Positions 1-64,000 of a stretch of 64,000 nucleotides of DNA are shown here, piece after piece. The position numbers and the translations under genes were made by a program. This DNA comes from a virus. Each line of letters begins with the position of its first letter. Positions within the stretch are counted from its first letter, which is position 1. The DNA lies in the IMG/VR virus record IMGVR_UViG_3300050160_000070. One strand, 5' to 3'. Under the pieces are notes generated by a model, which saw only the letters and a program-made list of their open reading frames with translations, searched no databases and was not told the origin of the DNA.

Positions 1-10
1 GAATTTTGCG

Positions 11-475
11 TTGAAGGCTGGCCAAGAAATCGGCCAGCAGTTCGGCTACGAGTTCGTGGAACCACTTCAACTGCCACGTCTGATGATCGAGCTCCATACC
101 GTCAACCTGCCGACCGTTCCCAAGACGGTCAAGGCAACGTACGACATCGGTCTGAAGTTCACTCACGCGATGGCATGGCTGCTCGGCATGTCACGCAAGG
201 CAAACGACCTGGACACGTACATCGTGATGCGTTCGCTGATGAAGTACTTGACCAAGAAGGGCATCTTCCGCAGCAATGTGTTTGATGCGAGCCGCGTGTT
301 CGTTGGCGGCCAAACGGCTGCTGACGTGCCCGTGAAGTCTCTGGTTGACATGATGAAAAATGTCGACCAACTGCGTCCCAACCTGTCCGTGTTCCTTGCA
401 GAAGCACGCCGTAACGGCAAGGGCGGTGCCACTAACATCCAAAACGTTGGTGGCCTGCTGAATGAGGAAGAATGA
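11..475 (+). CDS. hypothetical protein, probably 5'-truncated by window edge
   Basis: Frame is open back to the window start; stop overlaps next start at 472. Confidence 0.6.
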   Translation: MKAGQEIGQQFGYEFVEPLQLPRLMIELHTVNLPTVPKTVKATYDIGLKFTHAMAWLLGMSRKANDLDTYIVMRSLMKYLTKKGIFRSNVFDASRVFVGGQTAADVPVKSLVDMMKNVDQLRPNLSVFLAEARRNGKGGATNIQNVGGLLNEEE

Positions 476-1002
476 TGAAATTTCCTGAAGTCAAATATGA
501 TGTGCTGCCATCTGGGCAGCGATCATACTATCCACCCATGCGATTCGATATCGTACATGGTGCTGAACGGCTGTACATGTGGCCCGAGGATGTCACCGTG
601 CCATTTGATACCAAAGAAATCGCGGAGCAATGGATCATTGATCGCGTGGACGAAAACAAGCGTGGTGAATACACTGTACTTGAGATCCCCAATAACGTTG
701 AGCCGATGTGGTATGTCGAGCTCCGCAATGAGGTTAAGCCGGGTGTGTTTGTTGAGAACTGCTCGTGCCAGGTTGTCGAAGTGATCTCCGTTGACTACGA
801 CAGTGGACACATGCATTGTGTGTCTGCTCATAACGGTCAACGGAGCGATTGCGATCTGTACCACTGCGGCATTGTGGTATTGTCGCCGGAAGAAGTAGAG
901 CGGAAGAAAGCCATTTATGTCAACGCCGGTGGTGGTGAAGCTGGTCTGAGGGCTCTTGGCGAAGATTGGGTTGCCCGTTGTTGTGAACAGGAGGAAACCT
1001 GA
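472..1002 (+). CDS. hypothetical protein
   Basis: 176-aa ORF, overlapping start/stop junction with upstream ORF. Confidence 0.75.
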   Translation: MMKFPEVKYDVLPSGQRSYYPPMRFDIVHGAERLYMWPEDVTVPFDTKEIAEQWIIDRVDENKRGEYTVLEIPNNVEPMWYVELRNEVKPGVFVENCSCQVVEVISVDYDSGHMHCVSAHNGQRSDCDLYHCGIVVLSPEEVERKKAIYVNAGGGEAGLRALGEDWVARCCEQEET

Positions 1003-1026
1003 AAGCGTGTGATGTAAATATGCTTG

Positions 1027-1061
1027 TTGACTTCTCATCGTGTTCATGATATGATGCGAAG
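1027..1061 (+). promoter_or_regulatory. sigma70-type promoter with imperfect hairpin
   Basis: TTGACT(1027)-17-TATGAT(1050); arms CTTCTCATC/GATGCGAAG pair 8/9. Confidence 0.7.
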
Positions 1062-1143
1062 CATTGGGGAACGCAGTTTCGCGAACTTCAATGTAGTTCA
1101 ACACTCTCTCAACTAAATGTCTGCGGACAGATAGGATACAAAA

Positions 1144-2220
1144 ATGACTCAAGAATTCACCCTCCTGCGTGGTGCACACGTCGACGTTCGTGGCATCGTC
1201 AACGCCAAGAAGCAACACGAAGCCGAGATCATCATTGACGGCAAGTTCTCCCACCGCTTCAGCCCCAAGTCGCGTGTCTCCAAGCACCTCGACGTGATGA
1301 CTCCGAAGGATCTCGCTGAACGCCTCACCGGTGGCTCGTACTTCCTCATTGACGACAAACTCGTCGACTTCCGTGACGGCTCGTACAACGGCTTCATCCA
1401 CACTGACCAATCGGTCGGCAAGTTCATGGACATCCTGGGTTTCCAGGAACGCAGCCAACTCGGCGCCCTGCACCGCCGCAAGCGCCCTGCTGACGACGAC
1501 GTCGGCGGTGACTACGTCCTGCGCAAGGTGTGGTCTGACCACGGCATCAAGGTTCCTGGCTATGATGAAGGTGGCGACTTCACGTCGCAACTGTCGTTCG
1601 TGTGGAATCCGTACGTCAGGACGATCAACAGCGCCTACGACCTTGTGCGCCTGATCTGCACGAACGGTGCGATCGGCCTGACCAGCTTCCTGAACAGCAA
1701 GATCCCGTTGGTCAACCGCTGGGAGGAACACTTGGACATCGCTTCGCGTCAGATCCAGAACAAGGTGTCCAGCGTCGTGATCGACCGCGTGCAAGCGATG
1801 GGCACGGAACGTGCTTCGGTTGGCGACTGCCTGCTGCTGGAACAGCACGTGTTCGACCGGTTGCACAGCGCTGGTACCAAGTCACAGAACGAGCGTGAAA
1901 TGTTGCTGAACCTGCTGGCTGTCGTGTCCCCGAAGGCCCATCTGAACGGCGTGTACAAGGACGGCGTGTTTGGCGACAAGACCCTGGCTGCCCAACTGCC
2001 CTCTCACCTGACCGCATTTGATGCGTACAACATCGCCACGGAAGTGCGTACGCACAGCGCCGACTCGAAGAAGAGCTCGGACAACGCTCTCGACCGGTTC
2101 GCCAACGGACTGTTGTTCGATCGTGAGGACAACTTCGGTGCAGCCGCTGCTCGTCTGTCCGCGCCCAAGCTGAGCGCGTTCTCCGACCCCAACGCCGCGT
2201 TTTTTGGGCACATCAGCTGA
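1144..2220 (+). CDS. DUF932-like phage protein
   Basis: 358 aa; RLICTNGAIG matches the RLxCxNG signature of DUF932/DUF945 proteins. Confidence 0.65.
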   Translation: MTQEFTLLRGAHVDVRGIVNAKKQHEAEIIIDGKFSHRFSPKSRVSKHLDVMTPKDLAERLTGGSYFLIDDKLVDFRDGSYNGFIHTDQSVGKFMDILGFQERSQLGALHRRKRPADDDVGGDYVLRKVWSDHGIKVPGYDEGGDFTSQLSFVWNPYVRTINSAYDLVRLICTNGAIGLTSFLNSKIPLVNRWEEHLDIASRQIQNKVSSVVIDRVQAMGTERASVGDCLLLEQHVFDRLHSAGTKSQNEREMLLNLLAVVSPKAHLNGVYKDGVFGDKTLAAQLPSHLTAFDAYNIATEVRTHSADSKKSSDNALDRFANGLLFDREDNFGAAAARLSAPKLSAFSDPNAAFFGHIS

Positions 2221-2244
2221 AAAGAGCCCTTCGGGGCTCTTTTT
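2221..2244 (+). terminator. intrinsic terminator
   Basis: AAAGAGCCC-TTCG-GGGCTCTTT plus T-run directly after the stop codon. Confidence 0.9.
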
Positions 2245-2251
2245 GTTCCTG

Positions 2252-2279
2252 TTGCTTTTTTAGGGTTTTGCGGTATGAT
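2252..2279 (+). promoter_or_regulatory. sigma70-type promoter
   Basis: TTGCTT-16-TATGAT upstream of GAGGAG SD and ATG 2310. Confidence 0.55.
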
Positions 2280-2309
2280 TACAGCATTCCCTATCTTGAG
2301 GAGATATCC

Positions 2310-2654
2310 ATGATCGAACGTCGCATTTCCGCTACACCCCACGATCCAACTGCGCTTGAAAAGCGTGGTCTGCAGCTTCTGGCAGTGATCGAATCCACTG
2401 CGATGACGGATGATATCAACAGTTTCCTGAAGTTCTTGCTGAAGCAAGCACAGATCGCCCGGTCCAACGCTGCATTTGGTGGTGCGATGCATGACGGAGG
2501 TGCCAGTCAGCTGGAAGACCAAGTTGAAGTTTACTTGGCAGGCATCCGATTGTCCATCCCGGAGCAATGGACCAGCCGCAAGCAGAAGCACATGCGCGAA
2601 ACCGATCCCGACTACGCTGTGTTCCTGAAGCTCAAAGAAAAATTTGGAGAGTGA
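2310..2654 (+). CDS. hypothetical protein
   Basis: Start reassigned to ATG after GAGGAG. Confidence 0.75.
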   Translation: MIERRISATPHDPTALEKRGLQLLAVIESTAMTDDINSFLKFLLKQAQIARSNAAFGGAMHDGGASQLEDQVEVYLAGIRLSIPEQWTSRKQKHMRETDPDYAVFLKLKEKFGE

Positions 2655-2656
2655 GT

Positions 2657-2914
2657 ATGAGTAGCACCACAACGCTCAAACTTGGGCACCACATCTGGTT
2701 TGTGGTGCATCATACCGGCTCTACTATTACTGGGCTGGAGGAACACGATTTCCGCGAAGGTGGAGGGTTGCTCCTCCACCCTGGTAGCACGTGGGAGCAG
2801 ATGTTCTTGTCTCACGTGGAAGCGCGTTGCGCTGAGGGGAAGGCATCACCGTTCTATGAGCAGGCTGTGCAACTTCTCGTGAGCATCGCCGACCAGGAAT
2901 CTGTTGGAGAGTAA
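2657..2914 (+). CDS. hypothetical protein
   Basis: ATG after GGAG, 2 nt past previous stop. Confidence 0.65.
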   Translation: MSSTTTLKLGHHIWFVVHHTGSTITGLEEHDFREGGGLLLHPGSTWEQMFLSHVEARCAEGKASPFYEQAVQLLVSIADQESVGE

Positions 2915-2916
2915 CT

Positions 2917-3255
2917 GTGGTATTCGATGACCTGGACGACTTTGACATTGATGGGTATAATAGTGCTGGTGTGCACAGCTCCCACTATTACAACCGCAAT
3001 GGAACGCGTCGGGACAACGACTACGACGACAACTACTGCTACGAACCGTCTCCGCCGGTCGTACCCAAGCCCGTTGCCCCTGCAGTACAACCTCAGTACG
3101 TATTCATGAACAAATGGGAGCTGATCACCTCCACAGAAGTTCAGCATGCAATTTGCATGGCTCTGGCTGCCAAAGATCGGCAGATTCGTGAATACCAAGA
3201 TGAAATCCTTCAACTGCACGAGAAGATCAATCGTGCTCAAACCGCACTGGAGTGA
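2917..3255 (+). CDS. hypothetical protein (C-terminal coiled coil)
   Basis: GTG after GGAG; operon packing. Confidence 0.7.
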   Translation: MVFDDLDDFDIDGYNSAGVHSSHYYNRNGTRRDNDYDDNYCYEPSPPVVPKPVAPAVQPQYVFMNKWELITSTEVQHAICMALAAKDRQIREYQDEILQLHEKINRAQTALE

Positions 3256-4196
3256 CTCAAATGCAAGTAAAGCGAGTTGATTCGTCTGATGAGAATGTCA
3301 GCAAGTATGTGTACGATTTCGGCAACGCTGTTGCCGAATCGGTACTGTACAAATATCCGACGTACGAAGAACGTACGGTGATCTGTTGTTCCACACAAAG
3401 CGGCTGTCCGGTTGGCTGCCGATTCTGCGGAGCAGGCGACAATTTCGTTCGCAGCCTCACTGCTGACGAAATTGTGGCTCAGGTGCAGTATCTGTTCACC
3501 GATCGCAACATCGACCCTGCCCAAGTGAAGAAGGGTCAGATCATGTTCATGAGCATGGGCGAGCCGATGCTGAACAAGAATGGTCTGGAGGGTGCTCTGC
3601 GCAAGTTGCATCAGCTGTATCCGAATTTTGCGTTGCTGATCAGCACCAGCGGTCCTGCTGTTTCGTACTCGTGGCTGATCGAACTGTCGCAAGAGATCCC
3701 CACGATCGGCTTGCAGTTCTCTGTTCACGAGAGCACTGATGAGGCTCGCAACAAACTGATTCCGTTTGAGAACAAGTTGTCGCTGAAACAACTGTCCACA
3801 GTGGGTACGGTGTGGTCGACCAACGTTGGTCGACAAGCATTCTTCAACTACTGCGCTCACGAAGGGAATACCAGCGAGGCTGATGCAGATCGACTGCTTG
3901 AGCTGTTCGATCCGCGTTGGTGGCAAGCCACGGTCAGCGTGATCTGTGAACGCGACGAAAGCATCGCCGCTGCCAATCGCCGCCAGCGCGAACTCGCAAC
4001 CAACTTCATGTCCCTCTTGCTGGAACGTGGTTTCAGTGTGCGGTGTTTTGACCCTGCTGGTCAAGACGACATTGGTGGTGGCTGTGGCCAGCTGTGGTAT
4101 GTCCAGGATTGGATGAAGAACCATTCTGATCTGGCTCGTCCGAGCATTGGCCGCCTCAGTGGCATCCCGGTTGTGCATGCTCCCAGGGAAGGATGA
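3252..4196 (+). CDS. rlmN: RlmN-like radical-SAM RNA methyltransferase (lacks N-terminal domain)
   Basis: VICCSTQSGCPVGCRFC (CX3CX2C plus upstream Cys), FMSMGEPMLN and C-terminal DIGGGCGQL: both catalytic cysteines of RlmN/Cfr appear present. Confidence 0.85.
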   Translation: MTQMQVKRVDSSDENVSKYVYDFGNAVAESVLYKYPTYEERTVICCSTQSGCPVGCRFCGAGDNFVRSLTADEIVAQVQYLFTDRNIDPAQVKKGQIMFMSMGEPMLNKNGLEGALRKLHQLYPNFALLISTSGPAVSYSWLIELSQEIPTIGLQFSVHESTDEARNKLIPFENKLSLKQLSTVGTVWSTNVGRQAFFNYCAHEGNTSEADADRLLELFDPRWWQATVSVICERDESIAAANRRQRELATNFMSLLLERGFSVRCFDPAGQDDIGGGCGQLWYVQDWMKNHSDLARPSIGRLSGIPVVHAPREG

Positions 4197-4197
4197 T

Positions 4198-4422
4198 ATG
4201 AAGGTTTCGGAACTGGACTACGAAGACGTGTTGCCTGGAACGCACGTCGTCTCAGACGCTACTGGCGTGTGGGGTGTAGTGAGTGGTAAGCAATGCACGC
4301 ACTGGGATCGACACGGAAATCCTGACCCTGATAAAATGTTCGTGTTCATCGATTGGGATAGTGGGTCCAAGTCCGTCCAACCGATTAACCTATTGGATAG
4401 AGTAACAATCAGAAATACGTAA
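4198..4422 (+). CDS. hypothetical protein
   Basis: ATG after GGAAGGA immediately following rlmN. Confidence 0.65.
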   Translation: MKVSELDYEDVLPGTHVVSDATGVWGVVSGKQCTHWDRHGNPDPDKMFVFIDWDSGSKSVQPINLLDRVTIRNT

Positions 4423-4586
4423 AGTCTACCCGTGCACATAAGGATGCTTTAGCAACATCCTCAACATTGGAGACCGGGTTGCTTTCATGAACCTGATTGC
4501 TTGCGGCGGATACGCTTCAAACTATGTAGGAGCTGTGATTCTACGCGTGCCTACCAAGATCGTTAAGACCTTCAACCAAGATTGAT

Positions 4587-4907
4587 ATGCAAATCATTCC
4601 TCCAGAGTTCGTTCCGATCAAGTATCCTGGATACTACTGGAACACGCGCACCGAGACACTGTTCTCGTTGAAGTACGGTGTGTTGCGTCAAATGCAGCTG
4701 ATAAAACCAAACTGCTGGAATAAGTGGAATGGCCCGGGCTACCGCATCAGCCACGAAGGCAAGAAGCGGGCTGTCCTGCTGCCAGCTCTGAAGGCTGGCA
4801 AATGGAACGCTAAGTCTACTGTGTTTCCGATTGAATGGAAAACGGGCTGTCAGTTTCCCATTGATCCAAAGTCTGTACCACCCGGCCGCACCGTCCGCAT
4901 TTGCTGA
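4587..4907 (+). CDS. hypothetical protein
   Basis: 106-aa ORF; PGYYW segment loosely recalls NUMOD4-type N-termini. Confidence 0.65.
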   Translation: MQIIPPEFVPIKYPGYYWNTRTETLFSLKYGVLRQMQLIKPNCWNKWNGPGYRISHEGKKRAVLLPALKAGKWNAKSTVFPIEWKTGCQFPIDPKSVPPGRTVRIC

Positions 4908-4916
4908 AAAACCGAC

Positions 4917-5126
4917 ATGATTCCCAAGAAGCTGCTAACTCAACTAGCCCCACACGATCCAATTACGGACGATGATTATGGCTCATGCGTGCACTGTCGT
5001 CGTGTGCTGAGCGGTCGGTTTGCAGATCGATATCTGGAAGATCATACGTCGGCGTGTCCGTGGGTCAAGGCTCGGCGACTGTTGGGCGACAAGCTTCCTA
5101 AGAGCCGAGTTATGTTGCCCGGTTGA
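4917..5126 (+). CDS. small hypothetical protein (CxxC, HxxxC)
   Basis: 69-aa ORF with possible Zn ligands. Confidence 0.6.
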   Translation: MIPKKLLTQLAPHDPITDDDYGSCVHCRRVLSGRFADRYLEDHTSACPWVKARRLLGDKLPKSRVMLPG

Positions 5127-5252
5127 TCTTCAACGCGATCTCAACGACAGTATCCTCGTGCCGTTAGTTTAACAAGCACAGCGCGGAAACAAAGAGCCGC
5201 TAACTGTGGGTAAAACACGAAGCAGCAAACTCACACGGAGTATAGGGCAGTA

Positions 5253-5375
5253 GTGCTGGTGCGATTGGTCTCGCATCACCACGAAGTCGGGGCAAAGACC
5301 ACCCCGCTAGACTGGAATCCGAACGTGTGATCAGGTTGAATGAGTTTCGGGGTTCGAATCCTCGCCGGCGCACCA
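5253..5375 (+). ncRNA. tRNA-like RNA with canonical T-arm and CCA but expanded anticodon domain
   Basis: Acceptor GTGCTGG/CCGGCGC + ACCA; D-arm GCGA-TTGGTC-TCGC; T-arm CGGGG-TTCGAAT-CCTCG; helix ATCAC-C-ACG/CGTGTGAT encloses ~40 nt in place of a 7-nt loop. Confidence 0.7.
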
Positions 5376-5404
5376 AATCCTCAATTTTGACATAGGTATA
5401 CAAC

Positions 5405-7699
5405 ATGCTCGTTGCACAAGACGACATCCATCTGGAACGCGGAAACACTGGCGCAGAAGCTGGTTTCACGATCAAGGCCACTGCAAAGGCGTTTGACATT
5501 CTGTCGAGTGGTCTATATGCCAACAAGATCCTGGCGATCATCCGTGAGCTGTCGTGCAACGCCCATGACAGCCACGTTGCTGCAGGCACCACTCAGCCGA
5601 TTGAAATTCGTCTGCCGACCACGCTCGATCCCACGTTCTACGTCAAAGACTTTGGCACTGGCCTGAGTGACTTCGACGTGCGTGGCTATTGGTTGCGCGA
5701 TGACGGCACCAAAGTGTCCCTGGAAGAAGGTGCCGAGCAAAGTCTGATCTCCGGCATGGGTGGCTGGGAGAAGAAGGGTGGCATCTACAACACGTACTTC
5801 GAGTCGACCAAAACCTCAAGTAACGACTTCATCGGCCAACTGGGTCTCGGTAGCAAGTCTCCGTTCAGCTACACCACGTCGTTCATGGTTGAGTCGCGTC
5901 ACCAAGGGATCCGATCTCTCTACACGTGCTTCAAGAACGAACAAGGAATGCCGAGCGTTGCCCTGATGGGCACTGAGCCGACGGAAGATCCGAACGGCGT
6001 CACCGTTTCCCTTTCCGTTCGTCCGTCCGATTCCGACAAGTTTGTTGATGCAGCGCGGAAAGCGCTGATGTACTTCGATCCGAAACCGGTGGTGATCGGC
6101 CCGTACGGATTCTCTCCATACTCGCTGGTTCATACTGTGACGGGCGATTCGTGGCGCATTCGCTCCACTGACTACTATGCGGACATGAATGGCCCGCACG
6201 TGGTGCAGGGCTTTGTGTCGTATCCTATCGACACCTACCAACTGCAGCAGTATGGTCTCAAAGATGAAGCTGCCCTGCTGGCAAATACCGACCTCGATCT
6301 GTATGTGCCAATCGGCAAGGTTGAGGTTGCTGCATCCCGTGAATCGCTGTCGTACGTGCCAGCAACGGTGACCAACCTGATCAACCACCTGCAGCAGGCC
6401 GCCCAAGAAATGCGTTCGTCGTTCCAGTCCGAATTTGACAAATGCAAGAATATGTGGGAGGCGATGATGCTGCGTCAGCAGTATACATTCCGCAAAGGCA
6501 CCTTCTCCGACATCTTCAAAAAGATGCAGGATACTGCCCCGTTTCAGTACAACGACCGCGTGGTTCCTGATGAACTGACTCTGGACCTCAGCAAATTGAC
6601 TGAAGTCCGTCTTGTGCGGATGGGCCTCGAGCGTACACGTAGAAGTGGCTACAAACAACACACTCTGGGTGTTTGGGATCCGAGCAATCTCACCAAAAAG
6701 ATGGAGTTCAGTGTTCACGCCAACCTGCATCTGATCGTCGACGATGTTGGCTCTGGCAACGTGTCCAAGCGCGTTACTGAGTATCTGATCAAGCAGGGCG
6801 AGGTGAATGGCAAGCGTGCACAAGCACTGCTGATCGGTTCACACACCAAGCGTGGCCCTGTAGATGACAAGCAAGCCCAACTTGTTGTTGACCAATTTGA
6901 AGGGATCGATCTCACCTACGTTTCCGAACTGCCTCAAGTTGTGACGGTTCGTAGTAGCCGTACGTACACCAAGCGTGAGCCAGGCGAAGTGTACGTGTGG
7001 ACTGGGTTCACCAAGAAGCACAACTACTACGGCCGTGAGACTGGTCTCCATCGCAAGTTCAGTCGCAATACGTGGGACACGGAAGTGATCGACTTCGAAG
7101 ACGGTGGCATTTATGTACCGATTGTTCGGTACGCTGCTCAGAAGGATGGTTATGAGTTCAACGGTATCCATGAGTTGTGGGAATCTGCACGGGCTCTCGG
7201 TCTAGTCTCAGTCGACCAAAAGTTGTATGGACTCAACGACAAAGACCTGAAGAAGATTCAAGATGATGCAGAGTGGGTAGACGTGTATACGTACGTCCGA
7301 GATGCATTTGACGACGCCAACGTTGACGATCGGCTGTTCGCTAAGAACATCGTGGACTCTGTTTCTGACCAACTTGGTCGCCCTCTGATCAACTACATGG
7401 TCAAGAACTGGGACAGTCTGAGCACAGGGTTGCAAGATGGTCCGTTCAAAGAACTCATGGCTGAGATTGTTCAGCTTGCTGGCGACGCGACTGTCAATCA
7501 CCCCGCTGAGCACATTCGCCAAGTGATTGCACAGTTGAGGATTGCAGATGGTGATCGTGTGATGCGTCACGTCACCCTAACCAGTAAGTGGCAGAGCGTG
7601 GTTGACCACTATCCAATGCTCACGTTCGTCAACTTCAAATATGCTGACGATATGCAGATCCGGAAGATCATCAAGTACGTTAACGCGATTGACGGTTGA
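5405..7699 (+). CDS. rIIA: rIIA-like protein (N-terminal GHKL/HATPase domain)
   Basis: AFDILSSGLYANKILAIIRELSCNAHDSH, DFGTGLS and GQLGLGSKSPFSY motifs; 764 aa; directly upstream of rIIB. Confidence 0.9.
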   Translation: MLVAQDDIHLERGNTGAEAGFTIKATAKAFDILSSGLYANKILAIIRELSCNAHDSHVAAGTTQPIEIRLPTTLDPTFYVKDFGTGLSDFDVRGYWLRDDGTKVSLEEGAEQSLISGMGGWEKKGGIYNTYFESTKTSSNDFIGQLGLGSKSPFSYTTSFMVESRHQGIRSLYTCFKNEQGMPSVALMGTEPTEDPNGVTVSLSVRPSDSDKFVDAARKALMYFDPKPVVIGPYGFSPYSLVHTVTGDSWRIRSTDYYADMNGPHVVQGFVSYPIDTYQLQQYGLKDEAALLANTDLDLYVPIGKVEVAASRESLSYVPATVTNLINHLQQAAQEMRSSFQSEFDKCKNMWEAMMLRQQYTFRKGTFSDIFKKMQDTAPFQYNDRVVPDELTLDLSKLTEVRLVRMGLERTRRSGYKQHTLGVWDPSNLTKKMEFSVHANLHLIVDDVGSGNVSKRVTEYLIKQGEVNGKRAQALLIGSHTKRGPVDDKQAQLVVDQFEGIDLTYVSELPQVVTVRSSRTYTKREPGEVYVWTGFTKKHNYYGRETGLHRKFSRNTWDTEVIDFEDGGIYVPIVRYAAQKDGYEFNGIHELWESARALGLVSVDQKLYGLNDKDLKKIQDDAEWVDVYTYVRDAFDDANVDDRLFAKNIVDSVSDQLGRPLINYMVKNWDSLSTGLQDGPFKELMAEIVQLAGDATVNHPAEHIRQVIAQLRIADGDRVMRHVTLTSKWQSVVDHYPMLTFVNFKYADDMQIRKIIKYVNAIDG

Positions 7700-7758
7700 T
7701 CGATCATGGGTAAGTGGATATACTTACCCCATTCATTTTTGAAAAAGGTAACGACATA

Positions 7759-9003
7759 ATGAACAGTTACATTCTGACTCGTGACGGGGCTGCCCTGGTG
7801 ATCAACGGCAAGCAGTTCACACTGAACGATCAACATCCGAACTTCGCATTGGTGCTGGACAAGGTCCGCGCCAAGCAATGGGCAGACATCCCTGACCTAA
7901 TCAACGTGTCCTTGGCACTCTCCAAGATGGCCAACGGTCTGATCACTGTGGACACGGAAGCTGCTGCTGTCTACTTCCGTGGTCAGCCGATCCACAACAC
8001 CGCCGTCGATCACATGATCGCAATGATGCGTGACGGCTTCGATGTGGAACCAATGTCGAACTTCCTGGGCAACCTGTACCAGAATCCGAACCCGAAGACG
8101 ATTCAGGCGGTGTATGGTTGGATGCAAGCGAACAACGTCACGATCACAGAAGATGGCTGCCTGATCGCATACAAACGCGTCCGCAGCGATTACCTGTCGT
8201 TCTACGATGGAGCAACCAAACATGCGATCGGTCAAGTTACGTCGATTGCCCGGGAGCAGTGTGACCAAGCCAACGAGAACACGTGTTCGTCTGGTCTGCA
8301 CTTCTGTTCGCACGCCTACCTGCCCCACTACTACAACGGCGAGGGCCGTGTGCTGATCCTGAAGATCAACCCCGCACACATCACTGCAATTCCGACTGAC
8401 TACAACTTCGCCAAGGGCCGTACCTGCTCGTATGAGGTGATTGGTGAGCTGGACGGTGAAGCGCGCCAACTGATCGAACGTGAAGCTGTGATTACCACTC
8501 CGGTGATGACCGAACAAACGAACGCAAGTGCCACTCAAGCGTTCAAGACCGGCTACCAAGCTGGTTACAAGGATGGTCGTGGCAAGCAGGCGTTCGGTAA
8601 GTCGGTGAATGCAGACTTGTGGGCTGATTCTGAAGAGTACAAACAAGGTTACCGCGAAGGTCGCGACGATGGTCGCAAGAAGCTGCCGAAAAAGTACGGT
8701 GACGGCACTGGTACTCCGGATATTCAACTAGGCACTGCTCCTGCTGCGAACAACATCATTCCCACTCCGCTCTTGGATCGTGCACGCTTCATCACCAGCG
8801 ACATGATGGGTGTTCCCGTTAGCCAAATCAATGAAGCCACTGCGTTCGTGGCTGACCTCGGCGCAGATTCTCTCGATCTGGTTGAACTGGTGATGTACTT
8901 CGAGGACGATTTCGGCATCGAAATCTCTGACGAAGATGCTGAACGCTGTGTGACTGTTGGTGATGTGTGTCAAATGCTGCTCAGCCGCGGCATTGGAGGC
9001 TAA
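7759..9003 (+). CDS. rIIB: rIIB-like protein with C-terminal acyl carrier protein domain
   Basis: [46 protein letters not shown] (rIIB); in-frame [30 protein letters not shown] (ACP, Ppant Ser at 8869-8871). Confidence 0.88.
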
Positions 9004-9004
9004 A

Positions 9005-9202
9005 GTGGAAGAGAAGCTGACTGAAGACACGAAAGTGTTCGGAGAGAATGTTTGGGTGTACTGCAATCAGCATCTCCGCCCACACTTGACTGGCTGGTGT
9101 ACTGTCAGCTTGCACAACAAGGTGCAATTGGACGCAACCAATGTTGATCAAGCATTTGAAGAGTGCAAATTGAAAGGGTTCAAGCTATATGGAGAACCCT
9201 GA
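9005..9202 (+). CDS. small hypothetical protein
   Basis: GTG after GGAGG. Confidence 0.6.
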   Translation: MEEKLTEDTKVFGENVWVYCNQHLRPHLTGWCTVSLHNKVQLDATNVDQAFEECKLKGFKLYGEP

Positions 9203-9383
9203 TCTGAAAATGCTTGTCTTTGTAGCGCTTGACAACGCAAAAGAAAACGGCTATGATGCGCTCATCAAGTCCGAAGCCGCTGTGGTGGCAGACGACATGA
9301 TTGAGTATGACGCCGCATTGGCGGATTACACACCTAACGAGCTGATCCCATACATTGAAATTTGGCAAAGGACTACCAAATGA
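9189..9383 (+). CDS. small hypothetical protein
   Basis: 64-aa ORF, overlapping packing. Confidence 0.6.
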   Translation: MENPDLKMLVFVALDNAKENGYDALIKSEAAVVADDMIEYDAALADYTPNELIPYIEIWQRTTK

Positions 9384-9997
9384 ACATCCGCAACATCCTG
9401 ACGTCTCTCATCCTGGTCACAGCAAGCCTCACGGCGATCGCCGGAGGCCTCGATTCAGACGCTGTTCGTCAAGCTGGCTTCAGCAAACTGTCAGAGGCTG
9501 AAAAGGCTGAAGTGCTGAAGGCCGTCGCGGACAAAGCATCCGTTAAGGATGCTGGCGCGCTTCAAATCGTGGCTGAAGCCGCGGCCAGCGAGCAAAATGC
9601 CAAGAAAGCGGATGCTTGGTTGAATGTTGGTGAGCGGATCGGCAAGATGATCGGTGGTGCAGCCAAGGAAGTTGGGGTTGCTGTCAACGACTTTGTGAAG
9701 ACTCCTGTGGGTATGGTGGCAATGGCTCTGATCGTGTGGAACTACATGGGTGGCGTCATTGTTCACGTGTTTGGTAGTCTGCTCGTTCTGGCTATTGGTC
9801 TCGGATTCGTCCGTTACTTTGCCGCGCGCTATACCGGCACCGTCATCAAATACGATTCGGAAAAGCGTGACATCTTCGGTCGTTCCGTGAAGATCAGCGA
9901 AACACACAATTCGTGGGATGGTGGCGACATCGCTTGGTTCATGATTGCCATCGCTCTTGTCATTATCGCATCTTTGATCACTATGTTCACGTACTAA
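9380..9997 (+). CDS. membrane protein with signal peptide and about 3 TM helices
   Basis: Hydrophobic N-terminus plus three hydrophobic segments; AAGGA SD. Confidence 0.75.
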   Translation: MNIRNILTSLILVTASLTAIAGGLDSDAVRQAGFSKLSEAEKAEVLKAVADKASVKDAGALQIVAEAAASEQNAKKADAWLNVGERIGKMIGGAAKEVGVAVNDFVKTPVGMVAMALIVWNYMGGVIVHVFGSLLVLAIGLGFVRYFAARYTGTVIKYDSEKRDIFGRSVKISETHNSWDGGDIAWFMIAIALVIIASLITMFTY

Positions 9998-10020
9998 GAG
10001 GTGCCCCAGGGGCACCTCTT
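9996..10020 (+). terminator. hairpin after stop (terminator-like, short U-tract)
   Basis: AAGAGGTGCCC-CAG-GGGCACCTCTT. Confidence 0.55.
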
Positions 10021-10043
10021 AGCGTCAACTCAAGAGGATCAAG

Positions 10044-10457
10044 ATGAATACATCGAAGGTAGTCGTCAAACGATCAAAGATTCACGGTCGTGGATTGTTT
10101 GCTGTCGCAGACATCAATCGTGGCAATGTGATCGGATACTACACAGGGCCGCTGTTGACACAACAACAAGTCGCACACTCTTCAAGTGACTGTGTGTATC
10201 TGTGGCAGCTGTCCAATGGGCTGTACATCGATGGGAAGAATGACCTGCGGTACTGCAACCATTCGTGCGATCCTAACGCACACAGCGAAGAAGTGACGCG
10301 TGGCGGTCAGTTGGCAATCATCTTTCGTGCCAGACGACAAATTCTGGCTGGAGAAGAGGTGTACATCGAGTACAACTTGCTGAATGCGGAGCCTGGTGAT
10401 TTGCAGTTGTGTCATTGCGGATCTCCCAAATGTCGCGGGACGATGTTGGCTGAGTAG
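10044..10457 (+). CDS. SET-domain protein lysine methyltransferase with post-SET
   Basis: SKIHGRGLFA, RYCNHSCDPN, GEEVYIEY, CHCGSPKCRG. Confidence 0.9.
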   Translation: MNTSKVVVKRSKIHGRGLFAVADINRGNVIGYYTGPLLTQQQVAHSSSDCVYLWQLSNGLYIDGKNDLRYCNHSCDPNAHSEEVTRGGQLAIIFRARRQILAGEEVYIEYNLLNAEPGDLQLCHCGSPKCRGTMLAE

Positions 10458-10497
10458 AAAAAGGGGTGTTGATCAACACCCCTTTTTCGTTTATAAT
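10458..10497 (+). terminator. 30-bp palindromic bidirectional terminator overlapping a sigma70 promoter
   Basis: AAAAAGGGGTGTTGATCAACACCCCTTTTT (10458-10487); TTGATC(10469)-17-TATAAT(10492). Confidence 0.8.
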
Positions 10498-10526
10498 CAC
10501 CGCATGTTCATTACTACAAAGGCTGT

Positions 10527-11426
10527 ATGAGTTCTTCTATCAAGGCTGCCCTAACTGCCAATGCTTCGATTGCAGTTGCCAAAACGATCGGGGCGTTCTT
10601 CACTGGTTCTGCGTCAATGGCCGCTGAAGCCATTCACAGTGCTGCTGACTGTGGCAACCAACTGTTGCTGATGTGGGGCTTCAAGTCGTCTGACCGCGAT
10701 GCTGACACCAATCACCCACTTGGTTACGGCAAAAATGCCTACTTCTGGTCATTCATCGTGGCTCTCGTGCTGTTCACGCTTGGTGGCGTGTACTCAGCAT
10801 ATGAGGGACTGCACAAGATGGCGCACCCCGAACCTCTGAAGTTCGTGGGTTGGGCGGTGGCGATCCTGGCATTCGGCTTTGTGATGGAGCTGCGCTCATT
10901 CCGCATCTGCGTTGCAGAGATTCGTGAGCGACATCCTGGCAAGTCGCTGTGGTGGTGTTTCCGAGAAACGCGTGAGCCTGAACTGTTGATCATCTTCGGT
11001 GAAGACCTGGCAGCTCTGATTGGCCTTGGTCTTGCTGCTGTGTTCCTGCTGATTGCGGCTGCAACCGGGAACCCTTGGTGGGATGCACTCGGCTCCGTTG
11101 TTGTTGGTGTTCTCCTGATGGTTGTTGCAGGTTTCCTGTTCATGGAAACGAAGGCGTTGTTGATCGGCCAAAGTGTCGATCCTCAAACTCGCCGAACGCT
11201 TCGCCAGCTGTTGGTGGACAGTGATCTGATTGAGCATACCTATCAGATGATCACAATGCAAATGGGTCGCGATGCTGTTCTGTTGTTGCGCGTTCGAATG
11301 CGAGAACGTGACCACGTCGAACAACTGCTGGCTGACATCAATGAGCTCGAACGCCAAATCATCACTGAACTGCCTCAGTTCACAGAGATTTTCATCGAGC
11401 CGGACAACCAATTCGTCGACTTTTAA
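10527..11426 (+). CDS. cation diffusion facilitator (CDF) family transporter
   Basis: SASMAAEAIHSAADCGNQ, GYGKNAYFWS, EDLAAL, DALGS; about 6 TM segments plus cytoplasmic C-terminal domain. Confidence 0.88.
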   Translation: MSSSIKAALTANASIAVAKTIGAFFTGSASMAAEAIHSAADCGNQLLLMWGFKSSDRDADTNHPLGYGKNAYFWSFIVALVLFTLGGVYSAYEGLHKMAHPEPLKFVGWAVAILAFGFVMELRSFRICVAEIRERHPGKSLWWCFRETREPELLIIFGEDLAALIGLGLAAVFLLIAAATGNPWWDALGSVVVGVLLMVVAGFLFMETKALLIGQSVDPQTRRTLRQLLVDSDLIEHTYQMITMQMGRDAVLLLRVRMRERDHVEQLLADINELERQIITELPQFTEIFIEPDNQFVDF

Positions 11427-11431
11427 CCCTG

Positions 11432-11465
11432 TTGACGATCAACCGGTGATGAGATATCGTCACCG
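11432..11465 (+). promoter_or_regulatory. sigma70-type promoter in hairpin
   Basis: TTGACG-17-TATCGT; arms CGGTGATGA/TCGTCACCG. Confidence 0.55.
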
Positions 11466-11521
11466 TATTGATTTCTAACGACCCATCCCGCGGTTGATCC
11501 GCAACTAGACAAAGGATTGCA

Positions 11522-12604
11522 ATGACCAAGTTCGTGCGCGACAATGAGAATTTCTACGTTTCGTCGCAATCTCCAGAGAATCTGCTGGATCGCCTGCCTG
11601 CTGGCAACTACACCATCGGCAAGAACCCGATGACTGGTCAGCTGTTCCTGCAACGAGTCGACTCGTTCAAGCAACCCGGCAAGCTGTACGGCAATGTGAT
11701 GGCTCGCGCACAGCGGATCATGAACACGTTCGACGATCGTCCTGGCACCACTGGCGTGCTGCTGAACGGCGAGAAGGGCAGTGGCAAGACCCAACTGGCT
11801 CGCGTGATCAGCCTGGAAGCTGAAAAGATCGGCATGCCGACCATCATCATCAACGGCCCGTGGACCGGCGATGCGTTCAACGCCCTGCTGCAGTCGATCG
11901 ACCAGCCGTGCGTCGTGTTCCTGGACGAGTTCGAAAAGGTGTACGACAACGACGACCAAGAGGCTGTGCTGACGCTGCTGGACGGCACGTTCACCAGCAA
12001 GAAGCTGTTCCTGTTCACCGTGAACGACAAGTACAAGGTCAACCAGCACATGCGCAACCGCCCTGGCCGCATCTTCTACATGCTGGACTTCTATGGCCTG
12101 TCGACCGACTTCATCGTCGAGTACTGCAACGACACGCTCAACAACAAGGACCACATCACCGCGATCACCCGCGTTGCGATGCTGTTTGAACAGTTTAACT
12201 TCGACATGCTGAAGGCGCTGGTGGAGGAACTGAACCGCTACGGTGAGGATCCGTACACCGCTCTGGAGATGCTGAACGCCAAGCCGACCAACCGTGACGG
12301 CGGTACGTACGACATCAAGCTGAAGCACGAAGGCAAGGACATCGAGTCGTTCTACCCGGACCACTGGGATTCCAGCCCGCTGACCCATCGTCAGCCGACC
12401 TTCAGCCTGACTCATTACATCTCCAATCCGGATCCGGATGTGGACGACGAAGAGAAGCACGCTGAATTCAAGCTGACCGATCTGAAGAAGATCGACGCTG
12501 ACGCTGGCACGTACGAATTCGTCAACGAACGCGGTGACGTGGCTGTGTTCACTCGCCGCAAGGTGAAGGAATTCAGCTACCGCGACCTGGACTACGCGTT
12601 CTGA
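11522..12604 (+). CDS. AAA+ ATPase
   Basis: Walker A GEKGSGKT, Walker B VVFLDEFEK, RPGR arginine-finger region. Confidence 0.9.
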   Translation: MTKFVRDNENFYVSSQSPENLLDRLPAGNYTIGKNPMTGQLFLQRVDSFKQPGKLYGNVMARAQRIMNTFDDRPGTTGVLLNGEKGSGKTQLARVISLEAEKIGMPTIIINGPWTGDAFNALLQSIDQPCVVFLDEFEKVYDNDDQEAVLTLLDGTFTSKKLFLFTVNDKYKVNQHMRNRPGRIFYMLDFYGLSTDFIVEYCNDTLNNKDHITAITRVAMLFEQFNFDMLKALVEELNRYGEDPYTALEMLNAKPTNRDGGTYDIKLKHEGKDIESFYPDHWDSSPLTHRQPTFSLTHYISNPDPDVDDEEKHAEFKLTDLKKIDADAGTYEFVNERGDVAVFTRRKVKEFSYRDLDYAF

Positions 12605-12608
12605 TAAT

Positions 12609-12632
12609 CAGGAGGGCCTTCGGGCCCTCCTG
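12609..12632 (+). terminator. UUCG hairpin after stop
   Basis: CAGGAGGGCC-TTCG-GGCCCTCCTG; no U-tract. Confidence 0.6.
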
Positions 12633-12648
12633 TACAGGGAGATCCACA

Positions 12649-12867
12649 ATGGACATTCATCAACTCGAACGACTAATGCGACAGACTGGTACGGTTGGTA
12701 ACGCAGCCGATCTGTTACCGCTAGCTACAGAGGTTGAGGCTTCCGTGCGCAATGAACTGTGCATCAAGCTAGCCAACGCCTTCGAGGGCCTAGCCACTCG
12801 CTTCACCCGCTACGACCCTGCTGTTGGTGCGTTACTGTGGCAAGCTGTGGCTGATCTGAGGAAGTAA
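12649..12867 (+). CDS. hypothetical protein
   Basis: GGGAG SD. Confidence 0.65.
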   Translation: MDIHQLERLMRQTGTVGNAADLLPLATEVEASVRNELCIKLANAFEGLATRFTRYDPAVGALLWQAVADLRK

Positions 12868-12869
12868 CT

Positions 12870-13106
12870 ATGACCTTGGCTATCAAAGACATCAAGGAAG
12901 GCGACACATTCTACGAATGTGAGTACGGCGCCAACGATGAGTACATCGCCCTCGAAAACGCCAGTCGAATTGACGACGACACAATGGTTGGCTGGCAGGT
13001 GATGGGTAAGCATACAGAAACTGGTGCGGAAGTCCAGTTCTTTGCGTCTGACCTGTACGGTGGCGCTTACGGACCCAAGCTGTACTGGCAACCTGCATAT
13101 TACTAA
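12870..13106 (+). CDS. hypothetical protein
   Basis: GAGGA SD. Confidence 0.7.
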   Translation: MTLAIKDIKEGDTFYECEYGANDEYIALENASRIDDDTMVGWQVMGKHTETGAEVQFFASDLYGGAYGPKLYWQPAYY

Positions 13107-13115
13107 GGACCGAGA

Positions 13116-13571
13116 ATGCTGAGCGTTGAATATACGCAGTATTGCACCCACGATTACCACTCCGGCAACCGGTTTGGTGATTGGGAGACACGCTACCAAT
13201 TTAGCGTGACTGGGGTTGTTGCTGGTTATACTCCCAAAATCAATGAACAATTTGCGCTTGGCATCGATGTCCAGCCCGGAGAAATCGTTCATGTGTTGTC
13301 AATGGAGTGGTCTGACGGTGACTCGTTTGGCCGTGCGTACGGCAAAGGAGAGGTGATGTGGGTGTTCCGAGACATCGAGCTCGGCATGGCCGCTAGGCAA
13401 AGCATTGAGACTGCTTGCCGTCATAATAATGGCTCACACACATTCTCCTTCACTTCTGACGATGGGCGAACCATTCAGCTGAATAATCCGGCGTATGGCT
13501 ATTTTGAACATCTTGAGTGTGTGTCACTACAGCCGTTCATCGTCCGAGCCGGATCTGACCCGTTGAATTAA
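13116..13571 (+). CDS. hypothetical protein
   Basis: AAGGA SD; 151 aa. Confidence 0.75.
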   Translation: MLSVEYTQYCTHDYHSGNRFGDWETRYQFSVTGVVAGYTPKINEQFALGIDVQPGEIVHVLSMEWSDGDSFGRAYGKGEVMWVFRDIELGMAARQSIETACRHNNGSHTFSFTSDDGRTIQLNNPAYGYFEHLECVSLQPFIVRAGSDPLN

Positions 13572-13591
13572 ATAGGGGAAGAGATTATAGT
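13563..13591 (+). promoter_or_regulatory. promoter for the large ncRNA (sigma70 type, with nested TAAATA late box)
   Basis: TTGAAT(13563)-17-TATAGT(13586); TAAATA at 13569-13574. Confidence 0.7.
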
Positions 13592-13597
13592 GGAGTT

Positions 13598-14125
13598 GTT
13601 GTTGATTTGCTGACGTCGAAAGACGCTTCCGGGCGTAGAAGCAACCAGAGTTATGACTGGTTGTGGAGTTTGGATTCTAAGCAGATCATCAAAAGTGGAG
13701 AAAGCGTGTAGGTACCGTTTGATACGGGCTCGAAATCCGTCCAATGGCCATAACGAAGAGTGCTGGCAGGTAGCTTAACGGTAAAAGCAATAACGATACC
13801 AATCGCGTTAGAGTGTGGTAGTGGTGAATTGACGGATCGCCCCCGTCCGTATTGCTGAGCGGTATATCCCGCGTCGGTGGACGTTTAAGAATCTGGTCGC
13901 ACCAGGCCACAACACACACCAGTATCCATAGGTAGCCGTGAAATCTTGAAATCACGGAGGTCCAATACACAACAGTTGTGAGCTCTTGTTGTGGTGTTAA
14001 GGGCAAGCCAAAACTCTCTAGACGCTGCGTGAATGCCCATGCATGCGAGACGGACTAAATCTGGACGGCACTTGTCCGACCTTAGTGCTGGAGAGCACTC
14101 GCAGGCTGGAGCGCGACTTTTGATA
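13598..14125 (+). ncRNA. large structured ncRNA, ROOL-like, domains possibly circularly permuted
   Basis: Own promoter and terminator, no credible + strand ORF, at least 10 hairpins. Motifs GACTGGTTG, TACCGTTTGATACGGGCTCGAAATCCGT, CATAACGAA, GTAGTGGTGAATT, GCGGTATA, GTGGACGT and TTAAGGGCAAGCCAA match my recollection of ROOL sequences (not computed). Confidence 0.7.
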
Positions 14126-14166
14126 GGAAACCCGGGATTACACGCCAATCCCGGGTTTCCTTGTTT
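14126..14166 (+). terminator. strong intrinsic terminator closing the ncRNA
   Basis: GGAAACCCGGGATT-ACACGCC-AATCCCGGGTTTCC (14 bp perfect) followed by TTGTTT. Confidence 0.8.
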
Positions 14167-14311
14167 GCTGATCTTTGATCGCAGCACCACACTCTTCGCA
14201 ATGTTTGATGTGACGCTCGTGGTTACAAATAGCAATTCGTCCAGTTATCAATAACAGGAGCCATACAATCATGGCTCCCCAAAGAACAGCGAGTGAAACA
14301 CCAATAGCCAT
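14138..14311 (-). CDS. 57-aa single-TM protein with His/Cys-rich tail (below ORF-track cutoff)
   Basis: MAIGVSLAVLWGAMIVWLLLLITGRIAICNHERHIKHCEECGAAIKDQQTRKPGIGV; GGAGG SD. Confidence 0.65.
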   Translation of the reverse strand: MAIGVSLAVLWGAMIVWLLLLITGRIAICNHERHIKHCEECGAAIKDQQTRKPGIGV

Positions 14312-14339
14312 GACGTCTCTCCTCCCGGTGGTTTCGTAT

Positions 14340-15029
14340 TTACTGCTTAACCGGACCGACAGACTTATTCAGCTGTTCTTGGTACACGTCATTAGCTAGT
14401 TTAACCGTTTCCAAACGAACAGCATCTGTCATTTCAGTGGAGAGCTGTTTGTCGGTAAATATAATCACGTATCCGCGGAAGTCACCGTAATATGGAGGTA
14501 ATCCAACTAGGCAGAACGTTTTCAAATGAGACGTCAGGGCTGGAACAACTCGAGCCATTAACGTGTCTGACATAGCACCACACCCAAACTCGCCGTTGAT
14601 CACGCTTACCATTCTTGCGTTGTTCGCAACATTGCTGGAGAAGATTGTTTGTGAAGACCCAAGTTGTTTTCGAACTTCCTCTAACAACTGGGTAACGGCG
14701 GGAGTCTTGCTGTAGTAGAACACAGGAAACCGCTGATTCGTCCGAAGATCAGCAGAAATTACACCCGTTACTACAATATCTGTGGATTGGTCAGTCATTT
14801 CTTTTATTCGCTGCTTCATCTTATCAGAAACAGTTACCGCTGACACAACTGGGCCAGCGTCTGTTTTAACGAATAGTTCGAACACAGTGCTCCGGTGCTC
14901 AAATAACGTAATCCCCGCAGTGCCAAGCACAGCAGCGGAAAAGACTGTAACCACTCTTTTGAAGCTAACCCAGTCAAGCAGCTTTGGTACAATGGTGGTA
15001 ATCTTCGACAATTCCATACAATTCCTCAT
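14340..15029 (-). CDS. N-terminally anchored membrane protein, paralog of 15026-15763 (T4 holin T-like architecture)
   Basis: One TM near the N-terminus then a soluble domain; shares ..SVINGEFGC..CLVGLPPYYGDFRG.. with its neighbour. Confidence 0.7.
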   Translation of the reverse strand: MRNCMELSKITTIVPKLLDWVSFKRVVTVFSAAVLGTAGITLFEHRSTVFELFVKTDAGPVVSAVTVSDKMKQRIKEMTDQSTDIVVTGVISADLRTNQRFPVFYYSKTPAVTQLLEEVRKQLGSSQTIFSSNVANNARMVSVINGEFGCGAMSDTLMARVVPALTSHLKTFCLVGLPPYYGDFRGYVIIFTDKQLSTEMTDAVRLETVKLANDVYQEQLNKSVGPVKQ

Positions 15030-15763
15030 TTAGTTTTATGCAACACATCACGCAGATACATTTCCACAGCAATGCGTGACGCTTCGATTCTTAAAGCATC
15101 GACTTCAGATTTGGTTGGATTGGTGGTAAGCCCGAACGTCAACATACCAACAAACCGTCCGTAAAACGGCGGAATAGCAATCCGACAAACAACCGGATAT
15201 TTCTCACTTAATGACGGAAAAAGACGATTGTACAAAGTGTCTTGATACCTTGTACAATCAAACTCGTTGTTTAGTACGGCAACCATCTGTTGTGTGTTTT
15301 TTGGGTCATAGTCAAACATGGCCTGCGGGAGAACGGATGACAATTGTTGCGAGATTTCAGACGATGTTGTTTCGTCGTCAATGTACCAGTACCTGGGGGT
15401 TTTCTTGTTCCGCTTGAGATCAACTTCAGACACTATGGCTATACCAACCAGATTGTTCTGGCGAATGAAATCATTGATAGTCTTTTTAGACTCAGCAGAC
15501 ACGGACCATGGTGCGATTTCGTCTGGCTGTGAGATGGTACTAATAGCAGCGTCAAACAACCGATCTCGGTTTTCAAACGCGACTAACGCAACAGACAATA
15601 GAACACCAAACAACACAACTGTTAGCATGCGTTGCAGAGTCAATTTGTCCGTAATGTATTGAAGATATTCAAACCAATCAAGTAAAGATTTTGGTTCGTT
15701 CGGAACGCTTCCTTTAGTTGGTTCAGTATCGTCAGCAATAAGGGTTTTGTTGGGATGAAACAT
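15026..15763 (-). CDS. N-terminally anchored membrane protein, paralog of 14340-15029 (T4 holin T-like architecture)
   Basis: TM helix then ..AVLNNEFDC..CRIAIPPFYGRFVG..; the holin assignment is inference. Confidence 0.7.
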   Translation of the reverse strand: MFHPNKTLIADDTEPTKGSVPNEPKSLLDWFEYLQYITDKLTLQRMLTVVLFGVLLSVALVAFENRDRLFDAAISTISQPDEIAPWSVSAESKKTINDFIRQNNLVGIAIVSEVDLKRNKKTPRYWYIDDETTSSEISQQLSSVLPQAMFDYDPKNTQQMVAVLNNEFDCTRYQDTLYNRLFPSLSEKYPVVCRIAIPPFYGRFVGMLTFGLTTNPTKSEVDALRIEASRIAVEMYLRDVLHKTK

Positions 15764-15773
15764 TGGAGGTACT

Positions 15774-16646
15774 TCACTTGTTGAGAGTCACCTCTGCCCA
15801 CTTCGGATGGCCCCACTGTTGTAGAGTCTTTTGATTCGATTGCACGCATGTTAAGAGACTGTCTACTGCTGGTTTGGGAACATCGCCGGCAGCGATGATG
15901 GAGGATTGTACATTTCTGATTATGATGTGCTGTTCCAACCATGGGTACGTACCAGCGGAGATTGTAGCAGATTGATATTCTGTGTCTAAGCGTTTGTCGT
16001 TAAGTGGGAGCAGCTCTGCGTATTGTTTCACAACCGTCCCAAGTTCGGTGAGTATGGGTATGGGGGCACCACCAACAATCACCACGCCGTCAATATTTCC
16101 GGCCAGAACAGCTATAATTGATTCTTCTGTGGGTCGCTCAACACTTAGCCACCTAGCGTTGATCAGCGTATCAATTCGGTGTGCGGTGTGCCACACACCT
16201 GCACCTGGCACGCCAATTGAAATACGTTTACCCTTAAGGTCTTTTAGAGAACGAATGTTTGATCGTTTATTGACCAGCAAGTACACATCGTCGTGATACA
16301 ACGGCGCAACTGTTTGCACTAACCCTGCTAGTCCTCTGCCCTTAAAAGCATATGCCATTGTATCGTTTTGCACAAAGGCAAAACGATACCCAGTCAATAA
16401 CACTGGGGGTTGAACCAATTGCGTGATGTTGTCAAAAGAGCCCTGAGTCGGTATAATTTGAATATCTAGGTGTGAACATGCCCTTTGGATATCCTCACCG
16501 ATGCGCGTATTTGTATTTTTCAGTGAACCAGTAAAAATCGTGTACTTTGGTCGAGCCTGCACCGATCCAACACCACTGGCTGCTGCAGTAGTGGCAATAC
16601 ACAGACATGCAACGGCGACTTTGGAAATAAACGATATTAATGACAT
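15774..16646 (-). CDS. TAXI-family TRAP transporter solute-binding protein
   Basis: Signal peptide; TQGSFDNI, FAFVQND, LYHDDVYLLV, SLKDLKGKRISIGVPGAG. Confidence 0.85.
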   Translation of the reverse strand: MSLISFISKVAVACLCIATTAAASGVGSVQARPKYTIFTGSLKNTNTRIGEDIQRACSHLDIQIIPTQGSFDNITQLVQPPVLLTGYRFAFVQNDTMAYAFKGRGLAGLVQTVAPLYHDDVYLLVNKRSNIRSLKDLKGKRISIGVPGAGVWHTAHRIDTLINARWLSVERPTEESIIAVLAGNIDGVVIVGGAPIPILTELGTVVKQYAELLPLNDKRLDTEYQSATISAGTYPWLEQHIIIRNVQSSIIAAGDVPKPAVDSLLTCVQSNQKTLQQWGHPKWAEVTLNK

Positions 16647-16678
16647 ATTTGTGTTATTGGGAAGCTAACAAGCTCCCC

Positions 16679-16684
16679 TATTTA
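16679..16684 (-). promoter_or_regulatory. T4-late-like TAAATA box
   Basis: Minus-strand TAAATA about 33 nt upstream of the TAXI start. Confidence 0.5.
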
Positions 16685-16700
16685 CGAAAGAGGTGGCAAA

Positions 16701-17537
16701 ATGCCCCTGCAAACAACAAAATTAAAGGTACAACACCTCCCCGCAAACACTGAAGGCCGCGACTTTGTTGTCGGTGACTTACATGGGTGCCTGGAGGATC
16801 TGCTAATTGCTCTCAAGGCCGTTGATTTCAATGAGGAAATCGACCGGCTGTTTGCGGTTGGTGACTTGATTGATCGCGGCCCTTATAGCAAGGAATGTGC
16901 TCAGCTGATCTATCAGACGTGGTTCTATTCTGTTCGCGGCAACCACGAACAGATGATGATTGATTGCCTTCTGCATGACCAGGATCCACAGATGTGGATG
17001 ATAAATGGCGGATTGTGGTACTATAACGAAGATCCCAGCGCCATGAAGTCACTGGCTTATGAGCTCGATCACCTACCAATCGTGATCGTTGTCGGTGAGG
17101 GGACCGATCGCTTCAACATCGTTCATGCTGAATTCGCCTCTGTGAACTTCCAAACTGGTCGAAAGATCAAGATGACGGACACAATGATCAGCCACGGTGC
17201 CTACTCAGACTATGATGTCAACCAAATGCTATGGGGACGCACTCTGATTAGCAACGGCCGTGAAAAGATTGAAGACGTTCGTCCTGATGAATTGTGGCAC
17301 GATCTCGACAAAATGTCTCTGACGTTCTGCGGCCATACTCCTGTTCGGTACCCAGTGCAGTGTCAACAGCAAATGTACCTCGACAACGGCGCTGTCTATC
17401 ACCACACAAGTGCAAACAAGAGCGAGGCAAACCAGCTCGTTCTCGCCTGCCCAACAACAAAGCAGGTGTATGCGTACAACATGCTGTGGAAGACGATGTC
17501 AACAATTCCTTTTGATCAGCTGCAGAAGATGGGATAA
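16701..17537 (+). CDS. Ser/Thr protein phosphatase-like metallophosphoesterase (lambda NinI/PphA-like)
   Basis: GDLHG, GDLIDRG, RGNHE, GHT motifs. Confidence 0.9.
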   Translation: MPLQTTKLKVQHLPANTEGRDFVVGDLHGCLEDLLIALKAVDFNEEIDRLFAVGDLIDRGPYSKECAQLIYQTWFYSVRGNHEQMMIDCLLHDQDPQMWMINGGLWYYNEDPSAMKSLAYELDHLPIVIVVGEGTDRFNIVHAEFASVNFQTGRKIKMTDTMISHGAYSDYDVNQMLWGRTLISNGREKIEDVRPDELWHDLDKMSLTFCGHTPVRYPVQCQQQMYLDNGAVYHHTSANKSEANQLVLACPTTKQVYAYNMLWKTMSTIPFDQLQKMG

Positions 17538-17540
17538 ATA

Positions 17541-17756
17541 GTGGCTATGATAACACAGCCAATCAATCATCCTCTATCTGTTGGGCAACTTGTTCGTGCA
17601 AACCGGCCAAGTTGCCCATGTAAAGCTGCAAAACTGATCCCCGTATTTGGCCGGATCGGCAAAGTGATAAGCAACAACAGCGGTCATTGGTACTACCTGT
17701 CTGATGCTGGAGTCACTGTCAAGGGCGAATGGATTACGGAAGTGGTCCCCGGTTGA
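17541..17756 (+). CDS. small hypothetical protein
   Basis: Follows TAAATA at 17535. Confidence 0.6.
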   Translation: MAMITQPINHPLSVGQLVRANRPSCPCKAAKLIPVFGRIGKVISNNSGHWYYLSDAGVTVKGEWITEVVPG

Positions 17757-17816
17757 CGTCTAATACGTTTTGCGGATATACTACGCTTCATCCGCAAACT
17801 ATAAAGGGATCACATC

Positions 17817-18404
17817 ATGGAAATGCTGAAGTTTTTGGTTGGTGGCGCTCTCGTCGGCACGATCGGTGTGCCGCTGATCCATGCAATCATCCTCAGCCAA
17901 CAAGTCGCCAAGACAAAGGTGCTGCTGCAAGGCTCTGACCAGATCAAGCTGGACGGCAGCACCGAAGCCCTGAAGATCATCACCGCGCGCACCGCAGAAA
18001 CCGCTTCGAAGCTGCCCACGTGGTTCCTCTTTGCTGGGGCTGCAATCATTGCCAGCGTGATCGCAATCGCAATGATGGAAGAAATCGACAACAACCACGT
18101 CGTCGCCACCGCATACTCCGCCGTCATGGCCTTCCTGCTCGTCCGCGTCTGGACCCCTGCAGGCAACCTCCCCTGGCAAGTGATCACCAACTGCAGTATT
18201 GCTGCCTGGCATTTGCAACATCTGGTCAACCTCAGCATTACCGAAATCGAGAACATGCAACATGAGGTTGAAGCACTCAACGACATCCAGAAGATGATCG
18301 AACTGGTTGAGCGCGCCGCCAAACTCGCTGATCATGTCACACGAGCTCGGCAGCAAATCGCTCAACTGAACACTACCGCACAAGCGACAGCTCGATACTT
18401 GTGA
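17817..18404 (+). CDS. multi-TM membrane protein with C-terminal coiled coil
   Basis: Several hydrophobic segments. Confidence 0.7.
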   Translation: MEMLKFLVGGALVGTIGVPLIHAIILSQQVAKTKVLLQGSDQIKLDGSTEALKIITARTAETASKLPTWFLFAGAAIIASVIAIAMMEEIDNNHVVATAYSAVMAFLLVRVWTPAGNLPWQVITNCSIAAWHLQHLVNLSITEIENMQHEVEALNDIQKMIELVERAAKLADHVTRARQQIAQLNTTAQATARYL

Positions 18405-18627
18405 TCTTGTTGTAGGGGACGACAACAATCGTCTCCTTCTCTCGCAACCACAGCTGGAACTCACCGACCGACTCCGCATCAGCAATGTTCTGCTGAATTG
18501 CAGCAAGAGCTGCAACGGGAGCGGTTGCACTCCATGTCACCTCTCCCGCCCGGACTGTAACTACCAAATGCTTCGCCGGCTCTGTGCATGCCTTATCGAA
18601 GCTCTCAAAGTCCTCAAAGTACCGCAT
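18373..18627 (-). CDS. hypothetical protein
   Basis: Start reassigned to MRYFEDF after GGAG. Confidence 0.6.
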   Translation of the reverse strand: MRYFEDFESFDKACTEPAKHLVVTVRAGEVTWSATAPVAALAAIQQNIADAESVGEFQLWLREKETIVVVPYNKITSIELSLVR

Positions 18628-19078
18628 CGCCACTCTCCCGAACAACAACGGTATTCCAGTTCTGCTCTGTGAACAAGAATACGTAGTGGCACTTCCCCAC
18701 CGAATCAATACATTGATCAATCCACACAGGAAGGTCAGGCGGATACGAAACAACCTCACAGAAGTCAACGTCGTGGAGAACAAACCCGTAAAGGTTCTGG
18801 TCTCCAATCAATCCGTTGCTACTTCCTGGCATGCAATAGAACAAAAGCTCCACTCGGCCAGATCTACCAACAAAGCAACGAGAAGGCAAACGACCTCCGT
18901 GCTGCTCGCTACCGATCTTGACAATACGGACCTTCTGCTCACTTCCTCGCTTAGCAACAACCACCTGACGAACCGACTTGTCATCGGACGTAAACAATTG
19001 CTGCCGACGGATCTCACACTTAGGTAGTTGCTCAACAACTTCTTTGTGTGCTTTCAGCATGCTAACAACTTCACCCAT
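18614..19078 (-). CDS. hypothetical protein
   Basis: Start reassigned to MGEVVS after GAGAGG. Confidence 0.65.
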   Translation of the reverse strand: MGEVVSMLKAHKEVVEQLPKCEIRRQQLFTSDDKSVRQVVVAKRGSEQKVRIVKIGSEQHGGRLPSRCFVGRSGRVELLFYCMPGSSNGLIGDQNLYGFVLHDVDFCEVVSYPPDLPVWIDQCIDSVGKCHYVFLFTEQNWNTVVVRESGDAVL

Positions 19079-19583
19079 AGTACTAACCTCTCTTTTTTGT
19101 TCTTGGTTTATGGTATGTAGGGGTACATCGGAAGATAGGTGCAGGAGGGGGTGCCCTAAGTGATGTACCGGAACCCCCGGATGCGGAGGTAGGCTACCCA
19201 TAGTAGCAAAAACGTGAGGGGAAGACAACTGGACCCGTAGAAAGGGGGACTGCCAAATTGGAGACGATAAGGCAGAGCAGAGGGCAGCGAAGAAGCACCA
19301 ATGTTTACTAGTAGACATACCGGCAGGATGACGGTGTTTCCCCTGCAGAAAGCACAATGTTTACTAGTGGACAAATGCGTAGTAGAGAGCGGCAGGAAGT
19401 GTGGCGAAAACTGCTCGCAGGACAGTGCTGGGGGTCACTGACGGAGGGAGGGCTGAACAACCACTTCCGTATATCCCCAGTAAAACTACCAATTATTATC
19501 ACGAAAAGTGAAAACACAATTGGTAGCCCCCTGCGAGACTACCAATCATGCTATGGTCTGTTCACACTTTTCGTTATGTCACA

Positions 19584-19790
19584 TCAGTATGCATTAGCTG
19601 AGTAGATGTCGACGGTGTGGCGGTTGCTAACAAGCATTGTGCGCACTGTCTTCCACACATTGTCGCATTGTACAGTGAACGTGATGCGGAGGTGATGCTC
19701 TCCTGCAGGATCAATGTAGTAATCGGATGCATTGACAGCCTGTACGTACTGGTTGCTATCGGAGGTAATGAGTACGGTGTAAGTGGTCAT
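19584..19790 (-). CDS. small hypothetical protein
   Basis: 68-aa ORF. Confidence 0.55.
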   Translation of the reverse strand: MTTYTVLITSDSNQYVQAVNASDYYIDPAGEHHLRITFTVQCDNVWKTVRTMLVSNRHTVDIYSANAY

Positions 19791-20115
19791 TTTCGTCTTG
19801 GTTACGTTGGCAGCTCGAGTACCAGACTGTTCCGCTCCGGTATCCTACCATGCAGAATGTGCCTGTACCACAGTCGGACATCAGCTTGCCCGGTTGATCG
19901 CTCATCATAGCGCGAAATCAAAGTTGTCTGCAACGGTTCCAAAAAACGTCAACGGGGGCAAACTAAAATAGTGGGACAATTTTTGCCGCAACCTTCCATT
20001 GTACATCATACGGCCGCTGTTGATCAACGGGGCGAGCTTGCACAGTGGTTCTTGCCCCGTTGACAGTATGTGCGGGCAGACGTATACTGTCTCCAATGTA
20101 TGAAAGGGATGTAAA

Positions 20116-20556
20116 GTGAAGGAGCGACCTCTTGCTGAGCGGATGCAAAACTATGCGGCGGTCGGCGAATGTTGGATGTGGCTGGGAACCGTGGCGAGCA
20201 ACGGCTACGGTAAGATCGGGATTGGTGGCAAGTCTCTATCCGCCCACCGCGTGGCTTATGAACAGACCAACGGTCCAATACCGCGTGGTGCTCTAGTATG
20301 TCATACGTGTGATAACCGAAGGTGCATTAATCCCGCCCACCTATATGCGGGATCCTATCAGACAAACGCTGCAGATAGACAACAGCGCAACCGGCTACCC
20401 CCTGCCAAGGGTCTCCTAAACGGAATGTCCAAACTGACGCCCGAACAGGTGACTGCGATCAGGGCCAGCACCAAATCGTATCAAACCATCGCAGATGAGT
20501 ACGGGGTGCACAAATCCACGATTGGGGCGATCCGAAAAGGAACCACGTGGCGTTGA
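20116..20556 (+). CDS. free-standing HNH homing endonuclease with C-terminal HTH
   Basis: CWMWLG..GYG..AHRVAY..VCHTCDNRRCINPAHL; C-terminal SYQTIADEYGVHKSTI. Confidence 0.9.
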   Translation: MKERPLAERMQNYAAVGECWMWLGTVASNGYGKIGIGGKSLSAHRVAYEQTNGPIPRGALVCHTCDNRRCINPAHLYAGSYQTNAADRQQRNRLPPAKGLLNGMSKLTPEQVTAIRASTKSYQTIADEYGVHKSTIGAIRKGTTWR

Positions 20557-20596
20557 TGGTGCGAGCACACTTTTCGTGATAATAGAAAACGGCGGA

Positions 20597-20749
20597 GCGC
20601 CCTTGCCGTCCACCCCAGCAGTCGGCTTTCGAATCGATGTGTGTATTATCCTGCTGATTATCAGATCCGTCTAGTGGGCGAAGTTAAACAGTCATCCGCT
20701 CTTGCCGTCCACCCCGCTTGCGTTGCTTCGATCCGTTGAGTGTATTATC
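20597..20749 (+). repeat. degenerate direct repeat with 99-bp period (third copy near 36813)
   Basis: CTTGCCGTCCACCCC at 20602 and 20701; GTGTATTATC at 20641 and 20740. Confidence 0.8.
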
Positions 20750-20825
20750 TCGCGTTTTTGTATGTTGTTGCAACTGCACTACGTCTGCTATACTAGACGG
20801 ATCTTAGCTAGAGGAGATTCTCTAT

Positions 20826-21044
20826 ATGAAACGCACTCTGATTTTCAGTCGCCAGTACGAAGTCATCGTCGATTTCCCGGACGGCTGCAGCGACGAGATG
20901 TACGATGCGCTGGCTGATAAGGCTCGCGATCTGGTGATCGACGGCGATCCGAGCATCAATGTCGGTGAGCTGCAGTACGGCGGCGAATCGGAAGAAGATC
21001 CGGGTGAAGACGCTGAGGCAGCGGTGTCGGGAGCTGATCTGTGA
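20826..21044 (+). CDS. acidic small hypothetical protein
   Basis: GAGGAG SD. Confidence 0.75.
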   Translation: MKRTLIFSRQYEVIVDFPDGCSDEMYDALADKARDLVIDGDPSINVGELQYGGESEEDPGEDAEAAVSGADL

Positions 21045-21123
21045 ACAACTCCCTGCTTGTCCTGTTGTTCTCTTCCGGGAATCAGAAGATCATCGACTTC
21101 ATCATCACTTGAAGGAAATCAGC

Positions 21124-21390
21124 GTGAACACCGCTTACACGATCTTCGGCCACGACAGCAACCTGAACCAGGACTTCTGCCTGCACGTTGACATGCCGCG
21201 TGCAACCCAGCAGGAGGTGTGGATGCACGTGCTGCGGCACTGCGGGCACTACAGCGGGCTGAAGGATCTCCGCTTGGAGGACGTCGACAGCGCCAAGGAA
21301 GAACTCGGTGACGACTTGATGGACTACAACATCACCGCCGTCCTCCCCGGGATCCACACGTGCATCTACGCTGAACTGCCGGAAGGGTGA
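21124..21390 (+). CDS. hypothetical protein
   Basis: GTG after AAGGA. Confidence 0.7.
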   Translation: MNTAYTIFGHDSNLNQDFCLHVDMPRATQQEVWMHVLRHCGHYSGLKDLRLEDVDSAKEELGDDLMDYNITAVLPGIHTCIYAELPEG

Positions 21391-21394
21391 GACA

Positions 21395-21598
21395 ATGCTG
21401 AAGAAGGACAGTGAGGCGTGGAGGTTGGCGAAGGCCATCGCCCGCCGCAAGGGCGTCATGTGGCGTCCCGTTTCTGTTCACGGAGACGGTGGTCCGGGTG
21501 ACTTCGTCTACGTGGAGTCGTTGATCACCGGCAATGGTTGGACGAAGACGATCAGTCAACTTCGGGCACTGTTTGCCAACAAGGAGCACAACAGATGA
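21395..21598 (+). CDS. hypothetical protein
   Basis: Operon packing. Confidence 0.65.
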   Translation: MLKKDSEAWRLAKAIARRKGVMWRPVSVHGDGGPGDFVYVESLITGNGWTKTISQLRALFANKEHNR

Positions 21599-21789
21599 TC
21601 AAGCACGAAGACGGCAGCGTGACGCTGACGAAGGACGAAGCATCCATGATGGCGCTGTTCATCGACAACCGCCTGGATGCAATGTGGGATCAGCACACCA
21701 ACATCTACATCACCGACATGCCGCTGGAAGACGGCCGTCGCCGCATGCATCACGGAGCGTACGACCTTCTGCAGGAGCTGCAGAAGTGA
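21595..21789 (+). CDS. hypothetical protein
   Basis: AAGGAG SD. Confidence 0.7.
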   Translation: MIKHEDGSVTLTKDEASMMALFIDNRLDAMWDQHTNIYITDMPLEDGRRRMHHGAYDLLQELQK

Positions 21790-21927
21790 GCTGGCGGTGG
21801 GGTCGGGTCGTCTGCTGTCGCTGCGGCTGGGAAGGACACCTCAGCAAGGACTGCAAGTGGCCGCTGTTGCCTCCTCCGCAGGATCCAGAGGATACTCCGT
21901 CTACCGATTCTGATCAAGGAGATCAAG

Positions 21928-22380
21928 ATGATTGACACGACCAAGCCCGTCACCGTTCAACGCAGCGGCGGCGATGTGATGTCGCAGGGCGACTCGCCAC
22001 TGCAGCTGTTCTCATTCGGCAAGATCCTGCTCGTGCGCGATGATCACGTGATCGTGCTGGTCAGCAGCACCGGCAAGAAGGAGAGGCTGGAGCGCACGTT
22101 CCCTCAGCAGTGGAACGGCGTGACGCTGCACTACGACATGCCGGAAGGACACGACCTGCCGCCGGCTCAAACCGCTGAAGAAGCGGGTGAGAATGCGGCA
22201 GAACCGCCGAAGAAGCGCGGCCGGCAGATGGAAGGCGAGACGAAGATGCAGAAGTGCCGCCGCATCTTCGCTGAAATGAACGGCAAGCCGAAGGCCGACA
22301 TCGTCGCCCGCTTCATCAGCGATGCCGGTTGCACTGCGGGCGGTGCCAACACGTACTACTGCACACTCGTCAAGGAGTGA
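21928..22380 (+). CDS. protein with C-terminal HTH-like repeat-family domain
   Basis: KCRRIFAEMNGKPKADIVARFISDAGCTAGGANTYY. Confidence 0.8.
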   Translation: MIDTTKPVTVQRSGGDVMSQGDSPLQLFSFGKILLVRDDHVIVLVSSTGKKERLERTFPQQWNGVTLHYDMPEGHDLPPAQTAEEAGENAAEPPKKRGRQMEGETKMQKCRRIFAEMNGKPKADIVARFISDAGCTAGGANTYYCTLVKE

Positions 22381-22462
22381 TCGAACGGGGGCGGTGGCTG
22401 CCCCCGTTGCCTTATCGTCCGGTTTGGCAGATGATCTCCTCACCGACTCAAAGGAGATCATC

Positions 22463-23110
22463 ATGATCACTGTCACGGAACGCGCCGCGGTGGCGCTCGG
22501 ATTCTCTTTCGGCAGCCCGCTCGGCGCTGTCCAAATCGTTCGCCAGATCGTCATGGACGATGAGTTCACCAAGGTGCTGGCCGGCCGGGGCGTTGACCTG
22601 ATCAACAAACTGCTCGGCACGTCGATCACGTACGGCGACTTCATCGCGGGCATTGCTCCGAAGCTGCACGCCGACTGGGAGCTGATGGTGGCACAGGCCG
22701 TTGCGGAAGCGGTCGTTCGCGCAGAAGGTGAAGCGGTTGACGAGGTGTTGCTGCTGGAAGCGGCGAAGACCCGCGTGCTGAAGCTGATGAACTCACCGCA
22801 ACACAGCTGGATGTTCGCCAAGCCGGACGTCACCGCCGCATCGGGCGAAGGCGTCAAGGTGATCGAAGACGTCAACGTCACGGTTGAGGTGAAGGCGAAC
22901 GGCAAGCTGAAGAAGGGCGGTGCAGGTGCACTCGCTGAAGAACTCTACCGCGTTCGTGTGCTGAACAGCAACGAGCCGGTGACCAACGGTGCGTTCATTG
23001 ACATGTTGGTCAACGAGGTCGGCATGACCAAGAGCGGCGCCACGACGTACGCCTACAACATCGACAAGAAGCTCGGCCCGAAGCTGGTCAAGAAACAGCG
23101 CGGAGCGTAA
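22463..23110 (+). CDS. protein with C-terminal HTH-like repeat-family domain
   Basis: NGAFIDMLVNEVGMTKSGATTYAYN; AAGGAG SD. Confidence 0.8.
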   Translation: MITVTERAAVALGFSFGSPLGAVQIVRQIVMDDEFTKVLAGRGVDLINKLLGTSITYGDFIAGIAPKLHADWELMVAQAVAEAVVRAEGEAVDEVLLLEAAKTRVLKLMNSPQHSWMFAKPDVTAASGEGVKVIEDVNVTVEVKANGKLKKGGAGALAEELYRVRVLNSNEPVTNGAFIDMLVNEVGMTKSGATTYAYNIDKKLGPKLVKKQRGA

Positions 23111-23179
23111 GCTCTTTGGTGTAGCGGATGTGATACTCCGCTACAATAGGGCCTTCTCAATTCGCAAGAGGTATACACC

Positions 23180-23527
23180 GTGGTTGAAGTTCAGGTCAAA
23201 GGCATCGAAGGTTTTAACATGACCGCGATCACTGTGAACGGGCAGCTGTTCATCCCCGCGGGGCGGCCTGCCAAGCGTCCGGAGGACGGCCCTGCGGTCT
23301 TGAAACTGTACAACATGGCGGTGGGGGATCCGGTTGACCGTTGGCATCCCTACTACAACGACCTGTCGGGCGATAAAATGCGGCGGCGCATTAAGGTGAT
23401 GGGTGACGCCTCTTCCACGCAGCTCACACGTTTCAATGAACTCTGCAAGGAGTACTTCGGCGATCGGTTCATCAAAACCGGCCTGTCGAAGGATGGCGAC
23501 GCGTTCGTTCGTCTGAAGACCTGTTGA
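23180..23527 (+). CDS. hypothetical protein
   Basis: GTG after GAGG. Confidence 0.7.
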   Translation: MVEVQVKGIEGFNMTAITVNGQLFIPAGRPAKRPEDGPAVLKLYNMAVGDPVDRWHPYYNDLSGDKMRRRIKVMGDASSTQLTRFNELCKEYFGDRFIKTGLSKDGDAFVRLKTC

Positions 23528-23597
23528 CAAAACGGTGTGAGGAGATGTACTATCTCCTCACTGATTCACACAACCGCTCACCGAAAGGAGCACACCC

Positions 23598-23806
23598 ATG
23601 TCCAAGTTCTGCGCAAGCCGATCGATCAGCTGGACAAGGCCGCAATCGCCGCCCAAGAGCTCGTCGCCAACGGCCTGCAGGATCGAGGCATCACCGCCGA
23701 CATGCTCGCCGACCTCATGCTGATGGGCGACGACTCGCTCTTCGGCGAACCGGACGGCTGCGACGGCAAGTGCGACACGTGCACCCTGCACGGCACGGTG
23801 CACTGA
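23598..23806 (+). pseudogene. small protein with apparent 1-nt frameshift after codon 4
   Basis: GGAG SD + ATG TCC AAG TTC, but the codon-biased body (LRKPIDQL...) is in another frame; one extra C would restore MSKFLRKP. Confidence 0.6.
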
Positions 23807-23808
23807 TC

Positions 23809-24090
23809 ATGCGCCACCACCCACAAAACGGGTGGTTTTGCTGTAGCGAGTTCATCCGAGCCGCTACGGCAATCCACAAGGCCGCGATGACTGAGCACAC
23901 CCGCTGGCTGGGTGAGCCGGCCTGCAAGTACGTTCAGCTGTACATCGACCAGCGCACCGGCGACTTCATCATCCGTGACATGCGCGGCTCGAAGCTAACG
24001 CATGAGCAGGTGTACGCGATGTTCCCGGAGCTTGAGGCGGATGTGCCGGTCCTGGAGCATTCGGTTGCTGTCGGCTGGACGGAGCCCTGA
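23809..24090 (+). CDS. hypothetical protein
   Basis: ATG 2 nt after previous stop. Confidence 0.7.
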   Translation: MRHHPQNGWFCCSEFIRAATAIHKAAMTEHTRWLGEPACKYVQLYIDQRTGDFIIRDMRGSKLTHEQVYAMFPELEADVPVLEHSVAVGWTEP

Positions 24091-24093
24091 GCG

Positions 24094-24366
24094 ATGGCAT
24101 ACTACCCGTTCCTTGCATTGCACCCGACTGAAGACGGGGTGGCTGTCAGCATCACGAACATCAGCACTGTTAATTGTTTTGATGGTGCTTGGAGCGTCGC
24201 TCCCAACAAGGCACATGCTGAATTCGGTTGGGATTCACCGCTCCACACCAACAAGAGCGGTGGTTACGGCATCAGAAGCTTGAAGAGCATTCACTGCTGT
24301 CAAGTCATTAGCATGCAGATGAGCGAATACATTGAGCTCGTCATGCAACACGCTGGGAAGCGTTGA
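24094..24366 (+). CDS. hypothetical protein
   Basis: Operon packing. Confidence 0.65.
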   Translation: MAYYPFLALHPTEDGVAVSITNISTVNCFDGAWSVAPNKAHAEFGWDSPLHTNKSGGYGIRSLKSIHCCQVISMQMSEYIELVMQHAGKR

Positions 24367-24443
24367 GCGCTGCACACAACTGTGTTGACCCGAACGCTCG
24401 GTTGTGAGATAGTATCCGTACTGTCAACCAACCGAGCACAACC

Positions 24444-25277
24444 ATGCTTGTTACCACTGAAGTCAAGAGCCGAGTCGAAGCGAAACTGAAGGCAGGTATC
24501 GCCCTGGCCGAGGCCAAGTACGGCCAGAAGTTCGCCTACCCGAAGGTCACTTACGACCTGAGCGGCACCACAGCCGGCACTGCCGACTACGTGCACTGGC
24601 ACATCAAGCTGAACGCCGGCCTGCTGATGCGCAACGTCGATACGTTCATCGAGCGCACCGTGCCACACGAACTCGCCCACCTGATCACTGACCGTGTCTA
24701 CCCGGAAGCGCATCGAGGCCGTGGCTTCACCTTGACCTCCCGGGGCTACAAACGCGAAAAGCGCGAAGTTCACGGCCCAAAGTGGCAGTCGGTCTGCTAT
24801 GTGCTCGGCATGACTGACGTCACCCGCTGCCACAGCTACGACACGACCGAGGCGGGCCGCAAGAAAGCCCGCTACGAATGGCAGTGCACCGGCTGCCAGA
24901 AGGTGATCCAGCTCGGCCCGAAGCACAACAAGGCGCAAGAGCTGTACGGCTCCGTTCACCACAAGGGTTGCAGTGGCCACAAGCTGGTCAAGCCGGGCAC
25001 AGCTGCTCCCGCTGCAACCCCGGCTTCGCTGCCGCCTCTGCCGCCTCTGCCGAAGCCGGTTGTTGACCACTGGGTCAACACGCTGCGCCAGGCAACCCCG
25101 GCTCCGGCTGCACCTGTCGCTGCCCCGAAGACGTACGGCTCGAAGCTCGAGCACTGCCGTGCGATCTACGCAGCGAACCGCTCTCAGGGCCGGGCTGCCG
25201 TGATCAAGCTGTTCATCAGCCAAGCGGGTTGCACGCAGGCGGGTGCTTCCACGTACTACCACACCTGCAATAAGTAA
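24444..25277 (+). CDS. sprT: SprT-family zinc metalloprotease fused to C-terminal HTH-like domain
   Basis: TVPHELAHL (HExxH), VHGPKW, RCHSY, YEWQCTGC; Pro/Ala linker; SKLEHCRAIY...AGCTQAGASTYY. Confidence 0.85.
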   Translation: MLVTTEVKSRVEAKLKAGIALAEAKYGQKFAYPKVTYDLSGTTAGTADYVHWHIKLNAGLLMRNVDTFIERTVPHELAHLITDRVYPEAHRGRGFTLTSRGYKREKREVHGPKWQSVCYVLGMTDVTRCHSYDTTEAGRKKARYEWQCTGCQKVIQLGPKHNKAQELYGSVHHKGCSGHKLVKPGTAAPAATPASLPPLPPLPKPVVDHWVNTLRQATPAPAAPVAAPKTYGSKLEHCRAIYAANRSQGRAAVIKLFISQAGCTQAGASTYYHTCNK

Positions 25278-25352
25278 TCTGCCCCGTTGAGTGTACGGTG
25301 GAGTGATGGGATAGTCACTCCACCATAACAACTGCATCACAAGGAGATGCCA

Positions 25353-25853
25353 ATGTTGAGCAAGAAACAACGCATCCTGACCATGCTGCGCCAGATCGGC
25401 ACAGACGTCAAGCGCGAGGTCTGTACGATCAACCACGGCGGCTGCTGTGTGTATGCAGCAGAGATTGCACGATCGCTGGAATCGATCAAGGGCGTCTCGG
25501 TTGAAGTTGTGGCTGGTGGTGATGCGTGCTTGACGGATTTGCGCCACCAGTTCGGCACGCTGCAAATCCCGATGCGGGAACTGGAACGCAACGGGGTGTC
25601 GTTCTGGCACGTTGGTGTGCGGTTCAAGTACCGGAACCAGCTGTTCACGCACGACACAGATGCCACCATCATCGGCGGTGACGTTGTTGGTGATGACCTG
25701 CGGTTCCAACCGCTGAACAGTGGTTTCACCGTCGCTGAAGCCCAGCACCTGGCCACTCACGGCAACTGGAACGATACGTTCAATCGCAAGCACATTCCGA
25801 AGATGGCCAAGATCATCAAGAAGCATTTCGCTCAGTTTCACGCTGTTGCCTGA
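25353..25853 (+). CDS. hypothetical protein
   Basis: AAGGAG SD. Confidence 0.75.
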   Translation: MLSKKQRILTMLRQIGTDVKREVCTINHGGCCVYAAEIARSLESIKGVSVEVVAGGDACLTDLRHQFGTLQIPMRELERNGVSFWHVGVRFKYRNQLFTHDTDATIIGGDVVGDDLRFQPLNSGFTVAEAQHLATHGNWNDTFNRKHIPKMAKIIKKHFAQFHAVA

Positions 25854-25905
25854 TCGCTAAGCATCAGAGATAGTCTCTACATCAACAAACAACGGAGTAC
25901 GCAAA

Positions 25906-26055
25906 GTGTCCGACGATCTGACCCGCACTCAACGCCAGCAACCGGCCAAGAGGACCCGCCAAGCTGATCGCTTCGACAGCAAGGCCCGCCGTGCTGCCCG
26001 CAACGAGCGCCAGCGCGCGCTGGAGCACGTGCGCATCCGCGAAGCCCAGGAGTAA
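25906..26055 (+). CDS. 49-aa Arg-rich peptide
   Basis: GTG after CGGAG; follows TTGCCT-17-GATAGT promoter. Confidence 0.6.
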   Translation: MSDDLTRTQRQQPAKRTRQADRFDSKARRAARNERQRALEHVRIREAQE

Positions 26056-26301
26056 GGCGCCCGCTGTTGACATGAACGCGAGTTCATAAGATAGTGAGCA
26101 CACTGAACAACGAGAGGAATTTGATAGTGCTGAGCTGACAGGGCTACGATGCAACAAGTGCCCGCCTAAAAGTTGCCCTCGGTAATCTGAGACTGGATTA
26201 TTAGAGGTTGCCCACGCAAAAGTGGCCCGGTTGACCGGACTCACGAAAAAGGGTAAAGTCTACCAAGACGAATCAGATCAACGAAGTGCAAGGAGCACCG
26301 A

Positions 26302-26493
26302 ATGTCCCGAAACAACAAGACCGTCCGCAACCTGGCGATCGCCAAGAAGTTCAGCGAACTGCGCAAGAACGGCGGCGGCGGCCCGGCCAAGACCCAGCCG
26401 CAACACGGCAAGAAGAGCGCCTGGTGGCAGAAGTTCCCCAGCTACGCCGCCTACCTGGCCGGCGCCAAGCGTGCCGCCAAGCAGGACTCCTGA
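26302..26493 (+). CDS. small basic protein
   Basis: AAGGAG SD; Lys-rich 63 aa. Confidence 0.75.
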   Translation: MSRNNKTVRNLAIAKKFSELRKNGGGGPAKTQPQHGKKSAWWQKFPSYAAYLAGAKRAAKQDS

Positions 26494-26652
26494 GTCCCGT
26501 TGACGTCATCGAGTCTTTGTGTTTCACTTGATGGCTGAAATCGCCCAGTTGACGTAACGTCAGAGATCAACGATAGTTACGTCACTGGTTAAGCAAACAC
26601 GAACGCAACCAGTAGTTTTTCAAACCTCAACTCTCCCGAAAGGAGCTGCACC

Positions 26653-27321
26653 ATGTCCAAGACCACCAACGCCTCGATCCTGTCCACCGCCGTCGCTGCC
26701 GCCATGGGCGCCATCGTGATCCAGAAGCAGGGCGAAGTCGAAACCCGCTACAAGGTCGCCGGTTTCGCCGAAGACCGCAACGGCACCATGAAGGACGCCA
26801 GCAAGTCGGCCTACGTCGTGCTGAAGGGCGAATCCGACGAAGCGATCGTCATCAACGTCCACCCGACCGCCGCCCAACGCCTGCTGAAGCGTGGCACCGA
26901 CGGCGGCGAGCTGTCCCTGGCCGTCCTGCCGGAGAAGAAGGCCAAGGTCGAAAAGGCCCGCACCCCGCGCTCCGAGTCGAAGAAGGCCAAGGCCCTGAAG
27001 CTGGTGCTGACCGGGCAGCAGGTCGACGGCTGGTCGCGCAAGGCGATCCTCGAGAAGATGCAGGCTGACCTGGGCATCTCGGCCTCGTGCGCCAACACCT
27101 ACTACCAGAACATCAATTCGGGCAAGTGGGCGATGACCGAAGAAGAGATGACCGCCGCTGGCATCGCCTTCGAAGCCGACGCCGCCGCCGACGCGGGCAC
27201 CGACGAACAGGCCGCTGCCGCCGAAGGCGATGCCAGCGCCGAAGGTCAACCGGCCGCTGAGGCCAACGACGAGCCGGCCGCCGTTGCTCCGAGCGCCGAC
27301 CAGGCTCCGAGCGCCGAGTAA
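26653..27321 (+). CDS. HTH-like repeat-family protein, paralog of 43246-43794, acidic tail
   Basis: GTMKDASKSAYVVL..VHPTAAQRLLKRG and SKKAKAL..LGISASCANTYYQN. Confidence 0.85.
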   Translation: MSKTTNASILSTAVAAAMGAIVIQKQGEVETRYKVAGFAEDRNGTMKDASKSAYVVLKGESDEAIVINVHPTAAQRLLKRGTDGGELSLAVLPEKKAKVEKARTPRSESKKAKALKLVLTGQQVDGWSRKAILEKMQADLGISASCANTYYQNINSGKWAMTEEEMTAAGIAFEADAAADAGTDEQAAAAEGDASAEGQPAAEANDEPAAVAPSADQAPSAE

Positions 27322-27332
27322 TTCGGCCCAGC

Positions 27333-27359
27333 GAAGAGAGGCGGGCAACCGCCCTCTTC
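27333..27359 (+). terminator. GCAA-tetraloop hairpin after stop
   Basis: GAAGAG-A-GGCGG-GCAA-CCGCC-CTCTTC. Confidence 0.55.
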
Positions 27360-27416
27360 CACTATCCTGCTGAATGTGGGATAGTGGAAGAGTCATATCC
27401 ACAACGGAGCTTTGTG

Positions 27417-27833
27417 ATGGTCGAAATCAAAGTGTTCACCGGTAAAGAGGCCGCTACCGCCGCCTCCTTGGCGATTGAGCATCACCTGTTCGTGTCTGAA
27501 CACGGGTGGGAGTTGTGCGACCGCTTGCGGTGGGTTGAGTCGTTGTGCTCCGGAGGAACGATCGCCCTGGCGTTCGACGGAAACAAGCCGATTGGGGTTG
27601 GTTTGATCCGACACCACGCCGACGACTACGCAACGTACGTCAAGCCCGATCATCGCCGAAAAAAGATCGGCTCTCAGATGCTTCAGAAGCTGCGAGAAGA
27701 CGGTTTCTTCGTCAATCAGTGTGTCGGCACCGGTGCTGTCGGATCAAACGCTTTCTGGCGTGTTAACGAAGTCCGTCGCTTCGAGATGTACTCCGAGACG
27801 GACGAGGAGACTGGTTGCTTTATTGACGGATGA
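27417..27833 (+). CDS. GNAT-family acetyltransferase
   Basis: LAFDGNKPIG..YVKPDHRRKKIGSQML (motif A) ..SNAFW. Confidence 0.8.
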   Translation: MVEIKVFTGKEAATAASLAIEHHLFVSEHGWELCDRLRWVESLCSGGTIALAFDGNKPIGVGLIRHHADDYATYVKPDHRRKKIGSQMLQKLREDGFFVNQCVGTGAVGSNAFWRVNEVRRFEMYSETDEETGCFIDG

Positions 27834-27869
27834 GGTGTATAGTCACCCCACCGCAACCGAGGACACAAC

Positions 27870-28235
27870 ATGTCTGCAATCGTCACCAAGCAATCACTCG
27901 AGCAGATGCTCGAAGCAGCCGACACGGAAACCAAGGGCCGCATCATCGGTCGCGCGTTGGTTGGCCTGCTTCGACGCCAGACCGCTGAAGAGCAGGCGTC
28001 GAACGAGACGACGGTGAACAATAACGTCGGCTTCGCCGGCTGCGACGCCAAGAGCGGCAGCATCACCGCGAAGTACTTCCTCTCGCACGGCCGGCTCGAG
28101 CAGTGGCAGATCGATCGCTGGATGAAGCCTTCGTGCGGCTATCCGCGTATCTGCAAGTACGATCGCCAGCTGAACGAGATCGCGCAGGCCAAAGCAGCTC
28201 GTCGTGCCCAACAACCGCAACTGGAGCTGCAATGA
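27870..28235 (+). CDS. hypothetical protein
   Basis: GAGGA SD. Confidence 0.75.
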   Translation: MSAIVTKQSLEQMLEAADTETKGRIIGRALVGLLRRQTAEEQASNETTVNNNVGFAGCDAKSGSITAKYFLSHGRLEQWQIDRWMKPSCGYPRICKYDRQLNEIAQAKAARRAQQPQLELQ

Positions 28236-28411
28236 AGCTGAACGAAGACACGCCTGCTGTCCCGGCAATCGAGACGTTGCGTGACCAGCAGGCGTTCTTC
28301 ACCACACCGAAGGACGGTCCGACGCTGCAACCTGACTTTGAACGCTGGTTCTGGTGCGGTATTCCGATCCAGAACTGCGACGAAGCCAGCATCTGCTGCA
28401 TGGGCCACTGA
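28232..28411 (+). CDS. small hypothetical protein
   Basis: ATGA overlap with previous stop. Confidence 0.6.
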   Translation: MKLNEDTPAVPAIETLRDQQAFFTTPKDGPTLQPDFERWFWCGIPIQNCDEASICCMGH

Positions 28412-28491
28412 TCTGACCGCTTGACAATTCCTGTGTCTCACAGGATAGTCCCTATACCGTCAACCAACCGCTCTTGAAAGGAGCAACTGAA

Positions 28492-28902
28492 ATGAGTCTC
28501 TACAGCAAGCAAGACTACCGCGATGCGGGTCACGGCGTGATGTTCTGGGCGTTCGTCGTCGGGCTGATCATCCTGGCCGGCATTGTGATCAAGCTGGTCT
28601 TCTTCCCCGCGGAGCTGATCAGCAAGACGTTCGACGCCGACCGCGCGATCCGCAAGTACGAGTGGTTCCACGAAGCCGCCGCCCAGATCGACGCCAAGCG
28701 CAACGACATCTCCGCCCACACCGCCCTGGTCGCGCAGTCGTTCGGCACCGAGAAGAACCGCCTGATGATCGAGAAGGCCGGCATGCAGCAAGCGTGTCGC
28801 GACCTCGTCGCTCGCTACAACGCCGAGTCGACCAAGGTCAACTCCGTGATCTTCAAGGGCATGTCCGCCCCGAATTCGTTCTCCCTCACCACCTGCGACT
28901 AA
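28492..28902 (+). CDS. single-TM membrane protein
   Basis: AAGGAG SD; hydrophobic residues ~14-36. Confidence 0.8.
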   Translation: MSLYSKQDYRDAGHGVMFWAFVVGLIILAGIVIKLVFFPAELISKTFDADRAIRKYEWFHEAAAQIDAKRNDISAHTALVAQSFGTEKNRLMIEKAGMQQACRDLVARYNAESTKVNSVIFKGMSAPNSFSLTTCD

Positions 28903-28915
28903 GGAGCAGCACACC

Positions 28916-29422
28916 ATGAAGCGCATCTTCTCCACCATCTTCCTGATCCTGACCGCGTTCGTCCTGACCGCCTGCCTCAGCGACGAGGACCAGACCAAGC
29001 GCCAGCAACACAAGGCCGCTGCGGACGCCGCGAGCTCGCTGAACTTCACTGACAACGCCGAGATCGACAACATCAAGCGCCGCCTCGAGCTGACCAGCAA
29101 GCCGGGCCTGATGGGCTACATCGTGCTGATGAACGACGCCGGCCAACCGGTGTTCTACGGCACGATCAAGGGCAAGGTGACGTCCGGCAGCAAGCGCCTC
29201 ACCCGCCCGCGCTGGGTCGACAGCTTCGGCTCGACCGGCTCGGTGATCACCGATGCCCCGAGTGACGAAGGCACGTACGGTGGCAGCACGCCCTACATCT
29301 TCTTCTGGACGACGTCGGGTGCATACATGCAGTGGAGCGGCCAGTACCTGTACAGCGACAAGCCGATCCGCCTGAGCGTGCAACCGCTGGCTGTCAGCAT
29401 CGAGGCGCCGGCCCAGCAGTAA
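28916..29422 (+). CDS. putative lipoprotein
   Basis: Signal peptide with lipobox LTAC. Confidence 0.8.
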   Translation: MKRIFSTIFLILTAFVLTACLSDEDQTKRQQHKAAADAASSLNFTDNAEIDNIKRRLELTSKPGLMGYIVLMNDAGQPVFYGTIKGKVTSGSKRLTRPRWVDSFGSTGSVITDAPSDEGTYGGSTPYIFFWTTSGAYMQWSGQYLYSDKPIRLSVQPLAVSIEAPAQQ

Positions 29423-29469
29423 GCTGATCCACTAGTAGAGAAACCTTACGCTTCGTAAGCTCTCTACTA

Positions 29470-29512
29470 GATTAACGATAGGATTTCAGTTATAGTAATC
29501 CTATCGTTAATC
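29470..29512 (+). promoter_or_regulatory. -10 box in loop of a perfect 16-bp hairpin
   Basis: GATTAACGATAGGATT-TCAGTTATAGT-AATCCTATCGTTAATC; preceded by a second hairpin CTAGTAGAGA/TCTCTACTAG. Confidence 0.75.
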
Positions 29513-29527
29513 ACTAGTAAACAAATC

Positions 29528-29815
29528 ATGCACTTCACCACAATGGACGAGCTCGCCGATCTGCTGTACGACAAGCTGATCAACCACGACAAGGAGTTGA
29601 TGCGGGCGATGGCGAAGATGGCGATGGAGCGGATGGCCTCCTCGATCGACCTGGAGCCGAACCAGCCAGCGCCTGACGCGAACGACATCGCTTGTCAAGC
29701 CGGCGAGTTCACCAAGGACATGCTGGCCGATGCCGCGAAAGGGATCAAGGCTCACTTGAGTGAGCTGGCAGCGACCGCTCAGGTGAGCACCGTTACCACC
29801 CTCACCTGGAAGTAA
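29528..29815 (+). CDS. hypothetical protein
   Basis: 95-aa ORF, GC3-biased. Confidence 0.7.
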   Translation: MHFTTMDELADLLYDKLINHDKELMRAMAKMAMERMASSIDLEPNQPAPDANDIACQAGEFTKDMLADAAKGIKAHLSELAATAQVSTVTTLTWK

Positions 29816-29826
29816 GGAGAAGCACC

Positions 29827-29997
29827 ATGGTTTCCTATTTGGTCGTCACTCTCATCATCGGCGTGTTCCTGTCCTACTTGTGGAGCACGAATGGTTGGCT
29901 CAACCTCGCCTTGAAGGTGATGATCAGCAGCTGGACGGTGTGGACTCTGCTGAAGCTGATCGGTGCCGTCTACCCAGAACTGGCCGGCCGCCTCTGA
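29827..29997 (+). CDS. 56-aa two-TM membrane protein
   Basis: AAGGAG SD; hydrophobic. Confidence 0.65.
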   Translation: MVSYLVVTLIIGVFLSYLWSTNGWLNLALKVMISSWTVWTLLKLIGAVYPELAGRL

Positions 29998-30098
29998 CCG
30001 ATGCAGCCTCCCGGCTGCCCGCAGATACCTGGATCTCAATCGCGGTGACGCAACTGTCACCGCACCACTTCGAAATTTTCAACGGAGCAACTACAAGC

Positions 30099-30287
30099 AT
30101 GTACCAAGACGACAACGCCCCCGCTTTCAAGCCCCAGCTGCCGACCGACCTGGCGAACCTCAGCGTGCCGTTGGTGGCGATGGTGACGCAGCTGACGATG
30201 CCTACCCAGCACAACGCGCTGATGCAGAAGGCGGTCCTCAGCGTCAACGAGCAGTGCAAGGTGAACGTCGCCCGCATCGGCAAGTAA
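30099..30287 (+). CDS. small hypothetical protein
   Basis: CGGAG SD. Confidence 0.65.
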   Translation: MYQDDNAPAFKPQLPTDLANLSVPLVAMVTQLTMPTQHNALMQKAVLSVNEQCKVNVARIGK

Positions 30288-30363
30288 TTGCCAGTCTACC
30301 GGAGATCAACAACGAACGCATACGGTTGATCTTCAACACAGTCGGTAGGATACTCTCCTCATC

Positions 30364-30457
30364 GACTGCTGATCTCGCTTGTAGCATACAAGCGAATGCA
30401 GGTGTAGTGCACGCACCAACGCTAGGGCACCAGACTAGCCAAGCGAGATCAGCAGTC
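30364..30457 (+). ncRNA. structured 5' leader closed by an 18-bp perfect stem
   Basis: GACTGCTGATCTCGCTTG / CAAGCGAGATCAGCAGTC enclosing two hairpins. Confidence 0.55.
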
Positions 30458-30475
30458 TCAACCGGAGCTACGCAA

Positions 30476-30916
30476 GTGGAACATTTCTTTCAAGGTCTCG
30501 AGGACTGCCAGCAGTCCTTCGCTGGTGACATCACACCAATGCTGCGAGCGCAGATCGCCAGGACTCCGGTCACGGTGATGCTCCGCCATGAGACCGGCGA
30601 GCTGCGAGTGTCGTTCACCACCGCGTGGGATGAGCAGATCATCGTCGACTACGTGCCGGTTCAGTACGTGTCGAATGCGTTGCACGGCCGCTACGGCTTG
30701 CAGTTCGTCGTTGAGCTGCAGACGGAGGAGATCGACCGCGACAACGCCGTGTTCAACCCGGACGGTCTGGCCGCCCTGATGGCTGACGCAATTGACAACA
30801 TGCTGCGCCAGCGCCAGCGCCAGCGTCCGGTGAAGGGCGTGAGGAACCCACTGCTCGTCAGGATGACGGTCGGCGAGGTGAAGTACGAGACCGAGTACAT
30901 TCTGCCGGAAGTATGA
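30476..30916 (+). CDS. hypothetical protein
   Basis: GTG after CGGAG. Confidence 0.7.
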   Translation: MEHFFQGLEDCQQSFAGDITPMLRAQIARTPVTVMLRHETGELRVSFTTAWDEQIIVDYVPVQYVSNALHGRYGLQFVVELQTEEIDRDNAVFNPDGLAALMADAIDNMLRQRQRQRPVKGVRNPLLVRMTVGEVKYETEYILPEV

Positions 30917-30920
30917 GCTG

Positions 30921-30961
30921 TTGACGGCGAAGCGTAGATGAGATAAGATACGCTTCGCCGT
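30921..30961 (+). promoter_or_regulatory. hairpin promoter driving the RNA cluster
   Basis: TTGACG-17-TAAGAT; 13-bp perfect arms ACGGCGAAGCGTA/TACGCTTCGCCGT. Confidence 0.85.
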
Positions 30962-31056
30962 GTGAAGGTAGTGAAGTCTGGGGGCTGGCGTGAGAGCGCT
31001 AAGCCAGCTGGAGGTGGCGTCGGGTGTGGGCCTGCCAGCATCGTTCTTTGAAAATT

Positions 31057-31202
31057 AGTATCCTATGATCATCGCCGTCGGCGGCTGCATGTGGGCGGCA
31101 TCGCCGGCCGGTACGGATAGCACCTGATTCCATAAATGGATAGGGTGTGATTCTTGAAAGCATGTGTGGCTGTTGTCGAACGGCGATGATCATAGGATAC
31201 TA
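31057..31202 (+). ncRNA. structured RNA closed by a 23-bp perfect stem
   Basis: TAGTATCCTATGATCATCGCCGT / ACGGCGATGATCATAGGATACTA; stem extends with wobble pairs to a branched head. Confidence 0.6.
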
Positions 31203-31211
31203 GACGTAACG

Positions 31212-31401
31212 AAGATAGATTGAGTGGCACAGGATGCTTGGTTGCAACCACAATCAGGCGGATCTACGGCTAGGAAGACGGGCCCGTCAACCCAGCTGAG
31301 TCAGAGGACAAACCAACAGGCCTGGTAGCACGGAGTGGTATCCGAATATTCCAGGTGAGGTTTGGCGGCAGGCGACCGCGTTGTGCCACTCAATCTATCT
31401 T
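31212..31401 (+). ncRNA. structured RNA closed by a 20-bp perfect stem
   Basis: AAGATAGATTGAGTGGCACA / TGTGCCACTCAATCTATCTT enclosing several hairpins. Confidence 0.6.
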
Positions 31402-31411
31402 TTGAATCAGT

Positions 31412-31487
31412 GCCGGCTTAGCTCAGTTGGTAGAGCAACGCTCTTGTAAAGCGTAGGTCATCTGTTCGAGTCAGATAGCCGGCACCA
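31412..31487 (+). tRNA. trnT: tRNA-Thr (anticodon TGT)
   Basis: 76-nt cloverleaf GCCGGCT..AGCCGGC-ACCA; anticodon arm ACGCT-CTTGTAA-AGCGT. Confidence 0.97.
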
Positions 31488-31500
31488 CAGAATGCAAGAT

Positions 31501-31584
31501 CACGTCACACCGGAAAGGTCCGCCGGGGTGTGGTTCACAGGCTGGGGGCACTCAGCTGGGAGGTTCGAATCCTCTTGTGGCGTG
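31501..31584 (+). ncRNA. tRNA-like RNA with aberrant anticodon arm, no encoded CCA
   Basis: Acceptor CACGTCACA/TGTGGCGTG; D-arm CGGA-AAGG-TCCG; elongated arm with 3-nt loop GTT; T-arm GGAGG-TTCGAAT-CCTCT. Confidence 0.65.
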
Positions 31585-31691
31585 TGGCGTGTGATGGGAA
31601 ACGGTGCGCTGGAGTTTGTGCGCTCAAAGTGACGTAGTGGCAGGCGGCCGCCTGGAACCACCTCCGCCGTTCTTATTGCTTTACTGTTTAT

Positions 31692-31829
31692 GAAGGTGCC
31701 ATTGTTCGGTTCCCCGCGGTGCGTCGACGCAAAGCGGTGCAGGGCGTTGGAGTGGAGTAGTGCGCCGGAAGGCCGCCTACTTTGGCCAACTAAACAAGGC
31801 AAGTGCAAATCCTCCTGGTGGCACCTTCT
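31692..31829 (+). ncRNA. multibranch structured RNA, loosely tRNA-like
   Basis: 11-bp closing stem GAAGGTGCCAT/GTGGCACCTTC; GGAA tetraloop hairpin; T-loop-like TGCAAAT before the 3' strand. Confidence 0.45.
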
Positions 31830-31877
31830 TTTCTTTGATGTATACTCCCCTCATCGCAACTGTTCGGAGCAACCGAA

Positions 31878-32180
31878 ATGAGCCACATCCTCTCGTACAC
31901 CGAGACTCGCAGCCGCCTGATGGACCGCGTGCAGTGGGAGAAGATCGAATCGGTGATGAAGCACCTCAACTGGACGTGGGTCTTCACGAATTATGAAGTG
32001 CCGACGATCGACCAGATGAAGAGCTGTGTCGACCGCTTGTTCGACACTGTCTGGGAGAAGATGCACTCGGAAGGCAACACGGACGAGTGGTACTCGTCCT
32101 CCACTGGCGGCTTCGAAGTGCGCGCTTTCACGTTCGCCACCGGCGAAGTGGTGTACGAAGCGATCTTCAAGGTCATGTGA
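31878..32180 (+). CDS. hypothetical protein
   Basis: CGGAG SD. Confidence 0.75.
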   Translation: MSHILSYTETRSRLMDRVQWEKIESVMKHLNWTWVFTNYEVPTIDQMKSCVDRLFDTVWEKMHSEGNTDEWYSSSTGGFEVRAFTFATGEVVYEAIFKVM

Positions 32181-32251
32181 CCGCCCAGTTGACGTTTGTG
32201 AGGAGATATCGTATTATCTCCTCACTGACACAAGCAACCGGAGTAATCCAA

Positions 32252-32671
32252 ATGAGCCAGTTCAACCTCGCTGAAATGCTGAAGCTCGCCGCTGAAGATG
32301 GCCAGGACGGCGTTCGCTTCCGCGGCGATTACAGCGGCCGCGGCATGTGCGGACGTAAGTGCGTCGGCCTCGTCGGCCACCGCCGCTCCGTGATGGAGTG
32401 CGTCGGCGCCGTTCTGAAGGACCTGATGGCGGCGGTGCACGAAGCCGCCATCGACGCTGAGTCGGAAGAGGAAATGCGTGCCGCTCACCAAGCGCGCTCT
32501 GACGCCGAACGTGCCGTTGACCAGCTGATGGATATCAGCGAAGATTCGATGGGCTGGGACACGATCGTCTACTGGGACGACATCCAGCTGGTCGTCGAAA
32601 ATCACGACGACCTCTACAACACGGATCTGGAGCCGGATGACGACATCGGCGACGACGAACGGGACGAATGA
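32252..32671 (+). CDS. hypothetical protein, acidic tail
   Basis: CGGAG SD after hairpin promoter. Confidence 0.8.
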   Translation: MSQFNLAEMLKLAAEDGQDGVRFRGDYSGRGMCGRKCVGLVGHRRSVMECVGAVLKDLMAAVHEAAIDAESEEEMRAAHQARSDAERAVDQLMDISEDSMGWDTIVYWDDIQLVVENHDDLYNTDLEPDDDIGDDERDE

Positions 32672-32847
32672 TGACGCTGCTCGAACGCCTCGAAGAGATC
32701 GCACGCAAGCACTGCTTCGTGCCGCAACTGACACCCCGCAACAGCGACCGGCTCGACTTTCACGATGTCGGCTGCGTCAGCCTGGCTGATGCGCTGGCCG
32801 CTGCCTACCGCATGGGCCGCGTTGATGAGAAGGCGGGAGTCAAGTAA
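32668..32847 (+). CDS. DUF6900-like small protein
   Basis: LTPRNSDRLDFHDV..ALAAAYRMG matches the RNSDxLDFxDV motif. Confidence 0.7.
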   Translation: MMTLLERLEEIARKHCFVPQLTPRNSDRLDFHDVGCVSLADALAAAYRMGRVDEKAGVK

Positions 32848-32997
32848 ATGGCGCTGACACCGAAGACCACCCGAGTCACGGTGTATGTGGATGGGGAGGT
32901 GCTCCACGAGCACCACTTCCCCATTTTCCTGCTGCCGTTCATGCGCTGGCTGTGCCGCATGCTGGGTGCGACGATGCACACGCCCTGGTACAGTTGA
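32848..32997 (+). CDS. 49-aa hypothetical protein
   Basis: Abuts previous stop; its TGA lies within the next -35. Confidence 0.55.
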   Translation: MALTPKTTRVTVYVDGEVLHEHHFPIFLLPFMRWLCRMLGATMHTPWYS

Positions 32998-33052
32998 CAA
33001 GATAGGTGGTTGGTAGTATTATCTCGTTACTGTCAACCAAACGAGGAATGCA

Positions 33053-33691
33053 ATGTCTGACATGAAGCTGTTCGAGATCGATACGACCCACCCGTATCGC
33101 ATCACGATTTCCGCTGAGATCGCCCCCGAAGACGTGATCGGTGATGCGTTCACTCTCGAAGAAATCCAGGAACTGACGGGTGTTTCGCATCTCTACGGCG
33201 GAAACCGCACGATCCTGCGTGAAACGGTTGTCAAGGACGCTCTGATCGCGCTGAAACAGCAAGCAGTCGCTGCGGGCAAGAAGACGATCGTCATCAAAGA
33301 TGCCCAGCTTCTCGATGCGATCAAGGGCGGATACAACGTTTCGTCGTTCGTGCAAGGGATGCGCCGCGTCGGTGACCGCTTGTTTGTCGAGCATGTTGAC
33401 AAGAAGAAGGAACTGGTGCTGAAGAAGACACATGCCCGCGATCTGATCAACAAGGGCATGGTCCTGATTCGTGCCCGATTCGATCTCAAGTCCCACCAAC
33501 TTGACCCCAAGTACGTCAACGAGAACTACGAAGGTTTCGTCAAGTTCATCCAGGCCCTGTTGACTTGGGACGAACTGTCGGCAACTTTGTCTGACGAAGA
33601 GCGCCCGTTCATCAAGCAGGTGTGGGACAATCCTGCGATCTTCAGCAAAGACAAGTCGGAAGAAAAGACCGACGAAAACGATCAGGAATAA
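33053..33691 (+). CDS. hypothetical protein
   Basis: GAGGA SD; 212 aa. Confidence 0.8.
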   Translation: MSDMKLFEIDTTHPYRITISAEIAPEDVIGDAFTLEEIQELTGVSHLYGGNRTILRETVVKDALIALKQQAVAAGKKTIVIKDAQLLDAIKGGYNVSSFVQGMRRVGDRLFVEHVDKKKELVLKKTHARDLINKGMVLIRARFDLKSHQLDPKYVNENYEGFVKFIQALLTWDELSATLSDEERPFIKQVWDNPAIFSKDKSEEKTDENDQE

Positions 33692-33784
33692 CCACTCCTG
33701 TTGCGAAAAGACGGCAGCAGAGGTATTATCTCTCTGTCGTCGAACAAACGACATCAACCGCAAACAACTGCAAGGAACTGCACC

Positions 33785-34366
33785 ATGACCGCAATCGCCA
33801 AGCCCTTCATCGCCCCCGTCACCGCCTCTGTCGGCATGAACGAAGTCGTGTCGGTGTTCGTCGCGAAGTACGAAACGGCCCTGATCGAGAAGCGTGACCG
33901 TCTGCAACAACTGGTCAAGTCGCTGAAGAGCCAACTGGCCGCTCTCGACAAGGCGCTGATCGACGGCGTCAACAAGGCGGCCTACGAGGTGAACGTGCCC
34001 ACCCTGAACGTCAAGTTCGAGGTCGAGTCGGTCACCGTCAACTGGACGAAGGAACAGGCGAAGTCGTTCGTCAGCGTCAACACCAAGCTGAAGGACAACG
34101 ACAAGGGCGAAGATCGCTACGGTTACGGCTTCCAGAAGTCGTTCAAGATCAACGTCAACAGCATCGACTTCGACGACAAGGTTCGTCTCGACGGCGAACT
34201 GGAAGCGGCCAACACCGAACTGCTCGCAGCGATCGGCCAACTGAAGGACGTCGGTCGCAAGGAACGTCAAGTGCGGGCAACGATCGCTGAACAGCAACTG
34301 GAACAAGCGGGCATGTCGGATCTGCTCGGCAACACCGACCTGCAGAAGTTGATCGCAGTCAACTGA
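33785..34366 (+). CDS. coiled-coil hypothetical protein
   Basis: AAGGA SD. Confidence 0.8.
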   Translation: MTAIAKPFIAPVTASVGMNEVVSVFVAKYETALIEKRDRLQQLVKSLKSQLAALDKALIDGVNKAAYEVNVPTLNVKFEVESVTVNWTKEQAKSFVSVNTKLKDNDKGEDRYGYGFQKSFKINVNSIDFDDKVRLDGELEAANTELLAAIGQLKDVGRKERQVRATIAEQQLEQAGMSDLLGNTDLQKLIAVN

Positions 34367-34453
34367 TCAAGCTGAGAGTCTACAAAGACTCTCGTTGACA
34401 ACTGAATGGGGAGGTCTTATGATCTCCCCATTCGCTATTTCCAAATCGCAAAC

Positions 34454-34705
34454 ATGTCCGGCTACACTGGCAATCCTGATGCAGAAGCAGAACACGCGCT
34501 TATCCTCGCTGAAAACGCGATTAGAGCGTCGCAATCGCTGATCGACGGTCCTCAGCTCGACGACTGTCTTGATTGCGGTGAATCGATCAATCCTCTGCGT
34601 GTAGCGGCGATGAAGAAGATCGGCATGCGTTGCATGTACTGCATCACCTGCCAACCGAAGCACGACAAGGCTGGTGGCATCAGGATGCTTGACAGGATCC
34701 TGTAA
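34454..34705 (+). CDS. TraR/DksA C4-type zinc-finger protein
   Basis: CLDCGESINPLRVAAM....CMYCITCQ. Confidence 0.8.
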   Translation: MSGYTGNPDAEAEHALILAENAIRASQSLIDGPQLDDCLDCGESINPLRVAAMKKIGMRCMYCITCQPKHDKAGGIRMLDRIL

Positions 34706-34724
34706 AGACAGGATAATGATCTCC

Positions 34725-35099
34725 ATGAACACCGCACACACCTCCGAAGACGAGCTCAACGAAGCTGCGTCCTTCTACAGCGATCTCCACAAGGACTTCT
34801 ACGGCTTCCGGCCGCGGAACGACTTCAGCAACTGGACGGTCGCTGACTACGACGCTGCCGCGAAGCAGATCACTGATCAGATCGAACGCCGCAAGGAGAC
34901 GTTCGAGGGTCGCGAGCAGCTGCGTGCTGAAGGCTGGATCGCTGACGAGGTGCTGCCGGACCTGATGCAATCCGCGATCATCGCTGCGGAGAGCCGTGAC
35001 GCTGCTCTGAAGGCTTCCTACGGTGACGACTGGCGGCTGTACGGCGAGGAGAGCATGCTGGAGGCTCCGAAGCTGCGCAAGCGCTGGGGTGTTGCCTGA
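34725..35099 (+). CDS. hypothetical phage early protein (SDLHKDFYGFRPR motif), possibly leaderless
   Basis: ATG 7 nt after the GATAAT -10 box. Confidence 0.75.
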   Translation: MNTAHTSEDELNEAASFYSDLHKDFYGFRPRNDFSNWTVADYDAAAKQITDQIERRKETFEGREQLRAEGWIADEVLPDLMQSAIIAAESRDAALKASYGDDWRLYGEESMLEAPKLRKRWGVA

Positions 35100-35148
35100 T
35101 CCGCTAGCCGGAGCTATACTCTACTCATCGTAATGCGGAGGCAACATC

Positions 35149-35562
35149 ATGCAGATCTCTCAAGCCAAACTCAGAAAGATGCGCAGTGGCCAGACTGTGT
35201 GGCGTGTGCTGGCACATATCGATGCCCATGGCCTCACCGTCGGCGTGCAGCCGGTGCACTTCACCGGCAAGAAGGTGCGCAAGCCGATCGGTGTTGGCAG
35301 TAGCTGGCGGCCCGTGCAATTCAATTGGGCTGCGTACAACCGCTTGTACGAGCAAGGCGGCAACTACCGGTGGCTGACCAACCACTACAAGTTCGCCAAT
35401 GATGCGTTCGGTCACGGTGCGTTCACCAGCCGCAACTCTGCCGAGCGGTTCGCGCAGGAGATCCGCGATGGCCTGCATCCTGACCTCATCATGCGTCTGC
35501 GGGACAACTTCGAGATGGACCAGTACCTCACGTATGACTACGGCCATCCGGAAGAGGACTGA
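35149..35562 (+). CDS. hypothetical protein
   Basis: GGAGG SD. Confidence 0.75.
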   Translation: MQISQAKLRKMRSGQTVWRVLAHIDAHGLTVGVQPVHFTGKKVRKPIGVGSSWRPVQFNWAAYNRLYEQGGNYRWLTNHYKFANDAFGHGAFTSRNSAERFAQEIRDGLHPDLIMRLRDNFEMDQYLTYDYGHPEED

Positions 35563-35567
35563 ACGAC

Positions 35568-35867
35568 ATGAAGTACTTTGACATCGGCGAAGAACGCTAC
35601 CACCTCCGCCACCACAACGATGATGACAGCCGCACCGTTGTGCGCTGCGAGGACTTCTCATTCGCCGTGCTGCTGAAGTTCGACAGCAACCTCAACATCT
35701 TCAACGAAGAAGGCAAGCGCTGCGGCCGTCTGAAGGGCTACACCGGCAAATGGGTGTTGGTGATGGAGGATGGCGAAGAGCGCGATCTCAATGTCAGCTC
35801 CTTCGACTACGACTGGCAGGCGTTGGTGAAGGCCGAAGTGGAAGCAGCGAAGGTCCTCCTCAGCTAA
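35568..35867 (+). CDS. hypothetical protein
   Basis: GAGGA SD. Confidence 0.75.
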   Translation: MKYFDIGEERYHLRHHNDDDSRTVVRCEDFSFAVLLKFDSNLNIFNEEGKRCGRLKGYTGKWVLVMEDGEERDLNVSSFDYDWQALVKAEVEAAKVLLS

Positions 35868-35879
35868 GGAACATACAAG

Positions 35880-36029
35880 ATGATCACGTTCGAGATTCAG
35901 TGCGCCGTCAAGGCCGGCCAACAAATCGCAGGGAAGCAAGGCGTCCGCGCTGGCGCTGACTACATGGCAGCGAACGGCGTGCCGATGAAGCTCGCCCTGG
36001 CTGCCCTCGTGTTCTACATGCGCAAGTGA
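35880..36029 (+). CDS. 49-aa hypothetical protein
   Basis: AAGGA SD. Confidence 0.55.
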   Translation: MITFEIQCAVKAGQQIAGKQGVRAGADYMAANGVPMKLALAALVFYMRK

Positions 36030-36036
36030 TCGCAGC

Positions 36037-36115
36037 GGGCCGGAAGCTTAAGCCCGGTATAAGCGCCCGACTCATAATCGGAGGATAGTGGGTTCGAATC
36101 CCACCCGGCCTACCA
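36037..36115 (+). tRNA. tRNA with CAT anticodon, most like tRNA-Ile2 (lysidine type); Met not excluded
   Basis: GGGCCGG/CCGGCCT-ACCA; arm CCCGA-CTCATAA-TCGGA; C4-G69, C5-G68 and C29-G41 fit E. coli TilS determinants; A rather than U at position 8. Confidence 0.9.
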
Positions 36116-36213
36116 CAATCCACTAGTAAACGCGCAGTTGTTGCGTGAAGTGTAGACATTATGCGAATAACATCGTATAGTATCTCCCACTAGTAAACAT
36201 TCTGGAGAAAGCA

Positions 36214-36546
36214 ATGGGCTTCCGTACTGTTGTTGTGCTGATGAACGACCGAGCGAGTGAGTGGGAGAACGATCCCGCGCTCGGCAAACGGATCATGCTC
36301 TCTGCCTCAATGAAGAGCACGGGTCAGGTGACCGGTGCACGACATGAACTGCCGTACGGCGAAGTGGCGGAGCAGGTGCACGGTGATACGCAGTCGCTGA
36401 TCATCGCCGACGGCTACTCCGCCCGCCCTGTCGCCCACAGCAATTGGCGGCGTGGTGATACGCACGAAGTTGTGGAGATGCGGCTGCTGCGTGAGCTCGC
36501 CGACAAGCACGGCTTCGACCTGCACAAGAAGCGGAGCAAGAAGTGA
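36214..36546 (+). CDS. hypothetical protein
   Basis: GGAG SD. Confidence 0.75.
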   Translation: MGFRTVVVLMNDRASEWENDPALGKRIMLSASMKSTGQVTGARHELPYGEVAEQVHGDTQSLIIADGYSARPVAHSNWRRGDTHEVVEMRLLRELADKHGFDLHKKRSKK

Positions 36547-36737
36547 TCTCGCCGCAAGACACCCCGGAAGGGGCGAGTGCCGTCTGCGTCGATGCCTCAG
36601 GCGTCAACGGAGAGCTGACGGAGGGGCGCACGTACGTCGTGCAGTACTGGGATGGTTGCTGCATCTCCGTCCGAGGAGATGATGGAATCGGCGTCACAGT
36701 CAATCGTGCCCGCTTTGTTCCGTCAGTGCTGAACTGA
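36543..36737 (+). CDS. small hypothetical protein
   Basis: GTGA overlap. Confidence 0.65.
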   Translation: MISPQDTPEGASAVCVDASGVNGELTEGRTYVVQYWDGCCISVRGDDGIGVTVNRARFVPSVLN

Positions 36738-36939
36738 GACACATCGTAGGCGGAGTTAGGTGACCAAGTCAACGCGGTCACCTTTCGTGCCGCTCAGGTA
36801 TTATTCACTCGCCCGCTCTCGCCGTCCATCCCCGGCGTTGCCCGTTCGATCGCATGAATGCATTATACTACCAAACATTGCTGTTGTGCTACTGCGTGTG
36901 TTGTGGTATTATATGCGTACTGAAACAAAGGAGCACGCG

Positions 36940-37233
36940 ATGGCGAACTACAAAGCACCTCTGATCAAGTCGCTCGGTGAGGCCAACTACGCCACGAGTA
37001 GTTGGGGCGGCAAGCGCATCACCTTCACTCACGCTCGCAAGGACGGCACGCGGCGCGTCAAGCTGTGGCTCGCGAACGATGTGTTCCGATCGGATCGCGC
37101 ACAACAACTGAAGCTCGAGGCGGCACTGAAGCGCAACTACGGTGACAAGTACCTCGGTGGCTACTTCATCGCTGGTGCTCGAAGTGGCCTGGGCGGCTCG
37201 CGCAGTTTCTGCGTCGTGATCAAGAACGACTGA
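36940..37233 (+). CDS. basic hypothetical protein
   Basis: AAGGAG SD. Confidence 0.75.
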   Translation: MANYKAPLIKSLGEANYATSSWGGKRITFTHARKDGTRRVKLWLANDVFRSDRAQQLKLEAALKRNYGDKYLGGYFIAGARSGLGGSRSFCVVIKND

Positions 37234-37244
37234 AAGGCAACACC

Positions 37245-37550
37245 ATGAAGCGCTGGTCATACGCCAGCGCCGCATCATCTCATCACGGGACGATGCGGTG
37301 CAACTGCTGTGGCAAGGCGGTCGAGGGCGAATACCGCTACCGCGAAGGTCGAAGCGGCTACGTAGTCGAACGCCGTGTGTGCTCAGCGGGCGATGCGGAG
37401 TGGGCTCGGCGCGATGCACAGGTCGAGGCCGCCCGCATCCGGACCAAGGAGCAACTGGAAGCGTACAAGGCGTTCCGCGACAAGTGGGATGAAGATGCCT
37501 TGGACGAGGCGATCGCTTTCCTGGAGAAGCACCTCCGGTATCTCGGTTGA
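37245..37550 (+). CDS. hypothetical protein with CxxC/C zinc motif
   Basis: CNCCGK..VCS; its TGA lies within the next -35. Confidence 0.7.
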   Translation: MKRWSYASAASSHHGTMRCNCCGKAVEGEYRYREGRSGYVVERRVCSAGDAEWARRDAQVEAARIRTKEQLEAYKAFRDKWDEDALDEAIAFLEKHLRYLG

Positions 37551-37603
37551 CGTTGTGGTGAGGATATGAGATACTATCCTCACCGTAACGCATTGGAGCA
37601 CAC

Positions 37604-37921
37604 GTGACCGTCAAGCACATCATCGACCAGTTGGTTGATCGCGCTACCGAGCTTGGTTGACGACAAGCTCGGTACCAATTTCCTGGCATCACTGACGACT
37701 TGTATGAGGCGGCTGACGGCATGACGGACAAGGAGACCAAAGCGCTCCTTGAGGGCACGCCTATCCTCGCTCGGCGCAACATCCTTCGCCTGATTTCTGA
37801 AGCCCCTGTTGAAACTTGGTACTGTGATGATGGCTGGGTGGATTATGTGGCTGAATATGTGTGCAGGAATCGCAAGTCGCTCGGTAAGCTGATTACGCAC
37901 ATCAAGCAATTGGCCAGTTGA
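37604..37921 (+). pseudogene. gene interrupted by in-frame TGA (37658-37660)
   Basis: Hairpin promoter + GGAG SD + GTG; reads VTVKHIIDQLVDRATELG*RQARYQFPG... and continues 87 codons in the same frame to the TGA at 37919-37921. Confidence 0.65.
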
Positions 37922-37976
37922 CGTTGTGGCAAGGTTGCGTTATAGTATCTTCACTGTAACGCAATCGGGAACTGAA

Positions 37977-38456
37977 ATGTCCACCTGCTACATCCTTCCT
38001 CGTGGTACTCAGATCAATCGTCAGCAAGTGCTGGCCAAGTTCGCGACGTACCTCAGCGACGAGGACATGAAGGATACTGAGATCACCCTCGAGAACGCAG
38101 AGTCGGTCGGCATTAATGCTGGTGGCTCGTACTGCTGGGTCTCGTTCAACAACGATCTCGTCGGCTGCGTCTCGACGTATGGCTCTGGCAACGACGACGC
38201 TGTTGAGCACTTCGAGCAGACGTTCGGCACGCGTCTGATCAGCGAGCACGACGACGATTTCTCCTACCACGACTTCCCTGTTGACGTCCGCGATCCGAAC
38301 GTCAAGCCGATTGCTGAGAAGGATGGCTGGGAAGTGTTCGAGGACGATGGCTGGTGCTATCTGTACAACAGGCCCAACAATTCGTTCTACACGCATGTGC
38401 AGTGTGAGCGTGAAGAGATGAACATCGACAACATGATCGCCGACGCTGACGAGTGA
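37977..38456 (+). CDS. acidic hypothetical protein
   Basis: GGGA SD after promoter 37918. Confidence 0.75.
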   Translation: MSTCYILPRGTQINRQQVLAKFATYLSDEDMKDTEITLENAESVGINAGGSYCWVSFNNDLVGCVSTYGSGNDDAVEHFEQTFGTRLISEHDDDFSYHDFPVDVRDPNVKPIAEKDGWEVFEDDGWCYLYNRPNNSFYTHVQCEREEMNIDNMIADADE

Positions 38457-38527
38457 TCAGTTGACGCTGCGGTGGGATGATGTTACAATCATCCCACCAG
38501 TTAGTAACAGCCACATGAGGTTTCAGC

Positions 38528-38797
38528 ATGGCTAAGGTCTTCGTTCTCTCCGTCAACGGCGGCGAAGTTGAATCACATCTCGGCGTCTACCGCTCGATGG
38601 AATCGGTGATGAAAATGATCACCGAAGAGCGCGACGGCGGCGGCTTCACGCAAGACAACGGGTATGACACCGTATCGCCCGCGCGTGAGCCTGAAGATGC
38701 AGCAACCGTGACGCTGGTGTATGTGTACGAGCAGGGTCGTGAGTTCTACGACTGGTCGCTGCTGTTCACGATCCGAGAATGTGAAGTGCAAGACTGA
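38528..38797 (+). CDS. hypothetical protein
   Basis: GAGG SD. Confidence 0.75.
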   Translation: MAKVFVLSVNGGEVESHLGVYRSMESVMKMITEERDGGGFTQDNGYDTVSPAREPEDAATVTLVYVYEQGREFYDWSLLFTIRECEVQD

Positions 38798-38868
38798 CTT
38801 CGGTTGACGCGGCTGCGGGATGGGGTTACAATCATCCCACTAGTAAACATTCTGCTCTGAGGCACATC

Positions 38869-39126
38869 ATGAGTCAATTCTGTATCCTCTCCACCAACGG
38901 CAGCTGGGCCAACGCGTTGGGTTTGGTTGGCGTGTGCGCCGCTGACCTGCACGCGTTTCGCTCGTTCGTCTACGAGCACTCCGAAGGTGACGATATGACG
39001 GTGATGAGCACCTCGGAAGAGATCACCGCGCTGCTGGATAAGGAGGAGCTCGACGTGATCTCGGACGGTGAAGCACGCTACGCCGTCACGATCAACGACC
39101 ACGTGTACGTTGCGGTGGAGTTCTGA
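38869..39126 (+). CDS. hypothetical protein
   Basis: GAGG SD. Confidence 0.75.
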   Translation: MSQFCILSTNGSWANALGLVGVCAADLHAFRSFVYEHSEGDDMTVMSTSEEITALLDKEELDVISDGEARYAVTINDHVYVAVEF

Positions 39127-39137
39127 GGAGACCGACC

Positions 39138-39386
39138 GTGCTGATGTACGATCTGATCAAAGACCGGCTGCCGCAGCTGATCGACGTCAGCGACGAAGCA
39201 GCAGTGCGGCGCATCGCAGAAGACCTGGCTGAGAAGCGGTGGTTGCAGCATGAGATCGCACGCTACCTGCGCTGGACGGAGTACTACGAGGTGACTGTCA
39301 GCGAAGAACGCTGTCTCACTCGCATGAAGGTTGTCAGTGATCAGGTGAATGAGCGGTTGAGCAAAGCGTATACGCTCAGCATCTAA
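39138..39386 (+). CDS. hypothetical protein
   Basis: GAGGAG SD. Confidence 0.7.
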   Translation: MLMYDLIKDRLPQLIDVSDEAAVRRIAEDLAEKRWLQHEIARYLRWTEYYEVTVSEERCLTRMKVVSDQVNERLSKAYTLSI

Positions 39387-39458
39387 GAAGTCAACGGTTG
39401 CCGTCTTGGTGAGGATGCGTTATAGTATCCTCACCGTAACGCATTGGAGCAACGTAAT

Positions 39459-39773
39459 ATGCTGACCAAGATCAAAATCGAATATCAGGCCAATTACAAC
39501 GGCTGTTCCGTCCTCTGCTACTTCAACGGCGAAGAGGACGGTTTCGATGACTTCGACGTGCAACGGAAGGATCCTGACCTCCACGTCAAGGTGGAAGCTC
39601 TGCAGGATGCCGTGATCGACAAGGCGTACGAAGACGTGATCAAGGAAGGGCGCCATCAGGGTGAGTTCAACGGCGACACGGACGACCTCAAGGAATTCGC
39701 TGTCAACAGGGCGAAGGAAGTGTTCGGTGAGGGGGTGGAGATCGTGTTCGAAGTGGATGATTCGTCCACCTGA
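39459..39773 (+). CDS. acidic hypothetical protein
   Basis: GGAG SD. Confidence 0.75.
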   Translation: MLTKIKIEYQANYNGCSVLCYFNGEEDGFDDFDVQRKDPDLHVKVEALQDAVIDKAYEDVIKEGRHQGEFNGDTDDLKEFAVNRAKEVFGEGVEIVFEVDDSST

Positions 39774-39924
39774 CCACGTTGCCATCTGAGTGGGATGATT
39801 GTTACAATAATCCCACTAGTAAACATTCTCGGTACACATCATGATCTATCTCAAGGTTGCCCTGTTGTTCTCTCCCGTCATTGCGATGATGATTGCAATC
39901 ATCGTGAAGAGGGAGTGGTGAATC

Positions 39925-40407
39925 GTGGGTTGGTGGGGTGAAGGTGTGATGGAGGGCGATACGCCGTGTGACGTCGAACTGACTATGGAGGAGGCGATTC
40001 TCGGTCAGCTCCTCCATGACATCTACGACAACGACGGAAAGAAGGCAGCGAACAAGGCTGTAAAGCTGTACGCTGAACGCCTGAAGGATCCCGTCTACGT
40101 GCAGAAGGCGATCGCGGCGATCGACACGGAGGACGAGATCGAAGTGCAGGCTCTCGGCTACGTCATCATGGCGTATGGTGGCACAATCGAGCCGATTCGC
40201 GCTGAACTGCTGCAGGCGATCGCCAGTGATGACTCGTCATCGTGGCGTAATGCGTCTGCACGTCAACGTGCTATGACGAACTTTCGTCGTCGTGTCAATC
40301 GCTATACGGGCAACCGTCGAAGTCAAGCACGCATTCAACGTGGACTGCTTCAAGCGATCGGTGAAGCACTGTCAACTGAGACGAGCGGTCTTGTCAACTG
40401 TCGATGA
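39925..40407 (+). CDS. hypothetical protein
   Basis: 160 aa; MGWWG N-terminus. Confidence 0.7.
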   Translation: MGWWGEGVMEGDTPCDVELTMEEAILGQLLHDIYDNDGKKAANKAVKLYAERLKDPVYVQKAIAAIDTEDEIEVQALGYVIMAYGGTIEPIRAELLQAIASDDSSSWRNASARQRAMTNFRRRVNRYTGNRRSQARIQRGLLQAIGEALSTETSGLVNCR

Positions 40408-40500
40408 CTGAAATGGGCGGACAATTCCGCCCACGTTGACCAAGCAGCCGGTTTCTGTTATACTGGCTTCACTGTCAAACAACACACGCAAGGAACCGAA

Positions 40501-41007
40501 ATGTCCAAGCAAATCCGCGATCTGTTCAGCAACGTCAACGGCGCCAACTTCATCAGCATCGACACGGAAACGATTCCGAAGCTGACTGGCGGCAAGAAGA
40601 ACCCGATGCAGGGTGCGATCCGCAAGGTGACGATCGGCAGCAACGTGATGGTGTTCTCGAACAAGTCGGGCAGCGCCTACGGTGCGATGGTGGAACGTCG
40701 TCTGCGTCAAGAGGGCAAGGATCCTGCATCGTTCCAACTGAGCGAACGTGCATGGGGCACTCGCGTCGAAGGCACGCCGATCATCGAGCACCACGGTGAA
40801 ACGTACATTGAAGTGATCTTCCTGAAGTCGGGCAAGACTCACTACCTGCACGGCGTGCGTCCGATCAACAAGGCGGAAATCGAAGGCATGCCTGCTGATC
40901 ACGGAGAAAGTGAACAGGGCGGACTGGAAAACAAGGTGATCATTCGCACGATCAAGGCAGACAGCATCAAGCGTGTGGTGATCGACGGGCAAGTCCACAC
41001 GTTCTAA
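40501..41007 (+). CDS. hypothetical phage protein
   Basis: AAGGA SD; strong GC3 bias. Confidence 0.8.
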   Translation: MSKQIRDLFSNVNGANFISIDTETIPKLTGGKKNPMQGAIRKVTIGSNVMVFSNKSGSAYGAMVERRLRQEGKDPASFQLSERAWGTRVEGTPIIEHHGETYIEVIFLKSGKTHYLHGVRPINKAEIEGMPADHGESEQGGLENKVIIRTIKADSIKRVVIDGQVHTF

Positions 41008-41070
41008 GCTGACCAGTTGACAAAGTGAGGAGAGTAGACGATACTCTCCTCACTGACGAGAAAGAGCACC

Positions 41071-41256
41071 ATGCCTACCGAACAACATCTCCCGTCCGTC
41101 ATCACCACAACTGATGCGGCGCGCGTTGGCCGTGAGGTGTTTGGATGCACGAGACTCAGTCCATCTCAACTTGAGTTTGCTTTCGCAATTGAGCGTGTTG
41201 TCATTGAACGCTTGATCGCAGAGAATCTCATCCGTCACGCCAACATTCAGGAGTAA
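41071..41256 (+). CDS. small hypothetical protein
   Basis: Follows 13-bp hairpin promoter. Confidence 0.6.
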   Translation: MPTEQHLPSVITTTDAARVGREVFGCTRLSPSQLEFAFAIERVVIERLIAENLIRHANIQE

Positions 41257-41555
41257 TGATGCAATCGATCGTGGTGTACCGCAATCCGCTCGAAGCGGCG
41301 ATCTGGGAAGGTCTGATGGGCGGTGGTTGGATGTTCATCGTCGTCCTCATCGTCGCCACACTCGCTGGTGTGTGGGTGTATACGGCGATTGAAGCGTCGT
41401 ATCGCCGTCATCGCCACACCTACACGTTCAGCTCCAAGAAAACGCCGAATACGTGGTTCTACACGGTCTACCGCCACAACGGCAAGATCGCGACCGCGGT
41501 GACGATCGGCCTGCTGATCCTTGCCCATGTCGCCAACATGCGTGGGTGGTGGTGA
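41256..41555 (+). CDS. two-TM membrane protein
   Basis: CAGGAG SD; hydrophobic segments. Confidence 0.75.
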   Translation: MMQSIVVYRNPLEAAIWEGLMGGGWMFIVVLIVATLAGVWVYTAIEASYRRHRHTYTFSSKKTPNTWFYTVYRHNGKIATAVTIGLLILAHVANMRGWW

Positions 41556-41618
41556 CCAGTTGACCAAGAGCCAGTATTATGAGATACTGGCTTCACTGTC
41601 AACCAACTGGGACCAACC

Positions 41619-41768
41619 ATGATGGAACAATTTGTTGTTAAGTACTTCCGTGACAGGAAGAACTCAGGTCAGACGGGCATGTGGCTGTGTGAACATGTCT
41701 GTTGTGCTGGATACTGGCATTATCAACAGTTGTCTTTCTTGGGCAAGAAGGATGAGTACTACAGTTGA
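41619..41768 (+). CDS. 49-aa hypothetical protein
   Basis: Single ORF between two near-identical promoter modules. Confidence 0.55.
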   Translation: MMEQFVVKYFRDRKNSGQTGMWLCEHVCCAGYWHYQQLSFLGKKDEYYS

Positions 41769-41846
41769 ACTTTGCGGGCAACTGATCCGTTGACCAACAG
41801 CCAGTATTGTGAGATACTGGCTTCACTGTCAACCAGAGGAACGAAA

Positions 41847-42026
41847 ATGCAAACCTTCTCCGCAACCACCCTTCGTCAACTGCGTGACCATCTGAACTTG
41901 TTGTCTGACGACGCGTTGGACACTGAGATCAAGTGCGTCACGTGTTCGGATGATGTGGAGGATGCTGTTGAAGTGACGATCAGCGACGAGGGCGTCGACA
42001 TCATCGGTCCTGTTGATTGGCTCTGA
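41847..42026 (+). CDS. small acidic protein
   Basis: GAGGA SD. Confidence 0.7.
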   Translation: MQTFSATTLRQLRDHLNLLSDDALDTEIKCVTCSDDVEDAVEVTISDEGVDIIGPVDWL

Positions 42027-42091
42027 CCACTGTTGACCAACGGTGAAGCCTGTGGGATACTGGCTTCACTGTCAACCAACGGAGATCCGAA

Positions 42092-42391
42092 GTGTCCTAC
42101 GTCATCTACAACACCGAAACGCTGCAACGGATGAAGTCGCCGAGCAGTGGCCAGCAGACGTTCGAGACGGAGCGCGTCGCCAAAACGATCCGCACGAAGG
42201 TGCTGAAGAAGGTGGATGCGTCGGAGTCGGAAGCTGCTGAGTGGGTGGTCGCCGAGTACAGCGCGTGGCAGACAGCCGACGTGATGATCACGGTGAAGAG
42301 CCTGATGAACGGCGCTGATGTGCAGATCCGCAAGTCGCAACGGGGCAGCCGCGCCTCCGATCCGAGCATGGAGGGCTACTGGACGATGTGA
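42092..42391 (+). CDS. hypothetical protein
   Basis: GTG after CGGAG. Confidence 0.75.
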   Translation: MSYVIYNTETLQRMKSPSSGQQTFETERVAKTIRTKVLKKVDASESEAAEWVVAEYSAWQTADVMITVKSLMNGADVQIRKSQRGSRASDPSMEGYWTM

Positions 42392-42493
42392 CCAGTTGAC
42401 CATCTGAGTGGGCAGGTTAATACCTGCCCACTTGTCGTGTTTGGTCAATTGTGTTATTATCTCTTTGTCGTTAAACAACTGTAGGAGATCCAA

Positions 42494-42661
42494 ATGATCA
42501 TCACTCTCACGATTCCCGACGAACTGATCAAGAAGACAGCCGAACAACAGGACATGACTGAACAACAAGTGCAGGAGGCGATTCTCAAGCACTACCAAGC
42601 TTATGACAACCAGAAAAACGGTTTGTTGGAAGAGCATGTGAACGACATGCTGAACTTCTGA
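42494..42661 (+). CDS. 55-aa hypothetical protein
   Basis: AGGAG SD. Confidence 0.65.
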   Translation: MIITLTIPDELIKKTAEQQDMTEQQVQEAILKHYQAYDNQKNGLLEEHVNDMLNF

Positions 42662-42665
42662 CCAG

Positions 42666-42712
42666 TTGACCAGCAGTTGATGTGGTGCTATGATGTACCA
42701 CATCAACTGCTG
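42666..42712 (+). promoter_or_regulatory. hairpin promoter, 16-bp perfect arms
   Basis: TTGACC-17-TATGAT; CAGCAGTTGATGTGGT/ACCACATCAACTGCTG, -10 in loop. Confidence 0.9.
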
Positions 42713-42718
42713 AGGAGC

Positions 42719-42916
42719 ATGCACATGGACAAATTCGACAGCTCGGAAGAAGCGACCGCTTTCGTTGACGAACTGGAAGCGATGCTGAACGATCCGCGCC
42801 TACTGGAGTGGGCAAAGTCAACGGATCAGAACTTCGGCACGAATGCACACTCGCATCTGATCCATGCTCGTCGCGCTGTTGACGAGTTCGTCTCGCAGTT
42901 GGACGAAGCGAACTAA
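42719..42916 (+). CDS. small hypothetical protein
   Basis: GAGGAG SD. Confidence 0.7.
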   Translation: MHMDKFDSSEEATAFVDELEAMLNDPRLLEWAKSTDQNFGTNAHSHLIHARRAVDEFVSQLDEAN

Positions 42917-42980
42917 CCTGTTGACCAAATATGAGGAGAGTGGTATTATCTCCTCACTGATTCAACAACAGGAGCTAAGC

Positions 42981-43151
42981 ATGAGCATGAACAAGTTCAT
43001 CATCCGCAACGACGTCACTCACCACTCGTGGGAAGCGTCTGCTAGCGAAGCCCGCCTCTACGCGATCGGCGGCGCCTGGGACGTCGGCACCTACTCGGTG
43101 TTCCGTTCCGACTGCCCGAGCATCTGCCTCTCCGCATTCGACTTCGCCTGA
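42981..43151 (+). CDS. small hypothetical protein
   Basis: CAGGAG SD. Confidence 0.65.
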   Translation: MSMNKFIIRNDVTHHSWEASASEARLYAIGGAWDVGTYSVFRSDCPSICLSAFDFA

Positions 43152-43245
43152 CAACGGTTGAGCCTTACAGTCAACCGCGTTGACCAAATGTGAGGCTGGT
43201 GGGATACTGGCTTCACTGTCAAACAACCAAGCAAGGACACACATC

Positions 43246-43794
43246 ATGTCGCAACTGCAAGCTCTGTTCGCCCCCCTGAAGGATCGTCTCGTTGAAGTGC
43301 GTCAGCGCGACGAGTCGGTCAAGGTGTTCCGCCTCTACGCGCTCAGCGACAAGCAGGGCGTGATGAAGGACTCGAGCAAGGAGCCGTACGTGATCCTGAT
43401 GGAGCAGGGCGGCGCGGTGACGATGTCGATCCACCCGCAGCACGCCTCCCGCCTGATGAAGAAGGGCGAAGACAGCGGCATGAAGCTCCTGGAAGCCGTT
43501 TGCCAAGCGGAGACGGCTGAGGACACCAGTGAGCCTGTGATCGTCGATTCTACGCCGGTTTTGACGGCTTCTCAGCCGGCTGTCGAACCCAAGGCCGCTC
43601 CCGCCGTCGAGCCTGCCGTCGCCGAAGCGCCCGTCAAGGCCGCATCGAAGAAGGATCGCGCGGTGGCGATCTACAAGACGATGGCGGGCAAGCCGCGCAA
43701 GGAGATCGTCGCAGCGTTCATGAGTCAACTGGGCCTCTCCGCCCCCGGTGCTTCGACGTACCACCAGAACTGCAAGTCGGGTCTGTGGTCCTGA
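43246..43794 (+). CDS. HTH-like repeat-family protein, paralog of 26653-27321
   Basis: GVMKDSSKEPYVIL..IHPQHASRLMKKG and SKKDRAVAIY..LGLSAPGASTYHQN. Confidence 0.85.
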   Translation: MSQLQALFAPLKDRLVEVRQRDESVKVFRLYALSDKQGVMKDSSKEPYVILMEQGGAVTMSIHPQHASRLMKKGEDSGMKLLEAVCQAETAEDTSEPVIVDSTPVLTASQPAVEPKAAPAVEPAVAEAPVKAASKKDRAVAIYKTMAGKPRKEIVAAFMSQLGLSAPGASTYHQNCKSGLWS

Positions 43795-43800
43795 CAACAG

Positions 43801-43842
43801 TTGACCAAACGACAAGGAGATGAGACACTCTCCTTGTCGTTT
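43801..43842 (+). promoter_or_regulatory. hairpin promoter, 14-bp perfect arms
   Basis: TTGACC-17-GACACT; AAACGACAAGGAGA/TCTCCTTGTCGTTT. Confidence 0.8.
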
Positions 43843-43860
43843 ATCAATTGGAGAACAGAA

Positions 43861-44091
43861 ATGTTCATCGTGGTCACTGGAAACATCGTCAATTGTGGAG
43901 AACAGACTCCGTCCGACACGATCGGTGATGTTGACAAGTTCCTCTCTCGGGAGGAAGCTCTCTCCTTCATCAAGGAGGGGTTTGAGGAGGAGGAGTGGGA
44001 GTTCTACGAAACTCCGAATGGTTTCTTCCTTCCTGTCAACGAGGATGAGTTGACAGATGGTTACTTTTTCTACCGGTTGATTGTGGTCTAA
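43861..44091 (+). CDS. small acidic protein
   Basis: GGAG SD. Confidence 0.7.
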   Translation: MFIVVTGNIVNCGEQTPSDTIGDVDKFLSREEALSFIKEGFEEEEWEFYETPNGFFLPVNEDELTDGYFFYRLIVV

Positions 44092-44157
44092 CCAGTTGAC
44101 CAAAGTGGGGAGATGTGGTATTATCTCCCCACTGAATCAACAACGGAGCGCATCCAA

Positions 44158-44433
44158 ATGATTTCTGTTTTCGTGTTCGAAGGTGGTGAGGGTGTCGGTG
44201 ATGACAACACCGTCAGTGTCACTGAGTGGTCGGAAGCGGAGCTGATCCGCGTGATCAGCGAATACGTTGGTGAATGCGACGGCGTCGCATGGAAGGATCA
44301 AACGATCGAATTGGCTGATGACAACGGCCCCAAGATCCTCGGCGATACGTTCGAGATTGTCAACGGCAATCTCGCACAAGCTGCCAAGTGCGGCGTTGAT
44401 GGTGGTCAGATCTACGTCGTTCGCTGTATCTGA
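44158..44433 (+). CDS. small acidic protein
   Basis: CGGAG SD. Confidence 0.7.
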   Translation: MISVFVFEGGEGVGDDNTVSVTEWSEAELIRVISEYVGECDGVAWKDQTIELADDNGPKILGDTFEIVNGNLAQAAKCGVDGGQIYVVRCI

Positions 44434-44498
44434 CCAGTTGTCCAAAGCGAGGAGATGTGTTATTATCTCCTCACTGAATCAACAACCGGACACGAACC

Positions 44499-44738
44499 AT
44501 GTACGACAAGCTGATGGCCCGCTTCCCGAAAGTTGAAGCTCTGATCACGGACCTGATCTGTGAAGGCGCTCACCTGACGACCGACGCTGCTGTTGAGGCG
44601 ATTCGTGAAGTGTATGACCGCGAAGGTCCGTACGAATACGCTAAGCGTTTCGGCCTGCTGGTCGACGGCAGCGGCGAAGAGTTCGCGATCGAGTGGATGT
44701 CGTTCTACAACGAATACGCTGGTCGCTCGGTGTATTGA
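44499..44738 (+). CDS. small hypothetical protein
   Basis: Single-gene cassette. Confidence 0.7.
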   Translation: MYDKLMARFPKVEALITDLICEGAHLTTDAAVEAIREVYDREGPYEYAKRFGLLVDGSGEEFAIEWMSFYNEYAGRSVY

Positions 44739-44802
44739 GCGTTGACCAAGATGAGGGGACGAGGTATCATCTCCTCACCTAATCAACAACCGGAGAGCTG
44801 AG

Positions 44803-45102
44803 ATGGCTACCCTCACGATGCACCCGTATGACGCCAGCCGCGTCAGCTGGAACATGGTCGACAAGAGGGCTTCGGCGTTCGCCAGCGACCTCGGGCTTCG
44901 GCCAGGCCACCGCTTCGAGAGCATCTACGACGATGCGTGTGACGACGGGATCTGCATCGTCAACCACAATACCGGACGGGCTGTTGTGTGGGCGCTGCGT
45001 GCGGACGCCACCAGTGAAGCGTTCCGGTTCGTGCCGGCCACCGAGTCCATCCACAAGTACCCGCACATGCAGGGGTGGGAGCTGACGATCTACAACACGT
45101 GA
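44803..45102 (+). CDS. hypothetical protein
   Basis: GGAG SD; single-gene cassette. Confidence 0.75.
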   Translation: MATLTMHPYDASRVSWNMVDKRASAFASDLGLRPGHRFESIYDDACDDGICIVNHNTGRAVVWALRADATSEAFRFVPATESIHKYPHMQGWELTIYNT

Positions 45103-45168
45103 CCAGTTGACCAAACACGAGGAGGGTGGGATACTCTCCTCATTGGTTAAGCAATCAGGAGTCGCAAG

Positions 45169-45351
45169 ATGCACACGTTCGCAAACATGATCCACTTCAT
45201 CAGCACCGCCTACACCGGCGGCGGCCTGAAGAGCATCATTCGCTACATGGGTCTGCAGCACCCCGACCGCGTCACGGACATGTACCTGCGTGGCGAGCCG
45301 GCCAACTACATCGCAGCCGCAACGCTCGCCGTCAATCAGATCGGTGCTTGA
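45169..45351 (+). CDS. small hypothetical protein
   Basis: CAGGAG SD. Confidence 0.7.
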   Translation: MHTFANMIHFISTAYTGGGLKSIIRYMGLQHPDRVTDMYLRGEPANYIAAATLAVNQIGA

Positions 45352-45411
45352 TAGCGTTGACCTAGTAGTGGGGGTGAGGTATTATCCCCTCATAGCAACC
45401 AAGGAGCACAC

Positions 45412-45645
45412 ATGAGCCAGCCCGTCTTTGTCGGCACCGCCTTCACCGGTCAGCCCGTCACCGCTGATGAGAAGGTGGAGTGTCCCGGCTGTGGTGAGTT
45501 GTGCGGACTGCGCAGCACTGGCTGGTTCGATCAGTACCGCGAAGAGAGCAAGGCGTCGCCTGCAGGCGGGGTGTATGTGCACTTCGGTTGCCTGTCACAG
45601 CGCCGGTTCGAAGAGGTCAACGAAGTTCACGCTGTCGCGGGTTGA
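45412..45645 (+). CDS. small zinc-finger-like protein
   Basis: CPGCGELC..HFGC; AAGGAG SD. Confidence 0.7.
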   Translation: MSQPVFVGTAFTGQPVTADEKVECPGCGELCGLRSTGWFDQYREESKASPAGGVYVHFGCLSQRRFEEVNEVHAVAG

Positions 45646-45732
45646 GGGCCAGCACAATGCAGAAGAGCAAGGTTGACTGGTTGGCTGAGCTGAAGTATAC
45701 TTCGGTCAAGGTCAAACAAGGAGAGAAGCAAC

Positions 45733-45987
45733 ATGGACATCAGCGAGCTGATCAAGCAAGTGCGGCGGTGGGTGCTGGGCGCCTGCACCGAGTGGAACGA
45801 GCAGGTGAAACAGTTCGCCGACCTGAACGGCGTTGAGTTCCGCGCGTTTGTTGAGCGCACAGCCAATGTGGTGATCCGCTACATCCGCGGGCAGCAGACG
45901 CTGGACGGCTCGTGCAGTGACCTGGAGTGCACGCTCGCCATCGAGGCACGGCACGTGTTCGGGTGGCATTCGACTTCGGTTGACTGA
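45733..45987 (+). CDS. hypothetical protein
   Basis: AAGGAG SD; promoter TTGACT(45673)-17-TATACT. Confidence 0.7.
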   Translation: MDISELIKQVRRWVLGACTEWNEQVKQFADLNGVEFRAFVERTANVVIRYIRGQQTLDGSCSDLECTLAIEARHVFGWHSTSVD

Positions 45988-46037
45988 ACGAAGGGGGAGG
46001 TGTTATCATCCCCCCTTTTTACCTCAGGAGTTCGTAT

Positions 46038-46406
46038 ATGAACAAGCTGATCGCTTCCCTTATGCTCGCCCTGGCTGGCTTCGCGCAAGCTGCCACGACG
46101 AGCTCGTCAACCAAAGTCGAAGTACTGTCCGCTCAGACAAGTGCTGTGGTTGACTACGGCGCCATGCCACGCATGATGATGTTCCACTCGGAACGCAATG
46201 CGATATCGGTAGACGGCATGATCCTAGTCTGCCTTCGCGAATTCCGCGCGAAGGAGGGTGATTGCACTCACCCAACGACGGGCGAAAACGCTTGGCGTGA
46301 ACTAGGCTCCATCGCTCCAAGCGGCTGGAAGGTTGTTGCGTATGATGTCCGGTTTGTTGGTTCTGGTTACCGATACGTGATCGTGTACTTTGCACGTGTG
46401 AAGTGA
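46038..46406 (+). CDS. secreted protein (signal peptide)
   Basis: MNKLIASLMLALAGFAQA; CAGGAG SD. Confidence 0.75.
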   Translation: MNKLIASLMLALAGFAQAATTSSSTKVEVLSAQTSAVVDYGAMPRMMMFHSERNAISVDGMILVCLREFRAKEGDCTHPTTGENAWRELGSIAPSGWKVVAYDVRFVGSGYRYVIVYFARVK

Positions 46407-46417
46407 TCTCCGGTGAC

Positions 46418-46438
46418 TATCCCGTAAATAGCGGGATA
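46418..46438 (+). promoter_or_regulatory. T4-late-like TAAATA box in a hairpin loop
   Basis: TATCCCG-TAAATAG-CGGGATA upstream of the MKVADLFE gene. Confidence 0.6.
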
Positions 46439-46458
46439 CAGTCAAGGAGACCACTTCA

Positions 46459-46719
46459 ATGAAAGTAGCAGACCTGTTCGAAGGCGCAATGAAGCGCAGT
46501 GACCCGTACGTTAGCGGCGATCGGGAGGGAGCCCCAGCCCCCGCGGCTCCTAAGAAGCGTAAGGTTGATAGGTTCGAGACGATGGCTCGCAAGGCTGGTG
46601 TCAGCGTCGCCGCTGTTCGTAGTGCATGGCACGCCGCTAAGAAGGAAGTCGACATGTCCCGCACCAATGCGTATGCGATTGTACAGCGAAAGGTGATGGA
46701 CCAGCTAGCGGCACGCTGA
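46459..46719 (+). CDS. probable late small basic protein (MKVADLFE N-terminus)
   Basis: AAGGAG SD; TAAATA upstream. Confidence 0.75.
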   Translation: MKVADLFEGAMKRSDPYVSGDREGAPAPAAPKKRKVDRFETMARKAGVSVAAVRSAWHAAKKEVDMSRTNAYAIVQRKVMDQLAAR

Positions 46720-46802
46720 GCCTGCTGATCGCTGCGCACAACTGCGTTGACCACCGGTGAGGGTTGATGTATCATCCCCTCATTGATTCAATAAGGACGC
46801 AA

Positions 46803-47021
46803 GTGATGACTCTCCTCGAGCAGATCAACCAGCAACAACAGGTTGTGCATGCTGCTGAAGATGCCCGCCGTGAGGCGGCCGTGCAGCTGAACAAGCTCCT
46901 TGACCAACGCATGGACTGCGACCATGACTTCAGCAAGCCGTTGAAGGGATACGAACACGAAGGTGGTCATTGCGTCAAGTGTGGCATCAACGAAGTGTTC
47001 TGGGCTTGCACCAAGCGTTGA
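46803..47021 (+). CDS. small protein with C-terminal Cys/His cluster
   Basis: CDH..HCVKCG; single ORF between near-identical promoters. Confidence 0.7.
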   Translation: MMTLLEQINQQQQVVHAAEDARREAAVQLNKLLDQRMDCDHDFSKPLKGYEHEGGHCVKCGINEVFWACTKR

Positions 47022-47098
47022 TCGTGCGATGACCTAAGTTGACCATTGGTGAGGGTTGATGTATCATCCCCTCATTGATTCAACTGGAGAACAATCAC

Positions 47099-47335
47099 AT
47101 GACCAACGAAGACCAAGTCCGCTCTCTCGTCAAAGGCACTACTGTTGCAAAGGCGGTTGAAGTGCTGGAGCGGCTAAAGAAGCTCGCCGCATTGAAGATC
47201 GCCTCTGACAATGAAGACTTCAACGCGTGCGACTACAGCGGCGGCAACTACGACGATGCCTTCGACATTGGTGAGTGGTGCGGTAAAGTGCAGGCAGCTC
47301 GTGACCTGCTGGATGAGCTCGGGATCGAGTACTGA
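47099..47335 (+). CDS. small hypothetical protein
   Basis: GGAG SD. Confidence 0.7.
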   Translation: MTNEDQVRSLVKGTTVAKAVEVLERLKKLAALKIASDNEDFNACDYSGGNYDDAFDIGEWCGKVQAARDLLDELGIEY

Positions 47336-47340
47336 GCTGT

Positions 47341-47556
47341 ATGAGTGAACAAACAAATGCGTACGGTGAGCGTTGGTTGGTGTGTCCGGAGTGCAGTAGC
47401 CGAGACGTTGCCGTTACCGCTGAGCAAATGCTGATGGTGAACACCGGCGACCATTACTGCCATAGCGTCAAGGCGCATGACGATGATGCAAAAGCTAGGT
47501 GCCTGGATTGTGGCTGGGCTGGTGCGCGCAGCGACCTCAGCACTGAAAGCGACTGA
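47341..47556 (+). CDS. small zinc-ribbon protein
   Basis: CPEC..CLDC. Confidence 0.7.
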   Translation: MSEQTNAYGERWLVCPECSSRDVAVTAEQMLMVNTGDHYCHSVKAHDDDAKARCLDCGWAGARSDLSTESD

Positions 47557-47625
47557 ACCAGACCGCGTTGACCTACGATAGGGGGATGAGAGATCATCCC
47601 CCTATTCTATTATAGGAGTCGAATA

Positions 47626-48186
47626 ATGGCAACACAAAAGAAGAAGGCTGTGAAGGTGCAGCCTCAGAAGCCTGTGACGAACCAAGTGTCCGCCTACCAG
47701 GCTGCGCTCGCCGTGTTCGCCAAGGGCGGTCTCAACTACTCGATGATCGTGCTGGCTCTTGCCCAGAAGCACCCGTCACTGTTCCTGGAGCTGGCTGCAG
47801 AGGGATCGCGACCCGCGCCAACCAATGATGAACCAGAGTCAATGCTACAAGCGATCCGTGAGCGCAAGCAACAAGCTGATGTCAAGGTGGCTTACACCAA
47901 TGGAGGCCAGCAAGTGGCCAGGGGCAACCGGGATACGCTGACTAAGGTGCTGCAGGCACTCCGCAGCAAGGCTCCGATCCCTGCGATCAAGCTGCTCCGG
48001 GAGCGGTTCGGCTACGGCCTGAGGGATGCGAAGGACATCGTTGACGCCGTCCGGTTGACGATGTGGCAGCGCGATCAGCTGCCGGGGGATAAGCCCATGT
48101 TCTCCGGCCGTACGTTGGAGCTCCAGCACCAACACGTAGTGCATGCTCTGCTGATGATCGCCGAAGAAGACCATCCCGCTCGTTGA
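47626..48186 (+). CDS. protein with ribosomal L7/L12 C-terminal-like domain
   Basis: APIPAIKLLRERFGYGLRDAKDIVD resembles K(I/V)xAIKxxRxxxGLGLKEAKxxV. Confidence 0.65.
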   Translation: MATQKKKAVKVQPQKPVTNQVSAYQAALAVFAKGGLNYSMIVLALAQKHPSLFLELAAEGSRPAPTNDEPESMLQAIRERKQQADVKVAYTNGGQQVARGNRDTLTKVLQALRSKAPIPAIKLLRERFGYGLRDAKDIVDAVRLTMWQRDQLPGDKPMFSGRTLELQHQHVVHALLMIAEEDHPAR

Positions 48187-48207
48187 GCCTACGGTAGGAG
48201 TTAGTGT

Positions 48208-48810
48208 ATGCTTACGGAAGAGGAACGCGCTGATGTGTGGCTTCGTGCCCGTGTTAATGGACAGTTCGCTCCAAGCACAAAGTATCCAGGTCGGTATGAT
48301 GTGAACGGAAACTTTACACTTCAACCAACAGATACCGAGATTGAAGTACCGATCGGGATCGTCAGTGGCTCGTTCTTCGTCGGGGTGATGTTTGACGACG
48401 ATCAGCGCATGTGCTGCAGGCTGGAGTCTCTGCATAACGGGCCGGTTGAAGTGGCGAGGAACTTCAACCTGGCTCGAGCGCCCATTAAATCGCTCGAGTA
48501 CGGACCTCAAGTTGTTGGTGGGGACTATTCGGCCGCAAAGACGAAGGTGGCTTCACTTGAACACATTGCGCCCGTGATCGGGGGTTGTCTCAACGTCTCC
48601 AGGACCCCGTTCAGTGACCAAGCTGCTAAGTATCTGCTGTGGCCGTTTGCGATGAAGAGCTCGTTTACCTCAGTCAGCTTCTTTAAGACTGAGCTTGCGG
48701 TAGAGAACATTATCAACAAGCACCTGGCTGAAGGCGACATGCTGACGTGCCAGGAGGAGTTGATTGATGCGGGGTTTGCTCAGTGCGCCCGGTTGCCACC
48801 GAAAGGGTAA
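48208..48810 (+). CDS. leucine-rich-repeat-like jumbo-phage protein
   Basis: Repeats IKSLEYGPQVVGG / VASLEHIAPVIGG; C-terminal CQEELIDAG. Confidence 0.65.
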   Translation: MLTEEERADVWLRARVNGQFAPSTKYPGRYDVNGNFTLQPTDTEIEVPIGIVSGSFFVGVMFDDDQRMCCRLESLHNGPVEVARNFNLARAPIKSLEYGPQVVGGDYSAAKTKVASLEHIAPVIGGCLNVSRTPFSDQAAKYLLWPFAMKSSFTSVSFFKTELAVENIINKHLAEGDMLTCQEELIDAGFAQCARLPPKG

Positions 48811-48857
48811 TCAAGCTATAGTCTCCCCTATTGTAACACATACAGAGGAGCACGCAC

Positions 48858-49175
48858 ATGATCGAACTACACGACAATCCGGAAGCATTGTTCGAGGCGG
48901 ACAACCAAGACCGCTTTCTGCTAGGTGGCCGAGAGGTGGTGCTCTGTGAGTGTTGGCTGGGTGGTCACTCGATCTACATCAGCGCTGCTGACAGTCCCGG
49001 CTACCACAACCCCGCGCTCGCTAAGGAGCTGGAAGAGTCGGATAACCTTTTTAGTGACGGCCCCAACTACAGCGACGTGTGGTGGCATGTGCGGCCTAGC
49101 GCTGACGGAGCTGCGGTGCATACCGTCCAGCAGATGGTTGACATGATCAAGAATCGCCTGTACGCTATTGGCTAA
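48858..49175 (+). CDS. hypothetical protein
   Basis: GAGGAG SD. Confidence 0.7.
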   Translation: MIELHDNPEALFEADNQDRFLLGGREVVLCECWLGGHSIYISAADSPGYHNPALAKELEESDNLFSDGPNYSDVWWHVRPSADGAAVHTVQQMVDMIKNRLYAIG

Positions 49176-49308
49176 TGAGAGCACACGGAGCAAGACGCAC
49201 CTATGCCAAGTGCAGGGTGGTGAGAGCAGGGTTCGGCAAGAAGATCGTCGTTCGACTGCACGTAAAGAACCACAAGACTGATAGGCAGAAGCCTGTTGGT
49301 GAGGAAAC

Positions 49309-49566
49309 ATGATGGCAACAAAGAAAGTACAGACGAAGGTGACAAGGCCACCCACTGCAAGGATAACCCACAAGCCGCTTGAGTGCTTCACCATTCGTGA
49401 GCCGGTGGAAGAGGTGGAGGTGGTCGTTAACGGCAAGAAGCAGAAGGTGTGGCGGTTCCAGGAGTACCATTATACCACCGATGAACGTCCTGTGACACAC
49501 AACGGTGTGCAGTACATTCCTGTGCAGTCGTTCCATCCGTCACTGATGGTGAAGGAGACCGTATGA
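49309..49566 (+). CDS. hypothetical protein
   Basis: GAGGA SD. Confidence 0.7.
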   Translation: MMATKKVQTKVTRPPTARITHKPLECFTIREPVEEVEVVVNGKKQKVWRFQEYHYTTDERPVTHNGVQYIPVQSFHPSLMVKETV

Positions 49567-49766
49567 TCGGTTCTATTGCTTGGATGACTGCGGCGATCGT
49601 TGCGGTGCTCATTGTCCTGCTATACCTCCCGCTGGTCTTGTTAGTTGTTGGGAGCTTTGTGGGACTATTCGCGTTAATGTGGGCTCTCGGCGTACCGATT
49701 GTGGTGACCAAGAACGGAAAGAAGATTGGCTACTACAAGTGGCTGACATTCTACCGCAATGAGTAA
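49563..49766 (+). CDS. small membrane protein
   Basis: Long hydrophobic stretch. Confidence 0.7.
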   Translation: MIGSIAWMTAAIVAVLIVLLYLPLVLLVVGSFVGLFALMWALGVPIVVTKNGKKIGYYKWLTFYRNE

Positions 49767-49782
49767 GCGTTGAGGTGCACAC

Positions 49783-50232
49783 ATGCTGATTCTAGAGAAC
49801 CGTAAGGCCCGCTTTGATTATCACATCGGTGATGTGATCCAAGTCGGCATAGTGTTGGAGGGGTGGGAGGTCAAGTCGATCCGTGACCACCGGTTGACAA
49901 TGCCGGCTGGGTATGTGATCATCCGCGACGGAGAGTTGTGGTTGACGGGGTTGACAATCACTCCGCTCAACTCTGCCAGCACCCACGTCACCGCTGTGAA
50001 GGACCGCACGCGCAAGTTGTTAGCAAAGCGTAAGGAGATTGACAGACTGATTGGGTCGATTGATCAGAAGGGGTACACAATTGTCCCCGTTTCTTTGGTC
50101 TGGCACAACGGAGTCGTCAAGGTCAACATTGCACTTGCAAAGGGCAAATCTCATAGCGACAAGCGTCACTCCGAACACGACAAAGATGTTGCTCGAGAGA
50201 TTGATCGGATGTTGAAAAACAAAGGAAGGTAA
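49783..50232 (+). CDS. smpB: SsrA-binding protein SmpB
   Basis: ENRKARFDY, GIVLEGWEVKSIR, RTRKLL, GYTIVP, KVNIALAKGK..DKR tail. Confidence 0.95.
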   Translation: MLILENRKARFDYHIGDVIQVGIVLEGWEVKSIRDHRLTMPAGYVIIRDGELWLTGLTITPLNSASTHVTAVKDRTRKLLAKRKEIDRLIGSIDQKGYTIVPVSLVWHNGVVKVNIALAKGKSHSDKRHSEHDKDVAREIDRMLKNKGR

Positions 50233-50238
50233 CAGACA

Positions 50239-50634
50239 ATGAGCACGTTGAAGGAACTAATCAACAAGGCGATCTCGGACATCGACCTATACAAGCATCC
50301 TGATATTGACGAGGCGAAGGCTCGACTGGACGAGTTGCTCGTCGCCGCAGGGTTAGGGACAATCAAGGGCGACTACTTGTCTGACCTGGATATGTACAAC
50401 AACAAGCTGCACATCCGTACGGAGTGGAGTGCTCGTGGTTGTGCCAATCACAGCGATTATGAACTGCCGATCAGTATCCTCGAAGCAGAGGATCCAATCA
50501 AGGCTGCAACTGTGTGGGGCCTGCAGCAAAAGATCGATCAAGAGACGGCACAGATCAGGACGTACCAAGCGTACGTTGATAGCGCCACCACTCGGGTCAT
50601 CGATCTGCTCCAGCGGTTAGGAGAGGTGCAGTGA
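50239..50634 (+). CDS. hypothetical protein
   Basis: GGAAGG SD. Confidence 0.75.
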   Translation: MSTLKELINKAISDIDLYKHPDIDEAKARLDELLVAAGLGTIKGDYLSDLDMYNNKLHIRTEWSARGCANHSDYELPISILEAEDPIKAATVWGLQQKIDQETAQIRTYQAYVDSATTRVIDLLQRLGEVQ

Positions 50635-50825
50635 TTGTACTATACATTGCGGTGATGATCATCACTGCAGGTATGATTGGTGGAGTGCGAGACGGGATGG
50701 AGGGAGTCCTCGACCTAGCAACAATCATCTTCTGGCCTGTAGCTCTTGCATTTTGGACACTCTACTGGATAATCAAGTCGCTGTACCGTTTTGGGCAGTG
50801 GCTGGGGAAGGGACTTGATGGCTAA
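50631..50825 (+). CDS. small membrane protein
   Basis: Two hydrophobic segments. Confidence 0.65.
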   Translation: MIVLYIAVMIITAGMIGGVRDGMEGVLDLATIIFWPVALAFWTLYWIIKSLYRFGQWLGKGLDG

Positions 50826-51012
50826 GCAGACTTGGGGTCTACAAATTCCGGGGTATAGTAGCCCCAGTGTAGCACAGCAGAAGCGGTTCGCCAAGATGTA
50901 TCCTGAGGAGCTTGCTTGGCATCAGCTTGACCAGGAGTTGGATGAACGCGACCGCATGATTGAGCAGCTTCGGAAGAAGCGTCTTGCTGACAACACACAG
51001 ACGGCTAAATAG
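50818..51012 (+). CDS. small hypothetical protein
   Basis: Overlapping packing. Confidence 0.6.
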   Translation: MAKQTWGLQIPGYSSPSVAQQKRFAKMYPEELAWHQLDQELDERDRMIEQLRKKRLADNTQTAK

Positions 51013-51039
51013 GACAACTGTTTGTGAGGAGATGATAGC

Positions 51040-51390
51040 ATGCTATTGAACGAAGTAACCCAACCGCCTAAGAAAAAGAAGTGGACGATGCCTGATGGCA
51101 AGACGCGGTCCGCTGCTGAAGGTCCGTGGATCGCTTCTGACGATATCAGGCCGTTCCTCGCATGGTTGACCACTCAAGGGATTGAGTGGCGCGAGCACCC
51201 GGGACTGATGAGTAACGGTTATCAAGTGCGCCATGACGGACACTGGATGGGTCTGTTGTGGAATAAGAACTGGCGGCGCTATACTGCTGACCGCCGTCTC
51301 ACATTGATTGTGCAAAGCTTCGCGGCTGAAAAAGCGCAGGCCGTTGAGAGGATGCAGCAGCCCCGTCCTACCCTTTCTCTCAAGCGTTGA
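51040..51390 (+). CDS. probable late protein (MLLNEV N-terminus)
   Basis: TAAATA at 51006; GAGGAG SD. Confidence 0.75.
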   Translation: MLLNEVTQPPKKKKWTMPDGKTRSAAEGPWIASDDIRPFLAWLTTQGIEWREHPGLMSNGYQVRHDGHWMGLLWNKNWRRYTADRRLTLIVQSFAAEKAQAVERMQQPRPTLSLKR

Positions 51391-51447
51391 TCACTTTTAG
51401 GGGTTAACGTTATAGTGTCCTCTAACACATCCCCTTGAGGACACATA

Positions 51448-51747
51448 ATGAACAAGCTCAGTATATTGGTAGCAGTTGTAATGTCTGCTACTGCCGTTGG
51501 GTGTACCCAAAGCAACCAACCAACCTCGCTTCCAACTGAAGTGGAGCAAGCGATCACACTGGTCAATAGCAAAACGCTCAGCGACTGCCTGTATGAGCGG
51601 ATCATGATGCCAGTCTCAGGCGTCATCGGTAGCCATCTTGTCACAATGCACGTAATTCGCTGCCCGAACAGCTCTGTCACGACGAAGACGGAAGGGAAGT
51701 ACCCCGTGTCCACCACCTCCGTTGACCAGCGCGGAAGTGGCAAGTAA
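51448..51747 (+). CDS. putative lipoprotein
   Basis: Lipobox AVGC; GAGGA SD. Confidence 0.7.
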   Translation: MNKLSILVAVVMSATAVGCTQSNQPTSLPTEVEQAITLVNSKTLSDCLYERIMMPVSGVIGSHLVTMHVIRCPNSSVTTKTEGKYPVSTTSVDQRGSGK

Positions 51748-51968
51748 TGTCCCCCAACCAGATCAATAGAGAGCACGGCAAGCCTGTGTGGAAGTGCTGG
51801 CACTGCAGGGCAGAGTCGGGGCTGCATTGGTGGAACGGCCTATCAGTGGCGGTGTGTGACAATAAGGAATGTTCTGATGCATGCACCCAGTTCATCAACG
51901 ATGAAGCTGAGCGGGAGCAAGCATATCAGGACTATGTTCGTGAAACATACGGGGGAGATTTTGAATGA
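51747..51968 (+). CDS. small zinc-finger-like protein
   Basis: CWHC..CxxxxCxxxC. Confidence 0.65.
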   Translation: MSPNQINREHGKPVWKCWHCRAESGLHWWNGLSVAVCDNKECSDACTQFINDEAEREQAYQDYVRETYGGDFE

Positions 51969-52225
51969 CCAATACGCTATACGTTTTGCAGCATTCTCCC
52001 ACGGGTCTGTGGGTTAGCAGCACAGGTTATGCCACGCTTGATCGGTTTGATAAGGTGACGGTGTTTAAGTCTGAGAAGGCAGCATTGCGTGGCCGTACAG
52101 CGTTTCTTAATTTTGTACAACGTGCTAGTCGCTACCACGATAGCAGCACAATGGAAACTCGCACCGTTGCGGATGCATGTAGTGTTACTCTTAATGTTGT
52201 TCCTTTTACGATGAAGGATCTATAA
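51965..52225 (+). CDS. hypothetical protein
   Basis: ATGA overlap. Confidence 0.65.
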   Translation: MTNTLYVLQHSPTGLWVSSTGYATLDRFDKVTVFKSEKAALRGRTAFLNFVQRASRYHDSSTMETRTVADACSVTLNVVPFTMKDL

Positions 52226-53166
52226 TGACCAAGCTATCTGAATGGAAGAAAAAGTACTACCCCGTTGGTGCTTCCACTATCGCTCGCAAGAAGGGCGTCA
52301 CCGATCTTGAACTGCTTGATCATAGCATCTTGAAGTGGGAAGGTCTGCAGCAGGCGGCACTGAAGAATATGGGCGGTCATTTGGCGATGGGCACGACAGG
52401 GATTGTGTTTAAGGGCAACCCGTTTACAAATGAGCAGACAGCCATCATGCCGATCTCCAGCAAGAACTGTGCTCTTTGCCAGAAGTATGATCCTCCAAGA
52501 CGGGGCGATAGTTCATGCACCAAGTGCCCATTGGCAATCAGCCGGGGTGGGGTGCAGTGCTTCAGTCGTGCAGGGTCGGAGATGCGGTCACCGTGGAACA
52601 AGTTCAGTAGCGACAACGATCCAGTCCCAATGTTGCGTGCTCTGAAGAAGGCGCGCGCTAAGCTAATTGCGAAGCAGAGCGAGCAGGAGGTGCAGGTGAT
52701 TATCCCCGATACGTCGTGCAGCAAATGTGGACAGCCTTGGGATGAGCATGAGTTCGGTGTACCTGCTCCGTTCTGTCCTCCCGCCGTCAAGAAGCCTGCA
52801 CTGGATGTTCACATTGTTACTGCTCCAACGATCACCGTCCGCCTGGATGTGGCAACGGGTAGAGGGCTGCATGTGATGCTGAATGCTGTGTTGCACAAGG
52901 AGATTGAGCGGCAGCCGAACTGTCAGTACATCTTGGTGCACACTACTGCCGATCTTGTAGAGCAAGGTGCACAAACAATCAAACACCCAACCATTAAACA
53001 CATGAGCTGGCAGGGAGCAATCAAGGCTCGGCAGGCTACGGCACGGTGGCCCAGTAACACAACGGTTGTGTTTGTTGGTTGTAAATTGCCCAAGACGCTG
53101 ATGGACCGAATTGCATACGGTGCCACAGAAATTTGGGTGGTTGGGCGCAATGTCAGCCAAAGTTGA
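52225..53166 (+). CDS. multi-domain hypothetical protein with Cys clusters
   Basis: CALCQKY..CTKCPL..C; CSKCG..EH. Confidence 0.75.
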   Translation: MTKLSEWKKKYYPVGASTIARKKGVTDLELLDHSILKWEGLQQAALKNMGGHLAMGTTGIVFKGNPFTNEQTAIMPISSKNCALCQKYDPPRRGDSSCTKCPLAISRGGVQCFSRAGSEMRSPWNKFSSDNDPVPMLRALKKARAKLIAKQSEQEVQVIIPDTSCSKCGQPWDEHEFGVPAPFCPPAVKKPALDVHIVTAPTITVRLDVATGRGLHVMLNAVLHKEIERQPNCQYILVHTTADLVEQGAQTIKHPTIKHMSWQGAIKARQATARWPSNTTVVFVGCKLPKTLMDRIAYGATEIWVVGRNVSQS

Positions 53167-53220
53167 TCACCCTCCGGGTTGTCAGCTATACTTCCGATTA
53201 CATAATAGGATATAAGCATC

Positions 53221-53454
53221 ATGATGCTACGAGAGACTCGCTACTCTGTGATCAAGATCACAGACGGATTAGCATACCTAACACACGAGCAGTGCAACAA
53301 GTTGGATGAGCTGCTTGGCATCGTTGCGGCCGGAAGGGCGCGGGACGGTAAGCGGCCGCTGAAGTGTGTCATTGTTGAAGATGACTGGCCTGAATATGAG
53401 CAGGTGTGGCAACTGATCGAAGACCGTGTTGAGGGCGGTGTGAACTATGAGTAA
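53221..53454 (+). CDS. hypothetical phage protein
   Basis: VIVEDDWPEYEQVW motif. Confidence 0.75.
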   Translation: MMLRETRYSVIKITDGLAYLTHEQCNKLDELLGIVAAGRARDGKRPLKCVIVEDDWPEYEQVWQLIEDRVEGGVNYE

Positions 53455-53641
53455 TCTGGTCAAGCTGCACGGCCCAGATGCTGTACACGGACTCAACGTC
53501 TCGCTCCCTCGCATTCCTGTTGTTGGCGACAAGATCACTGACCGCTTGGTTACGTACCGAGTGGTTGAGGTGGATTTCAGGCGCGCAGCGGACGGAATCA
53601 ACTTCACCACATTTGTTGAGCTGGAGGAGGATCTACCATGA
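53447..53641 (+). CDS. small hypothetical protein
   Basis: Overlapping packing. Confidence 0.65.
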   Translation: MSNLVKLHGPDAVHGLNVSLPRIPVVGDKITDRLVTYRVVEVDFRRAADGINFTTFVELEEDLP

Positions 53642-53898
53642 CCAATACTTGCCACTACTGCAGCGTCTCTACGGTTGCCAGGGAGTTGCGGCCCTATGGC
53701 CCAAACGGCTCAATGGTCTGTTTTGATTGTGCAATGAGCACTGACCAACGAAGACGTGAAACTGAGGCTAACCTTAGGACCCAGTTGAACGTAGCTGGGC
53801 CAGTGATTATGTTGGATGATAGCGGTGTCGGTCCTTATCCAGCTGAGTTTCATCCGGCCATTGCGACTTTGATTGGCTCCAACAAAGACAAGCACTAA
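53638..53898 (+). CDS. small zinc-finger-like protein
   Basis: CHYC..CFDC; GGAGG SD. Confidence 0.7.
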   Translation: MTNTCHYCSVSTVARELRPYGPNGSMVCFDCAMSTDQRRRETEANLRTQLNVAGPVIMLDDSGVGPYPAEFHPAIATLIGSNKDKH

Positions 53899-53929
53899 AC
53901 TAGAATCACGCTGTTACTACATTGCATTA

Positions 53930-54250
53930 TCGGTCTGTGAAATACCAGGCACCTAACGGTACGGGGAGGTTTGCTAACGGCAAATACACCCTTCTCCAAG
54001 CGACTTTGTAGCGCTGCCAGGAGAAAAACGGCTAACGGATAAAGACGTCACAGTCTCCGTTAGCTGAACCCATATTTGTGACTAACCTTGTGAACAAGGC
54101 GGCGGGAACGGGAGACTGCTAGTGACCCGGGTGTACCTAACGTCGTACGATAACTTTGTACCCGGCTTATCCCCGGGTGAGGCCCTTCATCCCCGATGTA
54201 GAACTAATTGCTCTGAGCGGTGAGATACTGTTAAGTAAGGCTCATTGTAG
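53930..54250 (+). ncRNA. candidate structured ncRNA of unknown class
   Basis: About 390-nt gap with no ORF of 60 aa or more in any frame; stacked hairpins (GGCTAACGGA/TCCGTTAGCT, CCTTG-TGAA-CAAGG, CCGGGT-GTAC/GTAC-CCGG); CTAACG recurs four times. Confidence 0.5.
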
Positions 54251-54309
54251 CTGTTGTTTTGGTAAAGGGTGAACCTGTATAGTGGTGGCTAATTGGAAGG
54301 GAATCTCAG

Positions 54310-54690
54310 ATGCGAAAAGATGAACTGATTAGGCAATTGCAGCAAATTGAAGGAAATCCTGAAATTGTGTTGTGGAACGGCCACGTTGGTGATTACATGC
54401 ATATTGGCAAGCTGGCGGACGGGGACCTCGTAAAGACGACTGTTGCTCATTACCTCGAGATGTGCCAAGTGCAAGATCAGGTGGACCGCCAGGATTGGTC
54501 TTACAAAATGCCAGCCGATGAGGCTGAGCAGTTGAAGAAACGCCATAGGAAATTCCCTTGGGAGATCAACTCGTTTGTTTCGCTTGAAGATATTCAAGCA
54601 GGTCGCTATAAAAAGAAGCGCGTCGTTTATATCGAGCCGAAGAAGCGCGGAGAGACGCATTACGACCGACTTGGTTCGGTGGAGTACTAA
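54310..54690 (+). CDS. hypothetical protein
   Basis: 126 aa; promoter-like TTGTTT-18-TATAGT upstream. Confidence 0.75.
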   Translation: MRKDELIRQLQQIEGNPEIVLWNGHVGDYMHIGKLADGDLVKTTVAHYLEMCQVQDQVDRQDWSYKMPADEAEQLKKRHRKFPWEINSFVSLEDIQAGRYKKKRVVYIEPKKRGETHYDRLGSVEY

Positions 54691-54691
54691 A

Positions 54692-55003
54692 ATGATCACT
54701 ATTACTGTGGATAATGTGCGAGGACTAGCAGTGCCGGAAGGGCTGATTGAGGCCACAGTTGAGCACCTCATCACCTGCCTCTGCAACAACATTCCTATCG
54801 CTGCAATCGGTCAGGTTGAGTTGATTGACGGAATCCGCCTTGCCGTCCGTAGGGGTGTACTATCTGATGTCCAGTTCAGTTTCAACGGAACCATTTACCC
54901 GATTGAGTCAACTGGGAAACTCAAGGTTTGGCCAGCTGGCTTCCCTGGGGATGTGATGAATCGTCAATTAATCGGCTTACTGTCAACTCATGAACGCAAA
55001 TGA
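54692..55003 (+). CDS. hypothetical protein
   Basis: GGAG SD. Confidence 0.7.
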   Translation: MITITVDNVRGLAVPEGLIEATVEHLITCLCNNIPIAAIGQVELIDGIRLAVRRGVLSDVQFSFNGTIYPIESTGKLKVWPAGFPGDVMNRQLIGLLSTHERK

Positions 55004-55265
55004 TGTTTATCAGACGGTGAGGGATGTAATTGCTCTCGCTCGAGAGAATAGACTCGACCTACGCAATGACAACCGCGCAATTATACAAACTGAAGAAGAC
55101 ATCGCTCGAGCAGTCACAATTCTTCGCAGTTCGTATGCTTTCAAAGACCGTGTGCCAGGATGGTATCAATTCCGTGACCGTGTAGTCAAGACGTGGCCGA
55201 AAGATGCTCGCAACATGAAGCGAGAGATGCACGGTCTGCTAACAGCAAAACGAGGAGAGTGGTAA
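54990..55265 (+). CDS. hypothetical protein
   Basis: Overlapping packing. Confidence 0.65.
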   Translation: MNANDVYQTVRDVIALARENRLDLRNDNRAIIQTEEDIARAVTILRSSYAFKDRVPGWYQFRDRVVKTWPKDARNMKREMHGLLTAKRGEW

Positions 55266-55609
55266 TGAAATTTAACATCCCGTCGGTTGGATACAAGTTC
55301 CTGGTTAAGCAGGACTGGGCAATTGCCCTGTACGATGAATACCGCAATAGTGTAGCCCACAAGTGGCTTGGTGTTAAACCATTGGTGGGTTCAAACGGCT
55401 ACCGTATTATCAATTCGTCGGTTCCGGTTGTGATTCCGGAAGGCACTCTGCTCAGCGTGGACAGAATTTATATCCGCAAAGGCAAGGATGATTACGATAG
55501 CATCACATTTCGTGTGCTCGGCGTCAAAGGCTACGGAGTGGTACGGTTTTGGGTCAAGCTAGATGAGTTGAACAATCTTGAATATACACCGTGGGAGGAA
55601 CAAGAATGA
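55265..55609 (+). CDS. hypothetical protein
   Basis: GAGGAG SD. Confidence 0.75.
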   Translation: MKFNIPSVGYKFLVKQDWAIALYDEYRNSVAHKWLGVKPLVGSNGYRIINSSVPVVIPEGTLLSVDRIYIRKGKDDYDSITFRVLGVKGYGVVRFWVKLDELNNLEYTPWEEQE

Positions 55610-55773
55610 AGTGGTTTAATACATCAATCATCAGCCTAAATGCATTGGGTTGGGTGGTGTTCACGCCTGTTCCGCTGATTATCGCTGTGGTGATTGGTTT
55701 GATTGCAGCCGGAATTGCTGCAGTGGGACTCGAATTGTACAACAACGCGGTTGAGGCGTACTACAAATGGTGA
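55606..55773 (+). CDS. small membrane protein
   Basis: GGAGG SD; hydrophobic. Confidence 0.65.
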   Translation: MKWFNTSIISLNALGWVVFTPVPLIIAVVIGLIAAGIAAVGLELYNNAVEAYYKW

Positions 55774-55958
55774 AACTTATTTCGGCACTAGGCTCGGTGG
55801 TCACAATTGCCTTTTGGGGTTGGGTGATCTACGCCAGCACAACAGAACCTCCCGTTCAGCAACTACCACAGCGTTGTCACACTATCATTAACATGATTGA
55901 CAACAGTTTGCTGAAGTCGCTGCTGTGCGTCAAAGACGATACGTCCGAAGACAAATAA
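55767..55958 (+). CDS. small membrane protein
   Basis: N-terminal TM. Confidence 0.6.
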   Translation: MVKLISALGSVVTIAFWGWVIYASTTEPPVQQLPQRCHTIINMIDNSLLKSLLCVKDDTSEDK

Positions 55959-55981
55959 CTTAACCACAAGGAAAAAGCAAA

Positions 55982-56533
55982 ATGACACCAATGTTCGAAA
56001 TCGTCGCCGCCGCTGTTGTGCTCTTCGGTGCAGGATATTACGTGAGTAATCGGAGGAGCCGTAAGCGTGAGGCGCTACTAGAGAAGCAACGTCAAGAGGC
56101 TCACTGACGTCGTCAGCAGGAGATTGACGATGAGCAGAGGCGTGCTGCGCGACGCGCAGAGATCGCTCGTCAAATACGGCGTGACTCAACCATCTCAACT
56201 ACAACTGCCCCGGTCGCCCAACGATCAAACCCAGTCAGTCGTAGCTCAAGCGTCTCCAAGTCTCACTCATACGAGCGGCGTTCATCTACAATGAATGACG
56301 GGGATGATACTGCTACTGGTATTGTCTGGGCAGGTAGTAGCATTGCACAGATGAGCGACGACACTCCGTCTCGCAGCAGCTCAGATTGTAGCCACTCTTC
56401 ATACTCGTCGCATTCATCACACGACTCGTCGTACTCATCGTCCTGCGATAGTTCATCATCGTACTCATCGTCATCCGACTATAGGAAAAGGGCCATTTGT
56501 GGCCCTTTTCCTATTGCTGTTGCTGATCTTTAG
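55982..56533 (+). pseudogene. membrane-anchored Ser-rich protein interrupted by in-frame TGA (56105-56107)
   Basis: AAGGA SD; MTPMFEIVAAAVVLFGAGYYV...QEAH*RRQQEIDD...SSSYSSSSDY; the frame also runs through the downstream terminator hairpin. Confidence 0.65.
56481..56514 (+). terminator. 15-bp hairpin terminator
   Basis: ATAGGAAAAGGGCCA-TTTG-TGGCCCTTTTCCTAT. Confidence 0.75.
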
Positions 56534-56584
56534 GGTTATAGCTATAGTGAGCTTCATGTTAAACCTTCACACGGAGTAATCACC

Positions 56585-57058
56585 ATGAAGACCGTTCTGA
56601 CCCTAATCGCCGCTGCCGCTGTTCTCACCGCTTGTGGTCCGTCGCCGCAGCCTGTGTATCAACAGCCGCCACAAGTTGTTTACCAACAACCCGCTCCTGT
56701 TCCGATGCAATATCCGCAGCAAGCTCCGGTTGTGGTTCATGATGGTGTTGGCACCGGTGCAGCTCTGGCGGGCGCGGCCGCTGCAGGTGCTCTCGGCTAC
56801 ATGGCTGGGAAGAACAACACCCAACAGCCCGTTGCCCCGACTGTGATCAAGGAAAAGACCGTGATCATCAAGGAGGTCCCCGCCAAGCAGGTTGCCGCTC
56901 CTGTTGCCGCTCCTGTTGCCGCTCCTGTTGCCGCTCCTGTTGCCAAGCCGACCCCCGCCCCCGCCCCTGTGGTGCAACCCGCCAAGGTCGTCGCTCCGAA
57001 GCCCGTGGCTGCTCCCAAGCCCACCCCTGCTCCGATCTCGCTGAGCAAGAAGAAGTAA
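56585..57058 (+). CDS. Pro/Ala-rich lipoprotein
   Basis: Lipobox LTAC; CGGAG SD. Confidence 0.8.
   Translation: MKTVLTLIAAAAVLTACGPSPQPVYQQPPQVVYQQPAPVPMQYPQQAPVVVHDGVGTGAALAGAAAAGALGYMAGKNNTQQPVAPTVIKEKTVIIKEVPAKQVAAPVAAPVAAPVAAPVAKPTPAPAPVVQPAKVVAPKPVAAPKPTPAPISLSKKK
56891..56944 (+). repeat. coding tandem repeat GTTGCCGCTCCT x4.5 (VAAP)
   Basis: 12-bp in-frame units within the lipoprotein gene. Confidence 0.9.
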
Positions 57059-57060
57059 GC

Positions 57061-57231
57061 ATGCTGTACTGGCCATTAATGGCTGTGCGAGCGGTTGTGA
57101 TAGCGCCGCTCGCTCTACTGCTTGATGCTGTACCTCCGGGCAAACTCCGCACTCAAATTGCCAGAGCGGCAATGTGGGCGTTCACAACGTTGCCAGAGCC
57201 GGCGAATTACAGAAAGAGACCACCGAAATGA
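57061..57231 (+). CDS. 56-aa hydrophobic protein
   Basis: Fills the gap between flanking genes in register. Confidence 0.5.
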   Translation: MLYWPLMAVRAVVIAPLALLLDAVPPGKLRTQIARAAMWAFTTLPEPANYRKRPPK

Positions 57232-57527
57232 ACTTCCAGCGTGAAATCATCAAGCACCTCATGACTCTGGAAACAGAGGAGCAGAGGCAGCAGGCGATTG
57301 CGGAACTATCGCCTGAGCACAGGTTGATGCTCGTTCATCAACTACTCGATGATGTTTCAACCATGATTCAAGCGGTTGTTGAAAATGCTGATCAAATATG
57401 GGAAACTAAGCAGTTCCCCAAGGAAATTATGCCGTACAGCGATCCCTGCCCCAACTGCGGCAAGGAAAAGGTGCTGACGGATAGCGGATATGGACTGCAT
57501 TGTCCAAGCTGCTCCAACTGGAAGTAA
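57228..57527 (+). CDS. hypothetical protein with C-terminal zinc ribbon
   Basis: CPNC..CPSC. Confidence 0.7.
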   Translation: MNFQREIIKHLMTLETEEQRQQAIAELSPEHRLMLVHQLLDDVSTMIQAVVENADQIWETKQFPKEIMPYSDPCPNCGKEKVLTDSGYGLHCPSCSNWK

Positions 57528-57542
57528 CCAAAGGAATAGAAA

Positions 57543-57728
57543 ATGCTTGTTACCATATACCTAGTCATTGCTGCGCTCGCCGGATTGTTTGTTTCTCTGG
57601 TGTTTGGAGACCTAATTCATCGCGACCGCAATCATATGCTCTACAGTGGGGTTGCTGTAGTGGCTTGTTTGTTTTGGCCCATCAGTATTGTTGTGGTCAT
57701 AGCAATTTTCCGAAGGCTCCGGTTCTGA
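57543..57728 (+). CDS. small two-TM protein
   Basis: AAGGA SD; CLFWP motif. Confidence 0.7.
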
Positions 57729-57729
57729 T

Positions 57730-58185
57730 ATGAGCAACTACAAACAAGCTGTGTGCATTGCCCTCCCACTCGGCCTCAGTTGGGAGACTGTGGTTGCTGT
57801 CAGCCGCCGTAATGACCCAACGCGGTGGGGTTTGCCTGGTGGCAAAGTGGATCCTGGTGAAACCCTTGAGCAAGCCATCCGACGTGAGACAAAAGAAGAG
57901 CTGGGCATTGACCTGCCTGACACAGCTCTTGTCCCCATTCATGTGGGATATGATGGTGACTTTGAAGTCACCACTTACATGGTGGAAGATCGCCGATATG
58001 CTGTAAACGCGGCGTCGATTAGTCCCGAGGAGGGACTAACTGTAACAGCCATGACACAGAGTCAGCTATGCAATCCCCACAATACTCCGTGGCCAGAATA
58101 CAACACTGGGGTAATGCACGGCGTTCGTAATCTTCGTTGCCGTCTACCAATCAATGACATCATCACAACAGCCCCCACTGAATAA
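57730..58185 (+). CDS. Nudix hydrolase
   Basis: Nudix box [23 protein letters not shown]. Confidence 0.92.
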
Positions 58186-58186
58186 A

Positions 58187-58663
58187 ATGACGCAGTTGTA
58201 TGACATCACACACAGTATTGCAGATAATGATGCTAAAGGCACCAATGGGATTGGCACAATTCATCGCATTACTGTAAAAGGTAATGACGTAGACGAAAAA
58301 TTGGAATACGGCATCGTTGAACTGATCAACAAGTTAGTTGACCCACAACAGTTCATCCAGCAATACGTTGATCACAACAAGGCCATGGCTGTTGAACGAG
58401 CTGCTTTCGACGAAAAGATCAAAGCTGCAGCTAAACATGCTGACTTGGAAGCTCGCAGGCAACACAATGCAATTCCGGCGGAATTTGCCGCTATCATTGA
58501 TCAGATTATTGCCGCCAACGGTAAGGCTGTCGCTGAGTGGAAGTCTGGTAAAGAAAAAGCAATCAACGCGATTGTTGGCCAAGTGATCGGAGCGGGTCGT
58601 AAAAACCAGCTCCACGCTGATCCAATGATAATTCAAGAGGCTGTTATAAAATGCATTGGATGA
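58187..58663 (+). CDS. protein with GatB/YqeY C-terminal (tRNA-binding-type) domain
   Basis: IIDQIIAANGKAVAEWKSGKEKAINAIVGQV..ADP resembles the GatB tail. Confidence 0.7.
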   Translation: MTQLYDITHSIADNDAKGTNGIGTIHRITVKGNDVDEKLEYGIVELINKLVDPQQFIQQYVDHNKAMAVERAAFDEKIKAAAKHADLEARRQHNAIPAEFAAIIDQIIAANGKAVAEWKSGKEKAINAIVGQVIGAGRKNQLHADPMIIQEAVIKCIG

Positions 58664-59463
58664 TTCAAGAAAATTTATTCAAAGAATCGGAGTGGGAGAC
58701 GTTGGTCTCCACCCTTGACCGGTTCGCCATCCCGTACACCGTCGTCAAAGTTGTTCCGTTTGTTGGTGAAATCGTCCCCGAACCACCCGCAGACCTCAAG
58801 AATGTAATCTGCTTTGGCTCATACTCGATGCGGCATGCAGCCAAGAAATACGGCTGGACGCCGGGTGTATATGACCTCGAACCGTTTGACTTCACAAAGC
58901 AACTGGAGCGCTGGGGCGATCGCATGCTAAATGCGGACGCTCAAGTTGTACGCTTTGAAGATGTTGTGTTTGATGACATTGCATTCCTACGGCCAATTCT
59001 GGATAGTAAATCATTCGCGGGTAAAGTGTTTACGTGGGAAGAATTCTCTGATTGGCAACACAAAGTATGTGAGTTGGAGCACGACTACGGCAACAGCTTG
59101 ACCAAAGATACTCTGGTCCAAGTGTGTCATCCAAAAGTGATATACTCGGAGTATCGGTTCTGGATTGTTGATCGGCAAATTGTAACATATAGCCGGTACA
59201 AACGTGGTGATAAGATTTGGTATGACAGCCATGCAGATGAGCACGTCATTCGGTTCGCTCATGAATGTATTCTGAATGGTGATCTTACCCTTGGCGCGCG
59301 GACTGTGACCAAGCAGCCTCATGATGCGTATGTTCTCGATGTATGTGAAACGCCCGATGGCATGAAGATTGTTGAAGTCAACACAATTAACTGTGCTGGA
59401 TTTTATGCTGGAAATATGCCAGCTTTGATCCTAGCTCTTGAAGATATGGAGAACGCTAAATGA
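58651..59463 (+). CDS. ATP-grasp protein (DUF4343/R2K-like)
   Basis: FLRP..SKSFAGKV, EYRFWIV, YVLDVC..KIVEVNTINCAGFY. Confidence 0.75.
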   Translation: MHWMIQENLFKESEWETLVSTLDRFAIPYTVVKVVPFVGEIVPEPPADLKNVICFGSYSMRHAAKKYGWTPGVYDLEPFDFTKQLERWGDRMLNADAQVVRFEDVVFDDIAFLRPILDSKSFAGKVFTWEEFSDWQHKVCELEHDYGNSLTKDTLVQVCHPKVIYSEYRFWIVDRQIVTYSRYKRGDKIWYDSHADEHVIRFAHECILNGDLTLGARTVTKQPHDAYVLDVCETPDGMKIVEVNTINCAGFYAGNMPALILALEDMENAK

Positions 59464-59690
59464 TTGAAGGTATCTTGACGCTCGTTGTGTTTGCGGTACT
59501 TGGTTTTGTGGTTGGGGCTGTTGTCGCATTTACCTACTTCAAATCACGCGTGGAGCGAATGGCAACCAACGCCGCCGTAGCCGCTACCAATCATGTGAAA
59601 AACAAGGTTGTGGATCACGCGAAGAGTAAAGCATACGACGCATTGCGCACTCGATTCAAGAGAGGTAGTGGGTCCAACCCAGCTAAATAA
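59460..59690 (+). CDS. small single-TM protein
   Basis: N-terminal TM. Confidence 0.65.
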   Translation: MIEGILTLVVFAVLGFVVGAVVAFTYFKSRVERMATNAAVAATNHVKNKVVDHAKSKAYDALRTRFKRGSGSNPAK

Positions 59691-59712
59691 GGCACTAACA
59701 AAAAGGATCCTT

Positions 59713-60255
59713 ATGAAGCTCCACATGATATTCGAAATGGCTAAACCAGCCGCGACCTGCCCAAAGTGTGGCCGTGGCCCCATGTCCAAGACTCACTACT
59801 GGTACAAAGGCGCGTGGAAGTGCAAAGCCGCAGGTGATCAACCTACTGAGCCTGTGAGCCAAGCAGCTGCCCCAAAGCCAGCAGCAGTGGCACCTCCGCC
59901 GTCAAACGCCGCAATCTTAGCCGACGTCAAACAAATGCTCCCGCGGCAAAATGAGGATTCGCCACTATATTGGCAAGCGACAGAATGGAATGGTACGATC
60001 ACTGTGAGGTACGAATACACCTTTCGGCGCAGTACCGCTCTAGGTGCGTACATGGACAATCGTCGCATGTTCGATCAAGCTAATGCAACTCTACGCCAAA
60101 TTGCTGCGAAATATCCCGATATTGTGCAATCACAACGGTACGTTGATCGCGATAGTATTAACCGTGATATGGAGCGAGCTGAGTCAAATGGTGACAGTCC
60201 ATACTCCGAGCATGAACAATCAATTGGTGGCAGCGTCACGCTGAAAGCCGCCTAA
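59713..60255 (+). CDS. probable late protein (MKLHMIFE N-terminus)
   Basis: TAAATA at 59684; AAGGA SD. Confidence 0.75.
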   Translation: MKLHMIFEMAKPAATCPKCGRGPMSKTHYWYKGAWKCKAAGDQPTEPVSQAAAPKPAAVAPPPSNAAILADVKQMLPRQNEDSPLYWQATEWNGTITVRYEYTFRRSTALGAYMDNRRMFDQANATLRQIAAKYPDIVQSQRYVDRDSINRDMERAESNGDSPYSEHEQSIGGSVTLKAA

Positions 60256-60276
60256 ATGATTACCAGGTAATTTCTC

Positions 60277-60308
60277 AAAGGGGCGCGGTAGTCGCCCCTT
60301 TTCTTTTT
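60277..60308 (+). terminator. intrinsic terminator
   Basis: AAAGGGGCG-CGGTAGT-CGCCCCTTT plus T-run. Confidence 0.8.
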
Positions 60309-60366
60309 GTGAAGTTTGAGGTTACGAGCTGCGGCAGTATGCTGCTAGCTCGTCGTTGGAGAATAC

Positions 60367-60630
60367 ATGAAAGATAACTTTATTAGGAATAACTTGGAAT
60401 ACTTGTTGGGCGCCCTGTTAATAGCCCTGGCTATTTCAATTGGAGCTGTCGCATATTGGCATGATGAGCAGCTCCAGGAAGATCATCGAAAATTCGTTGA
60501 CGATGTTTCGGGATTGTTGGAAAGTATCCGAACAGCTTCAGAATTTTGTGAAGCTCATAACTCATATTTGGCCATCAGCGCAAACATGGTTGATGGTAAG
60601 TCTCAAGTTGAAGTGGAGTGCAGAAAATGA
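60367..60630 (+). CDS. single-TM protein
   Basis: GGAG SD. Confidence 0.7.
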   Translation: MKDNFIRNNLEYLLGALLIALAISIGAVAYWHDEQLQEDHRKFVDDVSGLLESIRTASEFCEAHNSYLAISANMVDGKSQVEVECRK

Positions 60631-61037
60631 TCGTAGCACCAAAGTCGCCAAGCTTTCAAGATAGGCTGGTTGCTGAGCGAGGCAATGCTGTGCAACGTCA
60701 AGCTTTCATTGACGCGCAGAACCGATTCAAGCGGTGTGGTAAGGCTGCCAGACTGCTTGATGACGCGGACAAACCTGACGACACCGTTACCTACGTTTTT
60801 GTTGTCATGGAAACGCCAACACAACCTGGCCCCGATTGGTATGGTCAAGCTGTAACCGCTCAGCGCCACCATATTCTAGATTGGGACCAACTAATGGATA
60901 ATGTGTGGGCTGATATCAACAGCTACAAGGAGCAAGACCTGAAGCCGGTTGAATATGTGCTGTATCTGTACGATATTAATGAGGATCTTTACACCCCGAG
61001 TTGTGTCTCATACACAGCTGTGTGTCGAGTTAAATAA
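60627..61037 (+). CDS. hypothetical protein
   Basis: ATGA overlap. Confidence 0.7.
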   Translation: MIVAPKSPSFQDRLVAERGNAVQRQAFIDAQNRFKRCGKAARLLDDADKPDDTVTYVFVVMETPTQPGPDWYGQAVTAQRHHILDWDQLMDNVWADINSYKEQDLKPVEYVLYLYDINEDLYTPSCVSYTAVCRVK

Positions 61038-61039
61038 TC

Positions 61040-61480
61040 ATGGGAAACTACACTAACGTGCCAATTCTCGCGGCCACAATGGCCACCTCACTGAATAATC
61101 GTCGAAGTGGTTTTCGGTACGTGAGTCCAAGTCACGATGACTTCAGAAGCTTGTGGATCCTTGCCCTCATTCTGGCAGCATTCTTTTGTGTCATCTTTGC
61201 AGAATCTGTGACCGCAGTAGATACCAAAACTGTCATCAGTGTCAAGGTGGTCTCAGCGGTTCACATCAAACCTTCCAAAAGCAGTCAGCGATACGTGCAA
61301 ATGACGCTGATGGATGCCAAGGGAAACCAGTGGGATAGTTCTGACACTATCAGGGTTGAATCTTGCCCAGCAGTCCGGTATAACGTTGTGAAGCCGGTTT
61401 GGCTTCATGCTCACACAGGATTCCTTGGCACTTCTCACCGCACCAGCGGTATGATCACTTTTTGTGAAGGCTCAAAATGA
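61040..61480 (+). CDS. single-TM protein
   Basis: Hydrophobic segment near residues 38-55. Confidence 0.7.
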   Translation: MGNYTNVPILAATMATSLNNRRSGFRYVSPSHDDFRSLWILALILAAFFCVIFAESVTAVDTKTVISVKVVSAVHIKPSKSSQRYVQMTLMDAKGNQWDSSDTIRVESCPAVRYNVVKPVWLHAHTGFLGTSHRTSGMITFCEGSK

Positions 61481-61677
61481 CTCTGATCTACGCTTTGATT
61501 GGTATTGTCTTGTATGTCTTGGTTGGATATACAATATTTGTTAACATTTCAGCCAAGAGCCGCCACTCAACAGACGTTTGGATGTCGGCTCTCTGGCCAG
61601 TTACTGTATGTGTTTTGATCGCGTTCGTGTTGTGCATTACAACATCTGACGGCGATGACTCATACGAGGATTACTGA
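61477..61677 (+). CDS. small two-TM protein
   Basis: Hydrophobic; ALWP motif. Confidence 0.65.
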   Translation: MTLIYALIGIVLYVLVGYTIFVNISAKSRHSTDVWMSALWPVTVCVLIAFVLCITTSDGDDSYEDY

Positions 61678-61738
61678 CCTGTTGATCCGCTGATCGTTTG
61701 CGGATAAGCTTCACTCAAGCTAATCAACGGAGCTCATC

Positions 61739-62041
61739 ATGTGGTTCACTATCATCGTCATTTTCTTCGCTGCAGTTGGACTGGTTGTTCTAACACGGGT
61801 GCGCCTAATAGGTGCTCTCATTTGGACGGTGGGCTGGTGGTTCGTCATGTTCGGTATCAGCGTATGGGCGATTGGTGATGTCAGCCACCCGTACGTCTTG
61901 TCGGGAATCATCGCTACCATTGTGGCGGGTTTCGTTGGCGGAGATATCACCGGCCGAATGCTGAACCGAGAAGCTGATGGTTGGGCTCAGGTCCAAGAAA
62001 ACAACAAACAGCGTGCTGCTGATCTTGCAAGGAAAATGTAA
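61739..62041 (+). CDS. three-TM membrane protein
   Basis: CGGAG SD. Confidence 0.75.
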   Translation: MWFTIIVIFFAAVGLVVLTRVRLIGALIWTVGWWFVMFGISVWAIGDVSHPYVLSGIIATIVAGFVGGDITGRMLNREADGWAQVQENNKQRAADLARKM

Positions 62042-62346
62042 TGAATCGACTCCCAGCTCAGGGCGATGTGATCAACATCGGTCGTAAAGAACTACTGGTG
62101 ATCCACGCCACTCGCAAGAATGTGGATGCGGATGGATCGGTGTATGTTATCGATACAGTGCCTCATGTTGAGCATCCGTCTGGAACCGGAACTGTGGTGG
62201 CAACTCCCGTGCAGTACTATTTCAGTCCGTATCTGTTCAGCCCCGACGAAAAGTTTGCACCAAACCTAAAGGACGTGCGCCTATCCGGAACGGTGAAGTT
62301 CAAACAGAAAGTCGCCATTGAAGTTACCAAGTTCAAGGAAGCATGA
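62041..62346 (+). CDS. hypothetical protein
   Basis: TAATG overlap. Confidence 0.7.
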   Translation: MNRLPAQGDVINIGRKELLVIHATRKNVDADGSVYVIDTVPHVEHPSGTGTVVATPVQYYFSPYLFSPDEKFAPNLKDVRLSGTVKFKQKVAIEVTKFKEA

Positions 62347-62347
62347 C

Positions 62348-62659
62348 GTGACTAATCAAACAATCAATGACATTGTGTCCAAGTGTGCAAGGGCTACCAA
62401 TAGCCGAATGACACATGACGGTGACCGGATTGATGAGTGGGGTGATACTATCCATCGAATCTGGGTGCATTTTTCAGACATGAACGACAACTACAACCAC
62501 ATCGATAAGTGGTTGAGGCAGAATCTGCAAGGTTATGTGCACACATACAGTGGCACTAATTTCATCCTACTTCGTAGGTCCGTTGAAGAAACTCCTCCAG
62601 ATTTTGCGGATACGGAAATCATGTGGCCTGAGATCGATGACTGGATTGAGTTGCCGTGA
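62348..62659 (+). CDS. hypothetical protein
   Basis: GTG after AAGGA. Confidence 0.65.
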   Translation: MTNQTINDIVSKCARATNSRMTHDGDRIDEWGDTIHRIWVHFSDMNDNYNHIDKWLRQNLQGYVHTYSGTNFILLRRSVEETPPDFADTEIMWPEIDDWIELP

Positions 62660-62779
62660 ATACGGTGGTCAAGATTATAGCACTGTATCCCCTCTTGTTA
62701 CAAAGGCGGTTGCGGGGTTGTATGTTGATTTCGAATAACTACGTCGTATAATATCCGCTTTACGGCTAGGAGTTGAAGT

Positions 62780-63331
62780 ATGGCACAAACGGTCCACCAA
62801 GGATTGCGTTCGTTGTATCCTGAGATTAAAAAGCGCCGCATGAGCTCGGGTGCGTTTTCTGAAGTGTTTCACGACCCTAACCACAATGATCGGGTGATCA
62901 AGGTAACTAACGATCCTGCGTACATGAAGTACATTCGTTGGTGTCAGAAACAAGTCGATAATCCGTTTGTGCCGAAGGTGTATGACGTTAAGCGTATCTA
63001 CGTTAATTGGGCTGGAGAAGATCGCTGGGTTCATGTGATCAGCCTCGAAAAGCTCCGCCATATTCCGTCAAATCGCGTGCATAAGTTGTGTCCTACCCTA
63101 CACAAAAATGGAGCAGAAAACCTATACACAGCGGAATATACGCATCCTGATGCGTTGTTTTTCAAGGATTGGAAGCGCCTGGCAAAGACGACCAAGGACC
63201 CCCATTTGAAAAAATTGCTGAAGTATATTACAGTTGTAAATGCTGAGATTGACCTTCACGAAGGCAACATCATGATTCGACCATCCACAAAACAATACGT
63301 GTTTACGGATCCCCTCGTTACCGATCTATAA
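62780..63331 (+). CDS. minimal protein-kinase-like / phosphotransferase protein
   Basis: Gly-loop SSGAFSEV, VIK lysine, VPKVY, catalytic DLHEGNIM, FTDP. Confidence 0.75.
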   Translation: MAQTVHQGLRSLYPEIKKRRMSSGAFSEVFHDPNHNDRVIKVTNDPAYMKYIRWCQKQVDNPFVPKVYDVKRIYVNWAGEDRWVHVISLEKLRHIPSNRVHKLCPTLHKNGAENLYTAEYTHPDALFFKDWKRLAKTTKDPHLKKLLKYITVVNAEIDLHEGNIMIRPSTKQYVFTDPLVTDL

Positions 63332-63339
63332 GGACCATT

Positions 63340-63855
63340 ATGACCGACGGCATTAACCTGACCCCCAGCGATTCCAAGCCGTTGTACGTTCCGAATTTGG
63401 AGCGTTACAGCAAGGACCCACAACACCCGGCCGTGGTTCGTGCTCTTGCGTATGACCGACTAACTGACCCGCACGGCTATCTCAGGGTTGGTGACTGGAT
63501 TCGTAGTCTGAACGCCGCTGATCTGTACCTACTTGGTCGCTTGGCGGAAATCGCTGCAAGCGAGGGGGAGGCTACGGCCACATATACCTACATCGGACTC
63601 ACTGTGATTCTGTCGTCTGGTGAGGGTATTGTGTTCGACAATGACGACCAGATTCAACAAGGTGTTCAACTGCTGATGTTGATTGTCACAATGGAAGCGC
63701 TAGCGCGCAAGGGCTTGATTGAGGTGTCGTATGACAACCTCTCCCTCGACCCCAGCGCTGATGCTGACTGGGCTAAGGTGGTTGATCATCACGGTCTTGA
63801 AAATCTTCGCGACCAATACCGCAAGGAAACTGGAAATGATCTTCCGGGGGAGTAA
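63340..63855 (+). CDS. hypothetical protein
   Basis: AAGGA SD; 171 aa. Confidence 0.75.
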   Translation: MTDGINLTPSDSKPLYVPNLERYSKDPQHPAVVRALAYDRLTDPHGYLRVGDWIRSLNAADLYLLGRLAEIAASEGEATATYTYIGLTVILSSGEGIVFDNDDQIQQGVQLLMLIVTMEALARKGLIEVSYDNLSLDPSADADWAKVVDHHGLENLRDQYRKETGNDLPGE

Positions 63856-63863
63856 ATACCCAC

Positions 63864-63959
63864 ATGAAGAAACATGACATCTGTCCAACCCTCATCGTAT
63901 CTGCTGTGACCGCAATCTCAGCAATTGCTGCATACATTGTGGCAACTATTCCAAAGTAA
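63864..63959 (+). CDS. 31-aa TM peptide
   Basis: After TAAATA at 63853. Confidence 0.4.
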   Translation: MKKHDICPTLIVSAVTAISAIAAYIVATIPK

Positions 63960-64000
63960 TAGGTGCCGCGTTGTCAACCGCTTGGGGTGATTGTATAATC

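Follow-up and report, generated by a model that had tools for sequence, protein, structure and literature searches.

The window analysed here is a 64-kb stretch of DNA that corresponds to the reverse strand of positions 107327-171326 in a 174,565-bp IMG/VR virus contig; the sample is leaf litter, and the completeness of the contig was estimated to be about 50% by CheckV. The genome is about 93% coding, and the gene content of the contig includes rIIA/rIIB, SmpB, tRNAs, and numerous small genes. A non-coding gap lies between two genes of the + strand, and its features are listed in Table 1. Searches of Pfam, PHROG, and Atlas gave no functional assignment for the 126-aa protein encoded downstream. 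No function could be assigned to the proteins neighbouring the gap, and no candidate partner protein for the repeated motif of the gap was identified among them. The neighbourhood is mosaic, and the synteny with relatives extends to the 126-aa gene alone. The initial annotation had described a gap of ~320 nt as the only large one in this run of genes. The ORF-free gap is real, but its length is 411 nt; moreover, the segment 53899-54288 is one of two stretches of at least 200 nt in the window that lack an ORF of 60 aa or more. According to the public gene calls, a second gap (~290 nt) is located at 56295-56584.

Table 1. Features of the non-coding gap and its surroundings (window coordinates).
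Feature	Start	End	Strand	Remarks
Nearest upstream sigma-70-like promoter matches	53163	53206	+	TTGTCA-16-CATAAT (10/12); TTGATC-18-TATACT (9/12)
Upstream gene, 86-aa CxxC...CxxC protein	53638	53898	+	phrog_18256; stop codon borders the gap
ORF-free non-coding gap	53899	54309	+	411 nt; flanked by two + strand genes
CTAACG copy 1, ACCTAACGG	53953	53958	+	Predicted in the loop of a weak 3-bp hairpin (-1.7 kcal/mol on +)
Predicted hairpin H2	53963	53991	+	3-bp + 7-bp stem; apical loop AAC from CTAACG copy 2 (53974-53979)
Predicted hairpin H3	53992	54025	+	Outer stem UUCUCC/GGAGAA; pair probabilities 0.72-0.96
Predicted hairpin H4	54029	54066	+	14 bp; UAAA bulge; loop GUCACA; arms CTAACG (54032-54037) and CGTTAG (54058-54063)
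UGUGAC, complementary to the H4 loop GUCACA (54047-54052)	54077	54082	+	Candidate pseudoknot
14-mer GGTGTACCTAACGT with CTAACG copy 4 (54137-54142)	54130	54143	+	Exact match in L001, 3348-3361
CCCUUC, complementary to the Shine-Dalgarno sequence GAAGGG (54296-54301) of the 126-aa gene	54183	54188	+	Paired in the MFE structure
Weak promoter-like site TTGTTT-18-TATAGT	54254	54283	+	Ahead of the 126-aa gene
Downstream gene, 126-aa protein	54310	54690	+	ATG at 54310; sole anchor having homologues
Nearest strong terminator-type hairpin	56481	56514		15-bp perfect stem; bidirectional; z -5.0

The gap is non-coding. The reported absence of ORFs of at least 60 aa in all six frames holds for 53899-54288, and the longest ORFs in the gap (38, 34, and 33 aa) all start with TTG or GTG. 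The period-3 index of the gap is 1.02, compared with 2.0-7.9 in eight neighbouring genes, and the GC-by-codon-position pattern typical of genes is absent. Six-frame translation revealed at least 11 stops per frame, and all three kinds of stop codons are represented; recoding therefore rescues no frame, and an alternative genetic code was ruled out for the gap. The gene callers placed no gene in the gap in seven public assemblies. The tblastn search using the ORFs from the relatives' loci showed no similarity to the gap, which is thus no visible pseudogene, and a pseudogene remnant was rejected. ORF size, periodicity, and homologues were all negative for a protein-coding gene or a small ORF, and the possibility that small translated ORFs might account for the region was not borne out (ORFs of at most 38 aa, no period-3 signal). 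The + strand of the gap contains only one ATG, compared with 5.7 expected (p 0.004); whereas the - strand contains five and shows no depletion. Depletion on the + strand only fits an untranslated mRNA stretch that is exposed to ribosomes.

The whole gap folds like its shuffled versions (z -1.1 on the + strand and -1.2 on the - strand), with a folding energy of -129.7 kcal/mol on + vs -115.8 on -. Against the folding background between 47.7 and 63.8 kb (mean z -0.32, sd 1.2), the sole standout of the sliding scan was the segment 53960-54079, with a z of -4.55 on the + strand (-5.25 with 200 shuffles) and -2.6 on the - strand; the segment 53940-54070 gave a z of -4.2. This structured core of ~105 nt (53963-54066) is composed of three adjacent predicted hairpins, H2-H4. 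At least six hairpins in series had been proposed for the region. The three hairpins of the core beat the shuffles; whereas the remaining predicted helices outside the core have z values between +1.4 and -1.9 and are no better than chance, so the hairpin count shrinks from six to three. The case cautions that features judged by eye, hairpin counts and motif repeats alike, shrink under proper controls.

The energy of H2 is -10.6 kcal/mol on + and -7.2 on - (pair probabilities 0.81-0.99), that of H3 is -11.1 on + and -13.1 on -, and that of H4, which contains a 9-nt perfect inverted repeat (I8), is -18.9 on + and -15.5 on - (pair probabilities up to 1.0). The summed energy of H2-H4 is -40.6 kcal/mol on + vs -35.8 on -, and the core is predicted to fold a little better on + than on -. 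This preference is small: it holds for H2 and H4; whereas H1 and H3 are slightly better on the - strand, and therefore the strand assignment by energy alone is weak. The loop of H4 could also pair with a complementary hexamer downstream to form a candidate pseudoknot; by our own estimate, a 6-nt match (GUCACA/UGUGAC) at such a distance is weakly significant.

The four positions of the CTAACG motif given in the initial annotation (53953, 53974, 54032, and 54137, all on the + strand) are exact, and a fifth copy was found on the - strand at 54058, where the + strand reads CGTTAG. The cluster of four + and one - copies spans 190 nt. Of the 16 copies in the window and the 57 in the whole contig, five lie in this cluster, and no second cluster occurs in the 174.5 kb. 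The extended motif is S-CTAACG-K (8 bp), with a perfectly conserved core and variable flanks, and the spacings between the copies are irregular (21, 58, 26, and 79 bp). The recurrence was compared with that of any 6-mer recurring as often in dinucleotide shuffles of the gap. The p value was 0.025 for at least four copies on the same strand and 0.009 for at least five copies on both strands; with a corrected p of ~0.01-0.03, the recurrence of CTAACG is real but modest. The motif had also been placed in hairpin loops. This is in line with the partition function for three copies, which are predicted to be mostly unpaired (mean unpaired probabilities of 0.66, 0.56, and 0.65 at 53953, 53974, and 54137 vs the gap mean of 0.39); whereas the copy at 54032 is predicted to be fully paired. 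Hairpin H4 alone accounts for the copies at 54032 and 54058, which form its opposite arms. The CUAACG copies are thus partly a by-product of H4, two of them being its arms, and partly members of a putative small conserved module, CGUUAG-N66-GGUGUACCUAACGU, which one distant phage also has ahead of its homologue of the 126-aa gene. The repeats in the gap occur in pairs, namely GCTAACGG (twice, plus its inverse) and ACCTAACG (twice).

The promoter-like site that had been noticed ahead of the 126-aa gene is present, but it matches only 8 of the 12 consensus positions and falls under the scan threshold. No sigma-70-like match of at least 9/12 was found on the + strand of 53899-54309 by the scan, which covers consensus rather than phage-specific promoters. 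No intrinsic terminator (a GC-rich hairpin followed by a U-tract) was detected on the + strand of the gap. The sequences 3' of H2, H3, and H4 on this strand are UUCUCC, AAAAAC, and GAACCC, respectively. The nearest such signals are the promoter matches upstream of the 86-aa gene and the terminator-type hairpin ~56.5 kb, the energies of which are -27.7 kcal/mol on + and -26.9 on -. No PeSL-type early promoter cassette (TTGAC...TATAAT with the -10 box in a hairpin loop) was recognised in the gap, and a boxA-type antitermination site was also looked for there and rejected. In the MFE structure, CCCUUC and the Shine-Dalgarno sequence of the 126-aa gene are paired with a probability of 0.36-0.40, which is not significant alone; CCCUUC might partially mask this ribosome-binding signal.

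An Rfam scan, which had been proposed as a check, matched no family. With Rfam 15, nothing was found in the gap at the gathering thresholds, and the search at E up to 10 returned four chance matches of 12-18 bits vs cut-offs of 42-86. ARAGORN detected no tRNA or tmRNA in the gap at the default or ps80 settings, and its output at ps50-60 was junk. The lack of tmRNA, RNase P, and intron signatures, first noted by inspection, was thus confirmed by Rfam (gathering threshold and E-value) and ARAGORN. Tandem Repeats Finder found no array in the gap; tandem repeats were rejected, and the tandem ~34-45 nt repeats of a ToxI-like antitoxin were not found. A duplex between the gap and the tRNA-like RNAs of the phage was likewise rejected, as it is no better than those of shuffles.

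The public copies of the locus, including 19 contigs, are ~100% identical and therefore provide no covariation signal. In the low-coverage, low-quality assembly L034, a 5-nt deletion removes CTAACG copy 1. Of the 24 sequencing datasets listed as containing the sequence, none is an RNA dataset. The contigs of four runs across the gap are fragmentary and gave identical or non-overlapping cover; one contig of run X22 begins at 54270 after adapter letters, which is meaningless alone. The blastn search of the gap against 50,697 phage records gave nothing at E 1e-5 or E 10, the nhmmer search against all fetched loci gave no match, and blastn within its own genome revealed no paralogue. The anchor-protein query of a large protein database returned solely itself. 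Homologues of the 126-aa protein in L001, L007, and L008 are 53% identical to it; those in Rak2-like jumbo phages, for example gp135 of 121Q, are 38-42% identical. Among the loci found via this anchor, only L001 has a gap: the homologue is directly 3' of another ORF in L007 and L008, and it sits in a tRNA island in 121Q and WPEC3. No synteny was found by using the 86-aa anchor (L002, L003), the SmpB anchor (L010-L013), or the 313-aa anchor. The IMG/VR scan with a three-motif pattern revealed only L009, an unrelated viral contig with a repeat array; the scan with CGTTAG-N55-78-GGTGTACCTAACG revealed L001 again, together with three sets of chance matches inside coding genes. None of the five records searched with the covariance model of H2-H4 (L001, L011, L012, 121Q, and WPEC3) gave a match; a hit of 12-18 bits in L012/L013, which lies inside an ORF and has large deletions, was rejected.

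L001 is a 99%-complete 82-kb phage, in which two small genes and an ORF-free region of 1 kb lie ahead of the 126-aa homologue. The 14-mer GGTGTACCTAACGT is shared exactly between the sequence upstream of this homologue and the gap, and a shared word of at least 14 nt was obtained in only 2 of 2000 shuffles (p ~0.001). It is single-copy in both genomes, and a dispersed promoter or terminator motif was rejected for this reason. CGTTAG lies upstream of the 14-mer by 66 nt in the window and by 65 nt in L001. In L001, CGTTAG and the 14-mer are the base of a 40-bp hairpin, with the 14-mer at the 3' base; this hairpin is rich in G.U pairs, and its energy is -48.0 kcal/mol on + vs -30.3 on - (z -9.0). 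The strand asymmetry caused by the G.U pairs indicates that an RNA structure is under selection, on the strand that carries the genes. The hairpin is followed by UUUUCUCUCUC; whereas H2-H4 in the window have no such tail. Ahead of it is an ORF-free region of ~430 nt that is predicted to be a significantly structured RNA (z -4.8). In the window, the CGUUAG/CUAACG ends could close an 85-nt domain; however, H4 out-competes this pairing, the probability of which is 0. The remainder of the two gaps showed no convincing alignment. The 14-mer and its spacing, common to the window and this distant phage and located beside the same gene, are the sole comparative signal, and they hint at a small RNA module that would be conserved alongside the gp135-like gene.

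As the evidence stands, we are dealing with an orphan, non-coding spacer, a small core of which is structured. Support for a separate RNA gene or a sponge was not obtained, and therefore an untranslated spacer in a longer message is the most likely reading. Moreover, the depletion of ATG on the + strand and the lack of transcription signals in the gap favour a part of a longer mRNA over a free-standing RNA gene. The fold of H2-H4, which exceeds chance, and the strand asymmetry of the L001 hairpin also fit this reading, as do the ORF-free transcribed regions known from PA5oct, a phage of the same clade (PMC7318152). We tentatively prefer the interpretation that the gap might be left untranslated as an intercistronic spacer or leader of a longer + strand phage mRNA, in which its RNA hairpins would act in cis; it may well be wrong. 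We infer that the gap would be transcribed, that its hairpins would act in cis, and that they would have roles of the following kinds. The polycistronic transcript probably starts near the promoter-like sites at 53.2 kb, runs through the gap, and probably ends at the terminator hairpin at ~56.5 kb. On this RNA, H2-H4 would most likely act in cis. They would either direct processing or confer stability, dividing the message into segments and shielding the cistrons upstream, or form a leader by which the 126-aa gene is controlled. The last ~130 nt of the gap would then contribute the weak promoter-like site, the partial anti-Shine-Dalgarno sequence, and the ribosome-binding site of the 126-aa gene. 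Several observations speak against the spacer reading. A spacer with no other role would be long at 411 nt, considering that ~93% of the genome is coding, and L007, L008, and 121Q keep the downstream gene without such a gap. The CTAACG cluster is unique in 174.5 kb, which a plain spacer role does not explain. The 14-bp stem of H4 is too short for a classical RNase III site.

Intercistronic hairpin elements are known in phage mRNAs, including the RNase III sites of the T7 early region and the hairpins between the early cassettes of T4. Like these elements, the gap is non-coding, lies on the strand of the flanking genes, has stable predicted hairpins between cistrons, and is without its own promoter and terminator; moreover, the 40-bp duplex of L001 is of the size that RNase III cuts. 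The gap differs from them in its length (411 nt vs ~60 nt) and in its repeated 6-8-mer, and its hairpins H2-H4 do not reach the length of classical RNase III substrates. Its main use might be as a candidate locus onto which metatranscriptomes can be mapped.

Several other readings compete with the spacer or leader. It is rather unlikely, though worth serious attention, that the gap is a largely functionless remnant, namely the scar of a lost gene, a tRNA cluster, or a cassette in a hyperplastic early region, in which the hairpins and repeats arose from local duplications, inverted or direct. The lack of any homologue of the gap in the phage records at E 10, the IMG/VR pattern scans, and the relatives' loci would fit this reading, as would the mosaic neighbourhood with synteny limited to one gene. 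Rak2-like phages hold tRNA genes at the equivalent position, and the repeats occur in pairs, as duplication would yield. However, neither the tblastn search with the relatives' neighbouring ORFs nor the tRNA search with relaxed thresholds left a trace of such a past, and the ATG depletion, the core with a z of about -5, and the 14-mer of L001 suggest constraint; the gap is also unchanged in all sampled populations, though these are clonal. Unlikely too is a role of the five clustered S-CTAACG-K copies as sites in double-stranded DNA that a sequence-specific phage or host protein would bind; the cluster might serve as an operator array of the downstream operon or as a single-locus replication origin, packaging site, or partition site. 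The genome-wide uniqueness of the cluster, the perfect core with variable flanks, and the presence of both orientations, which DNA recognition tolerates, are consistent with such sites. Copies 1 and 2 are spaced by 21 bp, which is two helical turns, and the intergenic CTAACnGwTAGGG array in the unrelated L009 shows that DNA repeats of the CTAAC type exist. On the other hand, each of the five sites is merely 8 bp with irregular spacing, no AT-rich unwinding region or inflection of the GC skew was found, and no replication, terminase, partition, or regulator gene was recognised nearby. The depletion of ATG on one strand is unexpected for an element that works only as DNA, the motif in L001 lies in a hairpin whose many G.U pairs function only as RNA, and the corrected significance of the motif is modest.

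A discrete ncRNA of ~110-250 nt (~53950-54145), expressed from its own promoter or cut from a long transcript, is quite improbable; its CUAACG loops would titrate an RNA-binding protein, or the antisense copy and the loops would base-pair. As in the CsrB/RsmZ sponges, copies of a short motif are repeated, and the prediction places them in loops or other unpaired parts of consecutive hairpins; the structured core argues in the same direction. The gap, however, has three exposed copies of CUAACG (among four on the + strand), whereas known sponges such as RsmZ and CsrB have 8-22 sites, of the GGA type, and at least eight loop-exposed copies would be expected. No promoter or terminator of its own was found on the + strand by the consensus scans, the fold outside H2-H4 is no better than that of shuffles, and a binding protein and conservation are also missing. 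Copy 1 is absent from one natural assembly of low quality, and the covariance model of H2-H4 found no match in five related or anchor genomes; whereas the motif-bearing 14-mer in the distant phage adjoins the structured ORF-free region of 430 nt, which would be in favour of an ncRNA. A precedent comes from the jumbo phage PA5oct, in which RNA-seq defined four transcribed regions that contain no ORF (ncRNA001-004, 236-619 nt). These orphans lie on the coding strand and have neither known promoters nor sequence relatives (PMC7318152). PA5oct is also a large phage, distantly tied to the same Rak2/121Q super-group through the gp135-like gene; its regions are defined by RNA-seq, whereas the gap is defined by sequence and had no blastn match in the phage collection (the inclusion of PA5oct in which was unchecked). 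Giant phages have increasingly been shown to carry many unexplained RNAs. We also consider, as a decidedly doubtful proposal, a processed RNA of ~200 nt (~53950-54145), in which three exposed CUAACG loops and the antisense copy might act as a decoy or switch for an RNA-binding factor of the host or the phage, and the 3' module CGUUAG-N66-GGUGUACCUAACGU might be a mobile RNA element, carried along with the gp135-like gene when it passes between unrelated phages. If the gap did give rise to an independent RNA that sequesters a host factor, this RNA would represent a new takeover tool. It is very unlikely that the gap encodes a small RNA of ~300 nt on the minus strand, from TTCACC-18-TACAAT (54273 to 54244) to a weak terminator-like hairpin (53962-53949). 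These promoter and terminator signals of the consensus scan are in a consistent order, and H1 and H3 fold better on this strand; however, the scan matches occur at chance frequency (3 vs 2.1 expected, and 2 vs 1.9), the terminator tail is U-poor, the fold of both the whole gap and the core is weaker than on the + strand, and ATG is not depleted on the - strand.

A non-canonical tmRNA-like partner of the phage SmpB is the least probable of these readings and would be a great surprise. The contig encodes a full-length SmpB (49783-50232, PF01668, E 7.2e-50) 3.7 kb upstream of the gap, and no tmRNA was found in its 174.5 kb. The gap resembles tmRNA (RF00023, permuted forms) in its size of ~400 nt and its candidate pseudoknot, and GCU-AAC-GGN encodes Ala-Asn-Gly, which by our own reading resembles the start of proteobacterial tags. 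However, no tRNA-like domain with an acceptor stem, T-arm, and 3' CCA was found. The six-frame translation gave no credible tag frame with a hydrophobic ...(L/V)AA tail, and the frames starting with GCU-AAC end in ...QATL or after 3-6 codons. ARAGORN and the Rfam tmRNA models were negative in the gap even at loose thresholds, and RF00023 matched only tRNA-Pro (18.6 bits) over the whole contig. A genuine tmRNA may be encoded in the half of the genome that the contig does not include; moreover, the SmpB relatives L010-L013 have no comparable syntenic gap.

The integron attC sites have the cores RYYYAAC ... GTTRRRY and are 57-141 nt in length. An attC/integron reading of H4 was rejected, because no tyrosine recombinase is present in the contig (PF00589 absent). 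Moreover, H4 is only 38 nt, its GTTAGCT violates the RRR positions, and the locus belongs to a lytic-type jumbo phage, not to a cassette array. The cores nevertheless fit in part: H4 (...GGCTAAC...GTTAGCT...) is an imperfect palindrome with bulged bases like attC, and ACCTAAC, which occurs twice, fits RYYYAAC.

In the distant phage L001, which shares a 14-mer with the gap, the gp135-like gene is preceded by an ORF-free region of 1 kb, for which no match was found in Rfam. The predicted structure of an RNA of about 430 nt in this region was significant (z -4.8), and a 12-bp long-range helix is predicted to close it. This RNA is followed by a 40-bp G.U-rich hairpin with a U-tract, an AT-rich stretch, and then a classic terminator. 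The homologue gp135 of the 126-aa protein (54310-54690) is housed in the tRNA gene island of the Rak2-like coliphages 121Q and WPEC3; the island of WPEC3 additionally carries an inserted HNH endonuclease gene. The 126-aa protein contains several basic patches, and neither a fold nor a family could be assigned to it.

Coordinates of the features in the window, its contig and other viral sequences
Feature	Sequence	Position	Details
SmpB, full-length phage gene	window	49783-50232	PF01668, E 7e-50
Terminator-type hairpin, both strands	window	56481-56514	perfect 15-bp stem, arms UAGGAAAAGGGCCAU / GUGGCCCUUUUCCUA
Inverted pair	window	5161-5206	CCGTTAG + GCTAACTG, CGUUAG/CUAAC-type
Hairpin	contig, outside the window	77064-77098 (window coordinate)	arms CGUUAGG...CCUAACG
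L034 deletion 1	window equivalent	53499-53524	26 nt, inside 64-aa ORF
L034 deletion 2	window equivalent	53955-53959	5 nt, CTAACG copy 1 lost
L001 structured elements	IMGVR_UViG_3300033072_000232 (82 kb, 99% complete)	2940-3365 and 3474-3530
Repeat array, intergenic	L009, IMGVR_UViG_3300000553_000228	820-1020	at least six CTAACnGwTAGGG-type repeats

A second gap without a called gene (about 290 nt, 56295-56584) contains the terminator-type hairpin, which is equally stable on the two strands (-27.7 and -26.9 kcal/mol) and is the highest-structure 120-nt window across 47.7-63.8 kb (z -5.0). Despite the full-length SmpB, no tmRNA was detectable in the available 174.5 kb, and the tRNA complement of the contig is limited to four (Pro, Ala, Met and Thr).

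Elsewhere in the contig, the only close CGTTAG/CTAACG inverted pair is the hairpin outside the window, which immediately precedes the RBS and start codon (ATG) of a gene on the + strand; the number of such pairs is compatible with chance. The CGUUAG/CUAAC-type pair at 5161-5206 sits at the 5' edge of a tRNA-like RNA module, which is probably a coincidence. The low-coverage assembly L034 (JGI 3300050556 contig) carries two deletions relative to every other assembly of the locus; the variant is defective, or else the assembly is in error. A chance find of the CTAACGG pattern search was the repeat array in L009, a 29.6-kb viral contig unrelated to the phage of the window. Some of its repeats are palindromic and a 274-aa gene lies downstream; the array has the look of a set of iterons or operators.
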